NCBI GenBank assembly: GCA_965199995.1
Contig: OZ241328.1
Location: forward strand, 1,143,724-1,207,723
DNA from: Dehalococcoidia bacterium
Lineage (GTDB): Bacteria; Chloroflexota; Dehalococcoidia; Lucifugimonadales; UBA3495
Direction: 5' to 3'
Length of the DNA: 64,000 nucleotides
Part shown: positions 1 to 64,000 of the stretch, piece after piece
How the letters are laid out: every line of letters begins with the position of its first letter
How positions within the stretch are numbered: the first letter of the stretch is position 1
Program-made: the position numbers and the translations under genes
The notes under the pieces: generated by a model
Seen by the model: the letters and a program-made list of their open reading frames with translations, nothing else
Told to the model about the DNA's origin: nothing
Database searches by the model: none

Positions 1-2
1 GA

Positions 3-461
3 CTGGCAGTGGCGGCAAGCGCAGTGCTGTTTATTCTGAGTCCCAGCAGTTGGCCCTGGGCGGCGTGGAACAGTTCCCCCGTGGAAATGGTGGCTTTCCT
101 GCTGGCTTGGGGCAATTTGAGCGTTGGCCTGTTCAATATGGTTCCTGGATTCCCTCTCGACGGCGGACGGGTACTGCGAGCCATTGTGTGGGCCGGTTCC
201 GGCAGTTTGGTCAGGGCGACGAAAGTCGCGGCCAGATGCGGGCAGGGCACCGGGTTGCTGATGATGCTGGGCGGCGTCATCTACACCGTGCGAGGCAACC
301 TGGTGGATGGCATCTGGGCAGTCATCATTGGCGCCTTCCTGCTCTCCGTGGCCACCAGAAGCTACCCTAGAGAGATAGCCGCAGTCGATGCTTCCGTTGA
401 TGGCGAAGAGGGTTCAAGCAAGCATAGCTGTGCTAAAATAGACGTTGAATCCAGAGAATAA
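3..461 (+). CDS. Site-2 protease (M50 family), C-terminal part; truncated by the window edge
   Basis: FNMVPGFPLDGGRVLRA matches the M50 NxxPxxxLDG motif; hydrophobic helices. Confidence 0.85.
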   Translation: MAVAASAVLFILSPSSWPWAAWNSSPVEMVAFLLAWGNLSVGLFNMVPGFPLDGGRVLRAIVWAGSGSLVRATKVAARCGQGTGLLMMLGGVIYTVRGNLVDGIWAVIIGAFLLSVATRSYPREIAAVDASVDGEEGSSKHSCAKIDVESRE

Positions 462-479
462 GCAGGCAGCAGTAGCAGG

Positions 480-1685
480 ATGTCTCAGAACCGGGACACT
501 GGCGGTTTCGTTTACATGGACCACGCAGGCACGACCCCGTTGGCACCAGGGGTGCTCAGGGCGATGATGCCGTATTTCACTGAGCTATTCGGCAACCCTT
601 CCAGCATCCACACCGTGGGACAGGAAGCGCGCTATGCTCTGGACGAAGCCCGCGACCGGGTGGCGAAAGTCCTTAACTGCCGCTCCCGCGAGGTGGTATT
701 CACCAGTGGCGGCACCGAATCGGACAACGCGGCCATCATGGGCGTCGCCACCGCCTTGCAGGAGACCGGCAACCATATCATTACCTCCGCCGTGGAGCAT
801 CACGCGGTTCTGCACACCTGTCAGTATCTGGAATCCCAAGGCTACGAAGTCACCTACCTTCCGGTAGACGCCGATGGCATAGTGCAGCCGGAGACGGTTT
901 ATCGGGCAATCAACGAAAGGACGACGCTGGTCTCGGTGATGTACGCCAACAATGAGATTGGCGTCATTAACCCGATTTCCGACATTTCGGCGGTGGTCAG
1001 GCAACGGGCAACGGAGCTTTCCCGCACCATCGCGCTGCACACCGATGCGGTGCAGGCCGCCGGATACCTGGACATCGATGTGCGGAAGCTGGGAGTGGAC
1101 CTTCTCAGCCTGTCCGGCCATAAGTTTCACGGACCAAAGGGCACCGGCGTCCTGTTCGTCCGCCGCGGCACGGCTTTCCTGCCCTACATCCTGGGAGGCG
1201 GACAGGAACGAGAGCGGCGTTCCGGCACTGAGAACATCCCGGGGATTATTGGTCTTTCCGTGGCGCTGGAGGCTGCGGACGTCCAGCGGGAAGAAAACAG
1301 CCGCCGATGCGCCGGTCTTCGCGACCGTATCGTAGAGCAAGTGCTGGAGCGAGTGCCGGGCAGCAAACTTAACGGTCATCCTACGCAGAGGCTGCCCAAC
1401 AACGCGAACTTCTCCTTTGCCGGAATTGAGGGCGAGCCGATATTACTGGGGCTGGATATGGCCGGTATTGCCGCCTCCAGCGGAAGCGCTTGCAGTTCCG
1501 GCTCTCTGGAACCCTCCCATGTCCTGCTGGCCTTGGGGCAATCTGCCGAAGTGGCGCGGGGCAGTCTGCGCCTCACCCTTGGCAAGAACAATACTGAAGA
1601 ACAAGTGGATTACCTGCTGGAAGTTCTGCCTGACCTCGTTGAGCGGCTGCGCAAACTTCCCAGCCTCACCACTGCCGCGCCTTGA
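480..1685 (+). CDS. iscS: Cysteine desulfurase (IscS/NifS family)
   Basis: [25 protein letters not shown] (PLP Lys), SSGSACSS (catalytic Cys). Confidence 0.95.
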
Positions 1686-2602
1686 TTCTTGGAAGCAAGG
1701 AAATATATCCCCGCTTTCGCGGGAATGCCGCCGTTCGCGGGAGTTACCAGCTTGGCTGCTCCCGCGGATGTTTTTCCGGGTTCCCGAGAATCCGGGCCTT
1801 GGGGGTGCTCGCGGCGGCATTTCTGATTCTTGCGCTGGCGGGTTGCTCCTCGGAATCACCCTCCTTCGGCCAGTATTACCAGGGGCGGACGTTGCACGTC
1901 AGCCTAGTCAGTCTGGAACGTATCCCTGAACTGCGATACTCCACCATTGACCCCCATGAAGTAATCCGCCGCTGGAGCCTGTCTCCCACCAGTTCGGGGT
2001 CTGAACTGGTGCTGGCGCGGCTAAGGGTGGAGAATCACACTGCCGTCAGCGCCATCATCAACGTTGACCGTTCCGCCGCTGAGCTGCGAGACTTCGCCAA
2101 TACCAGTTACCGTCCCCTTTCGGTGACAGAGACGGTCTGGCAGGACTTTCGCGGCGAACCGGAGGCCCTGGTGCGAGTAGACCTCGGGCAGTGCTTTGAC
2201 GGCACTCGCGCCCTAATCGAACGCGGAACCACCGTAAAGTGGCAGAGCGAGGCGGATGCCCGGCAGTATGTAGCCTTTGAGGATAAGTCTATTGCGATTG
2301 GGTCGGAAGGAAGGGCGGAACTTGCCCCGGAAGAAACAGTTCCCCATACCTTCGACCAGCCCGGGAACTATCCTTACGTTTGCGGCGGGTCTGAATATCA
2401 CGAATGGCCGGCCGAGATTCAGGTGGCGTCCTCGATCTATGACCCCGATGTCTCCGCCCGTTCGGTGCTGTTCCTGCAAGGCTCCTTTGAATTGCTGAAA
2501 GGCCACGGATTGGATGGTTACATCGTCTTCGAGGTGCCTATCGGAACCGAGTTCCGCGATATGCGCTGGAAGGCCGGGGATTCTATCACCATCCGGTTCT
2601 GA
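1682..2602 (+). CDS. Lipoprotein with a cupredoxin-like segment; true start may lie downstream
   Basis: Lipobox LALAGC; TVKWQ...[13 protein letters not shown] resembles cupredoxin strands. Confidence 0.6.
1707..1730 (-). repeat. Single degenerate copy of the GTCATTCCCGCGAAAGCGGGAATCC palindrome family
   Basis: ATCCCCGCTTTCGCGGGAATGCCG is close to the reverse complement of the repeat unit at 12.8 kb. Confidence 0.7.
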
Positions 2603-2641
2603 GCACCGGGGAATTGCCTTCACCTTATTCTTTTCCCCGGA

Positions 2642-3307
2642 ATGGGCCTTTGGGCGCGGGAGCATTCTTTGTTGCAAAGATTCGCCGCTCTGGTGGTTTT
2701 CGGCGGGGAGCGACGCACGAAACCTGCTTCGCAACCAAAGATATGGCGGCGGCTGTTTCACCTTTTCGCCGGCTCCACGATTCCCATTGCCGCGATATTC
2801 GCGCCGGAAAGGGAACTGCTTATTGCTTTGACGGTGCTGGCTGCGGGGGCGTTGGCGCTGGAACTCGCCCGCTTCAGCATAGGTCCGCTGAATCAAGTTT
2901 ACCTGCGCTGGATGGCGCCGCTGCTCAAGAACGACGAGGAATCGCACATCACCGGCGCAACCTATATGCTCATCGCGGCGGCTCTGGTCTTCTGGCTCTA
3001 CGGCAAGGAAGTGGGGATTCCGGTGATGTTCTTCCTGTCGCTGGGAGACCCGGCAGCAGCCATCGCCGGGAGGCGAATGCCGGGGCCAAGGCTACTGGGC
3101 AAGTCTCCCGGAGGGACTGTTGCCTTCGCGGCCGTTGGGGCTGCCATAGCAGGCGCGTTGCTGGCCTTTGGAGTCATTGAATATCACTGGGCCTTGTGGG
3201 CCGGCTCCGGGATTGCCGCCTTAGTGGAGCTGGCAGGGATTCCGCCGGACGACAATCTGACAATCCCTTTGATTGCGGGAACAGCAATGAGGGCTATGGG
3301 TGTGTGA
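2642..3307 (+). CDS. Dolichol/phytol kinase-like membrane protein (SEC59/DGK1/VTE5 family)
   Basis: WRRLFHL, LGDPAAAIAG, GKSPGG, DDNLTIP motifs; several TM helices. Confidence 0.85.
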   Translation: MGLWAREHSLLQRFAALVVFGGERRTKPASQPKIWRRLFHLFAGSTIPIAAIFAPERELLIALTVLAAGALALELARFSIGPLNQVYLRWMAPLLKNDEESHITGATYMLIAAALVFWLYGKEVGIPVMFFLSLGDPAAAIAGRRMPGPRLLGKSPGGTVAFAAVGAAIAGALLAFGVIEYHWALWAGSGIAALVELAGIPPDDNLTIPLIAGTAMRAMGV

Positions 3308-3318
3308 ACCCCGCCGTG

Positions 3319-4668
3319 TTAGTGCGCCGCCCCGTCGAAGCGCAGCGTCTTGGCGCGGTCGCGCTGGAACCGCAGGTAGGCCGAACGGGACATGGCTGGC
3401 CTGTGGGACGATTTGACCTCTTTGGCCTGCTTTGCTCCATCGGCCAGCAGGTCAATCACTACCATCGCCATTATTTTTGCGGGGTTAATTACCGCTGTTT
3501 CGTAATCAGTGATAACGTAGCTCTTGCTGTGCCCCGGTCCGGTTGCGCCCCCGGTATAGGGATGGATGGCCGGAATCAGTTGCGACAGGTCGCCCATATC
3601 GGTGGAGCCACCCCGGTTTCGGATGGCTGGCATTACCAGCGTCGCCTTCTCACCCACCGTATCAACGGCGTTGCTTCGGAATAGGTCTTGCAGGCGCGGG
3701 TCATTCCGCATCGGCAGATAGCCGGGGATGGTGGTGATTTCCACCTGGGCGCCGACAGCCAGAGCGCCGGACTTGAAACAACGGTCAACGACTTCGGAAT
3801 TCTGCACTACTGCCTGCGGAGTGGCGGAGCGAACGCGCCATTCCAGCTTGACCTCCGCAGGGACGGCGTTCACGGCTTCCCCGCCTTTGGTGATGATTCC
3901 GTGAATGCGCACGGTGTCTTCGGCCCGGTGGGTTTCGCGGTTGGCGTTGATGGCTTGGAGCGCAAAGGATGCGGCGTTGAGGGCATTGATGCCTCGATGG
4001 GGCGAGCTGCCGGCGTGGGCCCCGACTCCCAGGTATCGCACGTATTTGACTACATGGCCGTTGCTAGTGCCGCCGATGGCGAACTTGCGCTCCCCCATAT
4101 CGCTGGCAGTGTGGCACATCATGGCGATGTCCACGTCATCGAACGCTCCCAAGCGAATCAGTTCCTGCTTGCCGCCCAGGAACTCCACCTTTTTCTGAGA
4201 GCGGAGTTCCAGCCGCTGCTCAACTTCGATGAACTCCTCGGCAGGCACGGCAAAGGGGATAATCTCCCCGTTTAGCTGACTCAGCACCTCCGGGTTCAGC
4301 AGGCCGGCAGTGGCGCCCAGCATCATGCCGATCTGACAGTGGTGGCCGCAGGCGTGGGCGGCGCCCGTTGCAGGATCGGCGTGGGGATGTTCTGTGACTA
4401 CCAGCGAGTCTAGCTCCCCGATGAGGGCCACGCTGGGGCCGGGGCCTGCTCCGCCGGGTATGCGGCCCTTGAGTCCTGTCAGGGCCAGCCCGCTTTCGTG
4501 GGGAATCTGTAGCTCATTGAACTTCTGCGCCACCAGTCCGGCAGTGCGATATTCGCGGAACCCGGCCTCGGGATGATCCAGAATCTGCTGAGCGACGCCA
4601 ATGATTTCCTTCTTCCGCTTTTCGATGGTCTCACAGGCGCGCCGCTTCAGCTCTTGAACAGTCAACAT
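3319..4668 (-). CDS. M20 family amidohydrolase (paralog 1)
   Basis: ELDSL, HACGHH, PAEE, GSTDMGD. Confidence 0.9.
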   Translation of the reverse strand: MLTVQELKRRACETIEKRKKEIIGVAQQILDHPEAGFREYRTAGLVAQKFNELQIPHESGLALTGLKGRIPGGAGPGPSVALIGELDSLVVTEHPHADPATGAAHACGHHCQIGMMLGATAGLLNPEVLSQLNGEIIPFAVPAEEFIEVEQRLELRSQKKVEFLGGKQELIRLGAFDDVDIAMMCHTASDMGERKFAIGGTSNGHVVKYVRYLGVGAHAGSSPHRGINALNAASFALQAINANRETHRAEDTVRIHGIITKGGEAVNAVPAEVKLEWRVRSATPQAVVQNSEVVDRCFKSGALAVGAQVEITTIPGYLPMRNDPRLQDLFRSNAVDTVGEKATLVMPAIRNRGGSTDMGDLSQLIPAIHPYTGGATGPGHSKSYVITDYETAVINPAKIMAMVVIDLLADGAKQAKEVKSSHRPAMSRSAYLRFQRDRAKTLRFDGAAH

Positions 4669-4670
4669 AA

Positions 4671-6023
4671 TTAAGCGCTCTTGAACGTTTCTTCCTTGGC
4701 TAGGCTTCGCATAAACTTGAGATATTCGGAGCGAGTCATTTCCGGCCGGTGGCCGGAAACTATGCCGCCGCCGACTTTGGCGCCGTCGGCCAACAGGTCA
4801 ATGGCGGTAGAGGCCAGGGCCTTGGCCGCCGTGATGATGGCCAGAGAGTAGTCTTGCACCACATAGTCTGCGCCATGCCCAACGCCGGTGGCGCCGCCCA
4901 CATAGGGATGAATCGCGGGCATAAGGTGGCTGACGTCGCCCATATCGGTGGAGCCGCCCCGGTGGGCGACATAGCGGACATTTTCCTGCCCCACAAGTTG
5001 GGCCGCATTGGCCCTGAATACGTCGTTAAAAGCGCTGTTCTGTCGCAAGGGCAGATACCCGGGGATGGTCTGAATCACGACATCGCCACCCACCGCCATT
5101 GCTCCGGCTTTGAGGGCGCGATCTACTTTGATGTTGGCGTCCATAATAGCGTCCAGAGTGCGGCCCCGGACAAAGGTCTCCATTCGTACGTCGGCGGGCA
5201 CTGCGCTTACGGCTTCACCGCCTTTGGTGATTATGGGATGCACGCGAATGCTGTCCTCATCCCGAAAGGTCTCTCGGTTGTAGTGAATGGCGGTTAACGC
5301 CATCGAGGCGGCATTAAGGGCGTTTATGCCCAGATGCGGGGCGCCGCCGGCGTGGGATCCCCGCCCAATGAATTGTATCTTCTTCGCCAGGGTGCCGTTA
5401 TTGGCCTCGCTGATGCACATAGGGCTTTCGGCGGGGTTAGCTGTGGTGTGGCACATCATGGCGAGGTCTATATCGTCAAACTCGCCCAAGCGCACCAGCT
5501 CAGGCTTGCCGCCCAGGAACTCCAGCTTACCCTGCCGGCGCAGGGAGTCGCGAAATTCTATCTCAATGTATTCCTCGGCAGGAACTGCCATGAATGCCAG
5601 CCGGCCGCTAAGGGACTCCAGCACATCGGGCTGGTTTAAGGCCATGGCCGCGCCCAGCATCATGCCAATCTGGCAGTGGTGGCCGCAGGCGTGGGCAGCG
5701 CCGGTTTCTCCGTCGGCGTGGGGATGCTCGTTTACGATTAGCGAGTCCATTTCGCCGATGACTGCCAGGGCCGGGCCGGGGCTGCCGCCGGCCAAGTCGG
5801 CGCGCACGCCGGTTATTCCCAGACCAACGCGGGTCGGCATCCTCATTTCGGCGAACTTTCCGGATACTAGCCGCGCCGTCTTCGTTTCGCGGAATCCCGG
5901 TTCGGGGTTTGCCAGAATCGTCTTGGATATGTTAATCAGTTCGTCGGCCCTTGATTCGATGACGTCGGCTGCGCGGCGCTTCAGGTCTTCTTTGGATAGT
6001 TTTGTTGCCCCGGGTGAGGACAT
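4671..6023 (-). CDS. M20 family amidohydrolase (paralog 2)
   Basis: EMDSL, HACGHH, PAEE, GSTDMGD; start placed at MSSPGATK by alignment with paralog 1 and because the longer ORF overlaps the glycerate kinase gene. Confidence 0.9.
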   Translation of the reverse strand: MSSPGATKLSKEDLKRRAADVIESRADELINISKTILANPEPGFRETKTARLVSGKFAEMRMPTRVGLGITGVRADLAGGSPGPALAVIGEMDSLIVNEHPHADGETGAAHACGHHCQIGMMLGAAMALNQPDVLESLSGRLAFMAVPAEEYIEIEFRDSLRRQGKLEFLGGKPELVRLGEFDDIDLAMMCHTTANPAESPMCISEANNGTLAKKIQFIGRGSHAGGAPHLGINALNAASMALTAIHYNRETFRDEDSIRVHPIITKGGEAVSAVPADVRMETFVRGRTLDAIMDANIKVDRALKAGAMAVGGDVVIQTIPGYLPLRQNSAFNDVFRANAAQLVGQENVRYVAHRGGSTDMGDVSHLMPAIHPYVGGATGVGHGADYVVQDYSLAIITAAKALASTAIDLLADGAKVGGGIVSGHRPEMTRSEYLKFMRSLAKEETFKSA

Positions 6024-6189
6024 AAGATACCTCTTGGTCGGATGTGGGCTTGGCGGGCTGCGCGAACCGCAAGTTCGGCCCAACTTAGCTGCCTGATCAT
6101 TGCCAGCGATTTTAACACGTAGCCGCCTGGTTCGTATTAGCGTATCTTTTGAGTTAGTTTCCCTAGTCTGCAGTGTATAATTCCCGATT

Positions 6190-7347
6190 ATGAAGATAGT
6201 AATTGCTCCGCAAGGGTTCAAGGCAGGAATTTCAGGACTGGAAGCCGCCCAGGCCATAGCCCGAGGCGTTAAGGCCGCTGTGCCGGACGCGGTTACGGCT
6301 CTGGCCCCGGTTGCGGACGGGGGAGACGGTACGCTCAATGCCCTGGTAGACGGCACTGGCGGCGAGAAGTTCACCAGCACTGTAACCGGCCCGCTGGGGC
6401 AGCCGCTGGAAGCGCAATGGGGAGTGATGGGCGACGGTAGCACGGCGGTCATTGAGATGGCCCTTGCTTCTGGCCTGGCCTTGATAACCCAACGGCGCCG
6501 CAACCCGAGGGTTGCCACCACGGCAGGCACCGGTGAGATAGTGAAAGAGGCTCTAGAACGGGGCTATACCCGAATCATCGTTGGTTTGGGCGGCAGCGCA
6601 ACGAACGATGGCGGGGCCGGGTTCGTCTCGGCCCTTGGAGCGCGATTTCTCGACGCAGAGGGCCGGCCGCTCCCTCCGGGGGGCAGCGCCCTGGCCCGGC
6701 TGGCCCACATCGAACATTCCGGCTTGCATCCCGGCCTGAAAGACGCTGCCATCATCGCCGCCACCGATGTGACCAATCCCCTGTGCGGTCCTGAGGGGGC
6801 GTCTGCCGTGTTTGGCCCCCAGAAGGGCGCCAACCCGGAAATGGTGAGGGAACTGGATGCCGCGCTGGCTAACTATGCCCGGGTAGTCGCCAGAGATATG
6901 GGGCGTGACGTTTCGGAGCAGCCCGGGGCCGGAGCGGCGGGCGGACTGGGCGCAGGACTGATAGCCTTTGCCGGAGCGAGCATCCAATCCGGCATAGACA
7001 TGGTCTGCGAGGTGCTGAATTTCGACACCCTGCTACAAGACGCCGACCTTGTGATTACCGGAGAGGGACGCGCTGACCATTCCACCATATTCAACAAGGC
7101 CCCGGTGGGCGTGGCCCGCCACGCCCAGGCCCACAGAGTCCCCACCGTTCTGCTGGCGGGCAGTCTGGGGCCAGGCTATGAGGAACTCTACGGCCATTCC
7201 ATATCCGCGGTAATGTGCATCGCCGACCGGCCCATGAGCTTCGAGCAGTCGCTGTCGCGCAGCGGAGAATTGCTGGAGAGCGCCGCGGAGAACGCCATGC
7301 GCCTGATTCTGGCAGGACGCGAAATATCGGGCAAGAATGGGGCCTAG
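6190..7347 (+). CDS. glxK: Glycerate kinase (GlxK/GarK family)
   Basis: MKIVIAPQGFK, ADGGDGT, GGSATNDGG, GAAGGLG, ITGEG; TATAAT 8 nt before the ATG suggests a leaderless or very short-leader mRNA. Confidence 0.92.
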   Translation: MKIVIAPQGFKAGISGLEAAQAIARGVKAAVPDAVTALAPVADGGDGTLNALVDGTGGEKFTSTVTGPLGQPLEAQWGVMGDGSTAVIEMALASGLALITQRRRNPRVATTAGTGEIVKEALERGYTRIIVGLGGSATNDGGAGFVSALGARFLDAEGRPLPPGGSALARLAHIEHSGLHPGLKDAAIIAATDVTNPLCGPEGASAVFGPQKGANPEMVRELDAALANYARVVARDMGRDVSEQPGAGAAGGLGAGLIAFAGASIQSGIDMVCEVLNFDTLLQDADLVITGEGRADHSTIFNKAPVGVARHAQAHRVPTVLLAGSLGPGYEELYGHSISAVMCIADRPMSFEQSLSRSGELLESAAENAMRLILAGREISGKNGA

Positions 7348-7365
7348 ATACACCGGCGGAAGGTT

Positions 7366-7767
7366 TTAGCTCATCCGCTCCTTGACGAACTGAAGGACGA
7401 GATCCGACAGGAAGATGGAGCGGTCGGCGTCAACCTCATCAAAAGCATCGAAAGAGGCTCCGCTGGGCAGGAACTCCGGGTAGCGGGTGATGTAGTGATA
7501 TTTGTCCAATTGCCGGGCTTCGCTCTTCACGGTGTCGAACATCATGTCGAAGAGTTTGGCGTCTTCACACAGGTCTAACAGCGAGTGCCCCCAGACGTCT
7601 TCCACCCGCTTGTGGTACAGATATGCCTTGATAGCCTTCTCGGCGGCCTGCTGTCCCTGGAAGCAGGCTAGATTGTGTCTTCCGTTGTCGCGCAGAAAGC
7701 GAGCGTCTTCGATGTCTCTCTCAGCCTGACGCAGCCAGCGAGCGCCTTCCGACAGGTAATCAGGCAT
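7366..7767 (-). CDS. HEPN domain protein
   Basis: [10 protein letters not shown]...HSL...TRYP pattern of MNT-associated HEPN proteins. Confidence 0.88.
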
Positions 7768-8101
7768 TAAAAATCTCCCTTCCTTCAGCGCAGGCCCGCC
7801 GTAGCGCCGGCAGGGTATCCTTCAGCGCCTCGAACTCCTCCGAGGTGTATACCTGGGTGTCAATTTCCACCGAACTGCCTAAGTGGTAAGAAAAGAAGTC
7901 AGACCGTCTCCCGAAGGGCTGGTCGGTATTATGCACCACGATAAGCTTAATCTGGCTCTCTGGGGTATATTCACCGGCTGCGACTTCACCGGTCAGGATT
8001 ACCTTTTCCAACCCCAGGTTGGGGAGGATTTCCTGGATGTTTTCTAGTTCCCGCTCCACCATCTGTTTGCGGAATTGGGCAAAGCCCACGCGCATCGGCA
8101 T
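7760..8101 (-). CDS. Minimal nucleotidyltransferase (MNT)-fold protein with a degenerate catalytic motif
   Basis: [11 protein letters not shown]...SQIKLIVV...[11 protein letters not shown]...EGREI follows the MNT layout; overlaps the HEPN start. Confidence 0.75.
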
Positions 8102-8162
8102 TAGTGAACCCCTGCGATGAATCTACCCCCCGCTGTCGGCGATTGGCCGCGGCAGGGAACGC

Positions 8163-8942
8163 TTACTCTATCAGAACTAAATGAACGGACCTAGGCCCGT
8201 GAACTCCTTGAACGATGGTCATTTCAATGTCGGCGGTGCGGCTAGGGCCGGTAATGAAATTCAGGTAGCTTCCCATATCCCTGTCCTGCTGGTAGTACTC
8301 CAGGCGGCGCAGTAGGAAAAGGTCGTGCAGGGTTTCCAGCACTTCCTCGGGGCGCACGAGGGCGATATGCACCGGCGGCACCAGCGACACTAGCCGCGAC
8401 AGGCCGCGACGGGGCAGGATTACCAGGGAGCCGGTTTCCGCTAGGGCGTAATCAGTTCCGGTCACCCCCACGTCGGCTTGTCGAATCGTTTCCCGCAATT
8501 CTTCCCGTGGCGCGTCTTCTCCCCGGACTATGGGCGTGACTTCTATCCCCTTCCACTCCAGAACGGTGTCCACCGGAACGCCGTCGAATACGGGCTGGCC
8601 CGACCGCACGACTTTGCTGGCGCTTATCTCGCCAATGATCGAGTCAACCCGTCCGATGGCGGCCTCTACCCCGGAAACGCGATGCACGTTCCAGCCGCCC
8701 CGGCCGGCCATCTCGGCGAAGCGGTCCAACAGGGATGGGCGATTCCTCAGCAGGCGATGCTGCAACTCGCTGGCCTGCTCTTCCAAGAGCGGCACGGGTT
8801 CCTCCAGACGGTGATACGCCCGGACCGGAGGAATGGCCCGCCCGGAGTTGGGAGAGGGTCTGCCCAAGGCTTCCCGCACGGAGCGCAGGAAATCGGACTT
8901 GGAGGTTCCGGGAATATCCGGGGAGTTAGCCGCGGCCACCAT
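8163..8942 (-). CDS. lutC: Lactate utilization protein C (LutC/YkgG)
   Basis: ALAETGSLV, LVSLVPPVHIA, ITGPSRTADIE...GVHGP. Confidence 0.92.
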   Translation of the reverse strand: MVAAANSPDIPGTSKSDFLRSVREALGRPSPNSGRAIPPVRAYHRLEEPVPLLEEQASELQHRLLRNRPSLLDRFAEMAGRGGWNVHRVSGVEAAIGRVDSIIGEISASKVVRSGQPVFDGVPVDTVLEWKGIEVTPIVRGEDAPREELRETIRQADVGVTGTDYALAETGSLVILPRRGLSRLVSLVPPVHIALVRPEEVLETLHDLFLLRRLEYYQQDRDMGSYLNFITGPSRTADIEMTIVQGVHGPRSVHLVLIE

Positions 8943-10407
8943 CCACCTCTTTGGCGGTGTCTTGGCGAAGTTCGTCGCGCCAGATTTCCCGGAATGATTT
9001 TGGAGGCAGAGGAGGCAGGTCGCGCGCCTTAGTCCATTGGGACAGCAAGGGCAAGGGAGTCTTGCTGATCCAGCCGGCGCGTTTCGGCATACCCGGTACC
9101 AGCTTTTGCGCTACGCGCCCGATGCCGGCGGCCAATTCCATCCGGTCCGGGCTGTTCATCAGCATTCCGTATGCCCCGGCCAGTAGACGTTCGGAGCGGG
9201 AGGACGCATTTTCCTCGGGATTTTCGCTTTCCGCCGTTCTGTGGCGCAGTTCCAGCAGCATCCGCGGGATGTTTATCTTTATAGGGCAAGCCTCTCGGCA
9301 GGCGCCACAGAGGCTGGAGGCTTGGGGAAGCTCCTTGGCCTCCTTCACTCCGGTAAGCATGGGCGACACCACGGCTCCGATGGGCCCGGGGTAGACCCAC
9401 CCGTAGGCGTGACCGCCGACCCGCTGATAGACCGGGCAGATGTTCAGGCAGGCCCCGCAACGGATGCAGTACAAGGCTTCCCGCATTTTCGGGTCGCGCA
9501 GCATACGGGAGCGGCCGTTGTCTACCAGTATTAGATGGAACTCTTCCGGGCCGTCTTCGTCGTCTTGCCGGCGCGGGCCGGTGACCATGCTGACATAACT
9601 GGAGATGCGCTGCCCAGTGGCTGACCGGGGCAGCAAACGCAGGAAAATGGCTAAATCCTGCAGGGACGGAATCACCTTCTCCATGCCGGTGATGCCAATG
9701 TGCATTCGGGGAGCCGAGGTGCACAACCGCCCGTTGCCCTCATTGGTGACGATGACCAGCGTGCCGGTCTCAGCCACCACGAAATTGGCCCCGCTTATGC
9801 CCAAGTCGGCTTCCATAAACTTGTCCCGGAGAGCCACCCGCGCCGCCGCCGCCATGGCCTCGATATCCTCATTGTAGGGAATGCCCAGCTTTTTGGCGAA
9901 CAGCTCGGCCACGTCTTCCTTCGACTTGTGCAGGGCCGGAGCAACTAGATGGGACGGGGTTTCGCCCGCCAGTTGGATGATATATTCCCCCAGGTCGGTT
10001 TCGTAGACATCAACTCCCAGAGATTCCAGAACCGGATTGAGTTCCAGTTCCTCCGACACCATGCTTTTGCTTTTGGTGGCGACCTTGACGCCCCGGCTCT
10101 GAACCAGATGACTGACGATGGCGTTGGCTTCTGCGGAGTCAACGGCGAAATGCACCTGTCCCCCGGCGGCGGTCACGTTGTCGTACAGCAATTCCAGATA
10201 GTAGTCGAGATGGTCGAGGGTGTGTATCTTGATTTGGCGGGCTTCTTCGCGCCACTCTTCCCAAGCCTCGGAGGTTACCTCTTCGATGGCATTGCGGCGC
10301 GCTACGTCAAAGCCGACGCCTACCCGGTCAAGGGCGCGCCGGAGTTGCGGATTCTGCATGGCCGCCGCGGACGCGGGGGTGAATTGCCCTGTCTTTACTT
10401 CCGGCAT
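8926..10407 (-). CDS. lutB: Lactate utilization Fe-S protein B (LutB/YkgF)
   Basis: KSKSMVSEE, ETDLGEYIIQL, CIRCGACLNICP, SSLCGACREACP. Confidence 0.95.
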   Translation of the reverse strand: MPEVKTGQFTPASAAAMQNPQLRRALDRVGVGFDVARRNAIEEVTSEAWEEWREEARQIKIHTLDHLDYYLELLYDNVTAAGGQVHFAVDSAEANAIVSHLVQSRGVKVATKSKSMVSEELELNPVLESLGVDVYETDLGEYIIQLAGETPSHLVAPALHKSKEDVAELFAKKLGIPYNEDIEAMAAAARVALRDKFMEADLGISGANFVVAETGTLVIVTNEGNGRLCTSAPRMHIGITGMEKVIPSLQDLAIFLRLLPRSATGQRISSYVSMVTGPRRQDDEDGPEEFHLILVDNGRSRMLRDPKMREALYCIRCGACLNICPVYQRVGGHAYGWVYPGPIGAVVSPMLTGVKEAKELPQASSLCGACREACPIKINIPRMLLELRHRTAESENPEENASSRSERLLAGAYGMLMNSPDRMELAAGIGRVAQKLVPGMPKRAGWISKTPLPLLSQWTKARDLPPLPPKSFREIWRDELRQDTAKEVDGGRG

Positions 10408-10447
10408 CTTGCTTTACTACTGGCGCTGACTGGGGGCTGAGAATAGG

Positions 10448-11185
10448 CTATTGATGGTCTAAAACTTGGGCTAGGTGGCGAATTTCTATGTCTGGCGCTT
10501 CGCGTCTCAGCGCGCCGCCGATGTGCATCAGGCAGCTCATATCACAGGAAACCAGCGTATCCGCGCCGGAGTCTCGCACGGCGGATACCTTGTCTTTAAG
10601 CATTCCTTCGGATATGTGGGGCATTTTAACCGAGAAACTGCCTCCGAATCCGCAACAGGTTTCGGCATTGCGCATTTCTTTCAGGTCCAGCCCAGGCATC
10701 GCCCGCAACAGGGACTGCGGTGCGTTCCGCACCTCCATTTCGCGCAACAAGTGGCACCCGGGATGGAAAACCGCCGAGCCTGCCCCTTCGACTCCAGGTT
10801 CTTCTACGCCCAGCACATCGGCTAGGAATTCGGAGAACTCGTATATCCGGCGGGACAGAGATTCAGCCCGGGCGAGCAGCACCGGGTCATCCTCAAACAA
10901 ATCCAGGTAGAAAACTCGGATCATTGCCGAGCAGGAACCCGACGGCACCACAACATAGTCGCTGTTCTGAAACTCGTCCAGCGTCCTTACCGCCATCTCC
11001 CGCGCTTGGCGGGTGTAGCCGGAGTTGTAGACTGCCTGACCGCAGCAGGTCTGCCCTTCGGGAAATCCGACGGCTACTCCCAGCCGCCGCAATACGCGCA
11101 CCACGCTGACGCCAACGTCGGGAAAGAGCTGGTCAATGATGCAGGTTACGAACAGGTCTGCTTTAACTGATGCAGGACTAGTCAA
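10448..11185 (-). CDS. lutA: Lactate utilization protein A (LutA/YkgE, CCG domains)
   Basis: LFVTCIID, QTCCGQ, SGSC, CCGFGGSF, DMSCLMHI; TTG start chosen, start position uncertain. Confidence 0.92.
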   Translation of the reverse strand: MTSPASVKADLFVTCIIDQLFPDVGVSVVRVLRRLGVAVGFPEGQTCCGQAVYNSGYTRQAREMAVRTLDEFQNSDYVVVPSGSCSAMIRVFYLDLFEDDPVLLARAESLSRRIYEFSEFLADVLGVEEPGVEGAGSAVFHPGCHLLREMEVRNAPQSLLRAMPGLDLKEMRNAETCCGFGGSFSVKMPHISEGMLKDKVSAVRDSGADTLVSCDMSCLMHIGGALRREAPDIEIRHLAQVLDHQ

Positions 11186-11262
11186 GCCGCCACCGCCTTT
11201 CGCAAAAAGCCTAACAGACTGCAACGGCGCTGGCAATGATTAGAGGGCATATTCTATGTTCG

Positions 11263-11292
11263 TTGACAGGGCAAAAGATCTGTAACTACACT
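11263..11292 (+). promoter_or_regulatory. Putative sigma70 promoter of thiO
   Basis: TTGACA-N18-TACACT upstream of a GGAGG RBS. Confidence 0.5.
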
Positions 11293-11321
11293 CGCCCTTA
11301 TTTGCGCCGGAGGAGCAAGCT

Positions 11322-12443
11322 ATGCCGGATTCGGTGGACATTGCCGTGGTTGGCGGGGGAGTTATGGGTTGCGCCATTGCCTGGCAGTTGGCGAAAAGGG
11401 GCGTTTCCTGCGCATTAGTGGAGCGGGGTTCTTTCGGAGGCGGGGCCTCGGGGGCGACGGCCGGCGTAGTTGGCCCTCTGTGGCATATAGACCCGGCCGA
11501 CGATGATCTGTTCCGGCTGGGGATGCGCAGCCTGGAACTGTTTCCCCTTTGGGCGGCAGAACTGGCCGAGGCTGGCGTAAACCCAGAGTTCCAGCAGACC
11601 GGGGTGCTGAAGATAGCCTTCTCGGAAGACGAGGTTGAGGAACTGCGGGGCTTCTACCGTTGGCAATCCCAGCTCGGCCTAGCAGGAGAGTGGCTGACGG
11701 GAGATGACATAGCCCGGCGCGAACCCGAGATTAACCCCGAGGCCCACGCCGCCATACTTTCGCCCGCCGAGGGCTGCGTAAGGGGCCAGCGGCTATGCGA
11801 TTCTCTGGCGCACGCGGCGGGGCAGTCGGGGGCGAAACTGTATGAGAACGTCGAAGTTACCGGGTTGCGCTATGACAACCGCCGGATAACCGGCATCGAA
11901 ACCACCATCGGCAGCATCGCTGCCGGACAGGTAGTGCTGGCGGCCGGGCCTGGGAGCGGCATCAGCGGACGCTGGAGCTATTCCGGCGGCCCGCTGGACC
12001 TTCCCGTTCGCGGCGTCAAGGGGCAGCGCATTCTATTGCGCAGGCCCGGTTTCCTGCCCCGTTCGCCGGTGCGAAACTCCGCCGTCTACGTTGTCCCCCG
12101 ACGGGACGGCAACATACTGGTGGCATCGACCAGGGAAGAGGGGCGCTCCGATGAAAGGGTAACCGCGGAAGGCATAGCAGCCTTGGTATCCGGGGCAGTG
12201 CAGTCGTTCCCGGCGCTGGCCGAGGCAGCCTTTGTATCGGGGCGAGCCGGGGTTCGGCCGGCTACTCCCGACGGACGCCCCGTCATTGGCCCCGCGCCCG
12301 GCGGGGAAGGGCTGACCATCGCCACAGGCCACGATGCCGTGGGAATTATGCTCAGTCCGGGAACCGCCGAGCTGGTGGTTCAGTTCCTGCTGGACGGTAA
12401 TGATGCGCCGCTTCGGTCTTTCAGCGCCGGCCGGTTCGCTTAG
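11322..12443 (+). CDS. thiO: Glycine oxidase ThiO-like FAD-dependent oxidoreductase
   Basis: VVGGGVMG, GASGATAG, VKGQ, GVRPATPDGRPVIG, ATGH..GIML. Confidence 0.8.
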   Translation: MPDSVDIAVVGGGVMGCAIAWQLAKRGVSCALVERGSFGGGASGATAGVVGPLWHIDPADDDLFRLGMRSLELFPLWAAELAEAGVNPEFQQTGVLKIAFSEDEVEELRGFYRWQSQLGLAGEWLTGDDIARREPEINPEAHAAILSPAEGCVRGQRLCDSLAHAAGQSGAKLYENVEVTGLRYDNRRITGIETTIGSIAAGQVVLAAGPGSGISGRWSYSGGPLDLPVRGVKGQRILLRRPGFLPRSPVRNSAVYVVPRRDGNILVASTREEGRSDERVTAEGIAALVSGAVQSFPALAEAAFVSGRAGVRPATPDGRPVIGPAPGGEGLTIATGHDAVGIMLSPGTAELVVQFLLDGNDAPLRSFSAGRFA

Positions 12444-12455
12444 CCCGACGGCGCC
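12440..12455 (+). repeat. Left copy of a 16-bp direct repeat flanking the R-M gene
   Basis: TTAGCCCGACGGCGCC; 15/16 identical to 15853-15868. Confidence 0.8.
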
Positions 12456-12761
12456 GGATAGTCCGCCATCTCGTCCACCACCTCCATCGTCCGCACGCTT
12501 ACCGTGCAGACGCGCTGTAACAGGTCGATTACCCGCTCCTTGTAGTCCGCGAAGCGGTAGGTGTTGAACTTTTCGGCGATGGTGGGGTCACGAGGCTTGC
12601 GCTCTTTGTACTGGTCCAGCACCCACTCCAACGCCGAGCGGCTACCGAGGCGGTAGCGCCAAGCCGCCTCCGGCACGCCGGCCAGCGTGGTCTCGCTGTC
12701 CAGCAGGATACGCCCCTCAGCTTTGTCGGCCCGCAACACTACCTTCGGCCCAATCCCTGTC

Positions 12762-13126
12762 GCCACCCCGCCATTCCCGCGCGCCACCCCGTCATTCCCG
12801 CCCGCGCCATCGTCATTCCCGCGAAAGCGGGAATCCCCCCGTCCCTGCCCGCCGGCCACCCCGTCATTCCCGTCGGCCACCCCGTCATTCCCGCGAAAGC
12901 GGGAATCCCCCCTCGTCATTCCCGCCCGCGCCATCGTCATTCCCGCGAAAGCGGGAATCCCCCCGTCCCCGTCCCTGTCCGTCATTCCCCGCGGGAATCC
13001 CACCCGTCCCCGTCATTCCCGCCCGCGCCATCGTCATTCCCGCGAAAGCGGGAATCCCCCCGTCCCTGCCCGCCCGCCGGCCATTCCCGCCCGCGCCATC
13101 GTCATTCCCGCGAAAGCGGGAATCCC
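12762..13126 (+). repeat. Array of REP/dRS3-like palindromes (CGTCATTCCCGCGAAAGCGGGAATCC) and half-sites inside the R-M gene
   Basis: Five full copies (about 12811, 12883, 12935, 13032, 13100), one shortened copy (about 12980) and interspersed (GT)CATTCCCG half-sites. Confidence 0.95.
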
Positions 13127-15852
13127 TTCGTGCCAGCGGATACGGCGCCGCCGCCTCGAACCCGATATGCAGCTCCAGCAGCTCGCGCCCCATCCTGGCC
13201 CAAGCCGCAAAGTCAGCGTAAAAGGGCAGGCGCGGAAACTCCCGCTGCAGGTCAACGGCGTACTCCTCGCGGTAGGCCGGGTTGTGGAGCACGGCGTAGG
13301 TGTAGGCGAATATATCCTCGGCAGTGATGCCGTCATCGCCATAATGCTCCCGAAACTGCCGCAGCCCCCACTCCGTGATGTTGCTGACCCGCTCCCCGTC
13401 CTCCGTGTAGCGGTAGAGAGGCAGGCATTGGGTCTTTTCGAGAGTGAAAATCAAAGCCCGGCAGCTTGCCGGTAGCCAATACCTGAAATGGCTTGGCCGA
13501 AGCAACTCCGGAGAAGCAGATTACTTTGTTGGGCTGGCGTAAATCAGCCCCAAACATTTCGTAGTGATTTCTGGTAAGCCTGTGATTCAACGCTATATCT
13601 GCAAAATGGTGCTTAACAACAAACGGACGATATAATGATTCATACGGCTTGCCTCACTATAAATAATGCTACATCTGCGCTGAAATCTATTACTTAGTGA
13701 ACTACTCCATTTAATAACCGGATCATTAGGTTCGTGATTGCTGTCTAGTAGTTCGTTGTATATGTCAGCAAAGAACAAGACTTTATCGCGAAGGTCGGCT
13801 ATATTAAAGTCATATACCCATTCATCGCGGCTAGTAACTACTCCAATAGAGTACAGCCAAACACCGCCTCCTCACCATCAGCAGACTTGGCCAGCTTCGT
13901 TTGACGGTTAGCCAGGGGTATCAGACTGGCGAAATCGCTGTTGGACTGGTTCAGCCATTGCCCGTCGGAATTGGCAGTAATTTCCTCGAAAGGCAATCTC
14001 ATCCAGCATGGTCTTCCGTAAATAAGTCAACTTATCGCTGGCTACTTTAGCATAATCTTCACGCCGGGTAATGAATGCCACATTGGCCTAACCCCTGCCT
14101 TTTTCTCTGACAAAAAATCCTATGGCAACGCCGGTCTGGATGCCAAAAACGTTGTGCTTCGTGCCGGATATTTTGGGGTTGCGGCGAACATCAGAACCCA
14201 GGTCAAGCACATACAAGTCATTGAACTCTTTGGCTGTTTGCGGAAACCGTCATCCTGCCGGGAGTCCAGATAAGCTCGATTGGTTACGAAAGCGATAATT
14301 CCGTCATCCGTCAGCCGGTCGGATGCCCAGCGGATGAACCGCTTGTACATATCGTACTGTTTATGTCTTTTGAGCCGTGCTTGCTCTGGTGTAGGTTTCA
14401 CGGATGCGCTGGTCTATTTCAGGATATTCGCGGTTTGGGATTGAAGTCGTTCCAATATCGTTGCTGTAGCATTATACGGCGGGTTGCCGATGATGACGCT
14501 GATGGTCTTTTCGTTTTGCTCCTGCACCCGGAGCCAGTTTTCTTCCGACAGCCCGCCCAAGTTGAACGCCGCCTGCCGGGTCACTGCGCCGCCGGTTGCG
14601 CCTTGCCAGTCCATGTTGTCCAGCGTGTCCACAAAGCAGAGATTGGGGAACTCCAGGTAGCGGCCCGTCCGCTCCCGGTAGCTGTATTCAATGTTCAGAT
14701 TGGCGATATAGTAAGGCAGGATAGCGACTTCGTTGGCATGAATTTCGTTCAGGTACTTGTACTCCAGCCGCTCGGCGGGCAGGTAGTCAATCAGGCTGGT
14801 GACAAAAGTGCCGGTGCCGGTAGCCGGATCGAGAATCTGCACATTGTCGTCGGCCAGGCTCTTGCCGAAGTGCTTTTGCAGCAGGTAATCCGCCCCGCGA
14901 ATGATGAAGTCCACCACCTCGTTGGGAGTATAGACCACGCCGAGGCGGTCGGCGGCGGCGGGGTTGTAAGCCTTGTAAAAGTCTTCGTAAATGGCCTTGA
15001 GGAACTGCTGCTTTTCCGAGTAGTCGGCGATTTCGTCGGCGGCGCGGCCAATGGCGCCGTAGTAGGCGCGGAGGCGGTCGATGGCCTGGCGGCGCACGTC
15101 GCCGGTGAAGAAGGTCTGCTCCAGGGCGGCGAGCTGGCGGGCGACGTTGTTCTCGCGGTGGAACTGGTCTTCGGCGAAAACCCGCAGGAAGATGTCTTGC
15201 GTCAGGATGTGCTGCAACAGCATCTCGCGCACATCGGCGGGGGAGACGGCGGGGCTGATGGTCTGGCGGCAGAGTTCAAGGAAGCGGGTGGCCCCGGCCT
15301 GGTAGGCGGCGTTGCCGTCCTCGGCGTCGGCCACCGCCTGGCGCAGGTTCTCCAGCACGGCGGGCAGGTCGGTCCGGAACTGCTGGCGGGCCTGGCGGAA
15401 CTCCTCGATTTCCGGCAGTTCGTAGTCCAGGAAGCGGGTAATCAGCCGATGCAGCTCGCCGGGGCGGGACATATCCACGCGCATCGCTTCCTGCCGGTTC
15501 TGGAACAGGACGGCGGAGAGGGAGTTCTCGAAGACGATGTTATCGCGGGGGTAGCCGCGGTTGAACTTGGCCTGAATCTCAGCGTCCAGGTCGTCGTGGA
15601 TGTCCTTTGCCTCCCAATAGCCTCGGGTCATGCGCAGGGAGTCTTTCACCGTGCCGTCGGGCCGGTTGCGCAAGGGGGCGTCCAGCTCGTCCACCAAGGC
15701 CAGCCTTTCGTGGTGCTGGCGGCAGTAGGAATCGAGACAGACGGCAAAGGCGCGGCGGATGCTCTGCTCGTTGTCGGAGCCGCCGAAGTCAATCAGCCGC
15801 TGCTTGTCCGCGTAGTAACGCTCAATATGAGGATAAGAGGGCATGACTCGGG

Positions 15853-15868
15853 TTAGCCCGACAGCGCC
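15853..15868 (+). repeat. Right copy of the 16-bp direct repeat; forms the 3' end of the TPP-enzyme gene
   Basis: TTAGCCCGACAGCGCC. Confidence 0.8.
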
Positions 15869-17529
15869 ACGTCCACGATGGCGATGCGGCCGGCGTCAAC
15901 GGCAGCCTGGGCTTCTCTCAGGGCTTCCGGCAGCCGGGCCGGGTCTTCCACCCGCTCGCCGTGTCCCCCGAAGGGGCGGGCCAGTTCGGAGTAATCCGGG
16001 CCCGGAATGTTCACGCCATAGAAATCGCCCGTTTGGGAAGACGTTCCTTCCGGGTAGAAAGAGAGATGCAGGCTCTTCATCGCGGCGTAGCTGGCGTTGT
16101 TGAACACTACTATGAGGATGGGCAGATTGCTCTCCCGGGCCACGCCGAGGCTTTGGGTGATGGGGTTGTAGAGGAAGGAGCCATCCCCAATCAGCGCCGT
16201 CACGGGGCGGTCGGGAGCCGCCAGCTTGGCGCCCAGGGCAATTCCCAGTCCCTGACCCAGGCCGCCGGCCGGGCGCATATACGACAGCGGATTGTCCCCA
16301 GCGATGCGCCGCAATATCTGGGCGCGATGCAGAATCGTCTCATCCACAAAGATCGTATTGGAGGGCAACACATCGCTCAAGGTATTGCAAAGGAAGCCGG
16401 GGTCTATGGGCGAGGCGGCGGGCCCGGAGGCGTCGAGAGCGCGGTAGCGTTCCCACACCGGATTGGGGCCGGACGGCATCGCCGGGGCCGGGCCGTCGGC
16501 CTGCTCCCGCACCGCCGCGTCCAGGGCGGCCAGGGTTACGGGCAGGGAACCCTCCAGGTAGAAGTCGGCCTGCAAGTCTTGATGCACCATATATTCTTTG
16601 ACGGGGTATTCGTCTATGCAGACCACGGTGGCCGACGGGCCGGCGCTGGGCGGATACCACGGGGCGCGGTTGCCAATAACCAGAAACAGGTCGAACCTGT
16701 CCATCTCCCGGCGCAGATCATAGCCGTGGTGGAGCGGATGGCTTTTAGGGAAATTGTTGTAGGCCGGGCCTTCTCCTTCAAAGACCGGAATGGCCCGAGA
16801 CTCGGCGAGGGATACTAGGGCGTTGAAACCGGCGGCAGTGCGCCCGGCGGAGTCGGCGACAATGACGGGATTGGCGGCGCGACGGACAAGCTCGGCCACC
16901 TGAGCCACGGCGCGGGGGTCGGGATGGCTGGCCGGCGCCGAAGGACGGCGCTTCAGCCGTTCGGGCGGCGTCCACTCTTCCAGCATGGTCTCGATGGGAA
17001 CGTTTAGGAAAGCGGGGCCTTTGGGAGTGCGCTGGGCCAGCTCTCCGGCGCGAGCCACCGTTTCATAGAGGGTCTGGGGGCTGGTGACTCGGCTGCTCCA
17101 CTTGGTGAAAGGCTCCACCAGGCGATTGGGCCCGCCAACGATGCTCAGGTTGCGGAGCCATTGCGGGCCGGGGTCAAACTCCGGCGCTTCGCCGTAAGTG
17201 GCCGACTCTCCGGAGCATACCAGCATCGGCACTTCGCTCTGATACGCGCCGTGAATGCCCATAGACCCCTGCAGCACCCCCACGCCGGCGTGCAGCAACA
17301 CCGCCTGCATCCGGCCGGTCATGCGCGTGTAACCCGAGGCCATGGCCACGGCGAGGGTTTCGTGCCAGCAGTTGATGTATGTCGGCCCTGGGCGTTCTTC
17401 CAGTTTCTGCCGGGCTAGGGCCTCCCATACAGAAGGCCACTCGGAGCCGGGGGAAGAAATAATATAGTCAACGTCCAGGTTCCGCAGGGCTTCCAGAATC
17501 GCGTCCCCGCCGTCTAGCCGCTCGTTCAT
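15853..17529 (-). CDS. Thiamine pyrophosphate-dependent enzyme (acetolactate synthase/benzoylformate decarboxylase-like)
   Basis: HETLAVAMASGY, GGLGQGLG, GDGSFLYN...NN TPP motif; start at MNERLDGG. Confidence 0.9.
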   Translation of the reverse strand: MNERLDGGDAILEALRNLDVDYIISSPGSEWPSVWEALARQKLEERPGPTYINCWHETLAVAMASGYTRMTGRMQAVLLHAGVGVLQGSMGIHGAYQSEVPMLVCSGESATYGEAPEFDPGPQWLRNLSIVGGPNRLVEPFTKWSSRVTSPQTLYETVARAGELAQRTPKGPAFLNVPIETMLEEWTPPERLKRRPSAPASHPDPRAVAQVAELVRRAANPVIVADSAGRTAAGFNALVSLAESRAIPVFEGEGPAYNNFPKSHPLHHGYDLRREMDRFDLFLVIGNRAPWYPPSAGPSATVVCIDEYPVKEYMVHQDLQADFYLEGSLPVTLAALDAAVREQADGPAPAMPSGPNPVWERYRALDASGPAASPIDPGFLCNTLSDVLPSNTIFVDETILHRAQILRRIAGDNPLSYMRPAGGLGQGLGIALGAKLAAPDRPVTALIGDGSFLYNPITQSLGVARESNLPILIVVFNNASYAAMKSLHLSFYPEGTSSQTGDFYGVNIPGPDYSELARPFGGHGERVEDPARLPEALREAQAAVDAGRIAIVDVALSG

Positions 17530-17540
17530 AGCGCTTGCTC

Positions 17541-17741
17541 CTAGCTTCTTACCCAGCGGCATTCAGGCTGATGGCCGTGGGAGCCTTGATCAATACAGGT
17601 GCAGGGAATATCTTCCCGCAGGCAATAACCGTTATATTCCAGATAGGCGCAGAACCCGGGGTAGAAGCCCTCGCCTTCGTCAATGGAGTCGAATCCGGCT
17701 TGGAAAGCTTCGCGAAGTTCTTCGCGGGTCGGTCGAATCAT
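17541..17741 (-). CDS. Small Cys/His-rich hypothetical protein
   Basis: Tightly packed in the operon; CTC...HGH...C. Confidence 0.6.
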   Translation of the reverse strand: MIRPTREELREAFQAGFDSIDEGEGFYPGFCAYLEYNGYCLREDIPCTCIDQGSHGHQPECRWVRS

Positions 17742-17749
17742 AGTTTCGC

Positions 17750-17956
17750 CTACTCCCCGGCCAGCACTTCTGCGATGTCTTGAGCGAAGACCATATCCTC
17801 AGTTCCCACGAGGTCAGGGTCTTCCGGCGAGGTGATGTATTTGACAAACACCCATACCCCGTCCTTGGGATTGCTTATCACCTGAGCGGTTGCGCCGGTG
17901 ATGGTGGAAATTGTGGCCCCTTCTTCGATGCTGATGAGGTTTACAATATCGGCCAT
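17750..17956 (-). CDS. Small acidic beta-rich hypothetical protein following the dioxygenase beta subunit
   Basis: GGAG RBS; operonic position; 68 aa. Confidence 0.7.
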   Translation of the reverse strand: MADIVNLISIEEGATISTITGATAQVISNPKDGVWVFVKYITSPEDPDLVGTEDMVFAQDIAEVLAGE

Positions 17957-17969
17957 TCGTCCGTCTCCC

Positions 17970-18515
17970 TTAGAAAAAGAAGGTCAGGTTCTTGGCCAGC
18001 AGGACGTTCTGGTCGAGAATTACCTTTCGCTGGGCTATTTTCCAGCCGCCATTCTCCTGGCGCAGGACATCTTCCCGCTTTCCGATGAGGAAGTCCGTCT
18101 CGGTTTCCACCCGATTGCGATAGATGAGGAAGCGGCACTTGAGGGCGACTTCCGTCGCTGCATCCGCCGACGGCAGTGCTTCCAGAAGCTGGACATTGGA
18201 GACCATGTGGCAGATGCGGGACAGCGGTTCCTCGGCCCAGTGGACGCCGGTAAGAATCTGGTTCACTCGCTGTTCAAGGGTGGATTTGCCTTCGTCGAAC
18301 CAGTTGATGTCGTATCCCTCGCGGGTGAACTCCCGGTCTAGCTCGCCGAATTTCACGTTGCGGCGCATGGGCATCCAGTAGCGGATGTCATCGGAGAGGA
18401 GGCCTAGCCATTCGGCAAAGCGGCGTTCGTCCAGCAATTCCGCTTCGTGAAACAGGAACTCTTCCACTTCGTTCTTCAGCAGCATTTGGGCAAGGCCGGC
18501 CCCGGCGGTGGTCAT
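17970..18515 (-). CDS. Aromatic ring-hydroxylating dioxygenase beta subunit (HcaF/BphA2-like)
   Basis: FLFHEAELLD..RF.EWL, IRYWMP, WAEEPLSR, GKREDVLR, NLTFFF; start at MTTAG. Confidence 0.93.
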   Translation of the reverse strand: MTTAGAGLAQMLLKNEVEEFLFHEAELLDERRFAEWLGLLSDDIRYWMPMRRNVKFGELDREFTREGYDINWFDEGKSTLEQRVNQILTGVHWAEEPLSRICHMVSNVQLLEALPSADAATEVALKCRFLIYRNRVETETDFLIGKREDVLRQENGGWKIAQRKVILDQNVLLAKNLTFFF

Positions 18516-18517
18516 GC

Positions 18518-19954
18518 TTAACCTCCCACGGCGACGGGGACGCCGGCCGGGAGGCCGTTGGCTTGCCCGTTCCGCCAAGGGGCCAGTTCATCCCACCCGG
18601 AAGCGGTGAGGAAATCCTGCCAGCGAGAGTAGAAGCCGCGCTGGTTCTGTTCCGCGGCCTTGGCGGCAGTGACGTTCCGCACCTGGCCGGGCATATCTAG
18701 GCCGTCGGCGTCAAAGGGGGGCGCTTCGTGGCCCATTCCCATCTGGTAATTGTAAGGGAATCGCCGGGCTATTGACCCGCGGCTGGCGTTATGGGCATAG
18801 TTCCAGTTCTCCATATCATCCTGCTCGGTGAGACCGGCAGGCCCGGAGTAGCTGATGTAATACTTTCGCAGGAACTCCTTGACCTCGGCCGGAGCATCCT
18901 TGTCCACCAGGAACCAGCGCCAGGCCTCGTGGCTCTGGGGAGTGCGGGGATGCCAGACGGCGATGGTGCGAGGCTGGCGAGGCAGATATGAGAAATTGGG
19001 GAACAGCGTTCCCGGCCCGGGGATGAACCTGGACCACTTGCCATAATTCTTGCGCCGCTCGCTCTCGCAGTGGGCGAAGTAATCCGACACAATCTTGGAA
19101 TGCTGATAGGCAGGAATGGGAGCGTCGTTGGGGCGCAGGAAGCTGATAGTGCCATGTCCACGCTCCGGGAAGGAAACGTCTAGTGCGGTGGCGCCGACGC
19201 GCTCCTGGGTGTCGCGCCGCCCGCTGCCGCTGGGGCCCACGCCGACCAGATCGACGGAGCGGTGGCTGATGTTATGGTAGCGGTCTCCCACGAAGTTTTC
19301 CGAGGGGAATTTCCAGTTGCAGGGAATGACCCATTTCTCGATGCCCCCGAAAACCTCGGTCTCGCCGCCGGCGCCGTCCCATGTGTCCAGCAGAAAATCC
19401 AGATAGGTCTTGTAGCCGCCTAGATACTCTTCAAAGGAGGGAGCGCCCTTGTCCCAGTTGGCCCAAACTGTTCCTTTGTAAATGCAGAGCCGGGGAACTT
19501 CTATCAGGCCCCACTGCGACTTATCCAGCTCGCCTTTGTAGGCGTCCTTGAAATAGGGCACGCCCACCAGCTTGCCGTCGGTGGCGAAACTCCATCCGTG
19601 GTAAGGGCAACTGAAAACGGGGGTATTGCCCTCATCGTAACGGCAGACTTTCATCCCCCGGTGGGTGCAGGAATTCAGGAAGACGTGAACCTCGCCCTCG
19701 CGGTCCCGGCAGAGGATTACGGACTCTTCGCCCATGCAGGAAACGAAATAGTCGCCCGGTTTCGGAATCTGCGACACATGACCGACGAACAGCCAAGCCC
19801 TGGAGAACAGCAGCTCCTGTTCCTGGGCATAGATGTCCTCGCTCACGAATATCTCGCGGCTGACCGTCCCGGCGTCCAGGTCAACCAGGCCGCCCAACGA
19901 ATGTTTACCGTTGCTGTGGCCGTTCTGCATATCGAATCTCCCGTTCGTTAGCAT
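18518..19954 (-). CDS. Rieske ring-hydroxylating dioxygenase alpha subunit (copy 1)
   Basis: CTHRG...CPYHGW Rieske ligands; ENFVGDRYHNISH and EQDDMENW mononuclear Fe site. Confidence 0.95.
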   Translation of the reverse strand: MLTNGRFDMQNGHSNGKHSLGGLVDLDAGTVSREIFVSEDIYAQEQELLFSRAWLFVGHVSQIPKPGDYFVSCMGEESVILCRDREGEVHVFLNSCTHRGMKVCRYDEGNTPVFSCPYHGWSFATDGKLVGVPYFKDAYKGELDKSQWGLIEVPRLCIYKGTVWANWDKGAPSFEEYLGGYKTYLDFLLDTWDGAGGETEVFGGIEKWVIPCNWKFPSENFVGDRYHNISHRSVDLVGVGPSGSGRRDTQERVGATALDVSFPERGHGTISFLRPNDAPIPAYQHSKIVSDYFAHCESERRKNYGKWSRFIPGPGTLFPNFSYLPRQPRTIAVWHPRTPQSHEAWRWFLVDKDAPAEVKEFLRKYYISYSGPAGLTEQDDMENWNYAHNASRGSIARRFPYNYQMGMGHEAPPFDADGLDMPGQVRNVTAAKAAEQNQRGFYSRWQDFLTASGWDELAPWRNGQANGLPAGVPVAVGG

Positions 19955-19969
19955 AGTTTCCTGGTAAGA

Positions 19970-20848
19970 TTAGGCATTGCCTCGCAGCTCCGCCCCGGCC
20001 AACTGCTCCAGGATGCGGGCCACGGCCGGAAACCCGTCCTGCCCCATACCCTGCCCTTGGGCCCGCTGGAACACTTCGTCGGCGATGGCGCCGATGGAGG
20101 CGGGCGCCTGCGACTCGCGAGCCAGCTCGCAAGCCAGGTGAATGTCCTTCGCCACGATGTCCAGCGTGCCGTTGGAGGCGAAGCTGCGGTCCAGAATCGC
20201 TTCCGTGGCGCGATTCAGCACACTGCTGGAGCCGGCGCTGACCGGCACTATTTTCGCTAGTATCTCCAGGTCTATTCCTGCCTTGGCTCCGATGAGCATT
20301 CCCTCCAGCCCAGCGATGAAGGCGCAGTAGCCGAGGTATTGCGTCACCAGCTTGGCGATGCAGCCGGAGGCTGTATCGCCGACATAGAACACGTCGCGGC
20401 CCATGCACTCGAGCAGCGGGCGGCGCTTCTCGAACACCGCCGGGTCGCCGCCTACCATCATAGTCATCGCGGGTGGGCGTCCGCTGACCGGGGCGTCGAG
20501 CATTTCGACACCGCGCTGACTGCAAATTTCAGCCAGGCGGCGAATGAGCGACGGGGCGTTGGTGGTGGTGTCAATCCAGGCGCCGCCCGCTGGCAGTCCG
20601 GCCAGGATGCCGGCTTCCGGGTCGGTGACCACCAGCTCCGCTTCCACGGGCCCGGGAAGCGATGTGAAAACCACGGGCGCAGCCTCGGCCACGGCCCGCG
20701 GACTGTCAGCCCAGTGGGCCCCCAACTCGCACAGATTGGTCGTGGCCTCCCGGCGCACGTCATACACCGTCACATTGTGTCCGGCGTCCAGCAGGCAACG
20801 AGCCATAGGGTTGCCCATAGTTCCTGTGCCGATATATCCGACGTCCAT
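19970..20848 (-). CDS. NAD(P)-dependent 3-hydroxyisobutyrate dehydrogenase-family oxidoreductase
   Basis: GYIGTGTMG, LDAPVSG, AKLV, KDIHLA. Confidence 0.9.
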   Translation of the reverse strand: MDVGYIGTGTMGNPMARCLLDAGHNVTVYDVRREATTNLCELGAHWADSPRAVAEAAPVVFTSLPGPVEAELVVTDPEAGILAGLPAGGAWIDTTTNAPSLIRRLAEICSQRGVEMLDAPVSGRPPAMTMMVGGDPAVFEKRRPLLECMGRDVFYVGDTASGCIAKLVTQYLGYCAFIAGLEGMLIGAKAGIDLEILAKIVPVSAGSSSVLNRATEAILDRSFASNGTLDIVAKDIHLACELARESQAPASIGAIADEVFQRAQGQGMGQDGFPAVARILEQLAGAELRGNA

Positions 20849-21411
20849 CTAATACTCCGAACTTTGGCAGTTGCCGACGGGGGCACAACCTCCCTTGGCC
20901 GAGGGCTTCAAGGAGAAGTCTGCCGGAGAAGCGCCGCCGATTTGCAGGCTTTGATTTCCAGTCAATGCCATTAGGCGGCGGAGTTGCCGATTGGATGTGA
21001 TGGTGAATGTACGAGGGGCGGTTTGCTGCAATGCTTCCAACCCTTCCAATGCTTCCTCGGCTGATGCGATTGTCTCTCGCATCTCGTCCAGGCTTCTATA
21101 GTTTTCATAGAAGTTCCGGTGTCCGTTGTAAAATACGCCGGAAATAGCATCGCTCAGGTCAGAGTCTTGGAACTCAGCTACAATCTGTCGGCCGATGTTC
21201 TCGATTTGCTGGTGGCTGCCGTGGCGCCAGCCCCATTGTTCTGCGATAGCCTTCAGGTTATGAGCGACCGCCTCCCACGCTTTTTCGCCGGCTTGGAGAC
21301 GGTCGCCTTGTTCCAAATAGCTTCGCGCCTGCAAGATAAACCCCGCCCGATACCCCGGCGGTCGCCGGGGCTCTGGAACCCTGGTTCGGGCAACGGCGGT
21401 ATCTCTGCCAA
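20849..21411 (-). pseudogene. PaREP1-like (HEPN-superfamily) protein, probably frameshifted near the N-terminus
   Basis: YLEQGDRLQAGEKAWEAV...H...HRNFYEN; no nearby in-frame start, and the TTG at 21411 (MAEIPPLPEPGFQSP) is one base out of frame. Confidence 0.65.
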
Positions 21412-21438
21412 GACGGTTCTGACGGACTCCTGAGGGTT

Positions 21439-22317
21439 CTAACTGGCCGCGGCGGGCTGGGGGACGGGACGATGGCCCCAGATGCTGCCCTTCTCGTGGC
21501 GCACCACCTGCCAAGTGGAGTCGTCCACGGTGCGGGCGCCCCAGCCGTACTCCACGTCGAAGCCCGAGGGGGTCTTCATGTAGAAGGACGTCATGTGGTC
21601 ATTGGTGTGCCGGCCCAGCCCGCGGGTAAGCCGAATATCGGAGTCTAGCACCATGTCGTAGGTGGTTCCCACGTCGTTCATGCCCTGAGTCTGGAGCATG
21701 AAGTGGTTGAGCTTCTTGGTGTTGCGGCCCTTCGCCTCGATGATAGCGAGGGTGTGGTGGCGCGGGTTGCAGTGGAAGAAGACCAAGTTGCGGATATAGT
21801 CGCTGATTTTCATCCCCAGCACGTCGCGGTAGAAGGCCACGGCCCGGTCGAGGTCTTCCACGTGATACACCACGTGCCCCAGCCCCTGCTCGCCGGTTAC
21901 GAAACCGGAAATTGGCCGAGGGGAATTGAAGGGGTTGTCGAAGCTGACCGGAGGGCCGTAGTAAACCTCGGTGGGCGTGCCATCGGGGTCTTCGAACTTT
22001 ATCAGACCCTCGACCTTGCGCTCCTTGGCTTCCTCAGGCGTGCCTGTCGAGACTTCGATGCCCGCCTGACGAAGCTGCTCGGCCATTTCGGCCAGGGCCG
22101 CCTCGTCGGTCACCTGAAAACCGACGAACTCCACATCGTCCTTGCCCGTCGGGCTGACGATGAAGCGGTGGGTATACTCGTCCATCCGCATCGTCAGAAC
22201 GCCGTCGGAATCAACCCCGTTGGACTGTAGTCCGAGAACCTCGGTCCCGAAATGCTCCCACTCTTCGATGTTGCTGGCGCTGATACCGATATAGCCCAAT
22301 TGGGTAACATTAGCCAT
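21439..22317 (-). CDS. Type I extradiol ring-cleavage dioxygenase (BphC/HsaC-like)
   Basis: VTQLGYIG, LGHVV, FHCNPRHHTLA, HFMLQ, LGRHTND, SFYMKTPSGFDVEYG. Confidence 0.93.
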   Translation of the reverse strand: MANVTQLGYIGISASNIEEWEHFGTEVLGLQSNGVDSDGVLTMRMDEYTHRFIVSPTGKDDVEFVGFQVTDEAALAEMAEQLRQAGIEVSTGTPEEAKERKVEGLIKFEDPDGTPTEVYYGPPVSFDNPFNSPRPISGFVTGEQGLGHVVYHVEDLDRAVAFYRDVLGMKISDYIRNLVFFHCNPRHHTLAIIEAKGRNTKKLNHFMLQTQGMNDVGTTYDMVLDSDIRLTRGLGRHTNDHMTSFYMKTPSGFDVEYGWGARTVDDSTWQVVRHEKGSIWGHRPVPQPAAAS

Positions 22318-22387
22318 GATTCCCATCTCCTTTGGATGCAAGCTAAACTTTGGGGATGTTGGTTCGGTTACTTTTCAGCGCAGGGGC

Positions 22388-23689
22388 CTACTTCGCGTCC
22401 ATCATCTTGACCCATCCCGAATAGAATCCGCGGGCATTTTCCTCGCAGATGCCTTCGGTCAGGATACCAGGCAAGTCCACGCCCTTGGCCAGGTGACCGA
22501 TACCCATTTGGTAATTGTATGGCTTGCGGCGAGCGATAGCTCCCCGGCTGGCCTTGTGGGCATAGTTCCAGTTTTCCATATCATCCTGCTCGGTCATCCC
22601 GCCCGGCCCGGAGTATCGGATGTAGTAATGCCGCAGCATATCCTTGACTTCCTCGGGCGTGTCTTTATCCACCAAGAACCAGCGCCAAGCCTCGGTCAGA
22701 TTCGGGCCGCGCGGATGCCAAACGGCGATGGAGCGGGGCTGGCGGGCCAGGTAGGACATATTGGGAAACACGGTTCCCACCACTCCTAGCAGGTTGGTCT
22801 TGCCGTCCAGCCGACGGCGGCGCTCGGATTCCATCATACGGAAGTATTCCCCCACGTCCGCCGCGTTCCGGTAGGTCGAAATCTGCGGCGTGTCGGATGG
22901 GAACAGCTCCACCACGGCGGCATGGCCCTGCCGGGGCATAGACACGTTAATGCGGCGGCCCGCCTTATATTCAGCGTCGTCGCGGCGGCCCAGGCCGCTG
23001 GGGCCAATGCCCACCATATCCACGGAGCGGTGGCTGATATTATGGTAGCCGTCGCCGGCAAAATTCTCGGCGGCGAACTTCCAATTGTTGGGCATAGTCC
23101 ACTTCTGGACGCCCCCAAGAATCTCGGAACCGCCCTCACTGCCGTTTCGCCCGTCCATCAGCAGGTCGAGATACATGGTGAAATCACCCAGATACTCCTG
23201 GAACGACGGCCCGTCCTTTTCCCAGGATGCCCAGATACCGCCCTTGTAGTTGTGCATTTGAGGCACTTCGATGAGGCCCCACTGGGACTTGTCCAACGCG
23301 CCCTTGTAGGCGTCCTTGAAATAGGGCACGCCCACAAGTTTGCCGTCGGTGGCGAAACTCCAGCCGTGATAGGGGCAACTGAAAACAGGGGTGTTGCCTT
23401 CGTCGTAGCGGCAGACTTTCATTCCCCGGTGGGTGCAGGAGTTCAGAAACACATGAATCTCGCCTTCTCGGTCGCGGCAGAGAATCACTGATTCTTCCCC
23501 CATGCTGGAAACGAAGTAGTCGCCGGGCTTGGGAATCTGAGACTCGTGGCCGACGAAAAGCCAGGCGCGGGAGAATATCTGATCCTGTTCCTGGGCGTAG
23601 ATGTCTTCGTTGACGAATACCTCGCGGCTGATATGGCCTTCGTCCAAATTGACGATGCTGCCGACGCTTCGGCTGCTGGTGGCTACCAT
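22388..23689 (-). CDS. Rieske ring-hydroxylating dioxygenase alpha subunit (copy 2)
   Basis: CTHRG...CPYHGW; ENFAGDGYHNISH; EQDDMENW; start uncertain. Confidence 0.95.
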   Translation of the reverse strand: MVATSSRSVGSIVNLDEGHISREVFVNEDIYAQEQDQIFSRAWLFVGHESQIPKPGDYFVSSMGEESVILCRDREGEIHVFLNSCTHRGMKVCRYDEGNTPVFSCPYHGWSFATDGKLVGVPYFKDAYKGALDKSQWGLIEVPQMHNYKGGIWASWEKDGPSFQEYLGDFTMYLDLLMDGRNGSEGGSEILGGVQKWTMPNNWKFAAENFAGDGYHNISHRSVDMVGIGPSGLGRRDDAEYKAGRRINVSMPRQGHAAVVELFPSDTPQISTYRNAADVGEYFRMMESERRRRLDGKTNLLGVVGTVFPNMSYLARQPRSIAVWHPRGPNLTEAWRWFLVDKDTPEEVKDMLRHYYIRYSGPGGMTEQDDMENWNYAHKASRGAIARRKPYNYQMGIGHLAKGVDLPGILTEGICEENARGFYSGWVKMMDAK

Positions 23690-23825
23690 AACGACACGCT
23701 CCCGGCTGTGGCTTGCTCTCCGCGGCTCAGTATACACGACGGCGCGAGGAGTTTCGACTTGCCCGTTGCCGCGCCGATGGTTCTGGGTTAGTATCCGCGC
23801 AACCGATACCGTGCAGGCAGGGGCT

Positions 23826-26800
23826 ATGCAATCATCCGACGTTACGGGAGAGCCGCGCTGGGATCAGGCCCGCGAAAGCGCGGCACGGCTGCGGGAAATG
23901 CCAGCGCAACAGGCCGAAGCCAATGTGCAAGGCGGGCTGACATCAATGCTGCAATCTCTTTTCCCCAGATTGCCCGCATCCGAACTGACTATGGAAAAGC
24001 AGACCGGCGACGGCCCTGCCGACGTCTATTGCCGCAATGTTATCTTCGAGACCAAGGGGCAAGGCAAGTTGGACGCGCGGCGAAAGAGTGATGGCTCTAC
24101 CGAAACGCCGGAAGAACAGGCAATCCGCTATCTTAATGCCCTTACCTCTCAACCCAATATGTTCAATCAACAAAACATCGGCTGGCGCGCTGGCGTTACC
24201 GATGGCAAGGAATGGTATTTCTATGATTATGACCTCAACGCGCCGGATGACAAGCGGCTGAAACTGGTTCAATCTCTGAATCTGGTCAATCCCAATGACG
24301 ATGACCCTCTGCTGTCTTTCCTGTACGACTTCGTCAACCGTACCGTCAAATTGGCTCCCCCGACCGGCGGTAAAGACTGGGCGGAAAGATGGGCGCAGCC
24401 CTTTATTGACTTGGCCTCCAATGTAGGCCATGCCGGTTCTCCGGCCTATGCTGTTAAGCGAGCCTTGTGGAGGGACTTGCTGCGGGGCGCCTACATCACG
24501 CCGCCCGAGAAAGATTCCGCCGCCGAGCGAGACCTGTTTGCCCGCCATACCATGCTGGTAGTAATGGCCCGAGCCGTGGCAGAGACCATTCTTCCCGCAG
24601 GAACGGAAACCCCAGACCGTCACCGGCTTCACGACACCTTGACTGAAGGCTTCGCCGTATGGCTGCTGGACGCCGCCGGGGAACCTGGGAGAAGGCTGCT
24701 AGATGACATAATATCGGAGGTGAGCCGCTATGACTGGCAATCGCACCAGCGGGATACACTGAAAGACCTGTATCACTCCGTGATTCCCCGCAACATTCGC
24801 CACGATTTCGGCGAATACTACACTCCCGACTGGCTGGCCCGCGCCGTGTGCGAGGAAGTAATGGACGTGGAATGGCGGCAGGAAGTTATTGAAATGGCCG
24901 TGGCCGGCCAACTTAATGGCCCGGCAGTTTTGGATCCGTCTTGCGGCTCCGGCACTTTTCTCTACCACGCTACCCAATTATTGCTGGAAGACGCCGTAAA
25001 TCACCTTGAACTGAAAAACAGCCCCCAGGCCCAGGCCGAAATCGTCAATGGATTGGTTGCCGGGATCGATTTGCATCCAGTAGCGGTCGAATTGGCAAAA
25101 ACCACAAAAATTTTATCATTTTCCGATTTGGCATAAACTGCCAAATCGGAAAATGATGCCGAGGTTTACCTCGGCGACAGTCTTCAGTGGGAAACTACCC
25201 ACAGCAGCGCCCTCTTTGAGTTGGGAAGCCTCGTAACCATCCCCACTGGCGACTCCGAAGCCCCGCTGCAACTGCCGAGAACCCTCCTCCTCTCTGACGG
25301 CTTCCTGCCCCGCCTTCGCCAAGTCTTTGACTATGCTCATCGCCCCGAATATCCCGGCATTGAGGCCGACTTGACGGCTGTGCTGAACCTTAACACTAAA
25401 GCTGATAAGAAATCACTTATTGAGTTCTACCGTCGCATCCGACAGTACATTGAGGAGGGGCGCAACCACGTCTGGCATTGGTACATAGAAAACTTGGTGC
25501 AGCCCATCCGCCTGTCGCAAAACCCGGTTACCCGGTTAGTGGGCAACCCGCCCTGGGTGGTCTACAACGCCATGACAGACGAACGGCAGGACGCTTTCCG
25601 CCAGCAAGCCCAAGCCCGCAAGATTTGGGCCGGGGCCAACCTGGCGACGCAGAACGATCTGGCGGCCACCTTCGTCGCCACCTGCGTGGATTACTACCTC
25701 AAGCCCGGCGGCAAGTTCGGCTTCGTCCTGCCCTATGCCGCCCTTCGCGCCCGGCAGTGGGCGCCCTTCCGCACCGGCCAATGGAGCCTGCCGGAAAAAT
25801 CCGGGCGCGAGCCAACTTTGGCTGACCTCAGCAAGGATGCTTGGGATTTTATGGACGTAAACGCCCCGCCCTTCCCCCAAGCCAATTCGTCCGTAATTTT
25901 TGGGACGAAACAGGATACCCGCAACCGGCGGCGCACCAACCAGGCCGCGCCATTGGCGGGGATTCAGGCAGTTTCAAACACTGAAACAGTGGATACCCGT
26001 ATGCCCTGGGATGAAGTACGCCCCAAGCTGACCTTCACCCTACGTAAGGAGAGAAAGACAGCGCCCAGCGAAGCCTACGCGGGCGCGTTCCGCAACGGGG
26101 CAACCCTTTTTCCTCAGCCGCTGGTGGTATTTGAAGAACCCAAGTCTCGCGCTATCGGCAAAGTTTACTTCAGAACTAACTCCGGTAAAGGCGCTTGGAA
26201 AAAGCAGGAAAGGAATGGCCGGGCCGAGGAGCGATTTGTCAAACCAGCGTTGTTTTCACGCCTGCTGCTGCCCTTTGGCGTTATCCGCCATTCTTACATC
26301 ATTGCGCCTTTCTCCCAAGATGGTAGCAGTCTGGAAACGGGTTTGCCGCAAGGGGATGGAGCCTCAGACTTCCGTTCGTTTTGGGACAGAGCCGACTACG
26401 ATTGGCGACATGTTAAGCGGGCCTCGTCCTCCCAACTCTTTGCTTGGCCGACTGGATTACCAAGGAAATCTATCAGCAAGATTACAGGTGATTGATACTC
26501 CAGCGGTAGTATACAATAGCAGCGGAGGCCATCTGTCTTCTGCTGTCGTAAGTAGTGACCTGATACTTAGTCACACACTTTATTGGAGTTCGCGCACGAT
26601 ATCCAAAGAGAATCATTATTTGTCTTCGATATTCAACGCAAGATGCTTGCAAGAATTTTTTAGGGACGCTTGCCGGGCGAGCGACAGGGATTTTATGCTA
26701 TTGCCCGTCCAAAACCTACCCATCCCCCAGTTCGACCCCCGCAACAAGCACCACGCCAACCTGGCGGCGCAATCGGAGCTGGCCCACCGGCGGGTGGCCG

Positions 26801-26934
26801 CGCTGGTGTCGGAACGGCAGGCGGCCGAGCGCAGGATTACCCGCAACGACGTGCTGAACGATGAAGCGATGCAGCCCATCCTAGCCAGTATTGACGAGTC
26901 GGTGCGGGCAATCCTGCCGGATTATTGTTCCTAG
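23826..26934 (+). pseudogene. Type IIG-like restriction endonuclease-methyltransferase fusion with an in-frame TAA (25134) and a frameshift (about 26410)
   Basis: ADVY...FETK nuclease motif, TDGKEW, GEYYTPDWLA, LDPSCGSGTF, VYLGDSL, GNPPW; ORFs 23601 and 25221 share a frame across the TAA. Confidence 0.88.
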
Positions 26935-26943
26935 CTTTGAAGC

Positions 26944-28002
26944 CTACGGTCTTGCCACCGCCAGGCACTTGCTGGAGTTGTGGACGTAGGTCTGCTGAAA
27001 CTCCACTATCTCCGGCTTCCGGTTCAGTTCCGAAAGCACTCCGGCCAAACACATCCAGTTCAGCATCTCCTGTTGCCCGGCGTCCTCAACCTGGGCGGTG
27101 GTCAGGGCGCGCCACGCTTCGTAGTCGCCGGCCCGGAATTCCTCGAACCGGGCGCGGTCGGACTCAACATCGCAGTACAGCCACCAATTCTTTTCCGTCA
27201 GGAAAGCGTGCGACCAGCTCGACGACGCAATCAGCGCCACCCTCCACGGGCTGGCCTGCAAGGCGCGGACGGCGGCGGCTCCCAGCTCCATGCAGCGCTT
27301 GGGCGACGGCCCGGGCGGGTCAGCGGCCATTTCAGCGCCGTTGGCCGTCTGCGGGGTAGCGCCGCCTCGGTTGCGGATGACCCGGCTGCCATAGCAATTG
27401 ATGGCGAAGGGAATCACGGGGTAGTCAAAGCCGATGCGGTCGTAATCCAGGTACAGCAGGGTATTCAGGAAAGCGTGCCCCAGCCCCGGCTCGTGCAGCG
27501 GTTTGTAGGCATAGGCCACGTCGAAACCGTCGCCAATCAAAGCGCCGGCCAGGTGGCGCGCCGCTGGGTGCCCCTTATAGCGGAAAGTTTTATCGGCCGG
27601 TTCGCCCCACACGTTGGGCCGAGCGCCGCCGTCTTTCGTGGTGAAAGGGCGGCATTCGTATTCGTCGTATGCCATCACGCAGAAAGCCGGAATAATGTCT
27701 TCCTTGAAATTTTCATATTGGTCGTCGCCCCAAACCAGCACCACGTCGGGGTTGAAGGCATCCAGCTCGGCCCGCACCTTGCGGAATCCCGCCACCAGCT
27801 TCTCCCGCTGATACAGCGCCGAGGCGTAGCCCTCGTCGTCGCCCCATTCCTCGCGCATGGCGGCCGGCCAGTTCTCCGGGTTTTTCTGCTCGCGGGGGAT
27901 GCGGTCATTCCTGAGGGCGCGAGTCAGCGAATAATTCTTCAACTCGTCCGGGGATATGAGCGACGGCGAATGCGTAACGCCGACGCCAAGAATCTCTGCC
28001 AT
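26944..28002 (-). CDS. LigB-superfamily (class III) extradiol ring-cleavage dioxygenase
   Basis: GVTHSP, PDVVLVWGDDQYENF, LGHAF, IASSSWSH, GQQEMLNW. Confidence 0.85.
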   Translation of the reverse strand: MAEILGVGVTHSPSLISPDELKNYSLTRALRNDRIPREQKNPENWPAAMREEWGDDEGYASALYQREKLVAGFRKVRAELDAFNPDVVLVWGDDQYENFKEDIIPAFCVMAYDEYECRPFTTKDGGARPNVWGEPADKTFRYKGHPAARHLAGALIGDGFDVAYAYKPLHEPGLGHAFLNTLLYLDYDRIGFDYPVIPFAINCYGSRVIRNRGGATPQTANGAEMAADPPGPSPKRCMELGAAAVRALQASPWRVALIASSSWSHAFLTEKNWWLYCDVESDRARFEEFRAGDYEAWRALTTAQVEDAGQQEMLNWMCLAGVLSELNRKPEIVEFQQTYVHNSSKCLAVARP

Positions 28003-28067
28003 GATGCAAACTCCCTACCCGGTGGGTTTTGCCTAGCTTTGATAAAGCGTAGCGATTTGTCAAGGGG

Positions 28068-28143
28068 CGAAGGTCTTTCAGCCGGGGCAATCCGACACGC
28101 TTGGGTAGCAACATCGCCGAAGGGTCTTTCAGCCGGGGCAATC
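28068..28143 (+). repeat. Two direct repeats of about 25 bp separated by 25 bp
   Basis: CGAAGG(G)TCTTTCAGCCGGGGCAATC at 28068 and 28118. Confidence 0.85.
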
Positions 28144-28162
28144 GCCTTTGGGCGGCATAATG

Positions 28163-28455
28163 CCCGTCATTCCCGCTCTCCCCCGTCATTCATTCCCGCT
28201 CTCCCCCGTCATTCCCGCTCTCCCCCGTCATTCCCGCTCTCCCCCGTCATTCCCGCATTCCCGCCCTCCCCCGTCATTCCCGCCCTCCCCGTCATTCCCG
28301 CCCTCCCCCGTCATTCCCCCGTCATTCCCGCCCTCCCCCGTCATTCCCGCCCTCCCCGTCATTCCCGCCCTCCCCCGTCATTCCCGCCCCCCCGTCATTC
28401 CCGCCCTCCCCCGTCATTCCCACCCTCCCCGTCATTCCCGCGGACGCGGGAATCC
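28163..28455 (+). repeat. Tandem array of about 15 half-site units CCCGTCATTCCCGCYCTCC ending in one full palindrome
   Basis: Period mostly 17-19 bp; terminal CGTCATTCCCGCGGACGCGGGAATCC at 28430-28455. Confidence 0.95.
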
Positions 28456-28715
28456 ACGAACCGAACTAGGTGGCATCGCTCCCAAATCAGGCATTCTCAA
28501 CGGTCTGGGGTACAGCTTTTCGCCGGAACGGCCGGGTTGTATTTAAAAAGCGATAGCCCTGTCCTTTCGGACGAGGGGTTCCTTAGGCCAGCCATCATAG
28601 ATACCAGTATTAGATGTCCGAAGCCGGGTCAGCTTGCCCGGCCCGCCGCTACCGGCGATAATGGCCCGCAACGCTTTTACCACATATCGCGCGTCCGACG
28701 CGCAGGAGGCTAAAG

Positions 28716-29534
28716 ATGGACTGGGGAATGGCGAACCGCATGGCCCAACTAATTCAATCCGACGGGAAGTGTATGTTTCTTCCCATTGACCACGGGTATT
28801 TTCAAGGCCCCACCCGCAACCTGGAGCGCCCCGCAGAGACTATTGCGCCGCTGCTTCCCTATTCCGATGCGCTGTTCGCCACCCGGGGCGTAGTGCGGTC
28901 GGTGGTGGACCCGGCGGGCGCCAAGCCGCTGATTCTCCGCGTGTCCGGCGGCACCAGTATGACTGCCGGCGACCTGGCCGACGAAGGACTAACCACCTCC
29001 ATTGAAGACGCCATTCGGATGAATGTCGCCGCCGTGGGCATATCCGTGTTCATAGGCTCCGAATATCAGAAGCAGTCCATCCTTAACCTAGGCAAACTGG
29101 TGGACGAAGGCGAGCGCTACGGAATCCCGGTGATGGCAGTGACTGCTGTGGGCCGGGAGCTGGACCAGCGCGATTCCCGCTATCTGGCGATGGCTTGTCG
29201 CATCTGCGCCGAGATGGGGGCCAAGGTGGTCAAGACCTACTGGTGCGCCGACGGCTTCGACCGGGTTGTGGACGGCTGCCCGGTGCCGGTGGTGATGGCC
29301 GGCGGGCCTAGGGTGGAAACGGAGCGGGAGGTGCTGGAGTTCGTTCACGACGGAATGCGGAACGGCGCCATCGGAATAAACTTGGGGCGTAACATCTGGC
29401 AGAGTCCGCATCCCGTCCCCATGATTCGCGCCCTTCGCCATATCGTCCACGGCAACGGCGCGATGGACGAAGCTCAGGAAATCTTTGAGTCCGCCAAGGC
29501 CCAGACCGCCGAATTGGCGGGCGTTGCTGGCTAG
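28716..29534 (+). CDS. lsrF: LsrF-like class I aldolase/thiolase
   Basis: MDWGM.NR, IDHGYFQGP, VMAVTAVG, VVKTY, VMAGGP, GRNIWQ. Confidence 0.88.
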   Translation: MDWGMANRMAQLIQSDGKCMFLPIDHGYFQGPTRNLERPAETIAPLLPYSDALFATRGVVRSVVDPAGAKPLILRVSGGTSMTAGDLADEGLTTSIEDAIRMNVAAVGISVFIGSEYQKQSILNLGKLVDEGERYGIPVMAVTAVGRELDQRDSRYLAMACRICAEMGAKVVKTYWCADGFDRVVDGCPVPVVMAGGPRVETEREVLEFVHDGMRNGAIGINLGRNIWQSPHPVPMIRALRHIVHGNGAMDEAQEIFESAKAQTAELAGVAG

Positions 29535-29546
29535 GGAAAGACAGCT

Positions 29547-30575
29547 ATGCGCGTAGCGATGTATTACAACAATAACGACGTGCGCCTCGAAGAGTTGCCG
29601 CAGCCGGAGATTGGCCCCGGCGAAATGCTGCTGAAGATAGAAGCCAGCGGCATCTGCGGCAGCGATGTTATGGAGTGGTATCGAATTCAGCGCGCCCCGG
29701 TGGTGCTGGGCCACGAAGTCGCTGGAACGGTGGCTCAGGTGGGCGCGGGCGTTACTCAGTTTCAGGAGGGCGACCGGCTGGTGGTCACCCATCACGTGCC
29801 CTGCAACGCCTGCCGATACTGCCTGAGCGGCCGCCACACCGTCTGCGACACGCTGCGGGCGACTAACTACGACCCGGGGGGATTCTGCGAGTACGTCCGT
29901 CTGCCGGCTATTAACGTGGACCGCGGCGCCCTTTCCATCCCCGACGGCGTGTCCTTTGACGCGGCTTCGGTGGCCGAGCCGCTGGCCTGCGTCTACCGGG
30001 GACAGCGGCGGGCCCACATCCAGCCGGGTCAGTCTGTGCTGGTGCTGGGCAGCGGCCTTGCTGGGCTGCTTCACATAAACTTGGCTCGCGCCGTTGGGGC
30101 CGGCCGCATCGTATCTACCGACCTTTCCGGCTTTCGCTTGGCGGCGGCTAGGAGGTTTGGCGCGGATGTCACTATACGGGCCGACGAATTCACCCCCCAG
30201 GTCTTGCGCGACGTCAATGACGGGCGTTTGGCTGACCTGGTCATCGTAGCCACCGGCGCCCGCCCCGCCCTGCTACAGGCACTGGAATCAGTGGATCGCG
30301 ACGGTACAGTCCTGTTCTATGCCCCCACCGAACCGGGCGTGGAGATTCCCGTTTCCGTTAACGATGTCTTCTTTCGCAACGGCGCAACGCTCACCACTAC
30401 CTACGCCGCCGCCCCGGGCGACCTTACTACAGCCTTAGACCTTATCGCCTCCGGCCGGGTGCAGGTTGGCGAGATGATTTCCCACCGCTTGCCCCTGGAA
30501 GAGACCGGTCTGGGATTCAGCTTGACGGCAGGCGCATCAGAATCGCTAAAGGTGGTGATAGAGCCGCAGCGCTAG
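29547..30575 (+). CDS. Zinc-dependent alcohol/polyol dehydrogenase
   Basis: GICGSD, GHEVAG, CNACRYC...C, EPLAC. Confidence 0.92.
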   Translation: MRVAMYYNNNDVRLEELPQPEIGPGEMLLKIEASGICGSDVMEWYRIQRAPVVLGHEVAGTVAQVGAGVTQFQEGDRLVVTHHVPCNACRYCLSGRHTVCDTLRATNYDPGGFCEYVRLPAINVDRGALSIPDGVSFDAASVAEPLACVYRGQRRAHIQPGQSVLVLGSGLAGLLHINLARAVGAGRIVSTDLSGFRLAAARRFGADVTIRADEFTPQVLRDVNDGRLADLVIVATGARPALLQALESVDRDGTVLFYAPTEPGVEIPVSVNDVFFRNGATLTTTYAAAPGDLTTALDLIASGRVQVGEMISHRLPLEETGLGFSLTAGASESLKVVIEPQR

Positions 30576-30595
30576 AGGCGCCGGGCGGTGTTCGC

Positions 30596-30623
30596 TTGAC
30601 GCCCGCATCCTAACCTGTACAAT
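30596..30623 (+). promoter_or_regulatory. Putative sigma70 promoter of the LLM gene
   Basis: TTGACG-N16-TACAAT. Confidence 0.6.
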
Positions 30624-30676
30624 CAACCGCACTTAGCAGGCAACCGCCCTTATCAGGCGCTATGGTGGAGGTCGCG

Positions 30677-31720
30677 ATGGAACTCGGACTGTTCCTGGAA
30701 TTTCCGGTACGGGAAGGCTCCAATGAGAACGAGGCTTTCAAAGAATCCTTTGCCCTGATTCAGCAGGCAGAAGACTTGGGCGTCCCGTCGGTTTGGATGG
30801 CCGAATACCACTTCAACCCCGGCCGCGTGCTTGCCAGCCCCGTTACTATCCTGAGCGCCATCGCGGGCCGCACGCAGCGCATCCGGCTGGGCACGGCGGT
30901 GCTGTTATTGCCGCTGGCCAACCCGGTGCGAGTAGCCGAAGAGATCGCCACCCTCGACCAAATCAGCGACGGGCGCGTCGAGTTCGGCATTGGGCGCGGT
31001 ACTTTCCCTAACGTGCATGAAGGGTTCGGGGTGCCTTTTGCCGAAAGCCGGGGCCGCTTCGAGGAATGCGTTGAAATTATCCTAAAGGCCTGGACTACCG
31101 AGACTTTTTCCTTCGAGGGTGAGCATTTTAATATCCCGGAGATTTCCGTGAACCCCAAGCCCTTCCAGCAGCCGCACCCGCCCATTCGGGTGGGAGTGAC
31201 TTCCGCCGAAAGCTTTTCCATCCTGGGTCGGATGGGCTACGACATCCTCATCAACCCGTCGAGGGTATTTACGCTGGCGGAGTTGAAGCCTTCGATCCAG
31301 GCGTACCGGGAGGCTTGGAGGGGGGCAGGCCACGAAAGCGTGGGGAAGGTCGGCCTGCGGATACCCGTCTACCTCTCCCACGATGCCCAAAAGGCCCACG
31401 ATGAGCCGATGGAAAGCGCCCTGTTCTCCATGGGCCGACTCTCGGATAGAGTCGCCAGCTACGCCGGTCACGCCGGAACCTTGGGCGACTGGGGCGCGCA
31501 GGCCGAGCGAGTTCGAGGCATGACCTACGACGATTGGCTGCGCGACAAAGTGGCCTACGGCACGCCGGAGGCGGTCAGCGAAAAGTTGAATTGGCTAGGC
31601 GAAGAGCTGGGGCTGGACCAAGTGATGTTCGAGATCAACTTCGGCAACCTGATTCCTTTGGAGAATCAGGCCAGCAGCCTCCATCTGATGATGGAGGAAG
31701 TGGCTCCTAACCTAGCCTAG
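30677..31720 (+). CDS. Luciferase-like (LLM) flavin-dependent oxidoreductase
   Basis: VWMAEYHF, IRLGTAV, RVAEEIATLD..S.GRVEFGIGRG, PKPFQQPHPPI. Confidence 0.93.
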   Translation: MELGLFLEFPVREGSNENEAFKESFALIQQAEDLGVPSVWMAEYHFNPGRVLASPVTILSAIAGRTQRIRLGTAVLLLPLANPVRVAEEIATLDQISDGRVEFGIGRGTFPNVHEGFGVPFAESRGRFEECVEIILKAWTTETFSFEGEHFNIPEISVNPKPFQQPHPPIRVGVTSAESFSILGRMGYDILINPSRVFTLAELKPSIQAYREAWRGAGHESVGKVGLRIPVYLSHDAQKAHDEPMESALFSMGRLSDRVASYAGHAGTLGDWGAQAERVRGMTYDDWLRDKVAYGTPEAVSEKLNWLGEELGLDQVMFEINFGNLIPLENQASSLHLMMEEVAPNLA

Positions 31721-31818
31721 TCCGTAGAATCGCATTAACCGGGCGCGTCAAGGCAGATGGGCGCTTTGGCGCTAGTAACGGCTCTCTCCCAAAGGGTAAA
31801 TCTCGAGAGGAAGGCGAA

Positions 31819-32064
31819 ATGAGTTGCGAAGCGTTTGAGGCCGGGACCAAAGTGGAGGCATTAGCCGAGATTTCGGTGCGCGTGAGCATGGGTGCTCCGG
31901 TCGAAGGCGCCGGCCACACGATTCAGGTCGGCGACATCGGCGAAATCACCACCGTCCGCCGCACGGGAGCCGGCCTGCACTGGCTGGTTATCCGGTGGCA
32001 GCGGCTGGGCCGCACCTTCAACCTGAACCCCGACCAGTTTAACCTTGTGAAGATTGCCGATTAA
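31819..32064 (+). CDS. Small hypothetical protein, possibly an SH3-like beta barrel
   Basis: GAGGAAGG RBS; beta-strand pattern GTKV...GDIGEI...LVIRW. Confidence 0.6.
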   Translation: MSCEAFEAGTKVEALAEISVRVSMGAPVEGAGHTIQVGDIGEITTVRRTGAGLHWLVIRWQRLGRTFNLNPDQFNLVKIAD

Positions 32065-32072
32065 CTCCGGCT

Positions 32073-32510
32073 TTACCAGCGCATTCCGGGCTCACGTTCC
32101 TGAAGCACTTCCCCGAACAGGGTCAAAACCTGGTCTATCCGCAATACTACAATGGCTGCTCCTTCCATTTCGGGGTCGCTGATTAGCCCCGAATCGGCAA
32201 GGCGGCGGGTCATCTCGCCATAAACCTCGCCCTCCCGCTCCACAGTAGCCGTGCAGCGGAACTTCCACCCCACGTCCACGATAGCATTGCGGAACAGCAC
32301 GATAACCTTGGGGTTCTCTTCGATGTGCTCCAGCGGCTGTCGCCGCGTTCTGTCACGGTAAACGAAAGTCGAGTCATCCACGCACAGCACCGTGCCGATG
32401 TACCCGGCATTGGGCGCGCCGTCCGATGATGAGGTGGCTATGATGCAAGGGAACCCGTCATCCCTGGCGCGGTTGATGAGCCGCGTCATTTCTTCCGTTA
32501 GCTGTATCAC
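32073..32510 (-). CDS. Pyridoxamine 5'-phosphate oxidase-like (split-barrel) protein
   Basis: CIIATSSSDGAPN, HIEENPKVIVLF; GTG start with GAGG RBS. Confidence 0.75.
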   Translation of the reverse strand: MIQLTEEMTRLINRARDDGFPCIIATSSSDGAPNAGYIGTVLCVDDSTFVYRDRTRRQPLEHIEENPKVIVLFRNAIVDVGWKFRCTATVEREGEVYGEMTRRLADSGLISDPEMEGAAIVVLRIDQVLTLFGEVLQEREPGMRW

Positions 32511-32562
32511 GATATAACCTCGCTTTGGCCCTTTCCCCTGTTCGGGAAAGAGACGTATTACT

Positions 32563-33192
32563 TTATGCCCCGGCCGTTTGCTCCGCCGGACGCCGCAAGG
32601 GAACGCCAGTCTCCGAGGCTTCGATGGTGCGGCTGTCCAATTGCAAGCCGAAACCGTCGGCCAGGCGGGTGAGGTAGTTGAAGATACCCACGATGTACCC
32701 GACCTCCAGAAGCGCCCCATCGTCGAAGCCCAGATCGCGCAGCGGTTGCCAGTCGGCCTCCACCATCCGGGTGGGTGTCTCGCTGAGCTTCTCCGCCACT
32801 GCGCACAAGGCCCATTGCCTCGGAGTCAGGGTTGAAAGCTCGCGCCACTGCCTGCGGGTTACCGCTTCCACGATGGCCGGATCCCCGTCTTCCGAACGCA
32901 GAAACTCTGCGTGGGACACGGTTCAATACCGGCAGTCCTGAGCAGCGGCGGCCACTGCCGCCACCATCTCCCGCTCCTGACGGTCCAGCTCTCCGGGGCC
33001 GAACATAATTTGCCGGTACAGCGCTCCAAACAGCGGCCCAATTTCCTTCTGCCCGGCTTGTAGCCGCCCCATGGCGGGGAGGAAGCCGAAATCGTAATTG
33101 CCCGCCCGCGCGCCAGGCGGCAGGCCGGCGCGTTGTTCCTCTTCAGTGGGGATAGCCACCCATGCTTCCCTGGTAATCTCTTTACTGGACAT
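32563..33192 (-). CDS. AhpD/carboxymuconolactone-decarboxylase-family peroxidase; predicted selenoprotein of 209 aa (UGA=Sec at 32923-32925)
   Basis: Two track ORFs join in frame across TGA: REMVAAVAAAAQD-C-R-Y-U-TVSH, equivalent to CxxCxxxH; SECIS-like hairpin follows; tRNA-Sec in the window. Confidence 0.88.
32885..32922 (-). promoter_or_regulatory. Bacterial SECIS-like hairpin
   Basis: After UGA: A-CCGT-G-TCC-C-ACGCAGA-GTT-TCTGCGT-TC-GGA-AG-ACGG; apical G 18 nt downstream of UGA. Confidence 0.75.
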
Positions 33193-33230
33193 CCTTGCTT
33201 CTCCTGTGGCGTTCCCATTATTCTAATCCA

Positions 33231-34190
33231 ATGAAGCGGATACTGGTCACCGGCGCGGCAGGACAGCTAGGCTCTGAACTGATACCCGCCTTGCGCGAAC
33301 GCTACGGCAACGAGAACGTAGTCGCCGCCTGGCGGCGCACCCCTCTCACGGACGAAGTGGCGGATACCGGCCCGTCAACGCAACTTGACGTCACGGAACA
33401 GGAACCGATCGAGCGAACAATCCGAGGCTATGGGATAGACTCGTTATACCATCTTGGCTCGCTGCTGTCCGTGGCGGCGGAAGCCAATCGGCCTCTGGCC
33501 CACCAAGTCAACATAATCGGCCTGCTGAATGTATTGGAAGCCTCCTGCGAGGCCGGGTTGGAGAGGGTGATCATTCCCAGCTCCATCGCCGCCTTCGGGA
33601 TTGACACTCCCCACGACAACACCCCTAACGAGACGCTGCAACGTCCCACTTCACTGTACGGCATCTCCAAAGTTTTCGGCGAGCTGATGGGGAATTACTT
33701 CTTCGAGCGCGTGGGGCTGGACGTCCGCGGCGTGCGCCTTCCCGGCGTGGTGAGCTGGAAGGTGGAGCCGGGCGGAGGCACTACCGACTACGCCGTGGAC
33801 GCCTTCTATGGCGCAATCCGCAAAGGGCGCTACACTTGCTATCTACAGCCCGGCACCTATCTGCCGATGATGTATGTCCCCGACGCCATCAAGGCCCTCA
33901 TCGAGGTGGCCGAGGCCGACGCATCCCGCCTGAAACGCCATGCCGACTATAACGTCAACTCCATGAGCTTCGAGCCGGAAGAACTGGCGGCAGCTATCCG
34001 AAGGCGCGTTCCCCAATTCGTAATGGACTACGCGGTAGACCCGCTCCGCCAGTACATCGCCGATTCTTGGCCCAATTCCCTAGACGACACCGCAGCCCGC
34101 CAAGAGTGGGACTGGCGCCCCGACTATGGCCTGGAAGCTATGGTGGACGATATGCACGCGAACTTGTCCCGAAAGCTGTTGGGTCGATAG
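33231..34190 (+). CDS. NAD-dependent epimerase/dehydratase family protein, L-threonine 3-dehydrogenase-like
   Basis: ILVTGAAGQLG, PSSIAAFG, YGISK, PGGGTTDYAV, LPMMY.PD, IADSWP. Confidence 0.88.
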   Translation: MKRILVTGAAGQLGSELIPALRERYGNENVVAAWRRTPLTDEVADTGPSTQLDVTEQEPIERTIRGYGIDSLYHLGSLLSVAAEANRPLAHQVNIIGLLNVLEASCEAGLERVIIPSSIAAFGIDTPHDNTPNETLQRPTSLYGISKVFGELMGNYFFERVGLDVRGVRLPGVVSWKVEPGGGTTDYAVDAFYGAIRKGRYTCYLQPGTYLPMMYVPDAIKALIEVAEADASRLKRHADYNVNSMSFEPEELAAAIRRRVPQFVMDYAVDPLRQYIADSWPNSLDDTAARQEWDWRPDYGLEAMVDDMHANLSRKLLGR

Positions 34191-34238
34191 CTATGGGGGC
34201 GATTACCCGGTAGCGACGCCCCTGACTGCGGGATGCGG

Positions 34239-34829
34239 CTACTCGTAGGGTAATGTCCACGACTCCGAGAAAGCCAGCGCACAGGTGCTGTGGACGCGGA
34301 CGTCGCGTTGCCTAGGGAAGGGACGGCCCGGAGCCTGCTGGCCGTTGCGGGTGATGCGGGCGCCATTGGCCGGAATTAGCACCGTGCACACGCCGTGGGG
34401 CCGCTCCGTGTTGTTGCCCGGGAAGCTGTGGCTCATAAAAGGCTCGCCCAAGTCATACCAAGTCAAGGCAATTTCCTCGTCGTGGGCGCTGACCGCCTCG
34501 GTCCAGAAAGAGCGCAGGTCGCCCGAACTGCGGAAGCTGGCCTCCGTAGCCGGAATCTCCAGGTTTCCGAAGGTGGCGTTGATGCGTCCCTGGATTTCGC
34601 CCTGTAACCAGCGGGTCATTTGTATGTTGTCGGTATAGATGCGAGGCTCACCGCCGGTCAGCTCGCTTTGCAGGAACAGCACATGCCCAGGGCCGCCGGG
34701 AGAGAACAGTACGCGCCAGAAGCTGGCGTCGCTGGTGACCGGGCCATCGTCGGTCGCGCTCAGGCGGATGTAGGGGTTCTCTCCGGTGAGCAACAGGCGA
34801 TTGGGGTCAATAGGGCTCGCGGTAGACAT
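34239..34829 (-). CDS. Hypothetical protein
   Basis: GGAGGG RBS; 196-aa ORF filling the gap; no recognised motif. Confidence 0.7.
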   Translation of the reverse strand: MSTASPIDPNRLLLTGENPYIRLSATDDGPVTSDASFWRVLFSPGGPGHVLFLQSELTGGEPRIYTDNIQMTRWLQGEIQGRINATFGNLEIPATEASFRSSGDLRSFWTEAVSAHDEEIALTWYDLGEPFMSHSFPGNNTERPHGVCTVLIPANGARITRNGQQAPGRPFPRQRDVRVHSTCALAFSESWTLPYE

Positions 34830-34913
34830 GGTTCACCCTCCTTGGATTAGTCATTTCCTTTGTTTTGAGAAAGGGTGGGTAAACTTCCCAAGAATTGATG
34901 ATAACCCGGTTTG

Positions 34914-35663
34914 TTACTGGGCCGTAAGCCCGCCGTCGATGACCAGCTCGCTGCCGGTCATGAAGGATGCCTCATCGGAGGCGAGGAACAGCACGCCGTA
35001 GGCGATGTCCTCCGGCTGTCCGATGCGTCCCATGGGATGGCGGGCCGCGGCCGCATCCCGCCCGGATTCTGTATCCAGCATGATGGGCCGGGTCATCGGC
35101 GATTCAATGACTCCGGGATGCACCGAGTTACAGCGAATGCCGTCGCGGGCGTACTGAATCGCCGTAGACTTGGTAAGCAGCCGCACCGCGCCCTTGCTGG
35201 CGGTATAAGCCGAAGTCCGCCCGCCAACCAGCCCAGCAATGGACGATATGTTGACGATGGAGCCGCCGCCAGCCTCCCTAATCGCAGGTATAGCCGCCTT
35301 GGTTCCAAGAAACACGCCCTTGGCGTTGATGTCCATTACCAAGTCCCACTCGTCAGCGTTGGTGTCTTCCACGTTATTGATGCGAGCGATGCCCGCGTTG
35401 TTGACCAGAATATCCAGCTTGCCGAAGTTGCTGACGGCCGTTGCTACCGCGTCCGCCCACGCCGATTCGTCGGTGACATCGAGACGCACGAAGATGCCCT
35501 CGCCGCCGCTTTCGTTAATGGCGGCCTCCGTCTGTCGGCCCTCCTCTTCCAGCACATCGCCGATGACCACCTTGGCACCTTCCTGGGCAAACATCCGGGC
35601 CTCCGTCGCGCCCATGCCTCTAGCCCCGCCGCTAATCAGAGCAACCTTGCCTTCCAGTCTCAT
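34914..35663 (-). CDS. Short-chain dehydrogenase/reductase
   Basis: ISGGARGMG, NNAGI, YTASK, NSVHPG, IDGG. Confidence 0.95.
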   Translation of the reverse strand: MRLEGKVALISGGARGMGATEARMFAQEGAKVVIGDVLEEEGRQTEAAINESGGEGIFVRLDVTDESAWADAVATAVSNFGKLDILVNNAGIARINNVEDTNADEWDLVMDINAKGVFLGTKAAIPAIREAGGGSIVNISSIAGLVGGRTSAYTASKGAVRLLTKSTAIQYARDGIRCNSVHPGVIESPMTRPIMLDTESGRDAAAARHPMGRIGQPEDIAYGVLFLASDEASFMTGSELVIDGGLTAQ

Positions 35664-35948
35664 TGCCTGTACTCCTTATCGGCCCGAATTCCATAAAGTT
35701 TCAAGCCTATTGTAATGCTATTCCTACATCTCTGAAAATCAGTCAAGCTAATACCATGCCTCCTGCTATGAGCCACAGCCTAGAGGGCTCCTCTTAGTTC
35801 AGTAGCACTCAGTGGTCAATGATAAAGTCAAATTCGGACTCTGGGAGTGCAAATAGCCATAATTGTAGCGCAAAATCACACGTTTTGATGTTGATATATG
35901 CGCTCTGAGAAAATACAATAGCGCTATCCTATCCCATTGGAGGCTGAA

Positions 35949-37205
35949 ATGGACGCCAAGACCAAGATTATCAGGGTTCCCGGAACTTCCGACGACGCTC
36001 GATCCCGTGCCTCTGGCATAGCAGCCGATGCGAACCGCGAGGTTGTACCATTCCGTGTTTTTGAACAAGGAGACAGGACGATGCTATCCGGGGCGATTCC
36101 TGTCCGAGTGCTGGTTCGGGTACTCCAGTACAACGCCACAGACAAAGGAGTAGCTGCCCGACGAGCCTTGAACACCCGCAACCGTCCCGTGGCTAACGAC
36201 CATGTGAACGCGATTGCGGCATACCTATGGAGGGCTGTCCAAAGGGGAGAAAACTACATCATCCCGTCGCTTACCCTCAACTCCACCCGCACGGTAGAGG
36301 TTTTTGTGCCAGAGGGGGATTACACGCCGTTGACGGGATACGCCGTATTCCCCGATGAAGCCTCCATTCACATTACCGATGGGCAGCATCGCTATCTCGC
36401 AATCTGCCAAGTTGTCAACGAACTGCGCGGTACCCCTGCTGGGGAAAAATTCATGAGGGACAGCATTCCCGTGATGATGACCATCGAAAGTGGCTTGGAG
36501 CAGGTACACCAGGATTTCGCTGACGCAGGCAAGACTAAGCCGCTCCCCCCGTCGCTTCTGGCAGTTTACGACACCCGCCAGCCCGCCAATGCTGCCGTAA
36601 TGGCTATAGGGGAGCGAGTAAAACTCCTGAATGGCCGGATCGATGCGACTTCTTCCACTTTGAGCGTCAATTCGCCGTTTGTGTTTCTAGTCAATCAAGT
36701 GCGCCAGTTCGTCAAGTCTAGCTTGACCGGCAGCCCGACAGTCTCGGAAGCTTCCTTTGCCAGCCAAGCGGAAGCGGCAATGGCTAATCCCGAAGCGCGC
36801 GAGCGGTGGATCAAGTCGAGAGTGGCCTTCCTTAGCGTTATGACAGAAATCATTGACGACTGGAAGGAAATATCCGAGTTAGCCCCGCCCGGCGGCCCGG
36901 AAGGAGCGGAAGTGTTGTCGCGCACCAAGGCAATACGGTCGCAAAAGCGCGTCACGATGGCGGCGGCTTTTTTGAACACTCTAGGGGTAGTTTCCCACAA
37001 CGTACTTAAGGATGCTACCAATGACACGGTAGACCAAGCCAAACTCGAGGATACCCTTAGGGTCAAGCTGGAACCGTTTCGAAAAATCAATTGGGATAGG
37101 GATGATGATATGTGGGCCGGCAACTTGGTCGTTGACGGTAAGGTCAGGACACAAACGCCGGCGTTGAAAGCTGCTTCTGACAAGATGATGGCGTTGCTGA
37201 ACTAA
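35949..37205 (+). CDS. DGQHR-domain (DndB-like) protein
   Basis: NRPV...H...I..Y, ITDGQHRY, QDFAD; GGAGG RBS. Confidence 0.85.
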   Translation: MDAKTKIIRVPGTSDDARSRASGIAADANREVVPFRVFEQGDRTMLSGAIPVRVLVRVLQYNATDKGVAARRALNTRNRPVANDHVNAIAAYLWRAVQRGENYIIPSLTLNSTRTVEVFVPEGDYTPLTGYAVFPDEASIHITDGQHRYLAICQVVNELRGTPAGEKFMRDSIPVMMTIESGLEQVHQDFADAGKTKPLPPSLLAVYDTRQPANAAVMAIGERVKLLNGRIDATSSTLSVNSPFVFLVNQVRQFVKSSLTGSPTVSEASFASQAEAAMANPEARERWIKSRVAFLSVMTEIIDDWKEISELAPPGGPEGAEVLSRTKAIRSQKRVTMAAAFLNTLGVVSHNVLKDATNDTVDQAKLEDTLRVKLEPFRKINWDRDDDMWAGNLVVDGKVRTQTPALKAASDKMMALLN

Positions 37206-37285
37206 CCGTCGTACTCCGTCATCATAGTAGTGGTTGCTATAATGGCGACAATCCACCCAGCAAGCAACGCAGAAGGAGGCCCGCC

Positions 37286-37906
37286 ATGACTACCACCGCC
37301 AGCCGCTGGCGGCTCAAGGGCGAATACTTCGAGAGCTGCAACTGCGAAATTCTGTGTCCGTGTATCGTCCGGGGCACCAATATCGAACCCACCGATGGGC
37401 ATTGCGATGTGGCGCTGGCCTTTCATATCGAGGAAGGAGACCTCGACGGTGTGGCGCTGGCCGGTCTAAATTTCATCGCCTGCAACTTCACTCCCGGTCC
37501 CATGGCCGCAGGGGGTTGGACTTCCGCGATGTATATAGACGAGCGGGCCGACGCCAGCCAGCGGGCAGCGCTGGAGAGAATCCTGTCGGGCGACATGGGC
37601 GGCCCGGCGGAACGGTGGCGGGCGATGACTACCGACTTCCGGGGCTTCCACTTCGTTCCTATCGAATTCCGAGTTGAAGGCAAGGTGCACTCGGTCACCG
37701 TTCCGGGAGTGATGGACTTCTGCGTGGAGCCAATCCAGATTCCGGGACGCGACGACGCCATGCTCCTCTCCAACACCGGCCACGGCGTGAACCGAGACCT
37801 TTATCTCGCCAAGGGTGTGCGCGGAGAATACACAGACCATGGAATGATTTGGGACAACACAGGCAAAAACGGCCACTACGCCGCCTTTGAGTGGATCTGG
37901 CCGTAG
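37286..37906 (+). CDS. DUF1326 family Cys-rich protein
   Basis: W.LKGEYFESCNCEILCPC...PT.GHC, YIDERA...QR.ALE.I.SG..GG. Confidence 0.85.
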   Translation: MTTTASRWRLKGEYFESCNCEILCPCIVRGTNIEPTDGHCDVALAFHIEEGDLDGVALAGLNFIACNFTPGPMAAGGWTSAMYIDERADASQRAALERILSGDMGGPAERWRAMTTDFRGFHFVPIEFRVEGKVHSVTVPGVMDFCVEPIQIPGRDDAMLLSNTGHGVNRDLYLAKGVRGEYTDHGMIWDNTGKNGHYAAFEWIWP

Positions 37907-37930
37907 AGAGCCGCAACTCTGACTACTTGA

Positions 37931-37977
37931 GGGCCACAGGAGCTTTGGCCGGCTTCCTGTGGTCTTTGCCTTTGTTT
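37931..37977 (+). terminator. Intrinsic terminator after the DUF1326 gene
   Basis: GGCCACAGGA...TCCTGTGGTC stem followed by a T-rich tail. Confidence 0.65.
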
Positions 37978-38010
37978 CGCCGCCACAGCCGGTCATGGGG
38001 CTTGATGCCG

Positions 38011-38039
38011 TTGACACGAATTACTGTCATTCCTATAAT
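38011..38039 (+). promoter_or_regulatory. Consensus sigma70 promoter upstream of dctP
   Basis: TTGACA-N17-TATAAT, exact consensus. Confidence 0.85.
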
Positions 38040-38122
38040 CGCGCCTTAACTGCGGACAAATGCAATATCGATTGTCGATATGCCGCAGGAGAGAAAAGGT
38101 ATTCGGCAGAAGGAGCGTCGGA

Positions 38123-39565
38123 ATGAGAATATATTTGTCAATGGCTTTATTGGCAATCGTTGCACTGTTGGTAGTCGCCTGTGGCGGCGCTGCCACAGCA
38201 GTCCCGCCGACTAGCACTCCCGTACCGGCGCCCACCGAGGAGGCGGCGCCGGCGCCTACTAATACGCCAGAAAGGGAAGCGGCGCCCACCGAGGCTCCCA
38301 CGGCAGCCATGGCCGCGGAAGAATCGGAAAAGATGGATGGGGACTACAGCGCGGAACTGCTGGCCATCGCCGCCGAGCGCGCCAACGGCCCCGGCGCAAT
38401 CTTCATTGGCGACCTGAACGACCTGGTAGGCCCCGCGCCAACCATGGAGGAAGGCGACTCCGAAGGCAACGTGCCGCTGGACGCGCTGGAAAAGCACCGC
38501 TTCGTCTATGAATCTGACTACTATCGGGGCGTCATAGATCGGGCCAAGTTCACCGACCCCACGCCGATGACCTATACCGGAGACCCGATTGTTATTCAGA
38601 ATGCCTGCGTCAACCGGGCCATAGTGTTCTGCAAGATTGTAGACACTTTTATGGTTCCTAGGCTGACGGAGCGGACCAATGGAAAGCTGATAATTGAGTC
38701 CACATCCTTCCCGGAGCTGGGGGTGGCCGGCCCTGACACCTTGAATTTGGTGCGCGACGGCACACTGGATATGGTTAACATCCTCGGTCCGTATGTGGCC
38801 GGCGATTTGCCCCAATTGGAGATACAATATCTCTTCGGCCTGTATACCGAGCGGTCGCAGCAGTATGAGGCCACTGTGGCCATGCTGGCAGACATCGAGG
38901 AGCTGCTGATTGAGGACACCGGAGGCTATCCCATCAACGTCAACTGGCACAACGGGGACGACATTTTCCTGTTTACCAAAGAGCCGTTGAATTTGCCGGA
39001 GGACGTGAAGGGAATGAAGACCCGCGCTTTCGGCACGTCCATTTCCGACTGGATTGCGGGAATGGGCGGAGAGCCCCAGTTCCTGGCCTTTGCCGAAGTT
39101 TACACCGCCCTCGAGCGGGGCATTCTTGAGGCCGGTGTGACCGGCGGCGACGCGGGCCACGGCCAGCGATGGTATGAAGTCGTCAGCTACATCAATGGTC
39201 CGCTGACCTCTTGGCCTTCCAGCCATAACGTTATCAACAAGGATGTTTGGGAGTCTATCCCCATGGACTTACAGGAGATACTTAAGGAAGAAGCTGCCAA
39301 GATGGAACTGGAAGCCCTGCGTTTGGGCTCCATCCAGAACGAATTGGGGCTTCAGAAGAATATTGACTCAGGCCTGACCTACATCGAATTCGGGCCGGAA
39401 ATGCGGGTTCTCAGCGACAGCGCAGTGATTAACGAGGTAGTTCCCAACTGGGTAGACCGGGTTGGCGGCCCAGATGCCCCCTTCGTAGATGTGTTCAACC
39501 GGGCCATCGCTCCCATCGTGGGCATCACCATAGAAGCGGACGGCACCATCACCAGCAGCAAGTAA
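38123..39565 (+). CDS. dctP: TRAP transporter substrate-binding lipoprotein (DctP family) with an N-terminal extension
   Basis: Lipobox LVVAC, Pro/Thr linker, DVKGMKTR, FAEVYTALERGILEA, INKDVWESIP. Confidence 0.85.
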   Translation: MRIYLSMALLAIVALLVVACGGAATAVPPTSTPVPAPTEEAAPAPTNTPEREAAPTEAPTAAMAAEESEKMDGDYSAELLAIAAERANGPGAIFIGDLNDLVGPAPTMEEGDSEGNVPLDALEKHRFVYESDYYRGVIDRAKFTDPTPMTYTGDPIVIQNACVNRAIVFCKIVDTFMVPRLTERTNGKLIIESTSFPELGVAGPDTLNLVRDGTLDMVNILGPYVAGDLPQLEIQYLFGLYTERSQQYEATVAMLADIEELLIEDTGGYPINVNWHNGDDIFLFTKEPLNLPEDVKGMKTRAFGTSISDWIAGMGGEPQFLAFAEVYTALERGILEAGVTGGDAGHGQRWYEVVSYINGPLTSWPSSHNVINKDVWESIPMDLQEILKEEAAKMELEALRLGSIQNELGLQKNIDSGLTYIEFGPEMRVLSDSAVINEVVPNWVDRVGGPDAPFVDVFNRAIAPIVGITIEADGTITSSK

Positions 39566-39594
39566 CCATATCTGGTTGTTGCTGGAATTCGGGG

Positions 39595-39628
39595 CGCGGC
39601 CCATTCTCGTGATAGAGAAGGGGCCGCG
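39595..39628. terminator. Hairpin between convergent genes
   Basis: CGCGGCCC-ATTCTC...GAGAA-G-GGGCCGCG. Confidence 0.5.
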
Positions 39629-39631
39629 GTA

Positions 39632-40384
39632 TTACTGGGCGGTTCTGCCGCCGTCTATCACCAGCTCCGCGCCGGTGACGAAGGAGGATTCGTCGGAAGC
39701 CAGGTACAGCACTCCGTAGGCTATCTCCTCGGGCCTTCCGATGCGGCCTAGTGGGACGCGCTCTATCGTGCCGCCAAGCTCGTCTCCGGACCCGCGGGCA
39801 GAGCGAAGCATCGGTGTCTCTATTGGTCCCGGGTGAACCGAATTGCAGCGAATGTTCTCTCTGGCGTATTGAATGGCGGTAGATTTGCTGAAAATTCGCA
39901 CTGCGCCTTTGCTGGCGGCATAGGCCCCGGAGGTGCCGGGCGCAGGCACGATTCCCGCCCCGGACGATATGTTGATTATGCTTCCGCCTCCGGCTCTTCG
40001 CATTTCCGGTATGACGGCTCTAGCGCCTAGAAACACGCCCTTGGCGTTGATGTCCAGAGTGCGGTCCCAATCCTGGACGGTCAGTTCCTCGATACCGCCG
40101 GTAATGGTAATGCCTGCGTTGTTGACCAGTACGTCCAGCTTGCCAAAGCGGGCCACCGCTGTGGCCACCGCTGCCGTCCAGTCGTCCTTGCTGGTGACAT
40201 CGAGGCGCACGAATACGCATTCACCGCCGGCCTCGTTTACGGACTCCTCAGTCTGGCGTCCCTCTCCCTCCAGCACGTCCCCAATTACTACTTTGGCCCC
40301 TTCCTGCGCGAAAAGATGGGCCTCGATTGCTCCCATTCCCCGGGCTCCGCCGCTGATAAGCGCTACTTTATTTTCCAGACGCAT
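39632..40384 (-). CDS. Short-chain dehydrogenase/reductase (paralog of 34914-35663)
   Basis: ISGGARGMG, NNAGI, YAASK. Confidence 0.95.
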   Translation of the reverse strand: MRLENKVALISGGARGMGAIEAHLFAQEGAKVVIGDVLEGEGRQTEESVNEAGGECVFVRLDVTSKDDWTAAVATAVARFGKLDVLVNNAGITITGGIEELTVQDWDRTLDINAKGVFLGARAVIPEMRRAGGGSIINISSGAGIVPAPGTSGAYAASKGAVRIFSKSTAIQYARENIRCNSVHPGPIETPMLRSARGSGDELGGTIERVPLGRIGRPEEIAYGVLYLASDESSFVTGAELVIDGGRTAQ

Positions 40385-40451
40385 GGCAGACTCCTGCGTT
40401 AGTTTTCGTTCCTGCTCCTATTCGTTATTGTAATGGCAATCCGGTTGGAAT

Positions 40452-41117
40452 ATGCTCATAACCTGGGCCGTCCGGAGGGCCGCGATGACAATAACCTGGG
40501 CCACGGTAGCAATGTTGCTCGCTTGGCTGCTCCTGGCGGCAGGCTGCGGCGGCAGCGTGCCTGAAAATTCGTCGTCCGGCCCCGCGGCAACGTCAAGGTT
40601 CCCAATGGAACCCACGCCGGTCCCGGCTGTCACCCCATCGCCCTCGCCGGCTCAGGCCCTCGCCCCCTTGGACAAGGGCGCCCCCGATTTCCGGTTTATG
40701 CTGTTTCAGGGCAAGGACGAGTTGGGGGCCTCGGAGATGTCCATGTCCGAATTAAAAGGCCGGCCCTTAGTGCTGAATTTCTGGGCCAGGCTCTGTACTC
40801 CCTGCTGGACCGAGATGCCTGAATTACAAGATTTCTACGAAGAGTATGCAGAGCGGGTTCAGCTCGTGGGAATAGACGTAGGCCAGTTTACCGGCCTTGG
40901 CTCCCCGAAGGACGCTGGGAAACTGCTGAATTCCTTGGGTATTACCTACCCGGCCGGATACACCGACGATGCTCGCGTGGTGCGGGACTACCGGATACAG
41001 GCAATGCCCACCACTGCATTCATCACCGCCGGAGGTGAAGTATTCCGCACTTGGACAGGCTCCATCACCCGCAATGAGGTTACAGCGATAGTGCGGGAAA
41101 TGCTGGAAGAGGAGTAG
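40452..41117 (+). CDS. TlpA/ResA-like thiol-disulfide oxidoreductase lipoprotein
   Basis: Lipobox LAAGC; LNFWARLCTPCWTEMP; MPTTAFI. Confidence 0.88.
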   Translation: MLITWAVRRAAMTITWATVAMLLAWLLLAAGCGGSVPENSSSGPAATSRFPMEPTPVPAVTPSPSPAQALAPLDKGAPDFRFMLFQGKDELGASEMSMSELKGRPLVLNFWARLCTPCWTEMPELQDFYEEYAERVQLVGIDVGQFTGLGSPKDAGKLLNSLGITYPAGYTDDARVVRDYRIQAMPTTAFITAGGEVFRTWTGSITRNEVTAIVREMLEEE

Positions 41118-41157
41118 GAAAATCACCGTATTAGCTCCTCAGGCGGAAGGGCAACAG

Positions 41158-42324
41158 ATAAACAAGGCCCGGTTTTTCGCCGTGATTTCCCTGGCCGTTT
41201 CCGCCACTCAAAACGCCGCTTTCATACTCCCGCCCCTTTTGGTGGAAATCTCGAGCGACCTAGATATATCCGTAGCCGTCGCGGGTCAGTTGGCTACCGC
41301 CACTTTCGCGGCTTGGGCTATTTCGGTTCTGTCCGTCGGCCCGTTGTCGGATTCCTTCGGGCGCCGCCCGGTTGTCCTCGCCGGGTTGCTTGCGCTTTTC
41401 ATTTCCGTAACCGTGTCCGCCTTCGCTCCCAACATCGAGACATTCCTGGTTCTCAGGGTGCTGACCGGGCTGGGCGCAGGTACGATGCCGCCCAACGCCG
41501 TGGGGGCAATATCCGATGTGATTTCCCCGGAGAAGCGGGCCCAGGCCATTGGCGCGCTGTTAGCCATCAGCCTCCTGAGTACGGTCGTCAGCGGGCCTAC
41601 GGTTCCCCTTTTGGCCGATTGGGTCGGCTGGCGCTACACCTTTATTGTAGCCGGTCTTTTAGTGGGCGCCGGACTCCTTTTCAACTTCCTGTGGTTTCCC
41701 CGAGACAGTGGAGAACGAGTTCGCGCCCTGGTCATATTCCCCCGGTACCGGGCGCTAATTTCGATGCAATACTTTCGCGCGGCCCTGACGGTCAATATCT
41801 CTCACCGGATAGCCTATTGGGCGGTGATCAGCTTCTTACCCGCTTACCTGATACAAGCCTATGGCTTGAGCATTAGGTTTGCGGCCCTTCCCCTCACGAT
41901 ATTTGCTATAGGCCAGGTGGTAGGGAGTTACTTAGGCGGCTTCTTCGCCAACATGAGGGCCCGCGCCCTAATCATTTCCGTAGTAATTGTCGCGGGAGGG
42001 GCCTGCGGCTTGTTGTCTTTCGTGGTGGAAATCAATTTATGGTCAGCAGTGGCAATAGCCACAATCTCAACCTGCCTGTTGAGTATTCCGTTTCCGCTTT
42101 TGGTAGCTGCCAGCACGGAATACTCCGGTGACTCCAAGGCCACGGGGGTAGGTATCATGGGCTTCAGCAACCAGTTCGGCGGGACGCTGGGGGGTGCGCT
42201 GTCAGGGACGCTGCTGGCCTATATCGATTACGAAGGAATCGGTTACTTGTGTCTCGGGGTAGCGGTTGCGAGCTCGCTGATGGTGGTCGCGTTTCGCAGG
42301 CATTTGAAGCGCAACGAGGATTGA
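41158..42324 (+). CDS. MFS transporter (paralog 1); start uncertain (ATA 41158, ATC 41122 or GTG 41182)
   Basis: GPLSDSFGRRPV motif A; 12-TM pattern. Confidence 0.88.
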   Translation: MNKARFFAVISLAVSATQNAAFILPPLLVEISSDLDISVAVAGQLATATFAAWAISVLSVGPLSDSFGRRPVVLAGLLALFISVTVSAFAPNIETFLVLRVLTGLGAGTMPPNAVGAISDVISPEKRAQAIGALLAISLLSTVVSGPTVPLLADWVGWRYTFIVAGLLVGAGLLFNFLWFPRDSGERVRALVIFPRYRALISMQYFRAALTVNISHRIAYWAVISFLPAYLIQAYGLSIRFAALPLTIFAIGQVVGSYLGGFFANMRARALIISVVIVAGGACGLLSFVVEINLWSAVAIATISTCLLSIPFPLLVAASTEYSGDSKATGVGIMGFSNQFGGTLGGALSGTLLAYIDYEGIGYLCLGVAVASSLMVVAFRRHLKRNED

Positions 42325-42405
42325 ACCCGCCTTACATAGCGGGAGACTGTTAAGGGAGAGGCAGAGCAAATCAACACGCCGACGGCAGAAGCAACTGGAC
42401 GCAGT

Positions 42406-43572
42406 ATGAGCAAAGCATGGTTCTTCGCTGTGCTTTCGTTCGCCATTTTTGGCGCTCAGAATGCAGTATTCATGTTCCCGCCCATCTTAGTGGAGATTGC
42501 GGAAGATCTGGGCACTTCCGTGGCGGTAGCGGGCCAGTTGGCAACCGCCACCTTCGCTGCTTGGGCGGTCTCTCTGATTACGGCGGGACCGCTGTCGGAT
42601 TCCTTCGGGCGCCGTCCGGTAATCCTGGCCGGACTGCTGATGCTGATGGTGTCCGTTATCGCCTCGGCCTTTGCGTTCAACATTCAGGTATTCCTGGCGC
42701 TGCGGGTGTTGACCGGCCTGGCAGCAGGGATGCTGCCGCCCACTTCGGTGGGGGTATTGTCCGATGTGATCTCACCGGAAAGAAGGGCGCAAGCGGTAAG
42801 TTCCTTCTTGGCCATCGGTATTCTAACATCGGCGGTAAGCGTCCCCCTTGCCCTCGGGCTGGCGAACCTGGGTGGCTGGCAATTTGTGTTCATCGTTGCT
42901 GGGCTGCTGCTGGCGGCAGGATTTCTGTCTAACGTTATCTGGTTCCCAAGGGACAGCCGGGAGCGCGTCCGAAACTGGGCGTTTTTCTCCAGATACTGGT
43001 CTCTTGTGTCCTTGCCCTTCTTCCAAACAGCCGTAGCAATAGGGATGTCCCAACGCATAGCGTTCTGGACGATGGTCAGCTATTTCGCGGCTTATTTGAG
43101 GGATAGCTATGAGTTGAGCGCGAGTTTTGCGGCCCTGCCCCTGGGGATAGTGGCAGTGGGGCAGGCGATTGGCAGCTTCTTCGGAGGCCCAGCGGCGACC
43201 AAGCGATACCGCGCCTGGCTCCTCGGCGCTACCTCAGCCGCCGGGGGGGTGTGCGCCTTTCTATGCTTTACCGTGGAATTTGAACTTTGGACGGCCGTGG
43301 CGGTGGCGACAGTGGGAGGCGGATTGCTGGCGCTGACAATGCCTGCCTTGGTCGCGGCCAGCACCGAGCATTCGGGGAATTCCAAATCTACCGGGGCCAG
43401 CATTATGGGCCTGAGCAATCAGATTGGAGGCGCGGCGGGGTCTGCAATTGCCGGTGCGCTGCTGGCCAGCACCGGATATGAGGGGATAGGCTATATGTGC
43501 TTGGGCGTAACGCTGGCCAGCGCCGGGATGGCGGTCTTGTTCGGGAAAAATCTATGCCGAAGGGACGGCTGA
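42406..43572 (+). CDS. MFS transporter (paralog 2)
   Basis: GPLSDSFGRRPV; colinear with paralog 1. Confidence 0.9.
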   Translation: MSKAWFFAVLSFAIFGAQNAVFMFPPILVEIAEDLGTSVAVAGQLATATFAAWAVSLITAGPLSDSFGRRPVILAGLLMLMVSVIASAFAFNIQVFLALRVLTGLAAGMLPPTSVGVLSDVISPERRAQAVSSFLAIGILTSAVSVPLALGLANLGGWQFVFIVAGLLLAAGFLSNVIWFPRDSRERVRNWAFFSRYWSLVSLPFFQTAVAIGMSQRIAFWTMVSYFAAYLRDSYELSASFAALPLGIVAVGQAIGSFFGGPAATKRYRAWLLGATSAAGGVCAFLCFTVEFELWTAVAVATVGGGLLALTMPALVAASTEHSGNSKSTGASIMGLSNQIGGAAGSAIAGALLASTGYEGIGYMCLGVTLASAGMAVLFGKNLCRRDG

Positions 43573-43631
43573 CTTTCCGGATAGCAGGGAAGCCTGGGAT
43601 ACATCGGGCGCCAGTACAACAAAAGAGACAG

Positions 43632-43728
43632 TGGCGGGAGTGCGAGGGAGTCGAACCCACCTACCCCGCTCCTAACGAGGCATAACGGTTTTGAAGACCG
43701 CAAGGGCCACCGGGCCCCATCCACTCCC
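43632..43728 (-). tRNA. selC: tRNA-Sec (anticodon UCA)
   Basis: GGGAGTG...CACTCCC-G-CCA acceptor; GCGGT-CTTCAAA-ACCGT anticodon arm; long variable arm; GGTTCGACTCC T arm; 97 nt. Confidence 0.93.
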
Positions 43729-43849
43729 GGGTTCTTATCACCGCCCCCCACCCTCGGCGGATGGGCAGGCAGCAGGTCCAGCGAAAACGGACGCCGCCCC
43801 GTCTTAGCCATAAGGAGCGGCGTCTCAATGTCGCATTAGCGATGGCCGG

Positions 43850-44179
43850 CTAGCTGCCGAGGACAGAGTCTATCTTCTTCTTAAGGGCGCCCTTTGGCAC
43901 TGCGCCGACAATCTGGTCAACAGGCTGGCCACCCTTGAAGAAAATCAGTGCCGGGATGCTGCGGATACCATATTGCATGGCGACGTTCGGGCTGTTGTCC
44001 ACGTCTAGCTTGCCAACGGTGAGCTTGCCTTCGTATTCTACTGCCATGTCGTGAACCGAAGGGGCAATCATTTTGCACGGGCCGCACCACTCTGCCCAAA
44101 AGTCAACCAAAACAGGCAGGTCGGAGTTGAGCACTTCGGTTTCCCAGTTCTGATCCGTTACCTCGATGGGTTCTGCCAT
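43850..44179 (-). CDS. trxA: Thioredoxin
   Basis: VDFWAEWCGPCK, IRSIPAL; GGAGG RBS. Confidence 0.97.
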   Translation of the reverse strand: MAEPIEVTDQNWETEVLNSDLPVLVDFWAEWCGPCKMIAPSVHDMAVEYEGKLTVGKLDVDNSPNVAMQYGIRSIPALIFFKGGQPVDQIVGAVPKGALKKKIDSVLGS

Positions 44180-44439
44180 ACCATCCTCCGGATTTACCTT
44201 CCGCTGCCGTAATCTAGCGCCCTGCACCGGTGCAAGTGTCGGACGATGGCTACCGGAACTCGCGCGCAGCGAACGATGTCAAATTTTAATGCCAGTTTAA
44301 TTCCACAGCGGCGGCAGGTCAACCGGACGCTGTCAGAAATCTAACCTACCTCCAGCTCCTTTGAGGCAGATGCAGAACCCGGCTAACCCAGCATCCAGTT
44401 GGAATCATAGCGGCCTTCACTGTATAGTGTTGTAGATAT

Positions 44440-46338
44440 ATGAGCTCACCACAACGCCAGACACAAGAAACTGGGCTGCAACCCGGCAGCCGCCTGGAAC
44501 TGGCCCTGGAATCCTGGGGGCGCTTGGGAGAAGCCCTGGCGTGGCATGAAGGCGCGCCAGTCTTCGTCTTCGGCGGTATTCCGGGGGAACGAGTGATGGC
44601 GGCTGTAGTCCGCGTCCACCGAAAATACGCCTCCGCTACGGTGGTGGAGGTGCTGGAAGCTGCCCCGAGCCGCATCCGGCCGCCCTGTCCGTACTTCGGA
44701 GAATGCACCGGCTGCCAGTGGCAGCATCTGGAATACGATGCGCAACTGGCGGCCAAGCGCGACAAGGTGGCCGATGCCCTGGTTCGGGTCGGCGGTCTCC
44801 CAGCGGATGACGCGGAGGCACTGGTGGCGGACACTCTGCCGTCAACCCACCGCTACGGCTACCGGAATCATGCCCGCTTCACCGTAAATCGCAGCGGCGC
44901 GCTGGGATTCGTCAACCGAGAGACCCGCCGCTTCGTGCGCACTGAGCGCTGTATGCTAATGAGGACCAGCGTCAACACCGTCTTGGAAGAGCTACAAGAC
45001 CGCTGCCAGGAAACCACCCAGCTTTCCATCCGAGCCGGGGCCGGCGAGCCTATGACCGGGGACGAATTTCTGGTGCAGCCCCAATTGTTCAACCCCGAGA
45101 TAACCATTGCCACAGGGCAGAAGCGCTACGTCGAAACAGTAGGCGATAACCGCTTTTTCGTGTCCTCTCCCTCTTTTTTTCAGGTTAACGTGGAGCAAGC
45201 GGCGCAAGCGGCTGAAGTGGTGCGCCGTGGATTGGGTCTGGGGAAGGGCGATGTTCTTCTTGATGCCTATACCGGCGTGGGAACTTTTGCCGTATTGCTG
45301 GCTCCTTACGTTGCTCGGGTCATCGCAGCAGAGGAGTCGTCGGCTGCCGTAGCCGACGCGCGGGAGAACGCCGCCGGAATCCCCGGAATTGAATTTGTGC
45401 TGGGACGAACCGAAAACGTATTGGACAATCTGCCAGCGCGCCCCGATGCCGTGGTGCTGGACCCGCCGCGGTCCGGCTGCCATCCGCAGGCCCTGACCAG
45501 CCTAATCGCGCTGGCCCTGCCGCGTATAGCCTATGTCTCGTGCGACGCCGAGACCCTGGCCCGCGACCTCAAGGTTCTGCATGGGGGCGGGTATGCCCTC
45601 GACCGGGTTGTTCCCATAGATATGTTCCCGCAGACGCATCACGTTGAGTGCGTTGCTTTGCTTCACTGGACCGGAAAAGCCGAAACCGGCCGGCTGATCC
45701 TTGCATCCGCCTCCCCACGGCGCAGGGAATTGATGGGAGAGATGGGCCTCCAATTTGACATAATGCCTGCCGATGTGCCTGAAGACCCTCTTCCCGGCGA
45801 GTCTCCGAAGGATATGGTGGAGCGGCTTTCGCAAGATAAAGCGCTGAAGGTTGCCGCCTCCATACAGAGCGGGTTTGTCATCGGCGGGGACAGCACCGTA
45901 GTCCATTTGGGGGAGTCCTTGGGAAAACCGGTGGACGATGATGAAGCCCGAGCTATGCTGCGCCGGCTGCGTGGCACCACGCACCATGTTTGCACCGGGC
46001 TGACCGTAGTGGATGCAGCTACGGGACGCCGATTGACCGGTAGCATGACCTCGCAGATTACGCTGCGGGCATTCTCCGACGAAGAAATTGAAGCCAGCAT
46101 CGCAACCAGCACTCCTCGCGACAAGGCCGGCGCCTATGCGGTGCAAGATACCGAACTGAGTCCGGCGTCTGAGTGGGACGGCTGTTATAACAACATCATT
46201 GGCTTGCCCACCTGCCGCTTGCTTCAAATGCTGGACGAACTCGGTTGGATACCCCCCGAAGGGTGGCATCTGCCCGAGGCCGCGGCCTGCGCCCCGGGCT
46301 GCCCAACCGCTTCCGGCACGGCGGAGCGCGCTCTATGA
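44440..46338 (+). CDS. rlmD: Fusion of 23S rRNA m5U methyltransferase RlmD-like and Maf nucleotide pyrophosphatase
   Basis: TRAM region, CPYFGECTGCQWQH, SFFQVN, LDPPRSG, YVSC, DMFPQTHHVE; then LILASASPRRRE, GDSTV, GKP, DKAGAY. Confidence 0.92.
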   Translation: MSSPQRQTQETGLQPGSRLELALESWGRLGEALAWHEGAPVFVFGGIPGERVMAAVVRVHRKYASATVVEVLEAAPSRIRPPCPYFGECTGCQWQHLEYDAQLAAKRDKVADALVRVGGLPADDAEALVADTLPSTHRYGYRNHARFTVNRSGALGFVNRETRRFVRTERCMLMRTSVNTVLEELQDRCQETTQLSIRAGAGEPMTGDEFLVQPQLFNPEITIATGQKRYVETVGDNRFFVSSPSFFQVNVEQAAQAAEVVRRGLGLGKGDVLLDAYTGVGTFAVLLAPYVARVIAAEESSAAVADARENAAGIPGIEFVLGRTENVLDNLPARPDAVVLDPPRSGCHPQALTSLIALALPRIAYVSCDAETLARDLKVLHGGGYALDRVVPIDMFPQTHHVECVALLHWTGKAETGRLILASASPRRRELMGEMGLQFDIMPADVPEDPLPGESPKDMVERLSQDKALKVAASIQSGFVIGGDSTVVHLGESLGKPVDDDEARAMLRRLRGTTHHVCTGLTVVDAATGRRLTGSMTSQITLRAFSDEEIEASIATSTPRDKAGAYAVQDTELSPASEWDGCYNNIIGLPTCRLLQMLDELGWIPPEGWHLPEAAACAPGCPTASGTAERAL

Positions 46339-46634
46339 ACTTTATGGGCATGGGCATGATGGAGCTGGCGGTGGTCTTGCTGGTGGCCTTCCTGGTGATG
46401 GGGCCGGGCCGTTCTATAGACATGGCGAAGCGAACAGGCAAGATATTGGGCGATTTGCGCCGCACTTTCGGCGAAGTGACCGACGCCATTTCTACTGAGG
46501 AGCGGCAGCGCACCTCCTCTCAGCAGCCTCCGCCGGGGGTGCCTTCTCGCCCCGACCTGCCGGACGATGAAGCTGACGGCGGAAAAGAGCCGGACAGCAA
46601 GCCTTCCTCCACGAGCAGGCCAGAGAAAGGCTGA
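46335..46634 (+). CDS. tatB: Twin-arginine translocase TatB-like subunit
   Basis: ELAVVLLVAFLVMGP then an amphipathic helix; directly before tatC. Confidence 0.8.
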   Translation: MNFMGMGMMELAVVLLVAFLVMGPGRSIDMAKRTGKILGDLRRTFGEVTDAISTEERQRTSSQQPPPGVPSRPDLPDDEADGGKEPDSKPSSTSRPEKG

Positions 46635-46639
46635 ATCTG

Positions 46640-47389
46640 ATGGCCCGCGAGCTCAGTTTCCTGGATCACCTCGGTGAATTGCGGCGAAGGGTGGTGATTT
46701 GTGTCATCGCCGTACTAGCCGGGAGCGCAGTGTCCTTCGTCTTCTACGAACAAATTATCGAGCTTTTATCCCGTCCAGCTTACAGTTTGGAAGAGAGCCA
46801 AGGCATCAAGCTGGTATTCATTGAGATTACGGAACTCCTGACAACAGCGGTCAAAGTCTCCTTTGTCGCCGGGTTCGTGCTGGCTCTTCCCGTAATCCTT
46901 TATCAGGTAATCATGTTTGTGGCTCCCGGTCTGACCGGGCGGGAACGGCGCTATCTATTTCTCTTTCTCCCGATGGCATTAATAACCTTTGCTTGCGGAG
47001 TGGCCTTCTGCTATTTTGTCCTGATTCCGCCGGCGTTGCGCTTTCTGCTTGGCTTCAGCAATATTGCGGAGCCGCTCATCCGCATAAGCAACTTCGTCAA
47101 TATGATGGTGCGTCTCCTGTTTTGGATGGGAGTCGCTTTCGAGACACCACTGATAATGTATATGTTGGCGCAGTTGGGGATAGTATCGGCCAGGCAGTTG
47201 TCTCGCTTCCGAAGGGTATGGGTGGTTCTGGCCTTTCTTCTAGGGGCCATCATAACCCCCACCTTCGACCCGGTTAACCAGACGCTGGTGGCCGGCCCAC
47301 TGCTGGTGCTTTACGAGTTTGGAGTGCTGCTAGCAAAGCTCGCCGGGCGCAGCCGCCGCAAAGCGGAAACCGCCATAGCCCAGCAGTAG
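46640..47389 (+). CDS. tatC: Twin-arginine translocase TatC
   Basis: HLGELRRR, FVAPGL...ER, FETP, AIITPT.DP, LYE. Confidence 0.96.
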   Translation: MARELSFLDHLGELRRRVVICVIAVLAGSAVSFVFYEQIIELLSRPAYSLEESQGIKLVFIEITELLTTAVKVSFVAGFVLALPVILYQVIMFVAPGLTGRERRYLFLFLPMALITFACGVAFCYFVLIPPALRFLLGFSNIAEPLIRISNFVNMMVRLLFWMGVAFETPLIMYMLAQLGIVSARQLSRFRRVWVVLAFLLGAIITPTFDPVNQTLVAGPLLVLYEFGVLLAKLAGRSRRKAETAIAQQ

Positions 47390-47407
47390 CGCGATACAGG
47401 CACCACA

Positions 47408-47450
47408 GGGAAAGAACAGGACCGGCCATTGGCCGGTCCTTCTTTGTTCC
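47408..47450. terminator. Bidirectional intrinsic terminator between tatC and tatA
   Basis: AGGACCGGCC-ATT-GGCCGGTCCT flanked by A-rich and T-rich tracts. Confidence 0.8.
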
Positions 47451-47468
47451 ATCTATCGGTAAGCCAGC

Positions 47469-47675
47469 CTAATAAGGGCTGCTTTCGTCTTTTCTGTTGG
47501 CCGCCTGAGGTTCTTGCTGGTTCTTGTCATCCTCCCCCATGAGGGCACTCTTAAAGGTTCTGATTCCCTTGCCCATGGACGAACCTATCTCGGGAAGACG
47601 CCGCGCTCCAAAGATAAGCAGTATCACTGCCAGGATAATCAGGATTTCGGTCAATCCCAAGGGTCCGAGTCGCAT
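47469..47675 (-). CDS. tatA: Twin-arginine translocase TatA/E subunit
   Basis: EILIILAVILLIFGARRLPEIGSSMGKGIRTFK. Confidence 0.95.
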   Translation of the reverse strand: MRLGPLGLTEILIILAVILLIFGARRLPEIGSSMGKGIRTFKSALMGEDDKNQQEPQAANRKDESSPY

Positions 47676-47752
47676 ATCTATGCCTCTGCCAAGTCGCGTT
47701 CACCCAAGTGTTTTCGCCCGCCAATGATAACACAAACGCCGAACAATTGCTC

Positions 47753-50140
47753 TTACAGAAACACCGTTCGGATAATCTCCATCAGGCGGCGACTGTCTTC
47801 AGGCCCGAGGGTGTGGGCGGCGGCCTCCAGCGTCTCGCGGTAGTGAAGGAGGAAGTCCGGGGCAACCTCGTTTTCGGAGGCCCGCGCTTCGTACAAGGCT
47901 GCCGCTTCCGCCAGCCGGGCTTGTAGCCATTCGTCTCCCTGACGGTAGGCCAGAGAGTTTAGGAATGCTCCATCCTGACTCAGAGAGGTAGAGAGGTTTG
48001 GATATTTCTCCACCCTAGCTTTATCGTAGGCGAAGTAGGCTAACGATTCGATAACCAACCGCTTTTGTCCGCGCTGCTCCAATGCTATCAGCAGGGCACT
48101 TGCCAAGGGAGGGTCCGCCGCAATCAGACGGTGCATTATGCGAGCCGGGGGAGCGGTAACTGCGTCGCTGTTTTCTACCAGTTCTACCGATGCGCCCACG
48201 TCGCCGGATAGCACGGCAACGGCAAAGGCGGGCTGATTCCGGATTAGGCTCTCCAGCGGGAACGGCGTTTCGGAGATGACCCGCAGCACCTCTTCGGGAG
48301 GTCTCTCCGCCATTACCTCGAATAGCCGCTTCAGGAACGGCTCGTCTATCCGGTAGTTTCCAGAAGCCTCCTCGAGAAGCAGCTTTACGCCGTGTTGAAG
48401 ATCTGCTTCCGGGGATTCGGCGGTGATGCCCAGCATTTCCAGCAACCGATCCGGCGTTAGCAAGGTGCGTAACTGCGTCGGAACTGCAGGCATCAGAGCC
48501 TGCACCGTCTGGTTGCTCACGGCGGCCATTGTCCGATTAGCGACGGGCGGGTCGGAGCCGTGGAACAAGTCGAGGAACAACCGCAGGTCTTGCTCATTGG
48601 AGTAACCCGCTTCGGCGAGAAATTTTTCGAGAGCCTGGGCGCCTTGCTCCGCCGACTCTCGGCCTTCGTCGAGAATCCGGTCAGCCGCGCCACCGAAGTG
48701 TTGCAGACGCTGCACGAAGCTGGCTGTGGCTTGTAGTGTGGGGACTTCAGGAATGTCGGGGTGGCCGGCAAACAGCTCCACTAGTGTTCGGTTGTCCAGC
48801 GCAGGCAGGAAGTTAACCAGAAAGGGTTGCGCTTGAATTTGATTTGCAAGGCTGGAAGCGCTTTCCTTTGCGCCGCCGTCCAGCGCGGCAAGGAATTGCA
48901 AGGCGGCGGCGATTGCGTCGGCTCGCGGCAGATGAAGCGAACTTAGATGATTAGGGTGGGCGCGGTGCAAGCGAAGCTTGTCTTGCAGATAGCCGCGCCA
49001 GAACTGAAAATTCTCCTCCAATTGCGCGTCGCCCAAGAGGAGGTCGAACTGCTCTGCCAGGTCTGTAAGGCGCTGCCGTTCCTCCTCCGCCAGCTTTGGC
49101 GCGGCTTCGTCCAGCAGATTGTTCTCTGGGGCGTGGGTCAAACCGTCGGCGTATTCCCGAAGGTCAAAGTGCTGAAACCCGAGAAACTTATCGGCGACAA
49201 CCCGCCGGTCATGGGAGAGGGAAAGATACCAGCCGGCAGCTTGCTCCCAGGTGTAGAACGGGCCATAGTTCAGGAAATAACCCCAGTATCTGCGCAAGAT
49301 AGGAGGAACCAATCCCAAGTCTCCCCCGGTAGTGTATGGGATGTCTGCTTCTAGGCTGTGCAACAAGGGCTCAGTGTTCTCGATGGACAGGCCAGGCAGA
49401 TTGCGAAACCGTTGCCGCAGCATCTCGTAATCGTCCGGGGGCTGGGCCATGAAGGCCAATACGTCTTGGTGATAGCTGGCCAAGGCCGGTGCTACATCTT
49501 CGCCGTCCTGACGCTGCCAACTAAGCCGTTCTCTTCCGATTACCGGGAAACCGCCCCAGTAAGAGTGCATCATCTCGTGCATTGCCGGAACCGGCTTGGC
49601 TTCCCCGATGCCGGCCCATCCGCTAAACCCATAGCTTCCGAAGAAGCCCGGCTCGGCTTTCATTTGCCGCACGTCCAGACTGTGCAGAAGGGCCATCCCG
49701 GCCGGTGTAGGACGGTAGAGAGTCATCATGACGTCAATGCGTTTTCCGACCCATGGCGAGTTGCCCGGATGCGGCGTGGGATGGGAAAATTGCGGAGTTT
49801 GGAAGGGAGTAGGCTGCGATGAAGCAGGCTGCCAGGGAGTTGGCGGTGAACTTGCGGCATCCTGGGAGTGGGTTGTCGACGGACTCGGGGAAGAGCGGAC
49901 TGCCGTCGGGAAAGAACTGGGGATAGACGTTGGTGCCGGCGCAATCGGAGTAGGAAGCGGAAGTCCAACGCCAGGCGCGGGGGAGCCGGCGGGAGAAGGG
50001 CTGATAGTCTGTTGTGGGGGGGAGGCCGGTGGCGAAGAAGTTGCGTCGCCGCACGACGTCAAAATCGCCGCCAGCATGATTGCCGCAAATAACCGAACCG
50101 GATTCGCGGTATAGCGCTGCACTTGGATTACAACCCGCAC
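47753..50140 (-). CDS. Large hypothetical lipoprotein with an HExxH motif and a helical C-terminus
   Basis: Lipobox ILTSC, Pro/Ser linker, MHEMMHSYW; start uncertain. Confidence 0.7.
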   Translation of the reverse strand: MRVVIQVQRYTANPVRLFAAIMLAAILTSCGDATSSPPASPPQQTISPSPAGSPAPGVGLPLPTPIAPAPTSIPSSFPTAVRSSPSPSTTHSQDAASSPPTPWQPASSQPTPFQTPQFSHPTPHPGNSPWVGKRIDVMMTLYRPTPAGMALLHSLDVRQMKAEPGFFGSYGFSGWAGIGEAKPVPAMHEMMHSYWGGFPVIGRERLSWQRQDGEDVAPALASYHQDVLAFMAQPPDDYEMLRQRFRNLPGLSIENTEPLLHSLEADIPYTTGGDLGLVPPILRRYWGYFLNYGPFYTWEQAAGWYLSLSHDRRVVADKFLGFQHFDLREYADGLTHAPENNLLDEAAPKLAEEERQRLTDLAEQFDLLLGDAQLEENFQFWRGYLQDKLRLHRAHPNHLSSLHLPRADAIAAALQFLAALDGGAKESASSLANQIQAQPFLVNFLPALDNRTLVELFAGHPDIPEVPTLQATASFVQRLQHFGGAADRILDEGRESAEQGAQALEKFLAEAGYSNEQDLRLFLDLFHGSDPPVANRTMAAVSNQTVQALMPAVPTQLRTLLTPDRLLEMLGITAESPEADLQHGVKLLLEEASGNYRIDEPFLKRLFEVMAERPPEEVLRVISETPFPLESLIRNQPAFAVAVLSGDVGASVELVENSDAVTAPPARIMHRLIAADPPLASALLIALEQRGQKRLVIESLAYFAYDKARVEKYPNLSTSLSQDGAFLNSLAYRQGDEWLQARLAEAAALYEARASENEVAPDFLLHYRETLEAAAHTLGPEDSRRLMEIIRTVFL

Positions 50141-50318
50141 AATGTTATTGCCTAGCGAGCCTTTGACGAAGTTTGAGCCTTATCGACGCAGTGTTGTAAC
50201 CAGGGTAATCGCACCAGGGCAATCGCGTATGAAGTACAACCCGGTCTCTAGGGAAATCCGGAGTCCAGACTATGGAAGCGCCTGATCTAAGGAACGATGC
50301 CGCGTAGTCCAGTTCGCC

Positions 50319-50344
50319 AATTCCCTCGGACGCGGGAATGACGG
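50319..50344 (-). repeat. Degenerate copy of the palindrome family
   Basis: AATTCCCTCGGACGCGGGAATGACGG. Confidence 0.7.
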
Positions 50345-50479
50345 ATATTAAGCCGTACATATGCAATAGCCCTGTATTGTAATCCGTTTGTATTGTGCCG
50401 CTTGCCTGGGCGCGTCTATAATCGGCCTGTTGTTTCAGCGGTAGGGGACACATAAGATGCGGGATGCGCTTCCCGAGGA

Positions 50480-51871
50480 ATGTGGATGGAATCTAGCTAC
50501 GACCTGGTTGTAATCGGTTCAGGCCCCGGGGGCTACGTGGCAGCTATACGGGCAGGGCAACTCGGAATGAAGGTTGCCATCATCGAAAAGGAAGCCTTGG
50601 GCGGCACCTGCCTTAACTGGGGGTGCATCCCCACCAAGGCCTTGCTCAAGAATGCCGAGATTGTATCCTATGTACGCCGCTCGGAGGAATTTGGACTGAA
50701 ATTCGACGGCTTTTACGCTGACTACGAGGTGGCGATGGCGCGAAGCCGCCGGGTGGTGGACCGCAACACCCGTGGGGTTCGTTTCCTGTTGCGAAAGAAC
50801 AATGTTGAGCATATTGAGGGCGCTGGACGGCTTGCAGGCCCAAATCGCGTCGCCATCGACCCGCAGGGCGCGGTCATCGAAGCCAAGAACATCATCATCG
50901 CCACTGGGTCCCGTCCGCGCGCTATTCCCAGCCTCCCCCTCGACGGCAGCCGCATCATATCCAGTCGCGAGTCCATCGTTCTGACCAATTTGCCGTCATC
51001 CATAATTATAGTAGGGGGCGGGGCCATAGGCGTCGAATTTGCCTACATCTACGCGATGTACGGCGTTGAGGTCACCATCGTAGAACTCCTGCCCAGTCTG
51101 GTGCCAAATGAAGACGAAGACATCAGCTCCCAGCTTGAGCGCTCCTTCAAGGCGTTGGGGATTAACATTCTCACCGGCACCGCGGTGACCGGGGCGCAGA
51201 TCCGGCCCGGCGGGGTTGTGGTAGCGGTGGAGCAGGAGGGCGCCGCCCAGACCATCGAGACGGAAATGGTTCTGGTGGCCGTCGGCGTCCAACCCAACGT
51301 CGAAGAGCTAGGGCTGGAAACAGCCGGGGTTGGCGTAGAACGAGCCGGAATTACGGTGGACGAGTTCATGGCTACCGGCGCGCCTGGCGTCTATGCTATC
51401 GGCGACGTCACCGGTAAGATGCCGCTGGCCCATGTGGCGTCTGCGCAGGCGGTTACTGCCGTGGAACACATCATGGGGATGAAACCCCAGCCGATGGACT
51501 ACGGGAATATGCCCAGGACTACCTACTGCAACCCCCAGATCGCCAGCTTCGGTCTGACCGAGGGGCAGGCCAGGGAGCAGGGCTACGACGTCAGCATCGG
51601 CATATTCAACGCCCAGGCAAACGGAAAAGCCTTGGCCATGGGTGAGTCCGAGGGCCTGGTGAAACTGGTAGTGGACTCCCGGTACGGTGAGCTGTTGGGC
51701 GGCCACATGATTGGCCCGGAAGTCACTGAACTCCTGGGGGAACTCTCCATGACCAAGATGCTGGAAGGCACTACCTTGGAGTTGGGCTGGACTGTCCATC
51801 CACACCCTTCGTTATCCGAGATGCTGAAGGAGGCCGCCCTCTCCGCTCAAGGACGCGCAGTCCATATGTAG
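50480..51871 (+). CDS. lpdA: Dihydrolipoamide dehydrogenase (E3)
   Basis: GSGPGGY, GGTCLNWGCIPTK, HPHPSLSE. Confidence 0.96.
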   Translation: MWMESSYDLVVIGSGPGGYVAAIRAGQLGMKVAIIEKEALGGTCLNWGCIPTKALLKNAEIVSYVRRSEEFGLKFDGFYADYEVAMARSRRVVDRNTRGVRFLLRKNNVEHIEGAGRLAGPNRVAIDPQGAVIEAKNIIIATGSRPRAIPSLPLDGSRIISSRESIVLTNLPSSIIIVGGGAIGVEFAYIYAMYGVEVTIVELLPSLVPNEDEDISSQLERSFKALGINILTGTAVTGAQIRPGGVVVAVEQEGAAQTIETEMVLVAVGVQPNVEELGLETAGVGVERAGITVDEFMATGAPGVYAIGDVTGKMPLAHVASAQAVTAVEHIMGMKPQPMDYGNMPRTTYCNPQIASFGLTEGQAREQGYDVSIGIFNAQANGKALAMGESEGLVKLVVDSRYGELLGGHMIGPEVTELLGELSMTKMLEGTTLELGWTVHPHPSLSEMLKEAALSAQGRAVHM

Positions 51872-52085
51872 CTTCTTTATGTAGCTTCTTTCCTGGGGCT
51901 GTTTCCCGTCCTGATTCGCATGAATTCGTAAAATATACAGTCTATTTCTGTGATATGCGTCAAATCATTTGTATAGCCCCGAGGCGGGCGGTATACTTAG
52001 GCCGCTCTTGGTAGAAAAGAGATAAAACCGGAAAGTTCCGCCACCGCCAACGCGCAGGTGCGGCACGGATTGGAGGAGCGTTCAC

Positions 52086-53858
52086 ATGGCATTGGGTAAG
52101 TACGATTTCGCAATGGGCATCGGCGGCGAAGCCGGCCAGGGCATTGCCACCCCAGGCGACATTTTCGCGCGTATCGTTGTCCGGCGCGGGCTGCATCTCA
52201 GCACCTACAACGCCTACCAGTCCATCATCCGCGGCGGCCATATTTTCCTCACCTTGCGCATCTGCGACCAAGAAATGTTCAGCCATGGCGACAAGCTAGA
52301 CCTTCTGCTCTGCCTGAACCAGGACACCATGGACCGGCATCAGCGCCACATTGGGCCCGGAGGCCGGGTGTTGTTCAACGGCGACTCGGTGACCCCGGGC
52401 GAGTCCAGCGGCGGCGACCTATGCGCGATTCCCGTTGGCGAGCTTACTCAGAGCCGCAATCGCCTCATTCAGAACACTGTGATGATGGGCGCAGTCGTTT
52501 CCCTGATGGGCATTGACTTCCGAGTTCTGCAAGACAGCCTGGAACTGCGATTCGCCCGTCAAGGGCAACAAGTCGTGGACCAGAACGTGGACGTGGCCCG
52601 GGCCGGATTCGACTACGCTCAGAACAACTTCCGGCCCTTCGATCTGCCTATGCCCGACGGCGGCAAACCCCTGGCCGTTTGGTCTGGCAACGAGGCTATT
52701 GCCATGGGGGGGGCGGCAGCAGGGGTCAAGTTTTATGCGGCTTACCCAATGAGTCCCGCATCGGGCATTCTGCACTGGATGGCCTCCAACGCCCGCAACC
52801 TGGGCATCATGGTGCGGCAGGTAGAGGACGAAATCGGCGTCTCCAACATGGTCATCGGCGCGGCCCATACCGGCGTCCGGTCTATGTGTGCCACGTCGGG
52901 CGGCGGCTTCGCCTTGATGACGGAAGCGGTCGGTAGCGCCGGAATGATGGAGATTCCGGTGGTGTACATCGACGTGCAGCGGGCCGGCCCATCCACCGGC
53001 GTCCCCACCAAAACGGAGCAGGGTGATCTGTGGCAGGTGCTGGGGGCCAGCCAGGGCGATTACGAGCGGGTTGTTGTCGCGCCCCTGAACGCCCTCGACG
53101 CTTTCAACACTATGCCCGAGCTATATAACCTGACCGACAAGCTCCAGTGTCCCGGCATATTGATTTCCGACCTGCTCATTTCCGAAGGCCGGTACAGTGT
53201 TGACCCGGACCTGATAGATATGCATCCGGCCATCGACCGGGGGCAGCTCGTCACTGAACCTTCCCTCAACGGATACAAGCGCTACGAAAATACCGAAAGC
53301 GGAATTTCCCCTCGGGCCATCCCAGGTCTTGAAGGGCACGTTCATGTTGTCGCCACGGACGAGCATGACGAGGACTCGACCCTCATCAGCGACGAGTTCA
53401 CTAACCCCCACAAGCGCCGGATGATGGTGGAGAAACGGGGCCGCAAGATGCAGAACGCCCAAGCCTTGGTAGCCCCCCCTGAACTGGAAGGCTCCGAGGA
53501 CGCTGAGGTGACCCTTGTCGGCTGGGGATCGACCCACGGAACCATCAAGGAAGCGATAGAGTTGCTGGCCGAACGGGGCGTAACCGCCAACCAGCTCGCC
53601 ATAAAGTGGATTATCCCATTCCATTCCGATGAAGTGAATGCCATTCTTACTGGCGCAAAGCGGGTCATCCTGGTGGAAAATAACTACTCCGGCCAGTTCG
53701 CCCGCTACCTGCGTAGTGAAACCGGCTTCGCTGCCCACGGGCATATCCGCAAGTACGACGGCGAGCCCTTTATGCCCCACCACATCGTAGACGGCGTGAT
53801 GGAGCTGGTGGCGGATAAGGTCAGACAATTCGTACCGTACCAAGAGATAGTGGTCTAG
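52086..53858 (+). CDS. korA: 2-oxoacid:ferredoxin oxidoreductase alpha subunit (fused gamma-alpha)
   Basis: GGEAGQGI, IRGGH, YPMSPAS, QVEDEI, TSGGGFALM, QRAGPSTGVPT. Confidence 0.95.
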   Translation: MALGKYDFAMGIGGEAGQGIATPGDIFARIVVRRGLHLSTYNAYQSIIRGGHIFLTLRICDQEMFSHGDKLDLLLCLNQDTMDRHQRHIGPGGRVLFNGDSVTPGESSGGDLCAIPVGELTQSRNRLIQNTVMMGAVVSLMGIDFRVLQDSLELRFARQGQQVVDQNVDVARAGFDYAQNNFRPFDLPMPDGGKPLAVWSGNEAIAMGGAAAGVKFYAAYPMSPASGILHWMASNARNLGIMVRQVEDEIGVSNMVIGAAHTGVRSMCATSGGGFALMTEAVGSAGMMEIPVVYIDVQRAGPSTGVPTKTEQGDLWQVLGASQGDYERVVVAPLNALDAFNTMPELYNLTDKLQCPGILISDLLISEGRYSVDPDLIDMHPAIDRGQLVTEPSLNGYKRYENTESGISPRAIPGLEGHVHVVATDEHDEDSTLISDEFTNPHKRRMMVEKRGRKMQNAQALVAPPELEGSEDAEVTLVGWGSTHGTIKEAIELLAERGVTANQLAIKWIIPFHSDEVNAILTGAKRVILVENNYSGQFARYLRSETGFAAHGHIRKYDGEPFMPHHIVDGVMELVADKVRQFVPYQEIVV

Positions 53859-53941
53859 ACTGCGAGCCGCTTTTCAGCCCTGGACGAACAGTTCCGAAAC
53901 CTGCGGAGAAGTCCGCAAGACTTGGCGAAAGAGGTGATTCC

Positions 53942-54847
53942 ATGGCTACCGTAGGTGTAGGTAACGCCAGGACAGAGATTCAGCTAACCGCAAGGGACTT
54001 CAGGGGGCAGGTGAATCCCGACTGGTGCCCCGGATGCGGCGACTTCGGCGTCCTCAATTCCTTGCAGCGAGTCTGCGCAGAGTTGGGTCTTCAACCTCAC
54101 GAGATATTGACTGTCAGCGGCATTGGCTGTTCCTCCAATCTGCCGGGATATTTCAACTCCTACGGCATGCATACTTTGCACGGCCGCGCCCTGGCGGTAG
54201 CCACCGGCGCAAAGCTGGCTAATCACGACTTGACGGTGTTTGTAACCGGCGGCGATGGCGACGGATACGGCATCGGCGGGAACCACTTCGCCCACTCCGC
54301 CCGCCGCAACATTGACCTTACATACATAGTGATGAACAATCAGATATACGGCCTTACCACCGGGCAAATCTCGCCCACCAGCAGCTATGGGATGAATACC
54401 AAGAGCACTCCCTTCGGTTCCGTTGAGGCCCCGGTCAACCCCATCACAAGCGCCATAATGAATGGCGCGTCCTACGTCGCCCGAGGATATAGCGGCGATG
54501 TGCGCCACCTCACAGAGTTAATCAAGGGCGGCGTTCGGCACAAGGGGTTTGCGCTGATAGACGTATTCAGCCCTTGTGTCACTTTTAACCGGGATAATAC
54601 CCACGATTTCTTCAAGGACCGCGTGGTGAAACTCGAGGACGAAGAGCATGATCCCTCGGACTGGAAGGCGGCTTGCGAGAAAGCGCTGACATGGGGCGAG
54701 ACAATTTACACCGGCCTGTTCTTCCAGAAAGAGTCGGTCTCACTGATTGAAGCCGAACAAGTCCTCTCTAAGGAAGGCCCTTTGGCCCACCGTCCTCTGG
54801 GACTCAGCGAGGAGCAGGCCCAGCGCATCATTCAGCGCATGATGTAG
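53942..54847 (+). CDS. korB: 2-oxoacid:ferredoxin oxidoreductase beta subunit
   Basis: WCPGCGDF, SGIGCS, HGR, GDGD, NNQIYGLT.GQ.SPT, SPCVTFN. Confidence 0.96.
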   Translation: MATVGVGNARTEIQLTARDFRGQVNPDWCPGCGDFGVLNSLQRVCAELGLQPHEILTVSGIGCSSNLPGYFNSYGMHTLHGRALAVATGAKLANHDLTVFVTGGDGDGYGIGGNHFAHSARRNIDLTYIVMNNQIYGLTTGQISPTSSYGMNTKSTPFGSVEAPVNPITSAIMNGASYVARGYSGDVRHLTELIKGGVRHKGFALIDVFSPCVTFNRDNTHDFFKDRVVKLEDEEHDPSDWKAACEKALTWGETIYTGLFFQKESVSLIEAEQVLSKEGPLAHRPLGLSEEQAQRIIQRMM

Positions 54848-54873
54848 GTCTTCCTGAGCAAGCTTGAGAAACT

Positions 54874-54903
54874 AGGGAGCACCGATTGCGGCGCTCCCTT
54901 TTT
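54874..54903 (+). terminator. Intrinsic terminator after korB
   Basis: AGGGAGC-ACCGATTGCGGC-GCTCCCT-TTTT. Confidence 0.75.
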
Positions 54904-55033
54904 CGTTTATCGAAAAGCCTGCGTCATCAAATGAACGACAGGCCTACTGTTGCCCATAGTTGCGGCTTGCTTTAATATCTACGCGAACACCAAAGGGAAG
55001 AAAATCTGGCTTTCAGCAGGACAGGAGGCAGAC

Positions 55034-56419
55034 TTGGCTACGTCCATTGTGATGCCGCAGTTGGGCTACGATATGCGAGAGGGCACCGTCGTCCGCTGGA
55101 TTAAGCAGGAAGGCGAAGAAGTAGCAGCCAATGAGGTTATCGCCGAAATAGAAACGGACAAGGCAGTGGTCGAATTCAAGCCCACCACCGGCGGCGTGCT
55201 GCGCCGCATCGTCGCTGGAGAGGGGATAGCCGTCCCAGTGGGCGAGCTCATCGCCGTAATCGGGGACGCAGACGAGGCCCTTCCCGATGACCTCAGCAGC
55301 CCGGATGCCCTAGCCCCCGCCGCTGCTGCCGAGCCAGCAACCGCTCCTGCGCCTTCCGCTGCGCCGGCTGTCGCGCCATCCGGCGAAGTGCGCGCGTCGC
55401 CCATCGCCCGGCGTCTCGCCCGGGAGCGCGGAGTTGACCTGGCCGCCGTAACCGGCACAGGTCCCGGCGGGCGCATCGTCGAAGCCGACGTGATAGCCGC
55501 GGCCGATGCTGCCCACGCTGCCGCCGAAACTGGTCGTGTCTTAGCCTCGCCGCTGGCGCGCCGCCTCGCCCGCGAGCAAGGGATTGACTTAGCCGCCATA
55601 ACCGGCACCGGTCCTGGTGGGCGCATCGTCGAAGCCGACGTGATAGCCGCGGCCGCCGCTCAGCCTCCTTCCGAACCGGCCCCCTCCAAGGCTCCTGCGC
55701 CGGCCGTTGCCCCAGCGCCTGTTCCTGCTCCGGAAGGGACAGAGCAGGCCGAGCTGTCCCGAATGCGCCAGGCCATTGCCAGCGTCACTTCCGGCAGCAA
55801 ACGCGATGCCCCGCACTTCTACGTTGCGGTTGACATTGATATGACCGCGGCAATGGCCCTGCGGCGCGACATAAACGACGAGTTGCCCTCGTCCAGCCGG
55901 GTCAGTGTCAACGACCTTATCGTGAAGGCATCGGCCCTGGCTATTGGTAAGCACCCTAAATTCAACTCCTTTTATCGGGGCGACTACCTGCAGATGAATC
56001 CGTCCATCAACGTTGGCATAGCCATCGCGTTGGAGTCAGGCCTCATCGTTCCCTGCATATCGGAATGCGAAAGTAAGTCCCTGGTCCAGATTGCCGCCGC
56101 AAGCCGAGACCTGATAGACCGCGCTAACAACGGGCGGCTGCAAGCCGAGGAATATACCGGCACCACGTACAGCGTAAGCAACCTGGGAATGTTCGACGTT
56201 GACAGCTTCACTGCCATCATATACCCGCCCCATGCCGCCATCCTGGCCGTGGGCGCGGTCAAGGAGCAGCCAGTGGTTAGAGGTGGCCAACTGGCTATCG
56301 CGGAGATAATGAAGGCGACTCTTTCCGTTGACCACCGCGTGGCCGACGGGGCCGAGGCGGCTCAGTTCCTCATGGAAATCAAGCGCCTGCTGGAAAAGCC
56401 CGTGAGCCTGCTGCTTTAA
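55034..56419 (+). CDS. Dihydrolipoamide acyltransferase (E2) with one lipoyl and two peripheral-subunit-binding domains
   Basis: ETDKA lipoyl site; two ASP.ARRLARE.G.DL...GTGPGGRI repeats; DHRVADG; TTG start after AGGAGG. Confidence 0.94.
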
Positions 56420-56468
56420 CCGAGGTAATCCTGTTGCATATAGCAATGTTAAGCTAAGGAGTACAGCC

Positions 56469-58106
56469 GTGCCTAACCTGACCGGAGGTCAAGCCGTCGC
56501 CGAGTCCCTGAAAGCGCAGGGAGTGGATACGGTTTTTGGCATCATTAGCATACATAATCTGGATTTGTTTGACGCCCTTTTTGACCGGCAGGACAGCTTA
56601 AGGTTTATCGGCGGGCGGCTGGAGCTGGGCTGCGGATTCATGGCCGACGGCTATGCCCGGGCTACCGGCAAACCCGGAGTGCTCATCACTAGCACTGGCC
56701 CGGGCGCTGCCGACTCCATGGGCGCCATGGGAGAAGCCTACTTCTCTGGCTCGCCGCTGCTTCAGGTTACCACCAACGTTGAAAGCGACTTCATTGGCCA
56801 GGGCCGGAACACCACCCACGAGACCAAGAATCAACTCGGAATGTTCGAGGCCGTAACAGACTGGAACGCCATGATAAGGGAGATTGAATCCATCCCCGAC
56901 AATCTGCTGGAAGCATTTCAGCGCTTTCAGAACCGCCGCCCTCGCCCTGTCGAGTTGGAGCTGCCCACCGACCTGCTAGGCAATCGCGCTGACGTGGAAA
57001 TTATCGGCCCCCGCGACGCCGGCACTCCTCAGGGCGATCCGGCCAGAGTGGAGCAGGCGCTGCAGATGCTGCTGACGGCCAAGCGGCCTGCCATCATCGT
57101 TGGCGAAGAGGTGCAGATGCTGGGCGGAACCGAGGAAATCGTCCGTTTGGCCGAAGCCTTGGGCACTCCAGTGGTAACTTCCGATGGTGCCAAGGGCGCT
57201 TTCCCAGAAGACCACCCGCTGTCTCTAGGTCAGATGCTAGGCCGTCGCATCTGGGGCGACAACCCGGTGCAAGACTGGCTTGCCACCTGTGACGCTGTGG
57301 TGATCCTAGGCTCGATAATGCCCTACCGATCCACCAGCGGCGTACAACTGAAGTTGCCGGACACTGTGGTTCATGTTCTGTTGGACGGCGATGCCATAGG
57401 CAAAAATTACAGCGCCACCGTTCCCATAATCGCCAACTCCCAGGCCGTGACGCAGCAATGGCTCGACGCCATAGGAAGCAGCGATGTAGGCAAAGGCCAG
57501 GCGTATCTCGATGAAGTCGCCTCCCTCAAGAAGGACATACACCAGTCCCTCCAACAGACATGGGGCAATGAACTGCGGGTGTTCGAGACAATTCGGGAAG
57601 CGACGGCCCGCGAAACGATTTTCTCGCTGGACCCAACGGTTCCTGCTAGTCGCGCCGCCCGTTGTCTGCCCATCTACGGCCCTCGCAAATACATGCATCC
57701 CCATGGGTGGGCGGGTCTCGGCTTCGCCTTCCCCGCCGGTCTGGGCGCGAAAGTGGGCCAGCCGGACAGCCCGGTGGTCTGCGTCACCGGCGACGGCGGG
57801 TTCCAGTACAACTTCCAGGAACTGGCCACTGCGGCCCAGTACGACATTCATCCGGTCATCCTGATGTTCAATGATAATGCTTGGGGCGTGCTAAAGAAGT
57901 ACCAACAGGACCGCTACGGCGACCGACTGTTCGCCACAGACCTGGTTAATCCGGATTTCATCAAGTTGTTCGAGTCTTACGGGTTCGGCGGGACCCGTGT
58001 CTCCAGCGTTGCTGAACTGGGCCCGGCCCTCGACGCCGCCATATCATCCGGCAAGACCCACTTGGTCGAAGTATCCACTCCCGACGGCTTTGGTGCATTG
58101 ACGTAG
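56469..58106 (+). CDS. TPP-dependent enzyme (acetolactate synthase-like)
   Basis: FMADGYARATGKPGV, TGPG, GDGGFQY...ND. Confidence 0.92.
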   Translation: MPNLTGGQAVAESLKAQGVDTVFGIISIHNLDLFDALFDRQDSLRFIGGRLELGCGFMADGYARATGKPGVLITSTGPGAADSMGAMGEAYFSGSPLLQVTTNVESDFIGQGRNTTHETKNQLGMFEAVTDWNAMIREIESIPDNLLEAFQRFQNRRPRPVELELPTDLLGNRADVEIIGPRDAGTPQGDPARVEQALQMLLTAKRPAIIVGEEVQMLGGTEEIVRLAEALGTPVVTSDGAKGAFPEDHPLSLGQMLGRRIWGDNPVQDWLATCDAVVILGSIMPYRSTSGVQLKLPDTVVHVLLDGDAIGKNYSATVPIIANSQAVTQQWLDAIGSSDVGKGQAYLDEVASLKKDIHQSLQQTWGNELRVFETIREATARETIFSLDPTVPASRAARCLPIYGPRKYMHPHGWAGLGFAFPAGLGAKVGQPDSPVVCVTGDGGFQYNFQELATAAQYDIHPVILMFNDNAWGVLKKYQQDRYGDRLFATDLVNPDFIKLFESYGFGGTRVSSVAELGPALDAAISSGKTHLVEVSTPDGFGALT

Positions 58107-58109
58107 AAT

Positions 58110-59528
58110 ATGTATGCGACGGGGGGAGAGCGGCAACGGTTTCCGCGCCGGGTTTATCCCCTGGACGCTCGCCTGCTGTCGGAAGAGCAGATTGCCGTCG
58201 CCTTTGCCATGACTTCGCGCCGGCCCGAACCCTTCGACGAGATTGCGCGCCAAGTCAGCGAGGAGAAGGCTGCCGGTTTCCACGAGCGTTGGGTGTTAGG
58301 CTATGGTCACAATTCCGTGGCGGAGCATGCCGTTGTCCACCTAGCTGTCGAAAACATCTCCCGCATCGCCTGCGACGGGCTGGAAGACAACCGCTTGGCT
58401 TCCTACACCGAAAAGTCCTCGCGCTACCAAGTTATAGACGCCGACTGCTTTCATACCCCGGCCGAACTGGAACCCCATCCGGCCCTTCGCCAAGAATACG
58501 AGGCAGCCTGCCGTCGCCTTTTTACCGCCTATCAAGAGTTGATAGCAAACTCGATGGATTTTCTGCGGGGCACGCAGTCTCAGCGACGCGGCGAAGGCGA
58601 TGCGGCTTACCGCTTGCGGCTGCGACGGTTAGCCACCGACGCCTGCCGCTCCGTTCTTCCGGCCTCGACTCTAACCAACGCGGGGGTTACCGTCAACGCC
58701 CGCACCCTGGAGCACGCTATATCCAAGTTGATGTCATCTCCCTTGGAAGAGGAACGCCAACTTGGGGTAGCTATACGCAAGCATGGTCGCGCTGTCACGC
58801 CTACGCTTATCAAGTACGCCGACCAGGTTCCGTATCTGGAGCGGCGCCCGCGAGTCAGGAAAAACTTGGCCGCAGATCTGCGTGCCGACGACGGGGAACC
58901 GAAGGGCATAAGCGCCGAGGTAAGGCTGGTACATTGGGAGGAGCAGGCCGAGGAAAAGGTAACGGCTTCGTTTTTGTATGGCTCCGGCGAAGGGGACTAT
59001 GCCGAGGCTTGGCGACGGGCGCAAGAAATGTCGGCGGAAGACAGACAGAAAGTATTCGACATGTTTTTGGTGAATATCGGCCCGCACGATGCTCCGCCAA
59101 GGGAACTGGAGGTAGTGGACTACACCTTCGAGTTTCTGCTGGACTACGGAGCCTTCCGGGAGTTCCGGCGCCACCGGATGCAGACCTATCTGCCGCAACC
59201 ATTGACTGTGGCTCACGGCATTCGCATTCCTTCGCTGATAGCAGACGCCGGGCTGGAGGCGCCGTTCGCCGAAGCAGTGAGCGATGCGGAAGGCGTTTAC
59301 GATGTTCTCCGCGAGAACGTGTCTCAAGAAGTGGCCCAATATGCGGTCACCCACGCCCACAAGCGAAGGCTAATCTCGAAAATGAACCTTCGAGAATGCT
59401 ACCACCTGTTCAAGCTGCGCACTTCGCCGATGGCCCACGAGTCCCTCCGGCAACCGATGCTGGAGGCGCTGCGAATAGCCAGAGAAGCGCATCCCCGGCT
59501 TTTCCGGCATCTGCGGTTGAGGGATTAA
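58110..59528 (+). CDS. thyX: FAD-dependent thymidylate synthase, tandem-domain form
   Basis: YGHNSVAEH, SYTEKSSRY, RSVLP; second domain REFRRHR, MNLRE...LR. Confidence 0.88.
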   Translation: MYATGGERQRFPRRVYPLDARLLSEEQIAVAFAMTSRRPEPFDEIARQVSEEKAAGFHERWVLGYGHNSVAEHAVVHLAVENISRIACDGLEDNRLASYTEKSSRYQVIDADCFHTPAELEPHPALRQEYEAACRRLFTAYQELIANSMDFLRGTQSQRRGEGDAAYRLRLRRLATDACRSVLPASTLTNAGVTVNARTLEHAISKLMSSPLEEERQLGVAIRKHGRAVTPTLIKYADQVPYLERRPRVRKNLAADLRADDGEPKGISAEVRLVHWEEQAEEKVTASFLYGSGEGDYAEAWRRAQEMSAEDRQKVFDMFLVNIGPHDAPPRELEVVDYTFEFLLDYGAFREFRRHRMQTYLPQPLTVAHGIRIPSLIADAGLEAPFAEAVSDAEGVYDVLRENVSQEVAQYAVTHAHKRRLISKMNLRECYHLFKLRTSPMAHESLRQPMLEALRIAREAHPRLFRHLRLRD

Positions 59529-60040
59529 GACGGCTTCAGGCGGGCGGCGAAATCGGCCATCCTCGCGCCCAACTCCCGCGCCTGAGCCAAGTCGTCTGGA
59601 GTTACAGCACCGGCGGCGGTTGCGCCGTAGTAGGAGCCGGAAACCCGCATCCGATCGGACCAGGGTAAGCCAACAATCAGCATACCGCAGGCCAGCATCC
59701 AGTGGATCAACTGCTTTAGCGTGGTTTCCAGGCCGGAGTGTCTGCCAGTTCCTGCGGTGAAGGCCGCTCCCGGCCGCCCGGCGAGCGTGCGCTCTTCCCA
59801 CAAATCGCCTTGATTGTCCAGCCACTGCTTGAAGGATCCAGTGATGCCGCTCCAGTTGGGGGAGCCAAGGATTAGCCCGTCGGCGGACAGCAGAGCTTCT
59901 CGCGGCGCAACTTCGATTGTCATTAGGGACGGTTGCGCTTTGCCGGACAGGCTTACGCCGTCAGCAACGGCTCGCGCCATGCTTTCGATGCTACGGCCCT
60001 TGGCATCATAAAGCACTAGGACTGTGGGTTGTAAGGTCAT
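59525..60040 (-). CDS. Flavodoxin/WrbA-like protein
   Basis: MARAVADG, DGLILGSP, GAAFTAG...GLETTL. Confidence 0.88.
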   Translation of the reverse strand: MTLQPTVLVLYDAKGRSIESMARAVADGVSLSGKAQPSLMTIEVAPREALLSADGLILGSPNWSGITGSFKQWLDNQGDLWEERTLAGRPGAAFTAGTGRHSGLETTLKQLIHWMLACGMLIVGLPWSDRMRVSGSYYGATAAGAVTPDDLAQARELGARMADFAARLKPS

Positions 60041-60134
60041 GCGGTCGTTTCGGAACAGAGCCGGATGTCTCAGAAGAAGTGTTATGCGCTGTGGCAGTTT
60101 TCAGCGATAGAAATTCCCTTCGCCGGGAAGGGAG

Positions 60135-61028
60135 TTATTGCAACGGAAGCGAGGCTTCCAAGACGACGTCGCCCATTACGCCGGCGGACGCTAACGTCAG
60201 CGGGACTCGGCACAGTTGAACGGCATCGAAATTAGACATGGATTCGCTGGTATCCAGAGCGACGGCTCCCCATCCATTTTCGTCTACTTGCATGTCACCG
60301 GCCCACGTTCCCTGGTCTTGCTTCATCAGCCACACCTGGTAGGCGTAACCTTCCTCCAGGGGTTCCAGGGCAGAAGCCATGACCACGGCCATAGTGCCAT
60401 CGCCGGAGAATACTAGTACGCCCGAGGCATTGCTGTCGGACTCTATGGGGTTCATTACTAGGGACTGGTCATCGGGCTGGGCCAGCGCGTGCTGTAAGAG
60501 TTGCAGGTTGCCTTGCATTTGGGCCACTGTGTCGGATGCCAGCGCCAGTTGAGCGTCTACCGTGGCTTTCTTCTGTCCCATTTCCTGGCGCAGTAGCTGA
60601 TTTTCCGTCTTCATTTCGTCCATCTGTCCTGAAATCTGGATGTTGAGGGCGATTACGATGGCTATGATAGCTACTGCGGCGACAGCGGTGCCGGACATTA
60701 GCAGCCGAGACCAGCGGCTGCCAAAGGCGGAATAAACGCCGCTCCAGCCTGGGGAGGGACGACGGTAGGATACCGATACCCTTTGCGGTTCCGGTTGGGA
60801 TAACGCAACAGAGGCCATCAGGCTCGCTCTCACCCGTTCCGGCGGCGCTTGGGCCGGGACCGTGAAAGCCAGAGTTGCGGCAGTTCGCCAGTGTCCCGCA
60901 ACAATCGAAGCGCACTCAAGACAATCCTCAATGTGGTCGAGGACGGTCTGCTCCTCGTCCACTTCCAGAGCATCTAGCGCGAACGCTTCCAGCAGCTCGT
61001 AGGGATGTATCGCCTTATTCGTAGTCAT
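60135..61028 (-). CDS. Anti-sigma factor (RskA-like) with a zinc-finger HxxxCxxC
   Basis: AFALDAL...HIEDCLEC, TM helix, YQVWL. Confidence 0.88.
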   Translation of the reverse strand: MTTNKAIHPYELLEAFALDALEVDEEQTVLDHIEDCLECASIVAGHWRTAATLAFTVPAQAPPERVRASLMASVALSQPEPQRVSVSYRRPSPGWSGVYSAFGSRWSRLLMSGTAVAAVAIIAIVIALNIQISGQMDEMKTENQLLRQEMGQKKATVDAQLALASDTVAQMQGNLQLLQHALAQPDDQSLVMNPIESDSNASGVLVFSGDGTMAVVMASALEPLEEGYAYQVWLMKQDQGTWAGDMQVDENGWGAVALDTSESMSNFDAVQLCRVPLTLASAGVMGDVVLEASLPLQ

Positions 61029-61626
61029 TTTCCTGTAAGGATATCCTCAGCTTTTGCATCGCCAGTCGAACTCTAGTCTTAATAGTACCAAGGGGCTGGG
61101 AGAGCTTTTCGGCCATTTCCGACTGGGAGTATCCATTGAAGTAGGCCAGTTCTATAACCTCGCGCTGACTGTCGGGCAACGTAGTCAGAGCCCGCCTGAT
61201 GCGCTCCGAGTCCAGACTCTGAACTACCTGGGTCTCCACCGAAGGCTCTGCGGAGGGAAGCTGTTCTAATGTTTCATAGCCGTCGGGGTCGGATATAGCG
61301 TAGGTGCGGCGGCGAGAGCGGATGATGTCCACCACCCGGTGGTGAGTGACGCTCATTATCCAAGAGCGCGGGTTACCCCGCTCGGCGTTAAAGCTGTCGG
61401 CCTTCAGCCAGATGTTCAGGAAAACGTCTTGCGTCACTTCTTCCGCTAATGGCGGCTGTTTCAGCATATGGAGGGATAGAGAATACACCGGAGTCATGTA
61501 ACGATCGTACAGCGCACTGAGCGCATCCTTGTCCTTATCGGCGATACGCTTGAGCAGCTCCGCATCGTCCGGCTCTCCAGCAGTCTGGTCCGGCTGCGAG
61601 CCTTGCGCATCCAATTCTTCTTCCAT
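61015..61626 (-). CDS. ECF sigma factor (SigK-like)
   Basis: LYDRY, AEEVTQDVF, LAYFNGYSQSEMA...PLGTIKTRVR. Confidence 0.93.
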   Translation of the reverse strand: MEEELDAQGSQPDQTAGEPDDAELLKRIADKDKDALSALYDRYMTPVYSLSLHMLKQPPLAEEVTQDVFLNIWLKADSFNAERGNPRSWIMSVTHHRVVDIIRSRRRTYAISDPDGYETLEQLPSAEPSVETQVVQSLDSERIRRALTTLPDSQREVIELAYFNGYSQSEMAEKLSQPLGTIKTRVRLAMQKLRISLQENDYE

Positions 61627-61670
61627 CGCGGTATACGTCTGACGTGTTCCGGCGGATTTGCGGGGCGGCG

Positions 61671-62525
61671 TCAGTTAAGCCTATTGAGAGTAGCCCGGAT
61701 GGATTCAATCCAAGACTCGACCTGGGCAGCGTCCGGGGCGTTGGGGGTTTTCTGCCGATAGGACTCCAAGCTGCGGAGGGCGGCCCGGTATTGTTGCTGC
61801 TGGTATTGCACCTCCGCCAGGTCCTTATACAGCGCCGTTGCTTCCGAATTCACCATTATCATACGTTGGATTACGCCGGTAGCCCGGTCAAATTCGCCGG
61901 TGCGCTCATATACCACCTTGAGGTTGTTCAGCAAACGGAAGAGAAACTCATACTTGGTGCAAGGAGTGAGGTAGTTATCGCGCCAAGCCATGCGCGGCCC
62001 GAACAGGCTTTCGGCCAGCCGCCGACAGTCTCCAGCGGTCAGGGCAGCACCGCCATTGAAGGGGTCGAAATAGAACTCCGAATCCTCCAATCCCACCAGA
62101 AAGTGTCCCGGCATACCAACCCCGCGACAACGCAGCCCAACCCGGCGCGCTACTTCAATGAAGAGCAACGACAATGTTATGGGTATCCCAGTATGGGTAT
62201 CCAAAACCCGGTTGAAATAGCTGTTGTCTGGGTTGTAATAGTCGGCAGTGTTGCCTTGAAAGCCTTGTTCTTGGAAAAGATACTGGCCTAGCAGCTTGGC
62301 AAGCTCCTCCGGTTGCAGTCTGTCCGGGGCGCGCTGTCGAACAACTTCGGCGAATCCGTCCAGGCGGCCCAGATGCTCGGGGATATTCAGCCCCGGGTAT
62401 TCCTCGCCCGCTACCAGCAACGCCGCCCGGGCGAGGTCTAGGTCTTCTTCCGGACGGGAAATCAAGCGGGCGAATTCCTCTCGGAAATCGCCGGCCCCGG
62501 GGGAGCTGCTTTCAGACTGGTTCAT
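61671..62525 (-). CDS. SirB1/transglutaminase-like protein with a TPR
   Basis: FQGNTADYYNPDNS, TGIPITLS, GMPGHFLV, DPFNGG, RLLNNLK. Confidence 0.9.
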   Translation of the reverse strand: MNQSESSSPGAGDFREEFARLISRPEEDLDLARAALLVAGEEYPGLNIPEHLGRLDGFAEVVRQRAPDRLQPEELAKLLGQYLFQEQGFQGNTADYYNPDNSYFNRVLDTHTGIPITLSLLFIEVARRVGLRCRGVGMPGHFLVGLEDSEFYFDPFNGGAALTAGDCRRLAESLFGPRMAWRDNYLTPCTKYEFLFRLLNNLKVVYERTGEFDRATGVIQRMIMVNSEATALYKDLAEVQYQQQQYRAALRSLESYRQKTPNAPDAAQVESWIESIRATLNRLN

Positions 62526-62583
62526 TTACCTGCTTGCCGATGCGTGGATAGAGGCGAGTTCAATGCGCCGAACCGATGAGAAA

Positions 62584-63948
62584 TCATGACTGGATGTTCA
62601 GGCTGTCGAACACTGGCTCCAGGTTGGACAATCCGTCCAGCGTCCATATAGCTTCAAGGGCCCGGTCGCACTGAGCGGAGCTCAGCGCGGCTCCGGCGAA
62701 GTTACGGAACTTGGTCTCCACCTCGGTATCGCTCATTGGATTGCTGCGATGACCTTTGGGCCAAGCAGTATGGGCAGTGTGGATACTGCCGCCGGAGCAA
62801 GTCAAGGTTATGCGGCAGTTGTACTCTCTGGGATAACGGGTGGTGAAGTCCGGCTCTTCCGCCAGCGTTATACGAGACATAACATCCCGAATGGCCGAGC
62901 TTGCAATCCTCTCATCAGTGAAGCTGAAGGGCGTTACCGGGCCCTCCAGCAGCGCGGAGGCCACCAGCCAGGGAATGCTGTGGTCGGCGGTTTCCCGAGT
63001 CTTGGGGTCCCATTTCTCCGGTTCGCTGGAAGCAGTGCTGGCCGCCACCTTATATGTGTCTATGTGAATGGAGTGGATACTGTCTGCGGAAACTTTCTCC
63101 CGGAGTTGCAGAGCGAGGCCGATGGGGGACTGGGTGTGAATCTGTGACGGATAGGACTTGAAGATAGTTTGGGTGATGCGGAACGGGTCGTCGCCGCGGG
63201 CGCCTCCCAGCGGGAAGTCAGGAACGGTGACCTCGCGGCCTACCGCCTGCTCCCACAGTCCGCGCCGGCCCTCGAAAGGCTCGTCGGGGCCGCTCATGCC
63301 CTTCTCCGCTAGTTGAGCGGCGAAAATCGCTGACCTGGATGCGCTGGCGGCCGCGCATCCTTTCCACATCGAAAGCTCCCCGGTACGGGTGACTCCGAGG
63401 GGCAGATGAGGCGTGATAGCCAGAGATATCGCGTTCCCGGTCTGTTCCCGATTCAGTCCCATCACCCGGGCCGCGCCGCAAACCGCGCCGATGACGCTAA
63501 ATATCCCCTGATCCCAACCCAGGTCACCGGCCACAACCTCGTCAGACAGGCGGCAGAAGACTTCATAGGCCAGGGCTATGGCCGTGATTACGTCCGGCCC
63601 GTTGCTCTTCAGTGGGCCGGCCATAGCCAACACTGCCGGAATCATATCGCTAGGATGCCCGCCCCCCGGCGAGAAATAGGAATCGTTACAGTCGAGATAA
63701 CGCACTGCAACACCGTTGGCAAAAGCGGCCAGATCTGGCGTTGTGCCCGTCGGCGATCCCAGCAGCCGGGATGAGATTCCCCCTTGCGCCCCTTCGGCCA
63801 GGGCGCGGGCAATAACTGCCGGTTCCGAATCGTATCCGCCGATGGTATCAACAAGGGTGCGCTTTACCTGTTGCACCACCACAGGCCCCAGCTCTTCATA
63901 GGTCAGGCCGCAGACATAGGCGCTTAGCATCTCGGTTGTGCGGTCCAT
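62584..63948 (-). CDS. MmgE/PrpD family protein
   Basis: RYLDCND, HPSD, LSMWKG, TRETADHSIP, PKGH..NPM. Confidence 0.92.
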   Translation of the reverse strand: MDRTTEMLSAYVCGLTYEELGPVVVQQVKRTLVDTIGGYDSEPAVIARALAEGAQGGISSRLLGSPTGTTPDLAAFANGVAVRYLDCNDSYFSPGGGHPSDMIPAVLAMAGPLKSNGPDVITAIALAYEVFCRLSDEVVAGDLGWDQGIFSVIGAVCGAARVMGLNREQTGNAISLAITPHLPLGVTRTGELSMWKGCAAASASRSAIFAAQLAEKGMSGPDEPFEGRRGLWEQAVGREVTVPDFPLGGARGDDPFRITQTIFKSYPSQIHTQSPIGLALQLREKVSADSIHSIHIDTYKVAASTASSEPEKWDPKTRETADHSIPWLVASALLEGPVTPFSFTDERIASSAIRDVMSRITLAEEPDFTTRYPREYNCRITLTCSGGSIHTAHTAWPKGHRSNPMSDTEVETKFRNFAGAALSSAQCDRALEAIWTLDGLSNLEPVFDSLNIQS

Positions 63949-64000
63949 ACTTTCCCCTCTTAATCCGCCATTCCTGAACCTTCTGCCCCTTTACCTACCC

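Follow-up and report, generated by a model that had tools for sequence, protein, structure and literature searches.

A single Type IIG restriction-modification (R-M) gene, predicted from its sequence and making up a unit of 3.4 kb, lies between two converging host genes, thiO and the gene for a thiamine-pyrophosphate (TPP) enzyme, where it is bracketed by a 16-nt direct repeat. We consider it probable that the gene entered by a single illegitimate insertion with target duplication, with no element-encoded recombinase. In the window, the whole 64,000-nt stretch of DNA analysed, the left repeat copy reads TTAGCCCGACGGCGCC (12440-12455) and the right copy TTAGCCCGACAGCGCC (15853-15868), with 15 of 16 nt identical. 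When both strands of the whole 3,073,352-bp genome were searched at ≤1 mismatch to either copy, only these two sites were returned. The flank-to-flank match scored 13, where 100 shuffles reached at most 11, and the junction-to-junction match scored 13.5, where 200 shuffles reached at most 10.0. Since only the two sites were found genome-wide and the match scores exceeded every shuffle, the repeat is real and above chance, as the initial annotation had held for the sequences starting at 12440 and 15853.

The gene on the left, thiO (glycine oxidase; 11322-12443, plus strand), matches TIGR02352 (284.2 bits versus a cut-off of 250.8) and Pfam DAO (7.9e-77). The TPP-enzyme gene (15853-17562, minus strand) is intact, encodes 569 aa and matches Pfam TPP_enzyme_N, _M and _C; against NF006203 its protein scored 385.7 bits, under the cut-off of 456. 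Orthologues of this protein at 77-91% identity were present in 23 of the 24 congeners of a first draw. The host bacterium is sponge-associated. The right repeat copy is the native 3′ end of the TPP-enzyme gene, supplying its final codons and stop (..VALSG*), and the left copy closes the last of the R-M reading frames (..YPAPSG*), the two copies being read in the same frame. At the left copy the R-M TAA and the thiO TAG (12441-12443) overlap as TTAG. At the variable repeat position, the TPP ends of relatives have the same A, in a Leu codon, as the right copy. The TPP stop and the R-M ATG are separated by an 8-nt spacer, CCCGAGTC (minus strand; 15845-15852), which probably arrived together with the insert; its CCCGAG also occurs in the spacer preceding the R-M homologue of a congener, G014, a weakly suggestive match. 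The two endings, the overlap with the thiO stop and the 8-nt spacing agree with what had been annotated. Short-read contigs of set X1 bridge each junction with 0 differences (record 1 spans 11900-12756 and record 8 spans 15098-16400), and both are bridged again in a second study, X2, with 1 difference per contig. Contigs from an RNA run also bridge both junctions, a weak hint of read-through transcription.

Empty sites were found in relatives. Of 30 relatives examined, six (G011, G014, G021, G041, G052 and G044) have thiO and TPP stops that share 4 nt, and these congeners carry a single target copy, for example ..GGCTAACCCGACAGCGCC.. in G011. This is the clean junction that, according to the initial annotation, removal of one copy and the insert should restore. 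The stops overlap more deeply in G007, and spacers of 6 and 26 nt are present in G002 and G023, respectively. In a tree of TPP enzymes, this genome (G000) falls in a clade with SH-aLRT 99 together with G014, G041 and G044, all with overlapping stops, and G049. None of the 30 relatives has the R-M gene at this junction and, judged by these comparisons, the insertion is specific to this genome's lineage.

Content of at least five different kinds occupies the same junction across 22 of 31 genomes. In G006 it is a GNAT gene, bounded by a 27-nt repeat (24/27 identical) extending over both host gene ends, which makes this another insertion at the junction with a clear target duplication. GNAT and a membrane ORF recur at the junction in separate clades; on the TPP tree, GNAT cargo is found at this site in G006, G051, G045 and G049. 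Duplicated junction sequence was detected in two to four genomes, being clear in G000 and G006, weak in G050 and borderline in G054. In the last of these, TTAGCCCGACGGC adjoins thiO and is identical to the left copy at 13 of 13 positions, including the variant G, and a different insert follows; in the relic test this match merely equals the control maximum. It may point to a history that is older or shared, which a simple insertion model leaves unexplained.

By its profile matches the R-M gene is of the Type IIG family. The N-terminal portion is an intact ORF of 476 aa (14414-15844, minus strand) that matches PADLOC PDLC03621 (REase_MTase_IIG) at 473 bits over residues 8-460, as well as Pfam ISP_coupler and N6_Mtase. 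The intact homologue of G011, with which the ORF shares 90.7% identity over 461 aa, matches the same profile at 1028 bits over positions 9-1012 of 1024. The methyltransferase motifs DPATGTGTF and IGNPPYNA lie within the ORF, where N6_Mtase also matches, and we take the DPATGTG and NPPY stretches to be N6-adenine methyltransferase motifs I and IV. An N-terminal stretch, ..RPDGTVKDSLRMTRGYWEAKD.., presumably resembles a PD..(E)xK nuclease motif (PD..EAK-like); no nuclease Pfam family matched in the N-terminal R-M region, which is covered by the PADLOC profile alone.

Only 14414-15844 is open as assembled, and the R-M gene is not one continuous ORF. Downstream of the 476-aa ORF, homology to an intact relative continues in eight collinear pieces with at least seven frame changes, and Pfam Type_ISP_C is matched in four downstream pieces. 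The middle of the gene (13128-14413, minus strand), where the remainder of the methyltransferase and the beginning of the specificity domain lie in pieces in different frames, has a low GC content of 41-51%; an equal dip is seen in all eight intact homologues checked. A conserved C-terminal piece (12443-12745, minus strand) holds the end of Type_ISP_C (PF18135, profile positions 270-342) and the tail ..VVDEMADY, and is 82% identical to residues 915-1008 of the G011 homologue. Between these parts, in a loop of the C-terminal domain, lies a five-unit array (~380 nt; 12746-13127) of a dispersed palindromic repeat with the core ATTCCCGCGAAAGCGGGAAT, which alters the R-M reading frame. This repeat has 169 copies in the genome at ≤2 mismatches, in 120 clusters, and forms a hairpin of -9 kcal/mol (z -3.45). 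The claim that the repeats bracket exactly one gene was right about a single R-M gene, but the frame breaks and the array had both been overlooked. The assembly contains no uninterrupted R-M reading frame, and in it the middle part is not exactly reproduced by short-read contigs; these differ from 13128-14413 by, for example, 10 letters and 12 gaps in 386 nt, and show lower, split read depth there. The gene may be decayed and, because short-read contigs fail to reproduce the middle exactly, part of the decay may be an assembly effect. A gene broken in this way would have lost its function.

Homology of the R-M gene to its relatives stops at ..ATGGCGGACTAT, after which the duplicated target gives the stop. 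The 16-mer was absent, at ≤2 mismatches, from 68 R-M loci totalling 374 kb, and among 119 tails from the best 120 database relatives none had PAPS or a final SG. In those tails the commonest continuation past ..VVDxM is AYW[DE] (69 tails), with MAGYHSEK*, MADLQVSQRAAP* and MADARR* also occurring. None of the homologues fetched ended natively in this 16-nt sequence, a possibility that the initial annotation had raised against its own reading. Because the 16-mer is absent from the 68 loci, the tails lack PAPS and SG, and homology ends at this point, the left copy is best read as derived from the target and not from the R-M gene. The inserted piece would on the best reading be a 3′-truncated gene closed in frame by the duplicated TPP stop, in line with the proposal that the gene uses the host stop codon. 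The suggestion that homologues elsewhere might be bounded by like duplications found no counterpart, since flanking repeats rose above their own shuffle controls at 0 of 20 R-M homologue loci. A donor copy was not found, the nearest being G011 with 86.1% DNA identity over the N-terminal part.

The view that the R-M gene is promoterless was sustained: no sigma-70-like promoter was found between the TPP gene and the R-M ATG, and the TANNNT box present in 14 of 20 homologues is absent here. The same holds for the lack of a recombinase or transposase in the window, as no integrase or transposase Pfam family was matched at E ≤1e-5 among its 53 ORFs of ≥100 aa, about a dozen of which are without any Pfam family. 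The genome has two tyrosine recombinases (Phage_integrase), at 603 and 1804 kb, the window lying at 1144-1208 kb; Ku and RVT_1 are absent from it. Insertion by an IS or transposon was rejected: there is no transposase, no terminal inverted repeats occur among the 25 of 29 pairs listed, and the duplication is 16 nt. Target duplications of such elements are typically <10 bp, as stated in the part of Furuta, Abe and Kobayashi 2010 (PMC2853133) used here. An integrase-mediated island was likewise rejected, with no integrase in the window and the two Phage_integrase matches far off. What had been called a bare cassette at an operon end stands as a single lineage-specific defence-gene insertion, but its homologues do not behave as cassettes, 0 of 20 being flanked by repeats. 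Elsewhere in the same genome, a ~431-nt direct repeat that spans the start of an amidohydrolase gene encloses an SfiI-like restriction endonuclease, a methylase and an IS1595 transposase fragment. The genes flanking this insert are adjacent in G041, G014 and G049, the three loci, of 11 fetched, in which both occur, and the locus is a textbook case of R-M insertion with target duplication.

In the reading that we favour, a ~3.4-kb fragment would have been inserted once, in the lineage of this genome, as an illegitimate insertion of the kind reported for R-M genes by Kobayashi's group. The fragment would have comprised one Type IIG gene, starting ~8 nt ahead of the ATG and stopping slightly before the gene's own 3′ end, and the target would have been the 4 nt shared by the converging thiO and TPP stops. 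The event would have duplicated 16 target nt, the last TPP codons and stop; one copy would preserve the TPP gene and the other, in the same frame, would close the truncated R-M frame and keep the thiO overlap. Having come without a promoter, the R-M gene would be expressed solely via read-through from the TPP gene. Afterwards one base would have changed in one repeat copy, the dispersed palindromic repeat would have invaded the gene, and the frame would have been broken in the many places seen as assembled. Counting against an insertion model, the in-frame fusion takes one-in-three luck. We know of no enzyme for such a duplication.

It is conceivable, though rather unlikely, that the R-M gene natively ended ..CCGGCGCCGTCGG... 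and that its chance likeness to the TPP 3′ end guided integration, either through a template switch back to the chromosome or through one crossover involving a circular fragment. The left copy would then be largely native R-M sequence, with the last bases alone being duplicated target, and the lone mismatch between the copies would be an original difference of the two sequences. One of 29 genus homologues, L119 of G014, does end ..DPAPSA*, resembling ..YPAPSG*, and L112 ends ..MPPSAL*; classical end joining is also unlikely because the genome lacks Ku. However, the L119 tail agrees at the protein level alone (10 of 18 bases by a by-eye count) and, because P, A, S and G abound in such tails, a four-residue match among ~150 of them is unsurprising. 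The absence of PAPS or a final SG from the 119 database tails argues against native microhomology as well, as does the G006 duplication, which spans both host gene ends, so that the cargo cannot be its source. An R-M homologue in an unrelated context continuing ..ATGGCGGACTATCCGGCGCCGTCGGGCTAA is what native microhomology would predict. Joining of the R-M gene to the locus by metagenome misassembly would fit the inexactly reproduced middle of the gene and its lower, split depth. We scarcely believe it, since X1 contigs of 15,314 and 3,146 nt and their X2, X4 and X6 counterparts span the left and right junctions, with 0-2 differences, in runs from two studies.

The frequent occupation of the junction (22 of 31 genomes, at least five contents) could also point to site-specific capture in trans, in which the overlapping-stop junction would be an att site with the 16-mer as its core and a host recombinase, such as either tyrosine recombinase, would insert promoterless single-gene circles. 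The duplicated junction sequence in two to four genomes (G000, G006, G050 and G054) would suit this, as would the R-M and GNAT cargos, each a single gene that is oriented like TPP and begins 8-18 nt past the TPP stop. We give it little credence, since the duplications are unequal (16 nt on the TPP side in G000 versus at least 27 nt across both genes in G006), the cargo ends have no common motif and, among the 25 of 29 pairs listed, no inverted repeat, and 0 of 20 other R-M copies have such repeats. GNAT at the site in distant species fits homologous recombination in the flanking genes equally well, and among the short-read contigs listed, which drop rare forms, there was neither a circle nor an empty-site joint. 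That the stop overlap is a true attachment site, at which promoterless single-gene units (R-M; GNAT in G006 and kin; others) are exchanged by a host enzyme in trans, each rebuilding both gene ends by duplication, seems to us distinctly improbable; if true, it would be a recombinase-less cassette system outside integrons. Precise loss of an ancestral R-M gene from the relatives, through recombination between the 16-nt repeats, would regenerate the overlapping-stop junction exactly. It is in keeping with the G054 relic and with the 86.1% DNA identity of the R-M gene to that of G011, of the same order as TPP (82.7%) and thiO (74.4%). It is nevertheless highly improbable: 0 of 30 relatives have the gene here, on the TPP tree overlapping stops are spread over several distinct clades, so that many independent precise deletions would be required, and the repeats would still require an insertion event.

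Compared with known systems, the predicted product resembles Type IIG enzymes (PADLOC REase_MTase_IIG; Pfam Eco57I, MmeI_Mtase, Type_ISP_C) in joining a helical coupler and a gamma-class N6-adenine methyltransferase to a C-terminal specificity domain in one chain of ~1020-1250 aa, which presumably begins with a nuclease-like region and has a variable, low-GC specificity part. It differs in that the window copy is broken and holds a repeat array, and unlike true Type ISP enzymes it has no helicase and Mrr parts. An integron cassette is, like the present insert, a promoterless single ORF downstream of host transcription that carries no recombinase. Here, however, the 25 of 29 pairs listed include no attC-like imperfect palindrome at the cargo end; the vicinity lacks an IntI-type platform and the window a recombinase, and other copies of the R-M gene are not cassettes. 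In horizontal-transfer hotspots, one intergenic position between core genes holds different accessory genes in different species. The thiO/TPP position, with its varied accessory genes in 22 of 31 genomes, is similar but resolved more finely: its empty state is a 4-nt stop overlap, into which nothing can be inserted unless a gene end is duplicated or rebuilt.

R-M insertion with long target duplication was reportedly described by Nobusato et al. in 2000. The portion of Furuta, Abe and Kobayashi 2010 (PMC2853133) on which we draw describes a class in which R-M genes occur alone, unaccompanied by mobility genes, between direct repeats that correspond to one copy in a relative's empty site. Type IIG genes are among its members, and its cases include insertions in operon-like structures and gene fusions formed at the junction; where the repeats span the stop site, the target gene remains intact (PMC2853133). 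By that account, the present insert falls within the class in its size (3.4 kb, versus <20 kb), its content of R and M functions in the form of one Type IIG gene, its lack of mobility genes and its repeats, which align to one copy at the empty site of six congeners. The screen required a target duplication of >30 bp (PMC2853133), and the repeat here, at 16 nt, is shorter although class-like in behaviour. As far as that portion describes the class, the insert also departs from it in that the duplicated stop closes a truncated insert gene and the same junction took non-R-M cargo in relatives. Islands at gene 3′ ends, described in the same portion, restore those ends with a duplicate at att sites of the tRNA/tmRNA type (PMC2853133). 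The present locus resembles them, so described, in its 3′-end direct repeat and whole target gene, but has no integrase in or beside the insert, its cargo is a single gene of 3.4 kb and its target is a protein-gene stop overlap. Since this portion of the paper already supplies a name for the phenomenon (PMC2853133), it is no new mobility mechanism.

The locus is a base-resolved example of a defence gene entering a core-genome position without mobile-element machinery, in which the empty site, the two junctions and the point where imported homology stops are all defined and a duplicated host stop codon would close the truncated incoming gene. It adds a sponge-associated lineage and a shorter repeat to the class of insertion with target duplication, and indicates that an overlapping-stop junction can be a recurrent entry point for accessory genes.

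The Type IIG restriction-modification (R-M) gene of the window lies between two 16-mers, TTAGCCCGACGGCGCC at 12440-12455 and TTAGCCCGACAGCGCC at 15853-15868, which form a direct-repeat family (D18) at 94%. In the genome of the window (G000; a single contig of 3,073,352 bp, 60% G+C) each 16-mer matches just these two sites on both strands with at most one mismatch. A local match of 126 nt around the R-M start against 180 nt around its stop scored 13, the highest of 100 shuffles being 11, and a second test, of junction against junction, gave 13.5 versus a shuffle maximum of 10.0 (n = 200). Since the scores exceed all shuffles in both tests, the repeat is real and above chance. The right copy is the 3′ end of the TPP-enzyme gene (15853-17562, minus strand), which is intact, encodes 569 aa ending in ..VALSG and contains Pfam TPP_enzyme_N, _M and _C. 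The left copy closes the last R-M reading frame (..YPAPSG and stop), and the R-M TAA overlaps the TAG of thiO, a gene above the TIGR02352 cut-off, as TTAG. Only 8 nt separate the TPP stop from the R-M ATG. On all these points, the places of the two 16-mers, the gene ends that they supply and the 8-nt spacing, the sequence and reading frames agree with the initial annotation.

TPP orthologues were found in 23 of 24 congeners of a first draw (77-91% identity) and in 38 of 40 genus genomes including G000 (E ≤1e-60). The thiO/TPP junction was compared in 30 relatives and G000; the count leaves out G047, G010, G005, G016, G042 and G019, as well as G009, in which no thiO lies inside 1.5 kb around TPP, and G024 and G053, in which no orthologue passed the threshold. 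Six genomes (G011, G014, G021, G041, G052 and G044) have stops overlapping by 4 nt, and in G007 the overlap is deeper. Spacers of 6 or 26 nt are found in G002 and G023, spacers of 87-142 nt in 10 genomes and inserts of 395-1226 nt in 11. The R-M gene (3409 nt) occupies the junction in G000 and in 0 of the 30 relatives. The empty junction of G011, ..CGCTTCGGCTAACCCGACAGCGCCACGTCC.., equals the window minus the insert and one repeat, and the empty site predicted in relatives is present, with its 4-nt stop overlap, in 6 of 30. In a maximum-likelihood tree of TPP, G000 groups (SH-aLRT 99) with G014, G041 and G044, all with overlapping stops, and with G049, which carries a GNAT gene; the sister group of this clade consists of G011 (overlapping), G054 and G043. 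Because of this placement among overlapping-stop relatives, the insertion is specific to the G000 lineage.

We also compared the window with contigs assembled from public metagenome or RNA runs. In run X1 a contig of 15,314 nt spans the left junction and one of 3,146 nt the right, each with 0 differences, and runs X2, X4 and X6, of a second study, likewise span the junctions with 0-2 differences, ruling out an assembly artefact as the source of the insertion. Among the 15 of 17 joints listed, none connects 12440-12455 to 15853-15868 (the empty-site joint, ..GGTTCGC to TTAGCCCGACAGCGCCACG) or the two insert ends (the circle joint, 12456 to 15852); contigs drop rare forms. An exact-pattern scan of metagenome contigs gave 0 matches to the right junction and 0 to the R-M 5′ end.

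The initial annotation had placed exactly one gene between the repeats. There is one gene-length unit of 3.4 kb, but in this assembly it is not one ORF, only 14414-15844 (476 aa) being open. Homology to the intact G011 homologue is spread over eight collinear pieces with changing frames. The PADLOC profile REase_MTase_IIG (PDLC03621) gave 473 bits on the 476-aa ORF and 1028 bits on the G011 homologue, where almost all of the profile is covered; the Pfam matches are ISP_coupler, N6_Mtase, Eco57I and Type_ISP_C. An array of five palindromic-repeat units (12746-13127) lies inside the gene, at a C-terminal-domain loop that falls between positions 255 and 270 of the Type_ISP_C profile. The core of the repeat, ATTCCCGCGAAAGCGGGAAT, has an 8-bp stem and a GAAA loop (hairpin -9 kcal/mol, z -3.45), and G000 contains 65 exact copies and 169 at ≤2 mismatches, grouped in 120 clusters with arrays of up to 7. 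The repeat also occurs at window position 28434. No Rfam family was matched in 11000-18000.

The middle part of the R-M gene is low in G + C (41-51%). This is not the sign of a mosaic or chimera, because the same dip is found in all eight intact homologues profiled. The flanks of this part match contigs from four public runs (sponge or unlabelled metagenomes) exactly. At ∼13560-14470 the contigs listed are only short, have lower depth and disagree with the window in letters and gaps, for example in 10 letters and 12 gaps over 386 nt. This pattern fits either a polymorphic specificity region with a badly assembled consensus or a minor decayed variant, and the population may be polymorphic for this specificity region. 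Sequencing errors are not separable from real frameshifts in the broken middle part, since its closest DNA relative among all fetched loci has ≤76% identity.

The family of this gene is very common in the genus. Its N-terminal part was matched in 36 of 40 genus genomes (E ≤1e-10), with 34 near-full matches outside G000 at 69-91% identity; genomes often hold several of them, and the contexts are varied. The similarity always ends near residue 460, the start of the variable part. Twenty homologues were fetched with their flanks, 13 of 1014-1078 aa and seven cut short. The tails of the family vary widely after a conserved ..VSVxTMxVVDxM. In about ten of 29 genus homologues AYW[DE]G.. follows and leads into an additional C-terminal domain, whereas the others are short-tailed, one of the 29 ending in ..DPAPSA (L119) and one in ..MPPSAL (L112). 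Using the last 105 residues as query, we found 6638 relatives in a large protein collection (E ≤1e-20). Among the 119 anchored tails from the best 120 of these, 69 continue as AYWD or AYWE, others end in MAGYHSEK, MADLQVSQRAAP or MADARR, and none contains PAPS or has an SG ending. The 16-mer was not found at ≤2 mismatches in 68 R-M loci (374 kb), and a degenerate scan of genome contigs for ..VVDEMADY gave nine matches, all in unrelated genes. Hence R-M homologues that natively end in the 16-mer, which would have spoken against an insertion, were not seen in the 68 loci or the 119 tails. The window copy and the family tails have ..ATGGCGGA(CTAT) in common, and in the window the 16-mer then follows. 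Since the shared homology stops at this point and the tails and loci lack the 16-mer, we conclude from these alignments that the last 16 nt of the R-M gene derive from the target. Its native 3′ end is then missing, which would amount to a few codons for a short-tailed gene and to about 42 for one with an AYW tail. The 16-mer is read in the same frame in TPP and in the R-M gene, and therefore the duplicated stop closes the latter. At the other end, CCCGAG is common to the 8-nt spacer and the spacer before the G014 homologue; on this weak evidence, the insert probably begins within the 8 nt.

Genes have entered the thiO/TPP junction recurrently. One occupant, a homologous GNAT gene of 200 aa (Pfam Acetyltransf_1), is found there in G006 (L012), G049 (L062), G045 (L075) and G051 (L081), which occupy three separate parts of the TPP tree, always in the orientation of TPP and 16-18 nt past its stop. 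Other occupants are a membrane-like ORF in G008 and G043 and, in G054, a small ribbon-helix-helix-like ORF (fold by eye, no Pfam match) with a second ORF. The GNAT gene of G006 is flanked by a 27-nt repeat (24/27 identical) over the ends of thiO and TPP, which scored 19.5 versus a control maximum of 10.5; both relics were also above controls in a separate relic test. Among the four GNAT species, a clear junction duplication is found only in G006. G050 has a thiO-end relic beside TPP (11.5 versus a control maximum of 10.0). In G054 (L070), TTAGCCCGACGGC adjoins the thiO stop and is identical to the window left copy at 13/13 positions including the variant G, with a score equal to the control maximum; a different insert of 911 nt follows it, and the TPP gene of G054 ends in CTAGGCCGAAAGC. 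TTAGCCCGACGGC may be left over from a junction that was shared or exchanged. The target was thus duplicated, over different extents, by no fewer than two independent insertions at thiO/TPP.

We believe, with moderate confidence, that a single illegitimate insertion brought in a 3′-truncated Type IIG gene, that it would have duplicated 16 nt of the target, and that the inserted gene would then have decayed. A native ..PAPS.. tail of the R-M gene might instead have offered microhomology to the target. One tail resemblance at the protein level favours this, but it lies in tails rich in P, A, S and G, and we regard such an origin as unlikely. Site-specific insertion with a fixed att core at the junction is more improbable still, as the independent insertions duplicated the target over different extents. 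Duplications of differing extent fit a non-specific process combined with selection better, since DNA that enters two overlapping stops always has to restore one of the gene ends. Two further routes were rejected. A retro-copy, from cDNA of a leaderless mRNA with target duplication as in processed genes, was discarded because the G000 genome contains no RVT_1 and the insert ends within an ORF, not at a terminator; Ku end joining was discarded because the same genome contains no Ku.

No recombinase family was found in the window, in agreement with the initial annotation, which had reported neither recombinase nor transposase there; the two tyrosine recombinases of G000 are both distant from the window, and no inverted repeat was found at the insert ends. 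The expectation that homologues elsewhere would be flanked by duplications of the upstream gene's 3′ end failed: none of 20 homologue loci had a flanking repeat above its own shuffles (scores 6-9, control maxima 9-12), in a test in which the true gene end was not used for the seven truncated homologues. Consequently, the reading of a bare mobile cassette is only partly right; the insertion with its empty site stands, but the homologues at those 20 loci lack such repeats.

The two most similar R-M copies are in G011 and G014, at one shared locus between a gene ending in ..VFGW and a glutamine-synthetase-like gene. The G011 copy has 90.7% protein identity over 461 aa and 86.1% DNA identity over the N-terminal part. 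In G000 this locus (G000:C1:686640-688714, L122) is occupied by another R-M-like set, low in G + C (48.6%) and interrupted by three in-frame stops, apparently through allelic replacement by a second R-M set that has decayed. The set consists of four same-frame ORFs parted by TGA, TAG and TAA, one with methyltransferase-like motifs. In G011, G014 and G047 the locus holds a Type IIG gene and a small downstream gene. DNA identity to G011 is 82.7% for TPP and 74.4% for thiO. The R-M gene has diverged to a comparable degree, and therefore none of the sampled species is the source of a recent import; the gene may have moved within the lineage.

A TANNNT box starting 10-17 nt before the ATG, mostly after TG or GT, precedes 14 of 20 homologues (L042-L060), which suggests leaderless or near-leaderless transcripts in the genus. 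The box is absent before the window copy and before six homologues that closely follow another gene, and a sigma-70 consensus scan from TPP to the R-M ATG found neither promoter nor terminator. From the lack of all three signals we reasonably infer that the R-M gene is promoterless and would be read from TPP. The earlier claim of a promoterless, host-transcribed gene thus holds for the region before the ATG, which has no promoter-like sequence, while its read-through part stays at this inferred level. Contigs from RNA runs (X4, X6) cover the passage from TPP to the R-M gene and from there to thiO; this is no proof of a transcript and gives only a weak hint of read-through.

Some other genes were noted in passing. 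Many homologues (L041:6000-6500, with equivalents in L044, L049-L051 and L057) bear a C-terminal extension AYW[DE]G..GDRD..WSET, directly followed by an ORF starting ..FPFTDLSGGKTRPAVVL.., which we take to resemble a PemK/MazF-type toxin; the AYW-type tail may be the antitoxin of this candidate. In the window, a HEPN-domain ORF (133 aa) directly follows a family-less 113-aa ORF (7369-8101), and the two may be a HEPN/nucleotidyltransferase-type pair. A DndB-family ORF (DNA-sulfur-modification-associated, 5.6e-51) is at 35937-37202, and the scan of ORFs next to it showed no obvious partner of the Dnd kind.

A genome-wide scan of G000 for local direct repeats returned mostly tandem paralogues and one 431-nt case. 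The latter lies outside the window at G000:C1:969,908-973,191 (L121:1409-4692). Here an SfiI-like endonuclease gene, a gene for an N6_N4 methylase and part of an IS1595 transposase gene stand between direct repeats of ∼431 nt, of which 402 nt are identical without a break, and the repeated segment extends across an amidohydrolase gene start. An aminotransferase gene and the amidohydrolase gene form the flanks; three of 11 fetched loci (G041, G014 and G049) contain both, and in all three they are neighbours. This locus is a textbook example of an R-M gene set inserted with long target duplication. In the study of this class (PMC2853133), such insertions are described for Types I to IV, Type IIG included, fusion at the junction can create new genes, and the screen demanded repeats >30 bp. 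Relative to that class, the insertion at thiO/TPP works alike, but its 16-nt repeat falls short of the >30 bp rule, and it is a short-repeat variant of the published R-M mobility class. Its main value lies in showing, fully resolved, an insertion at a site where two stop codons overlap.
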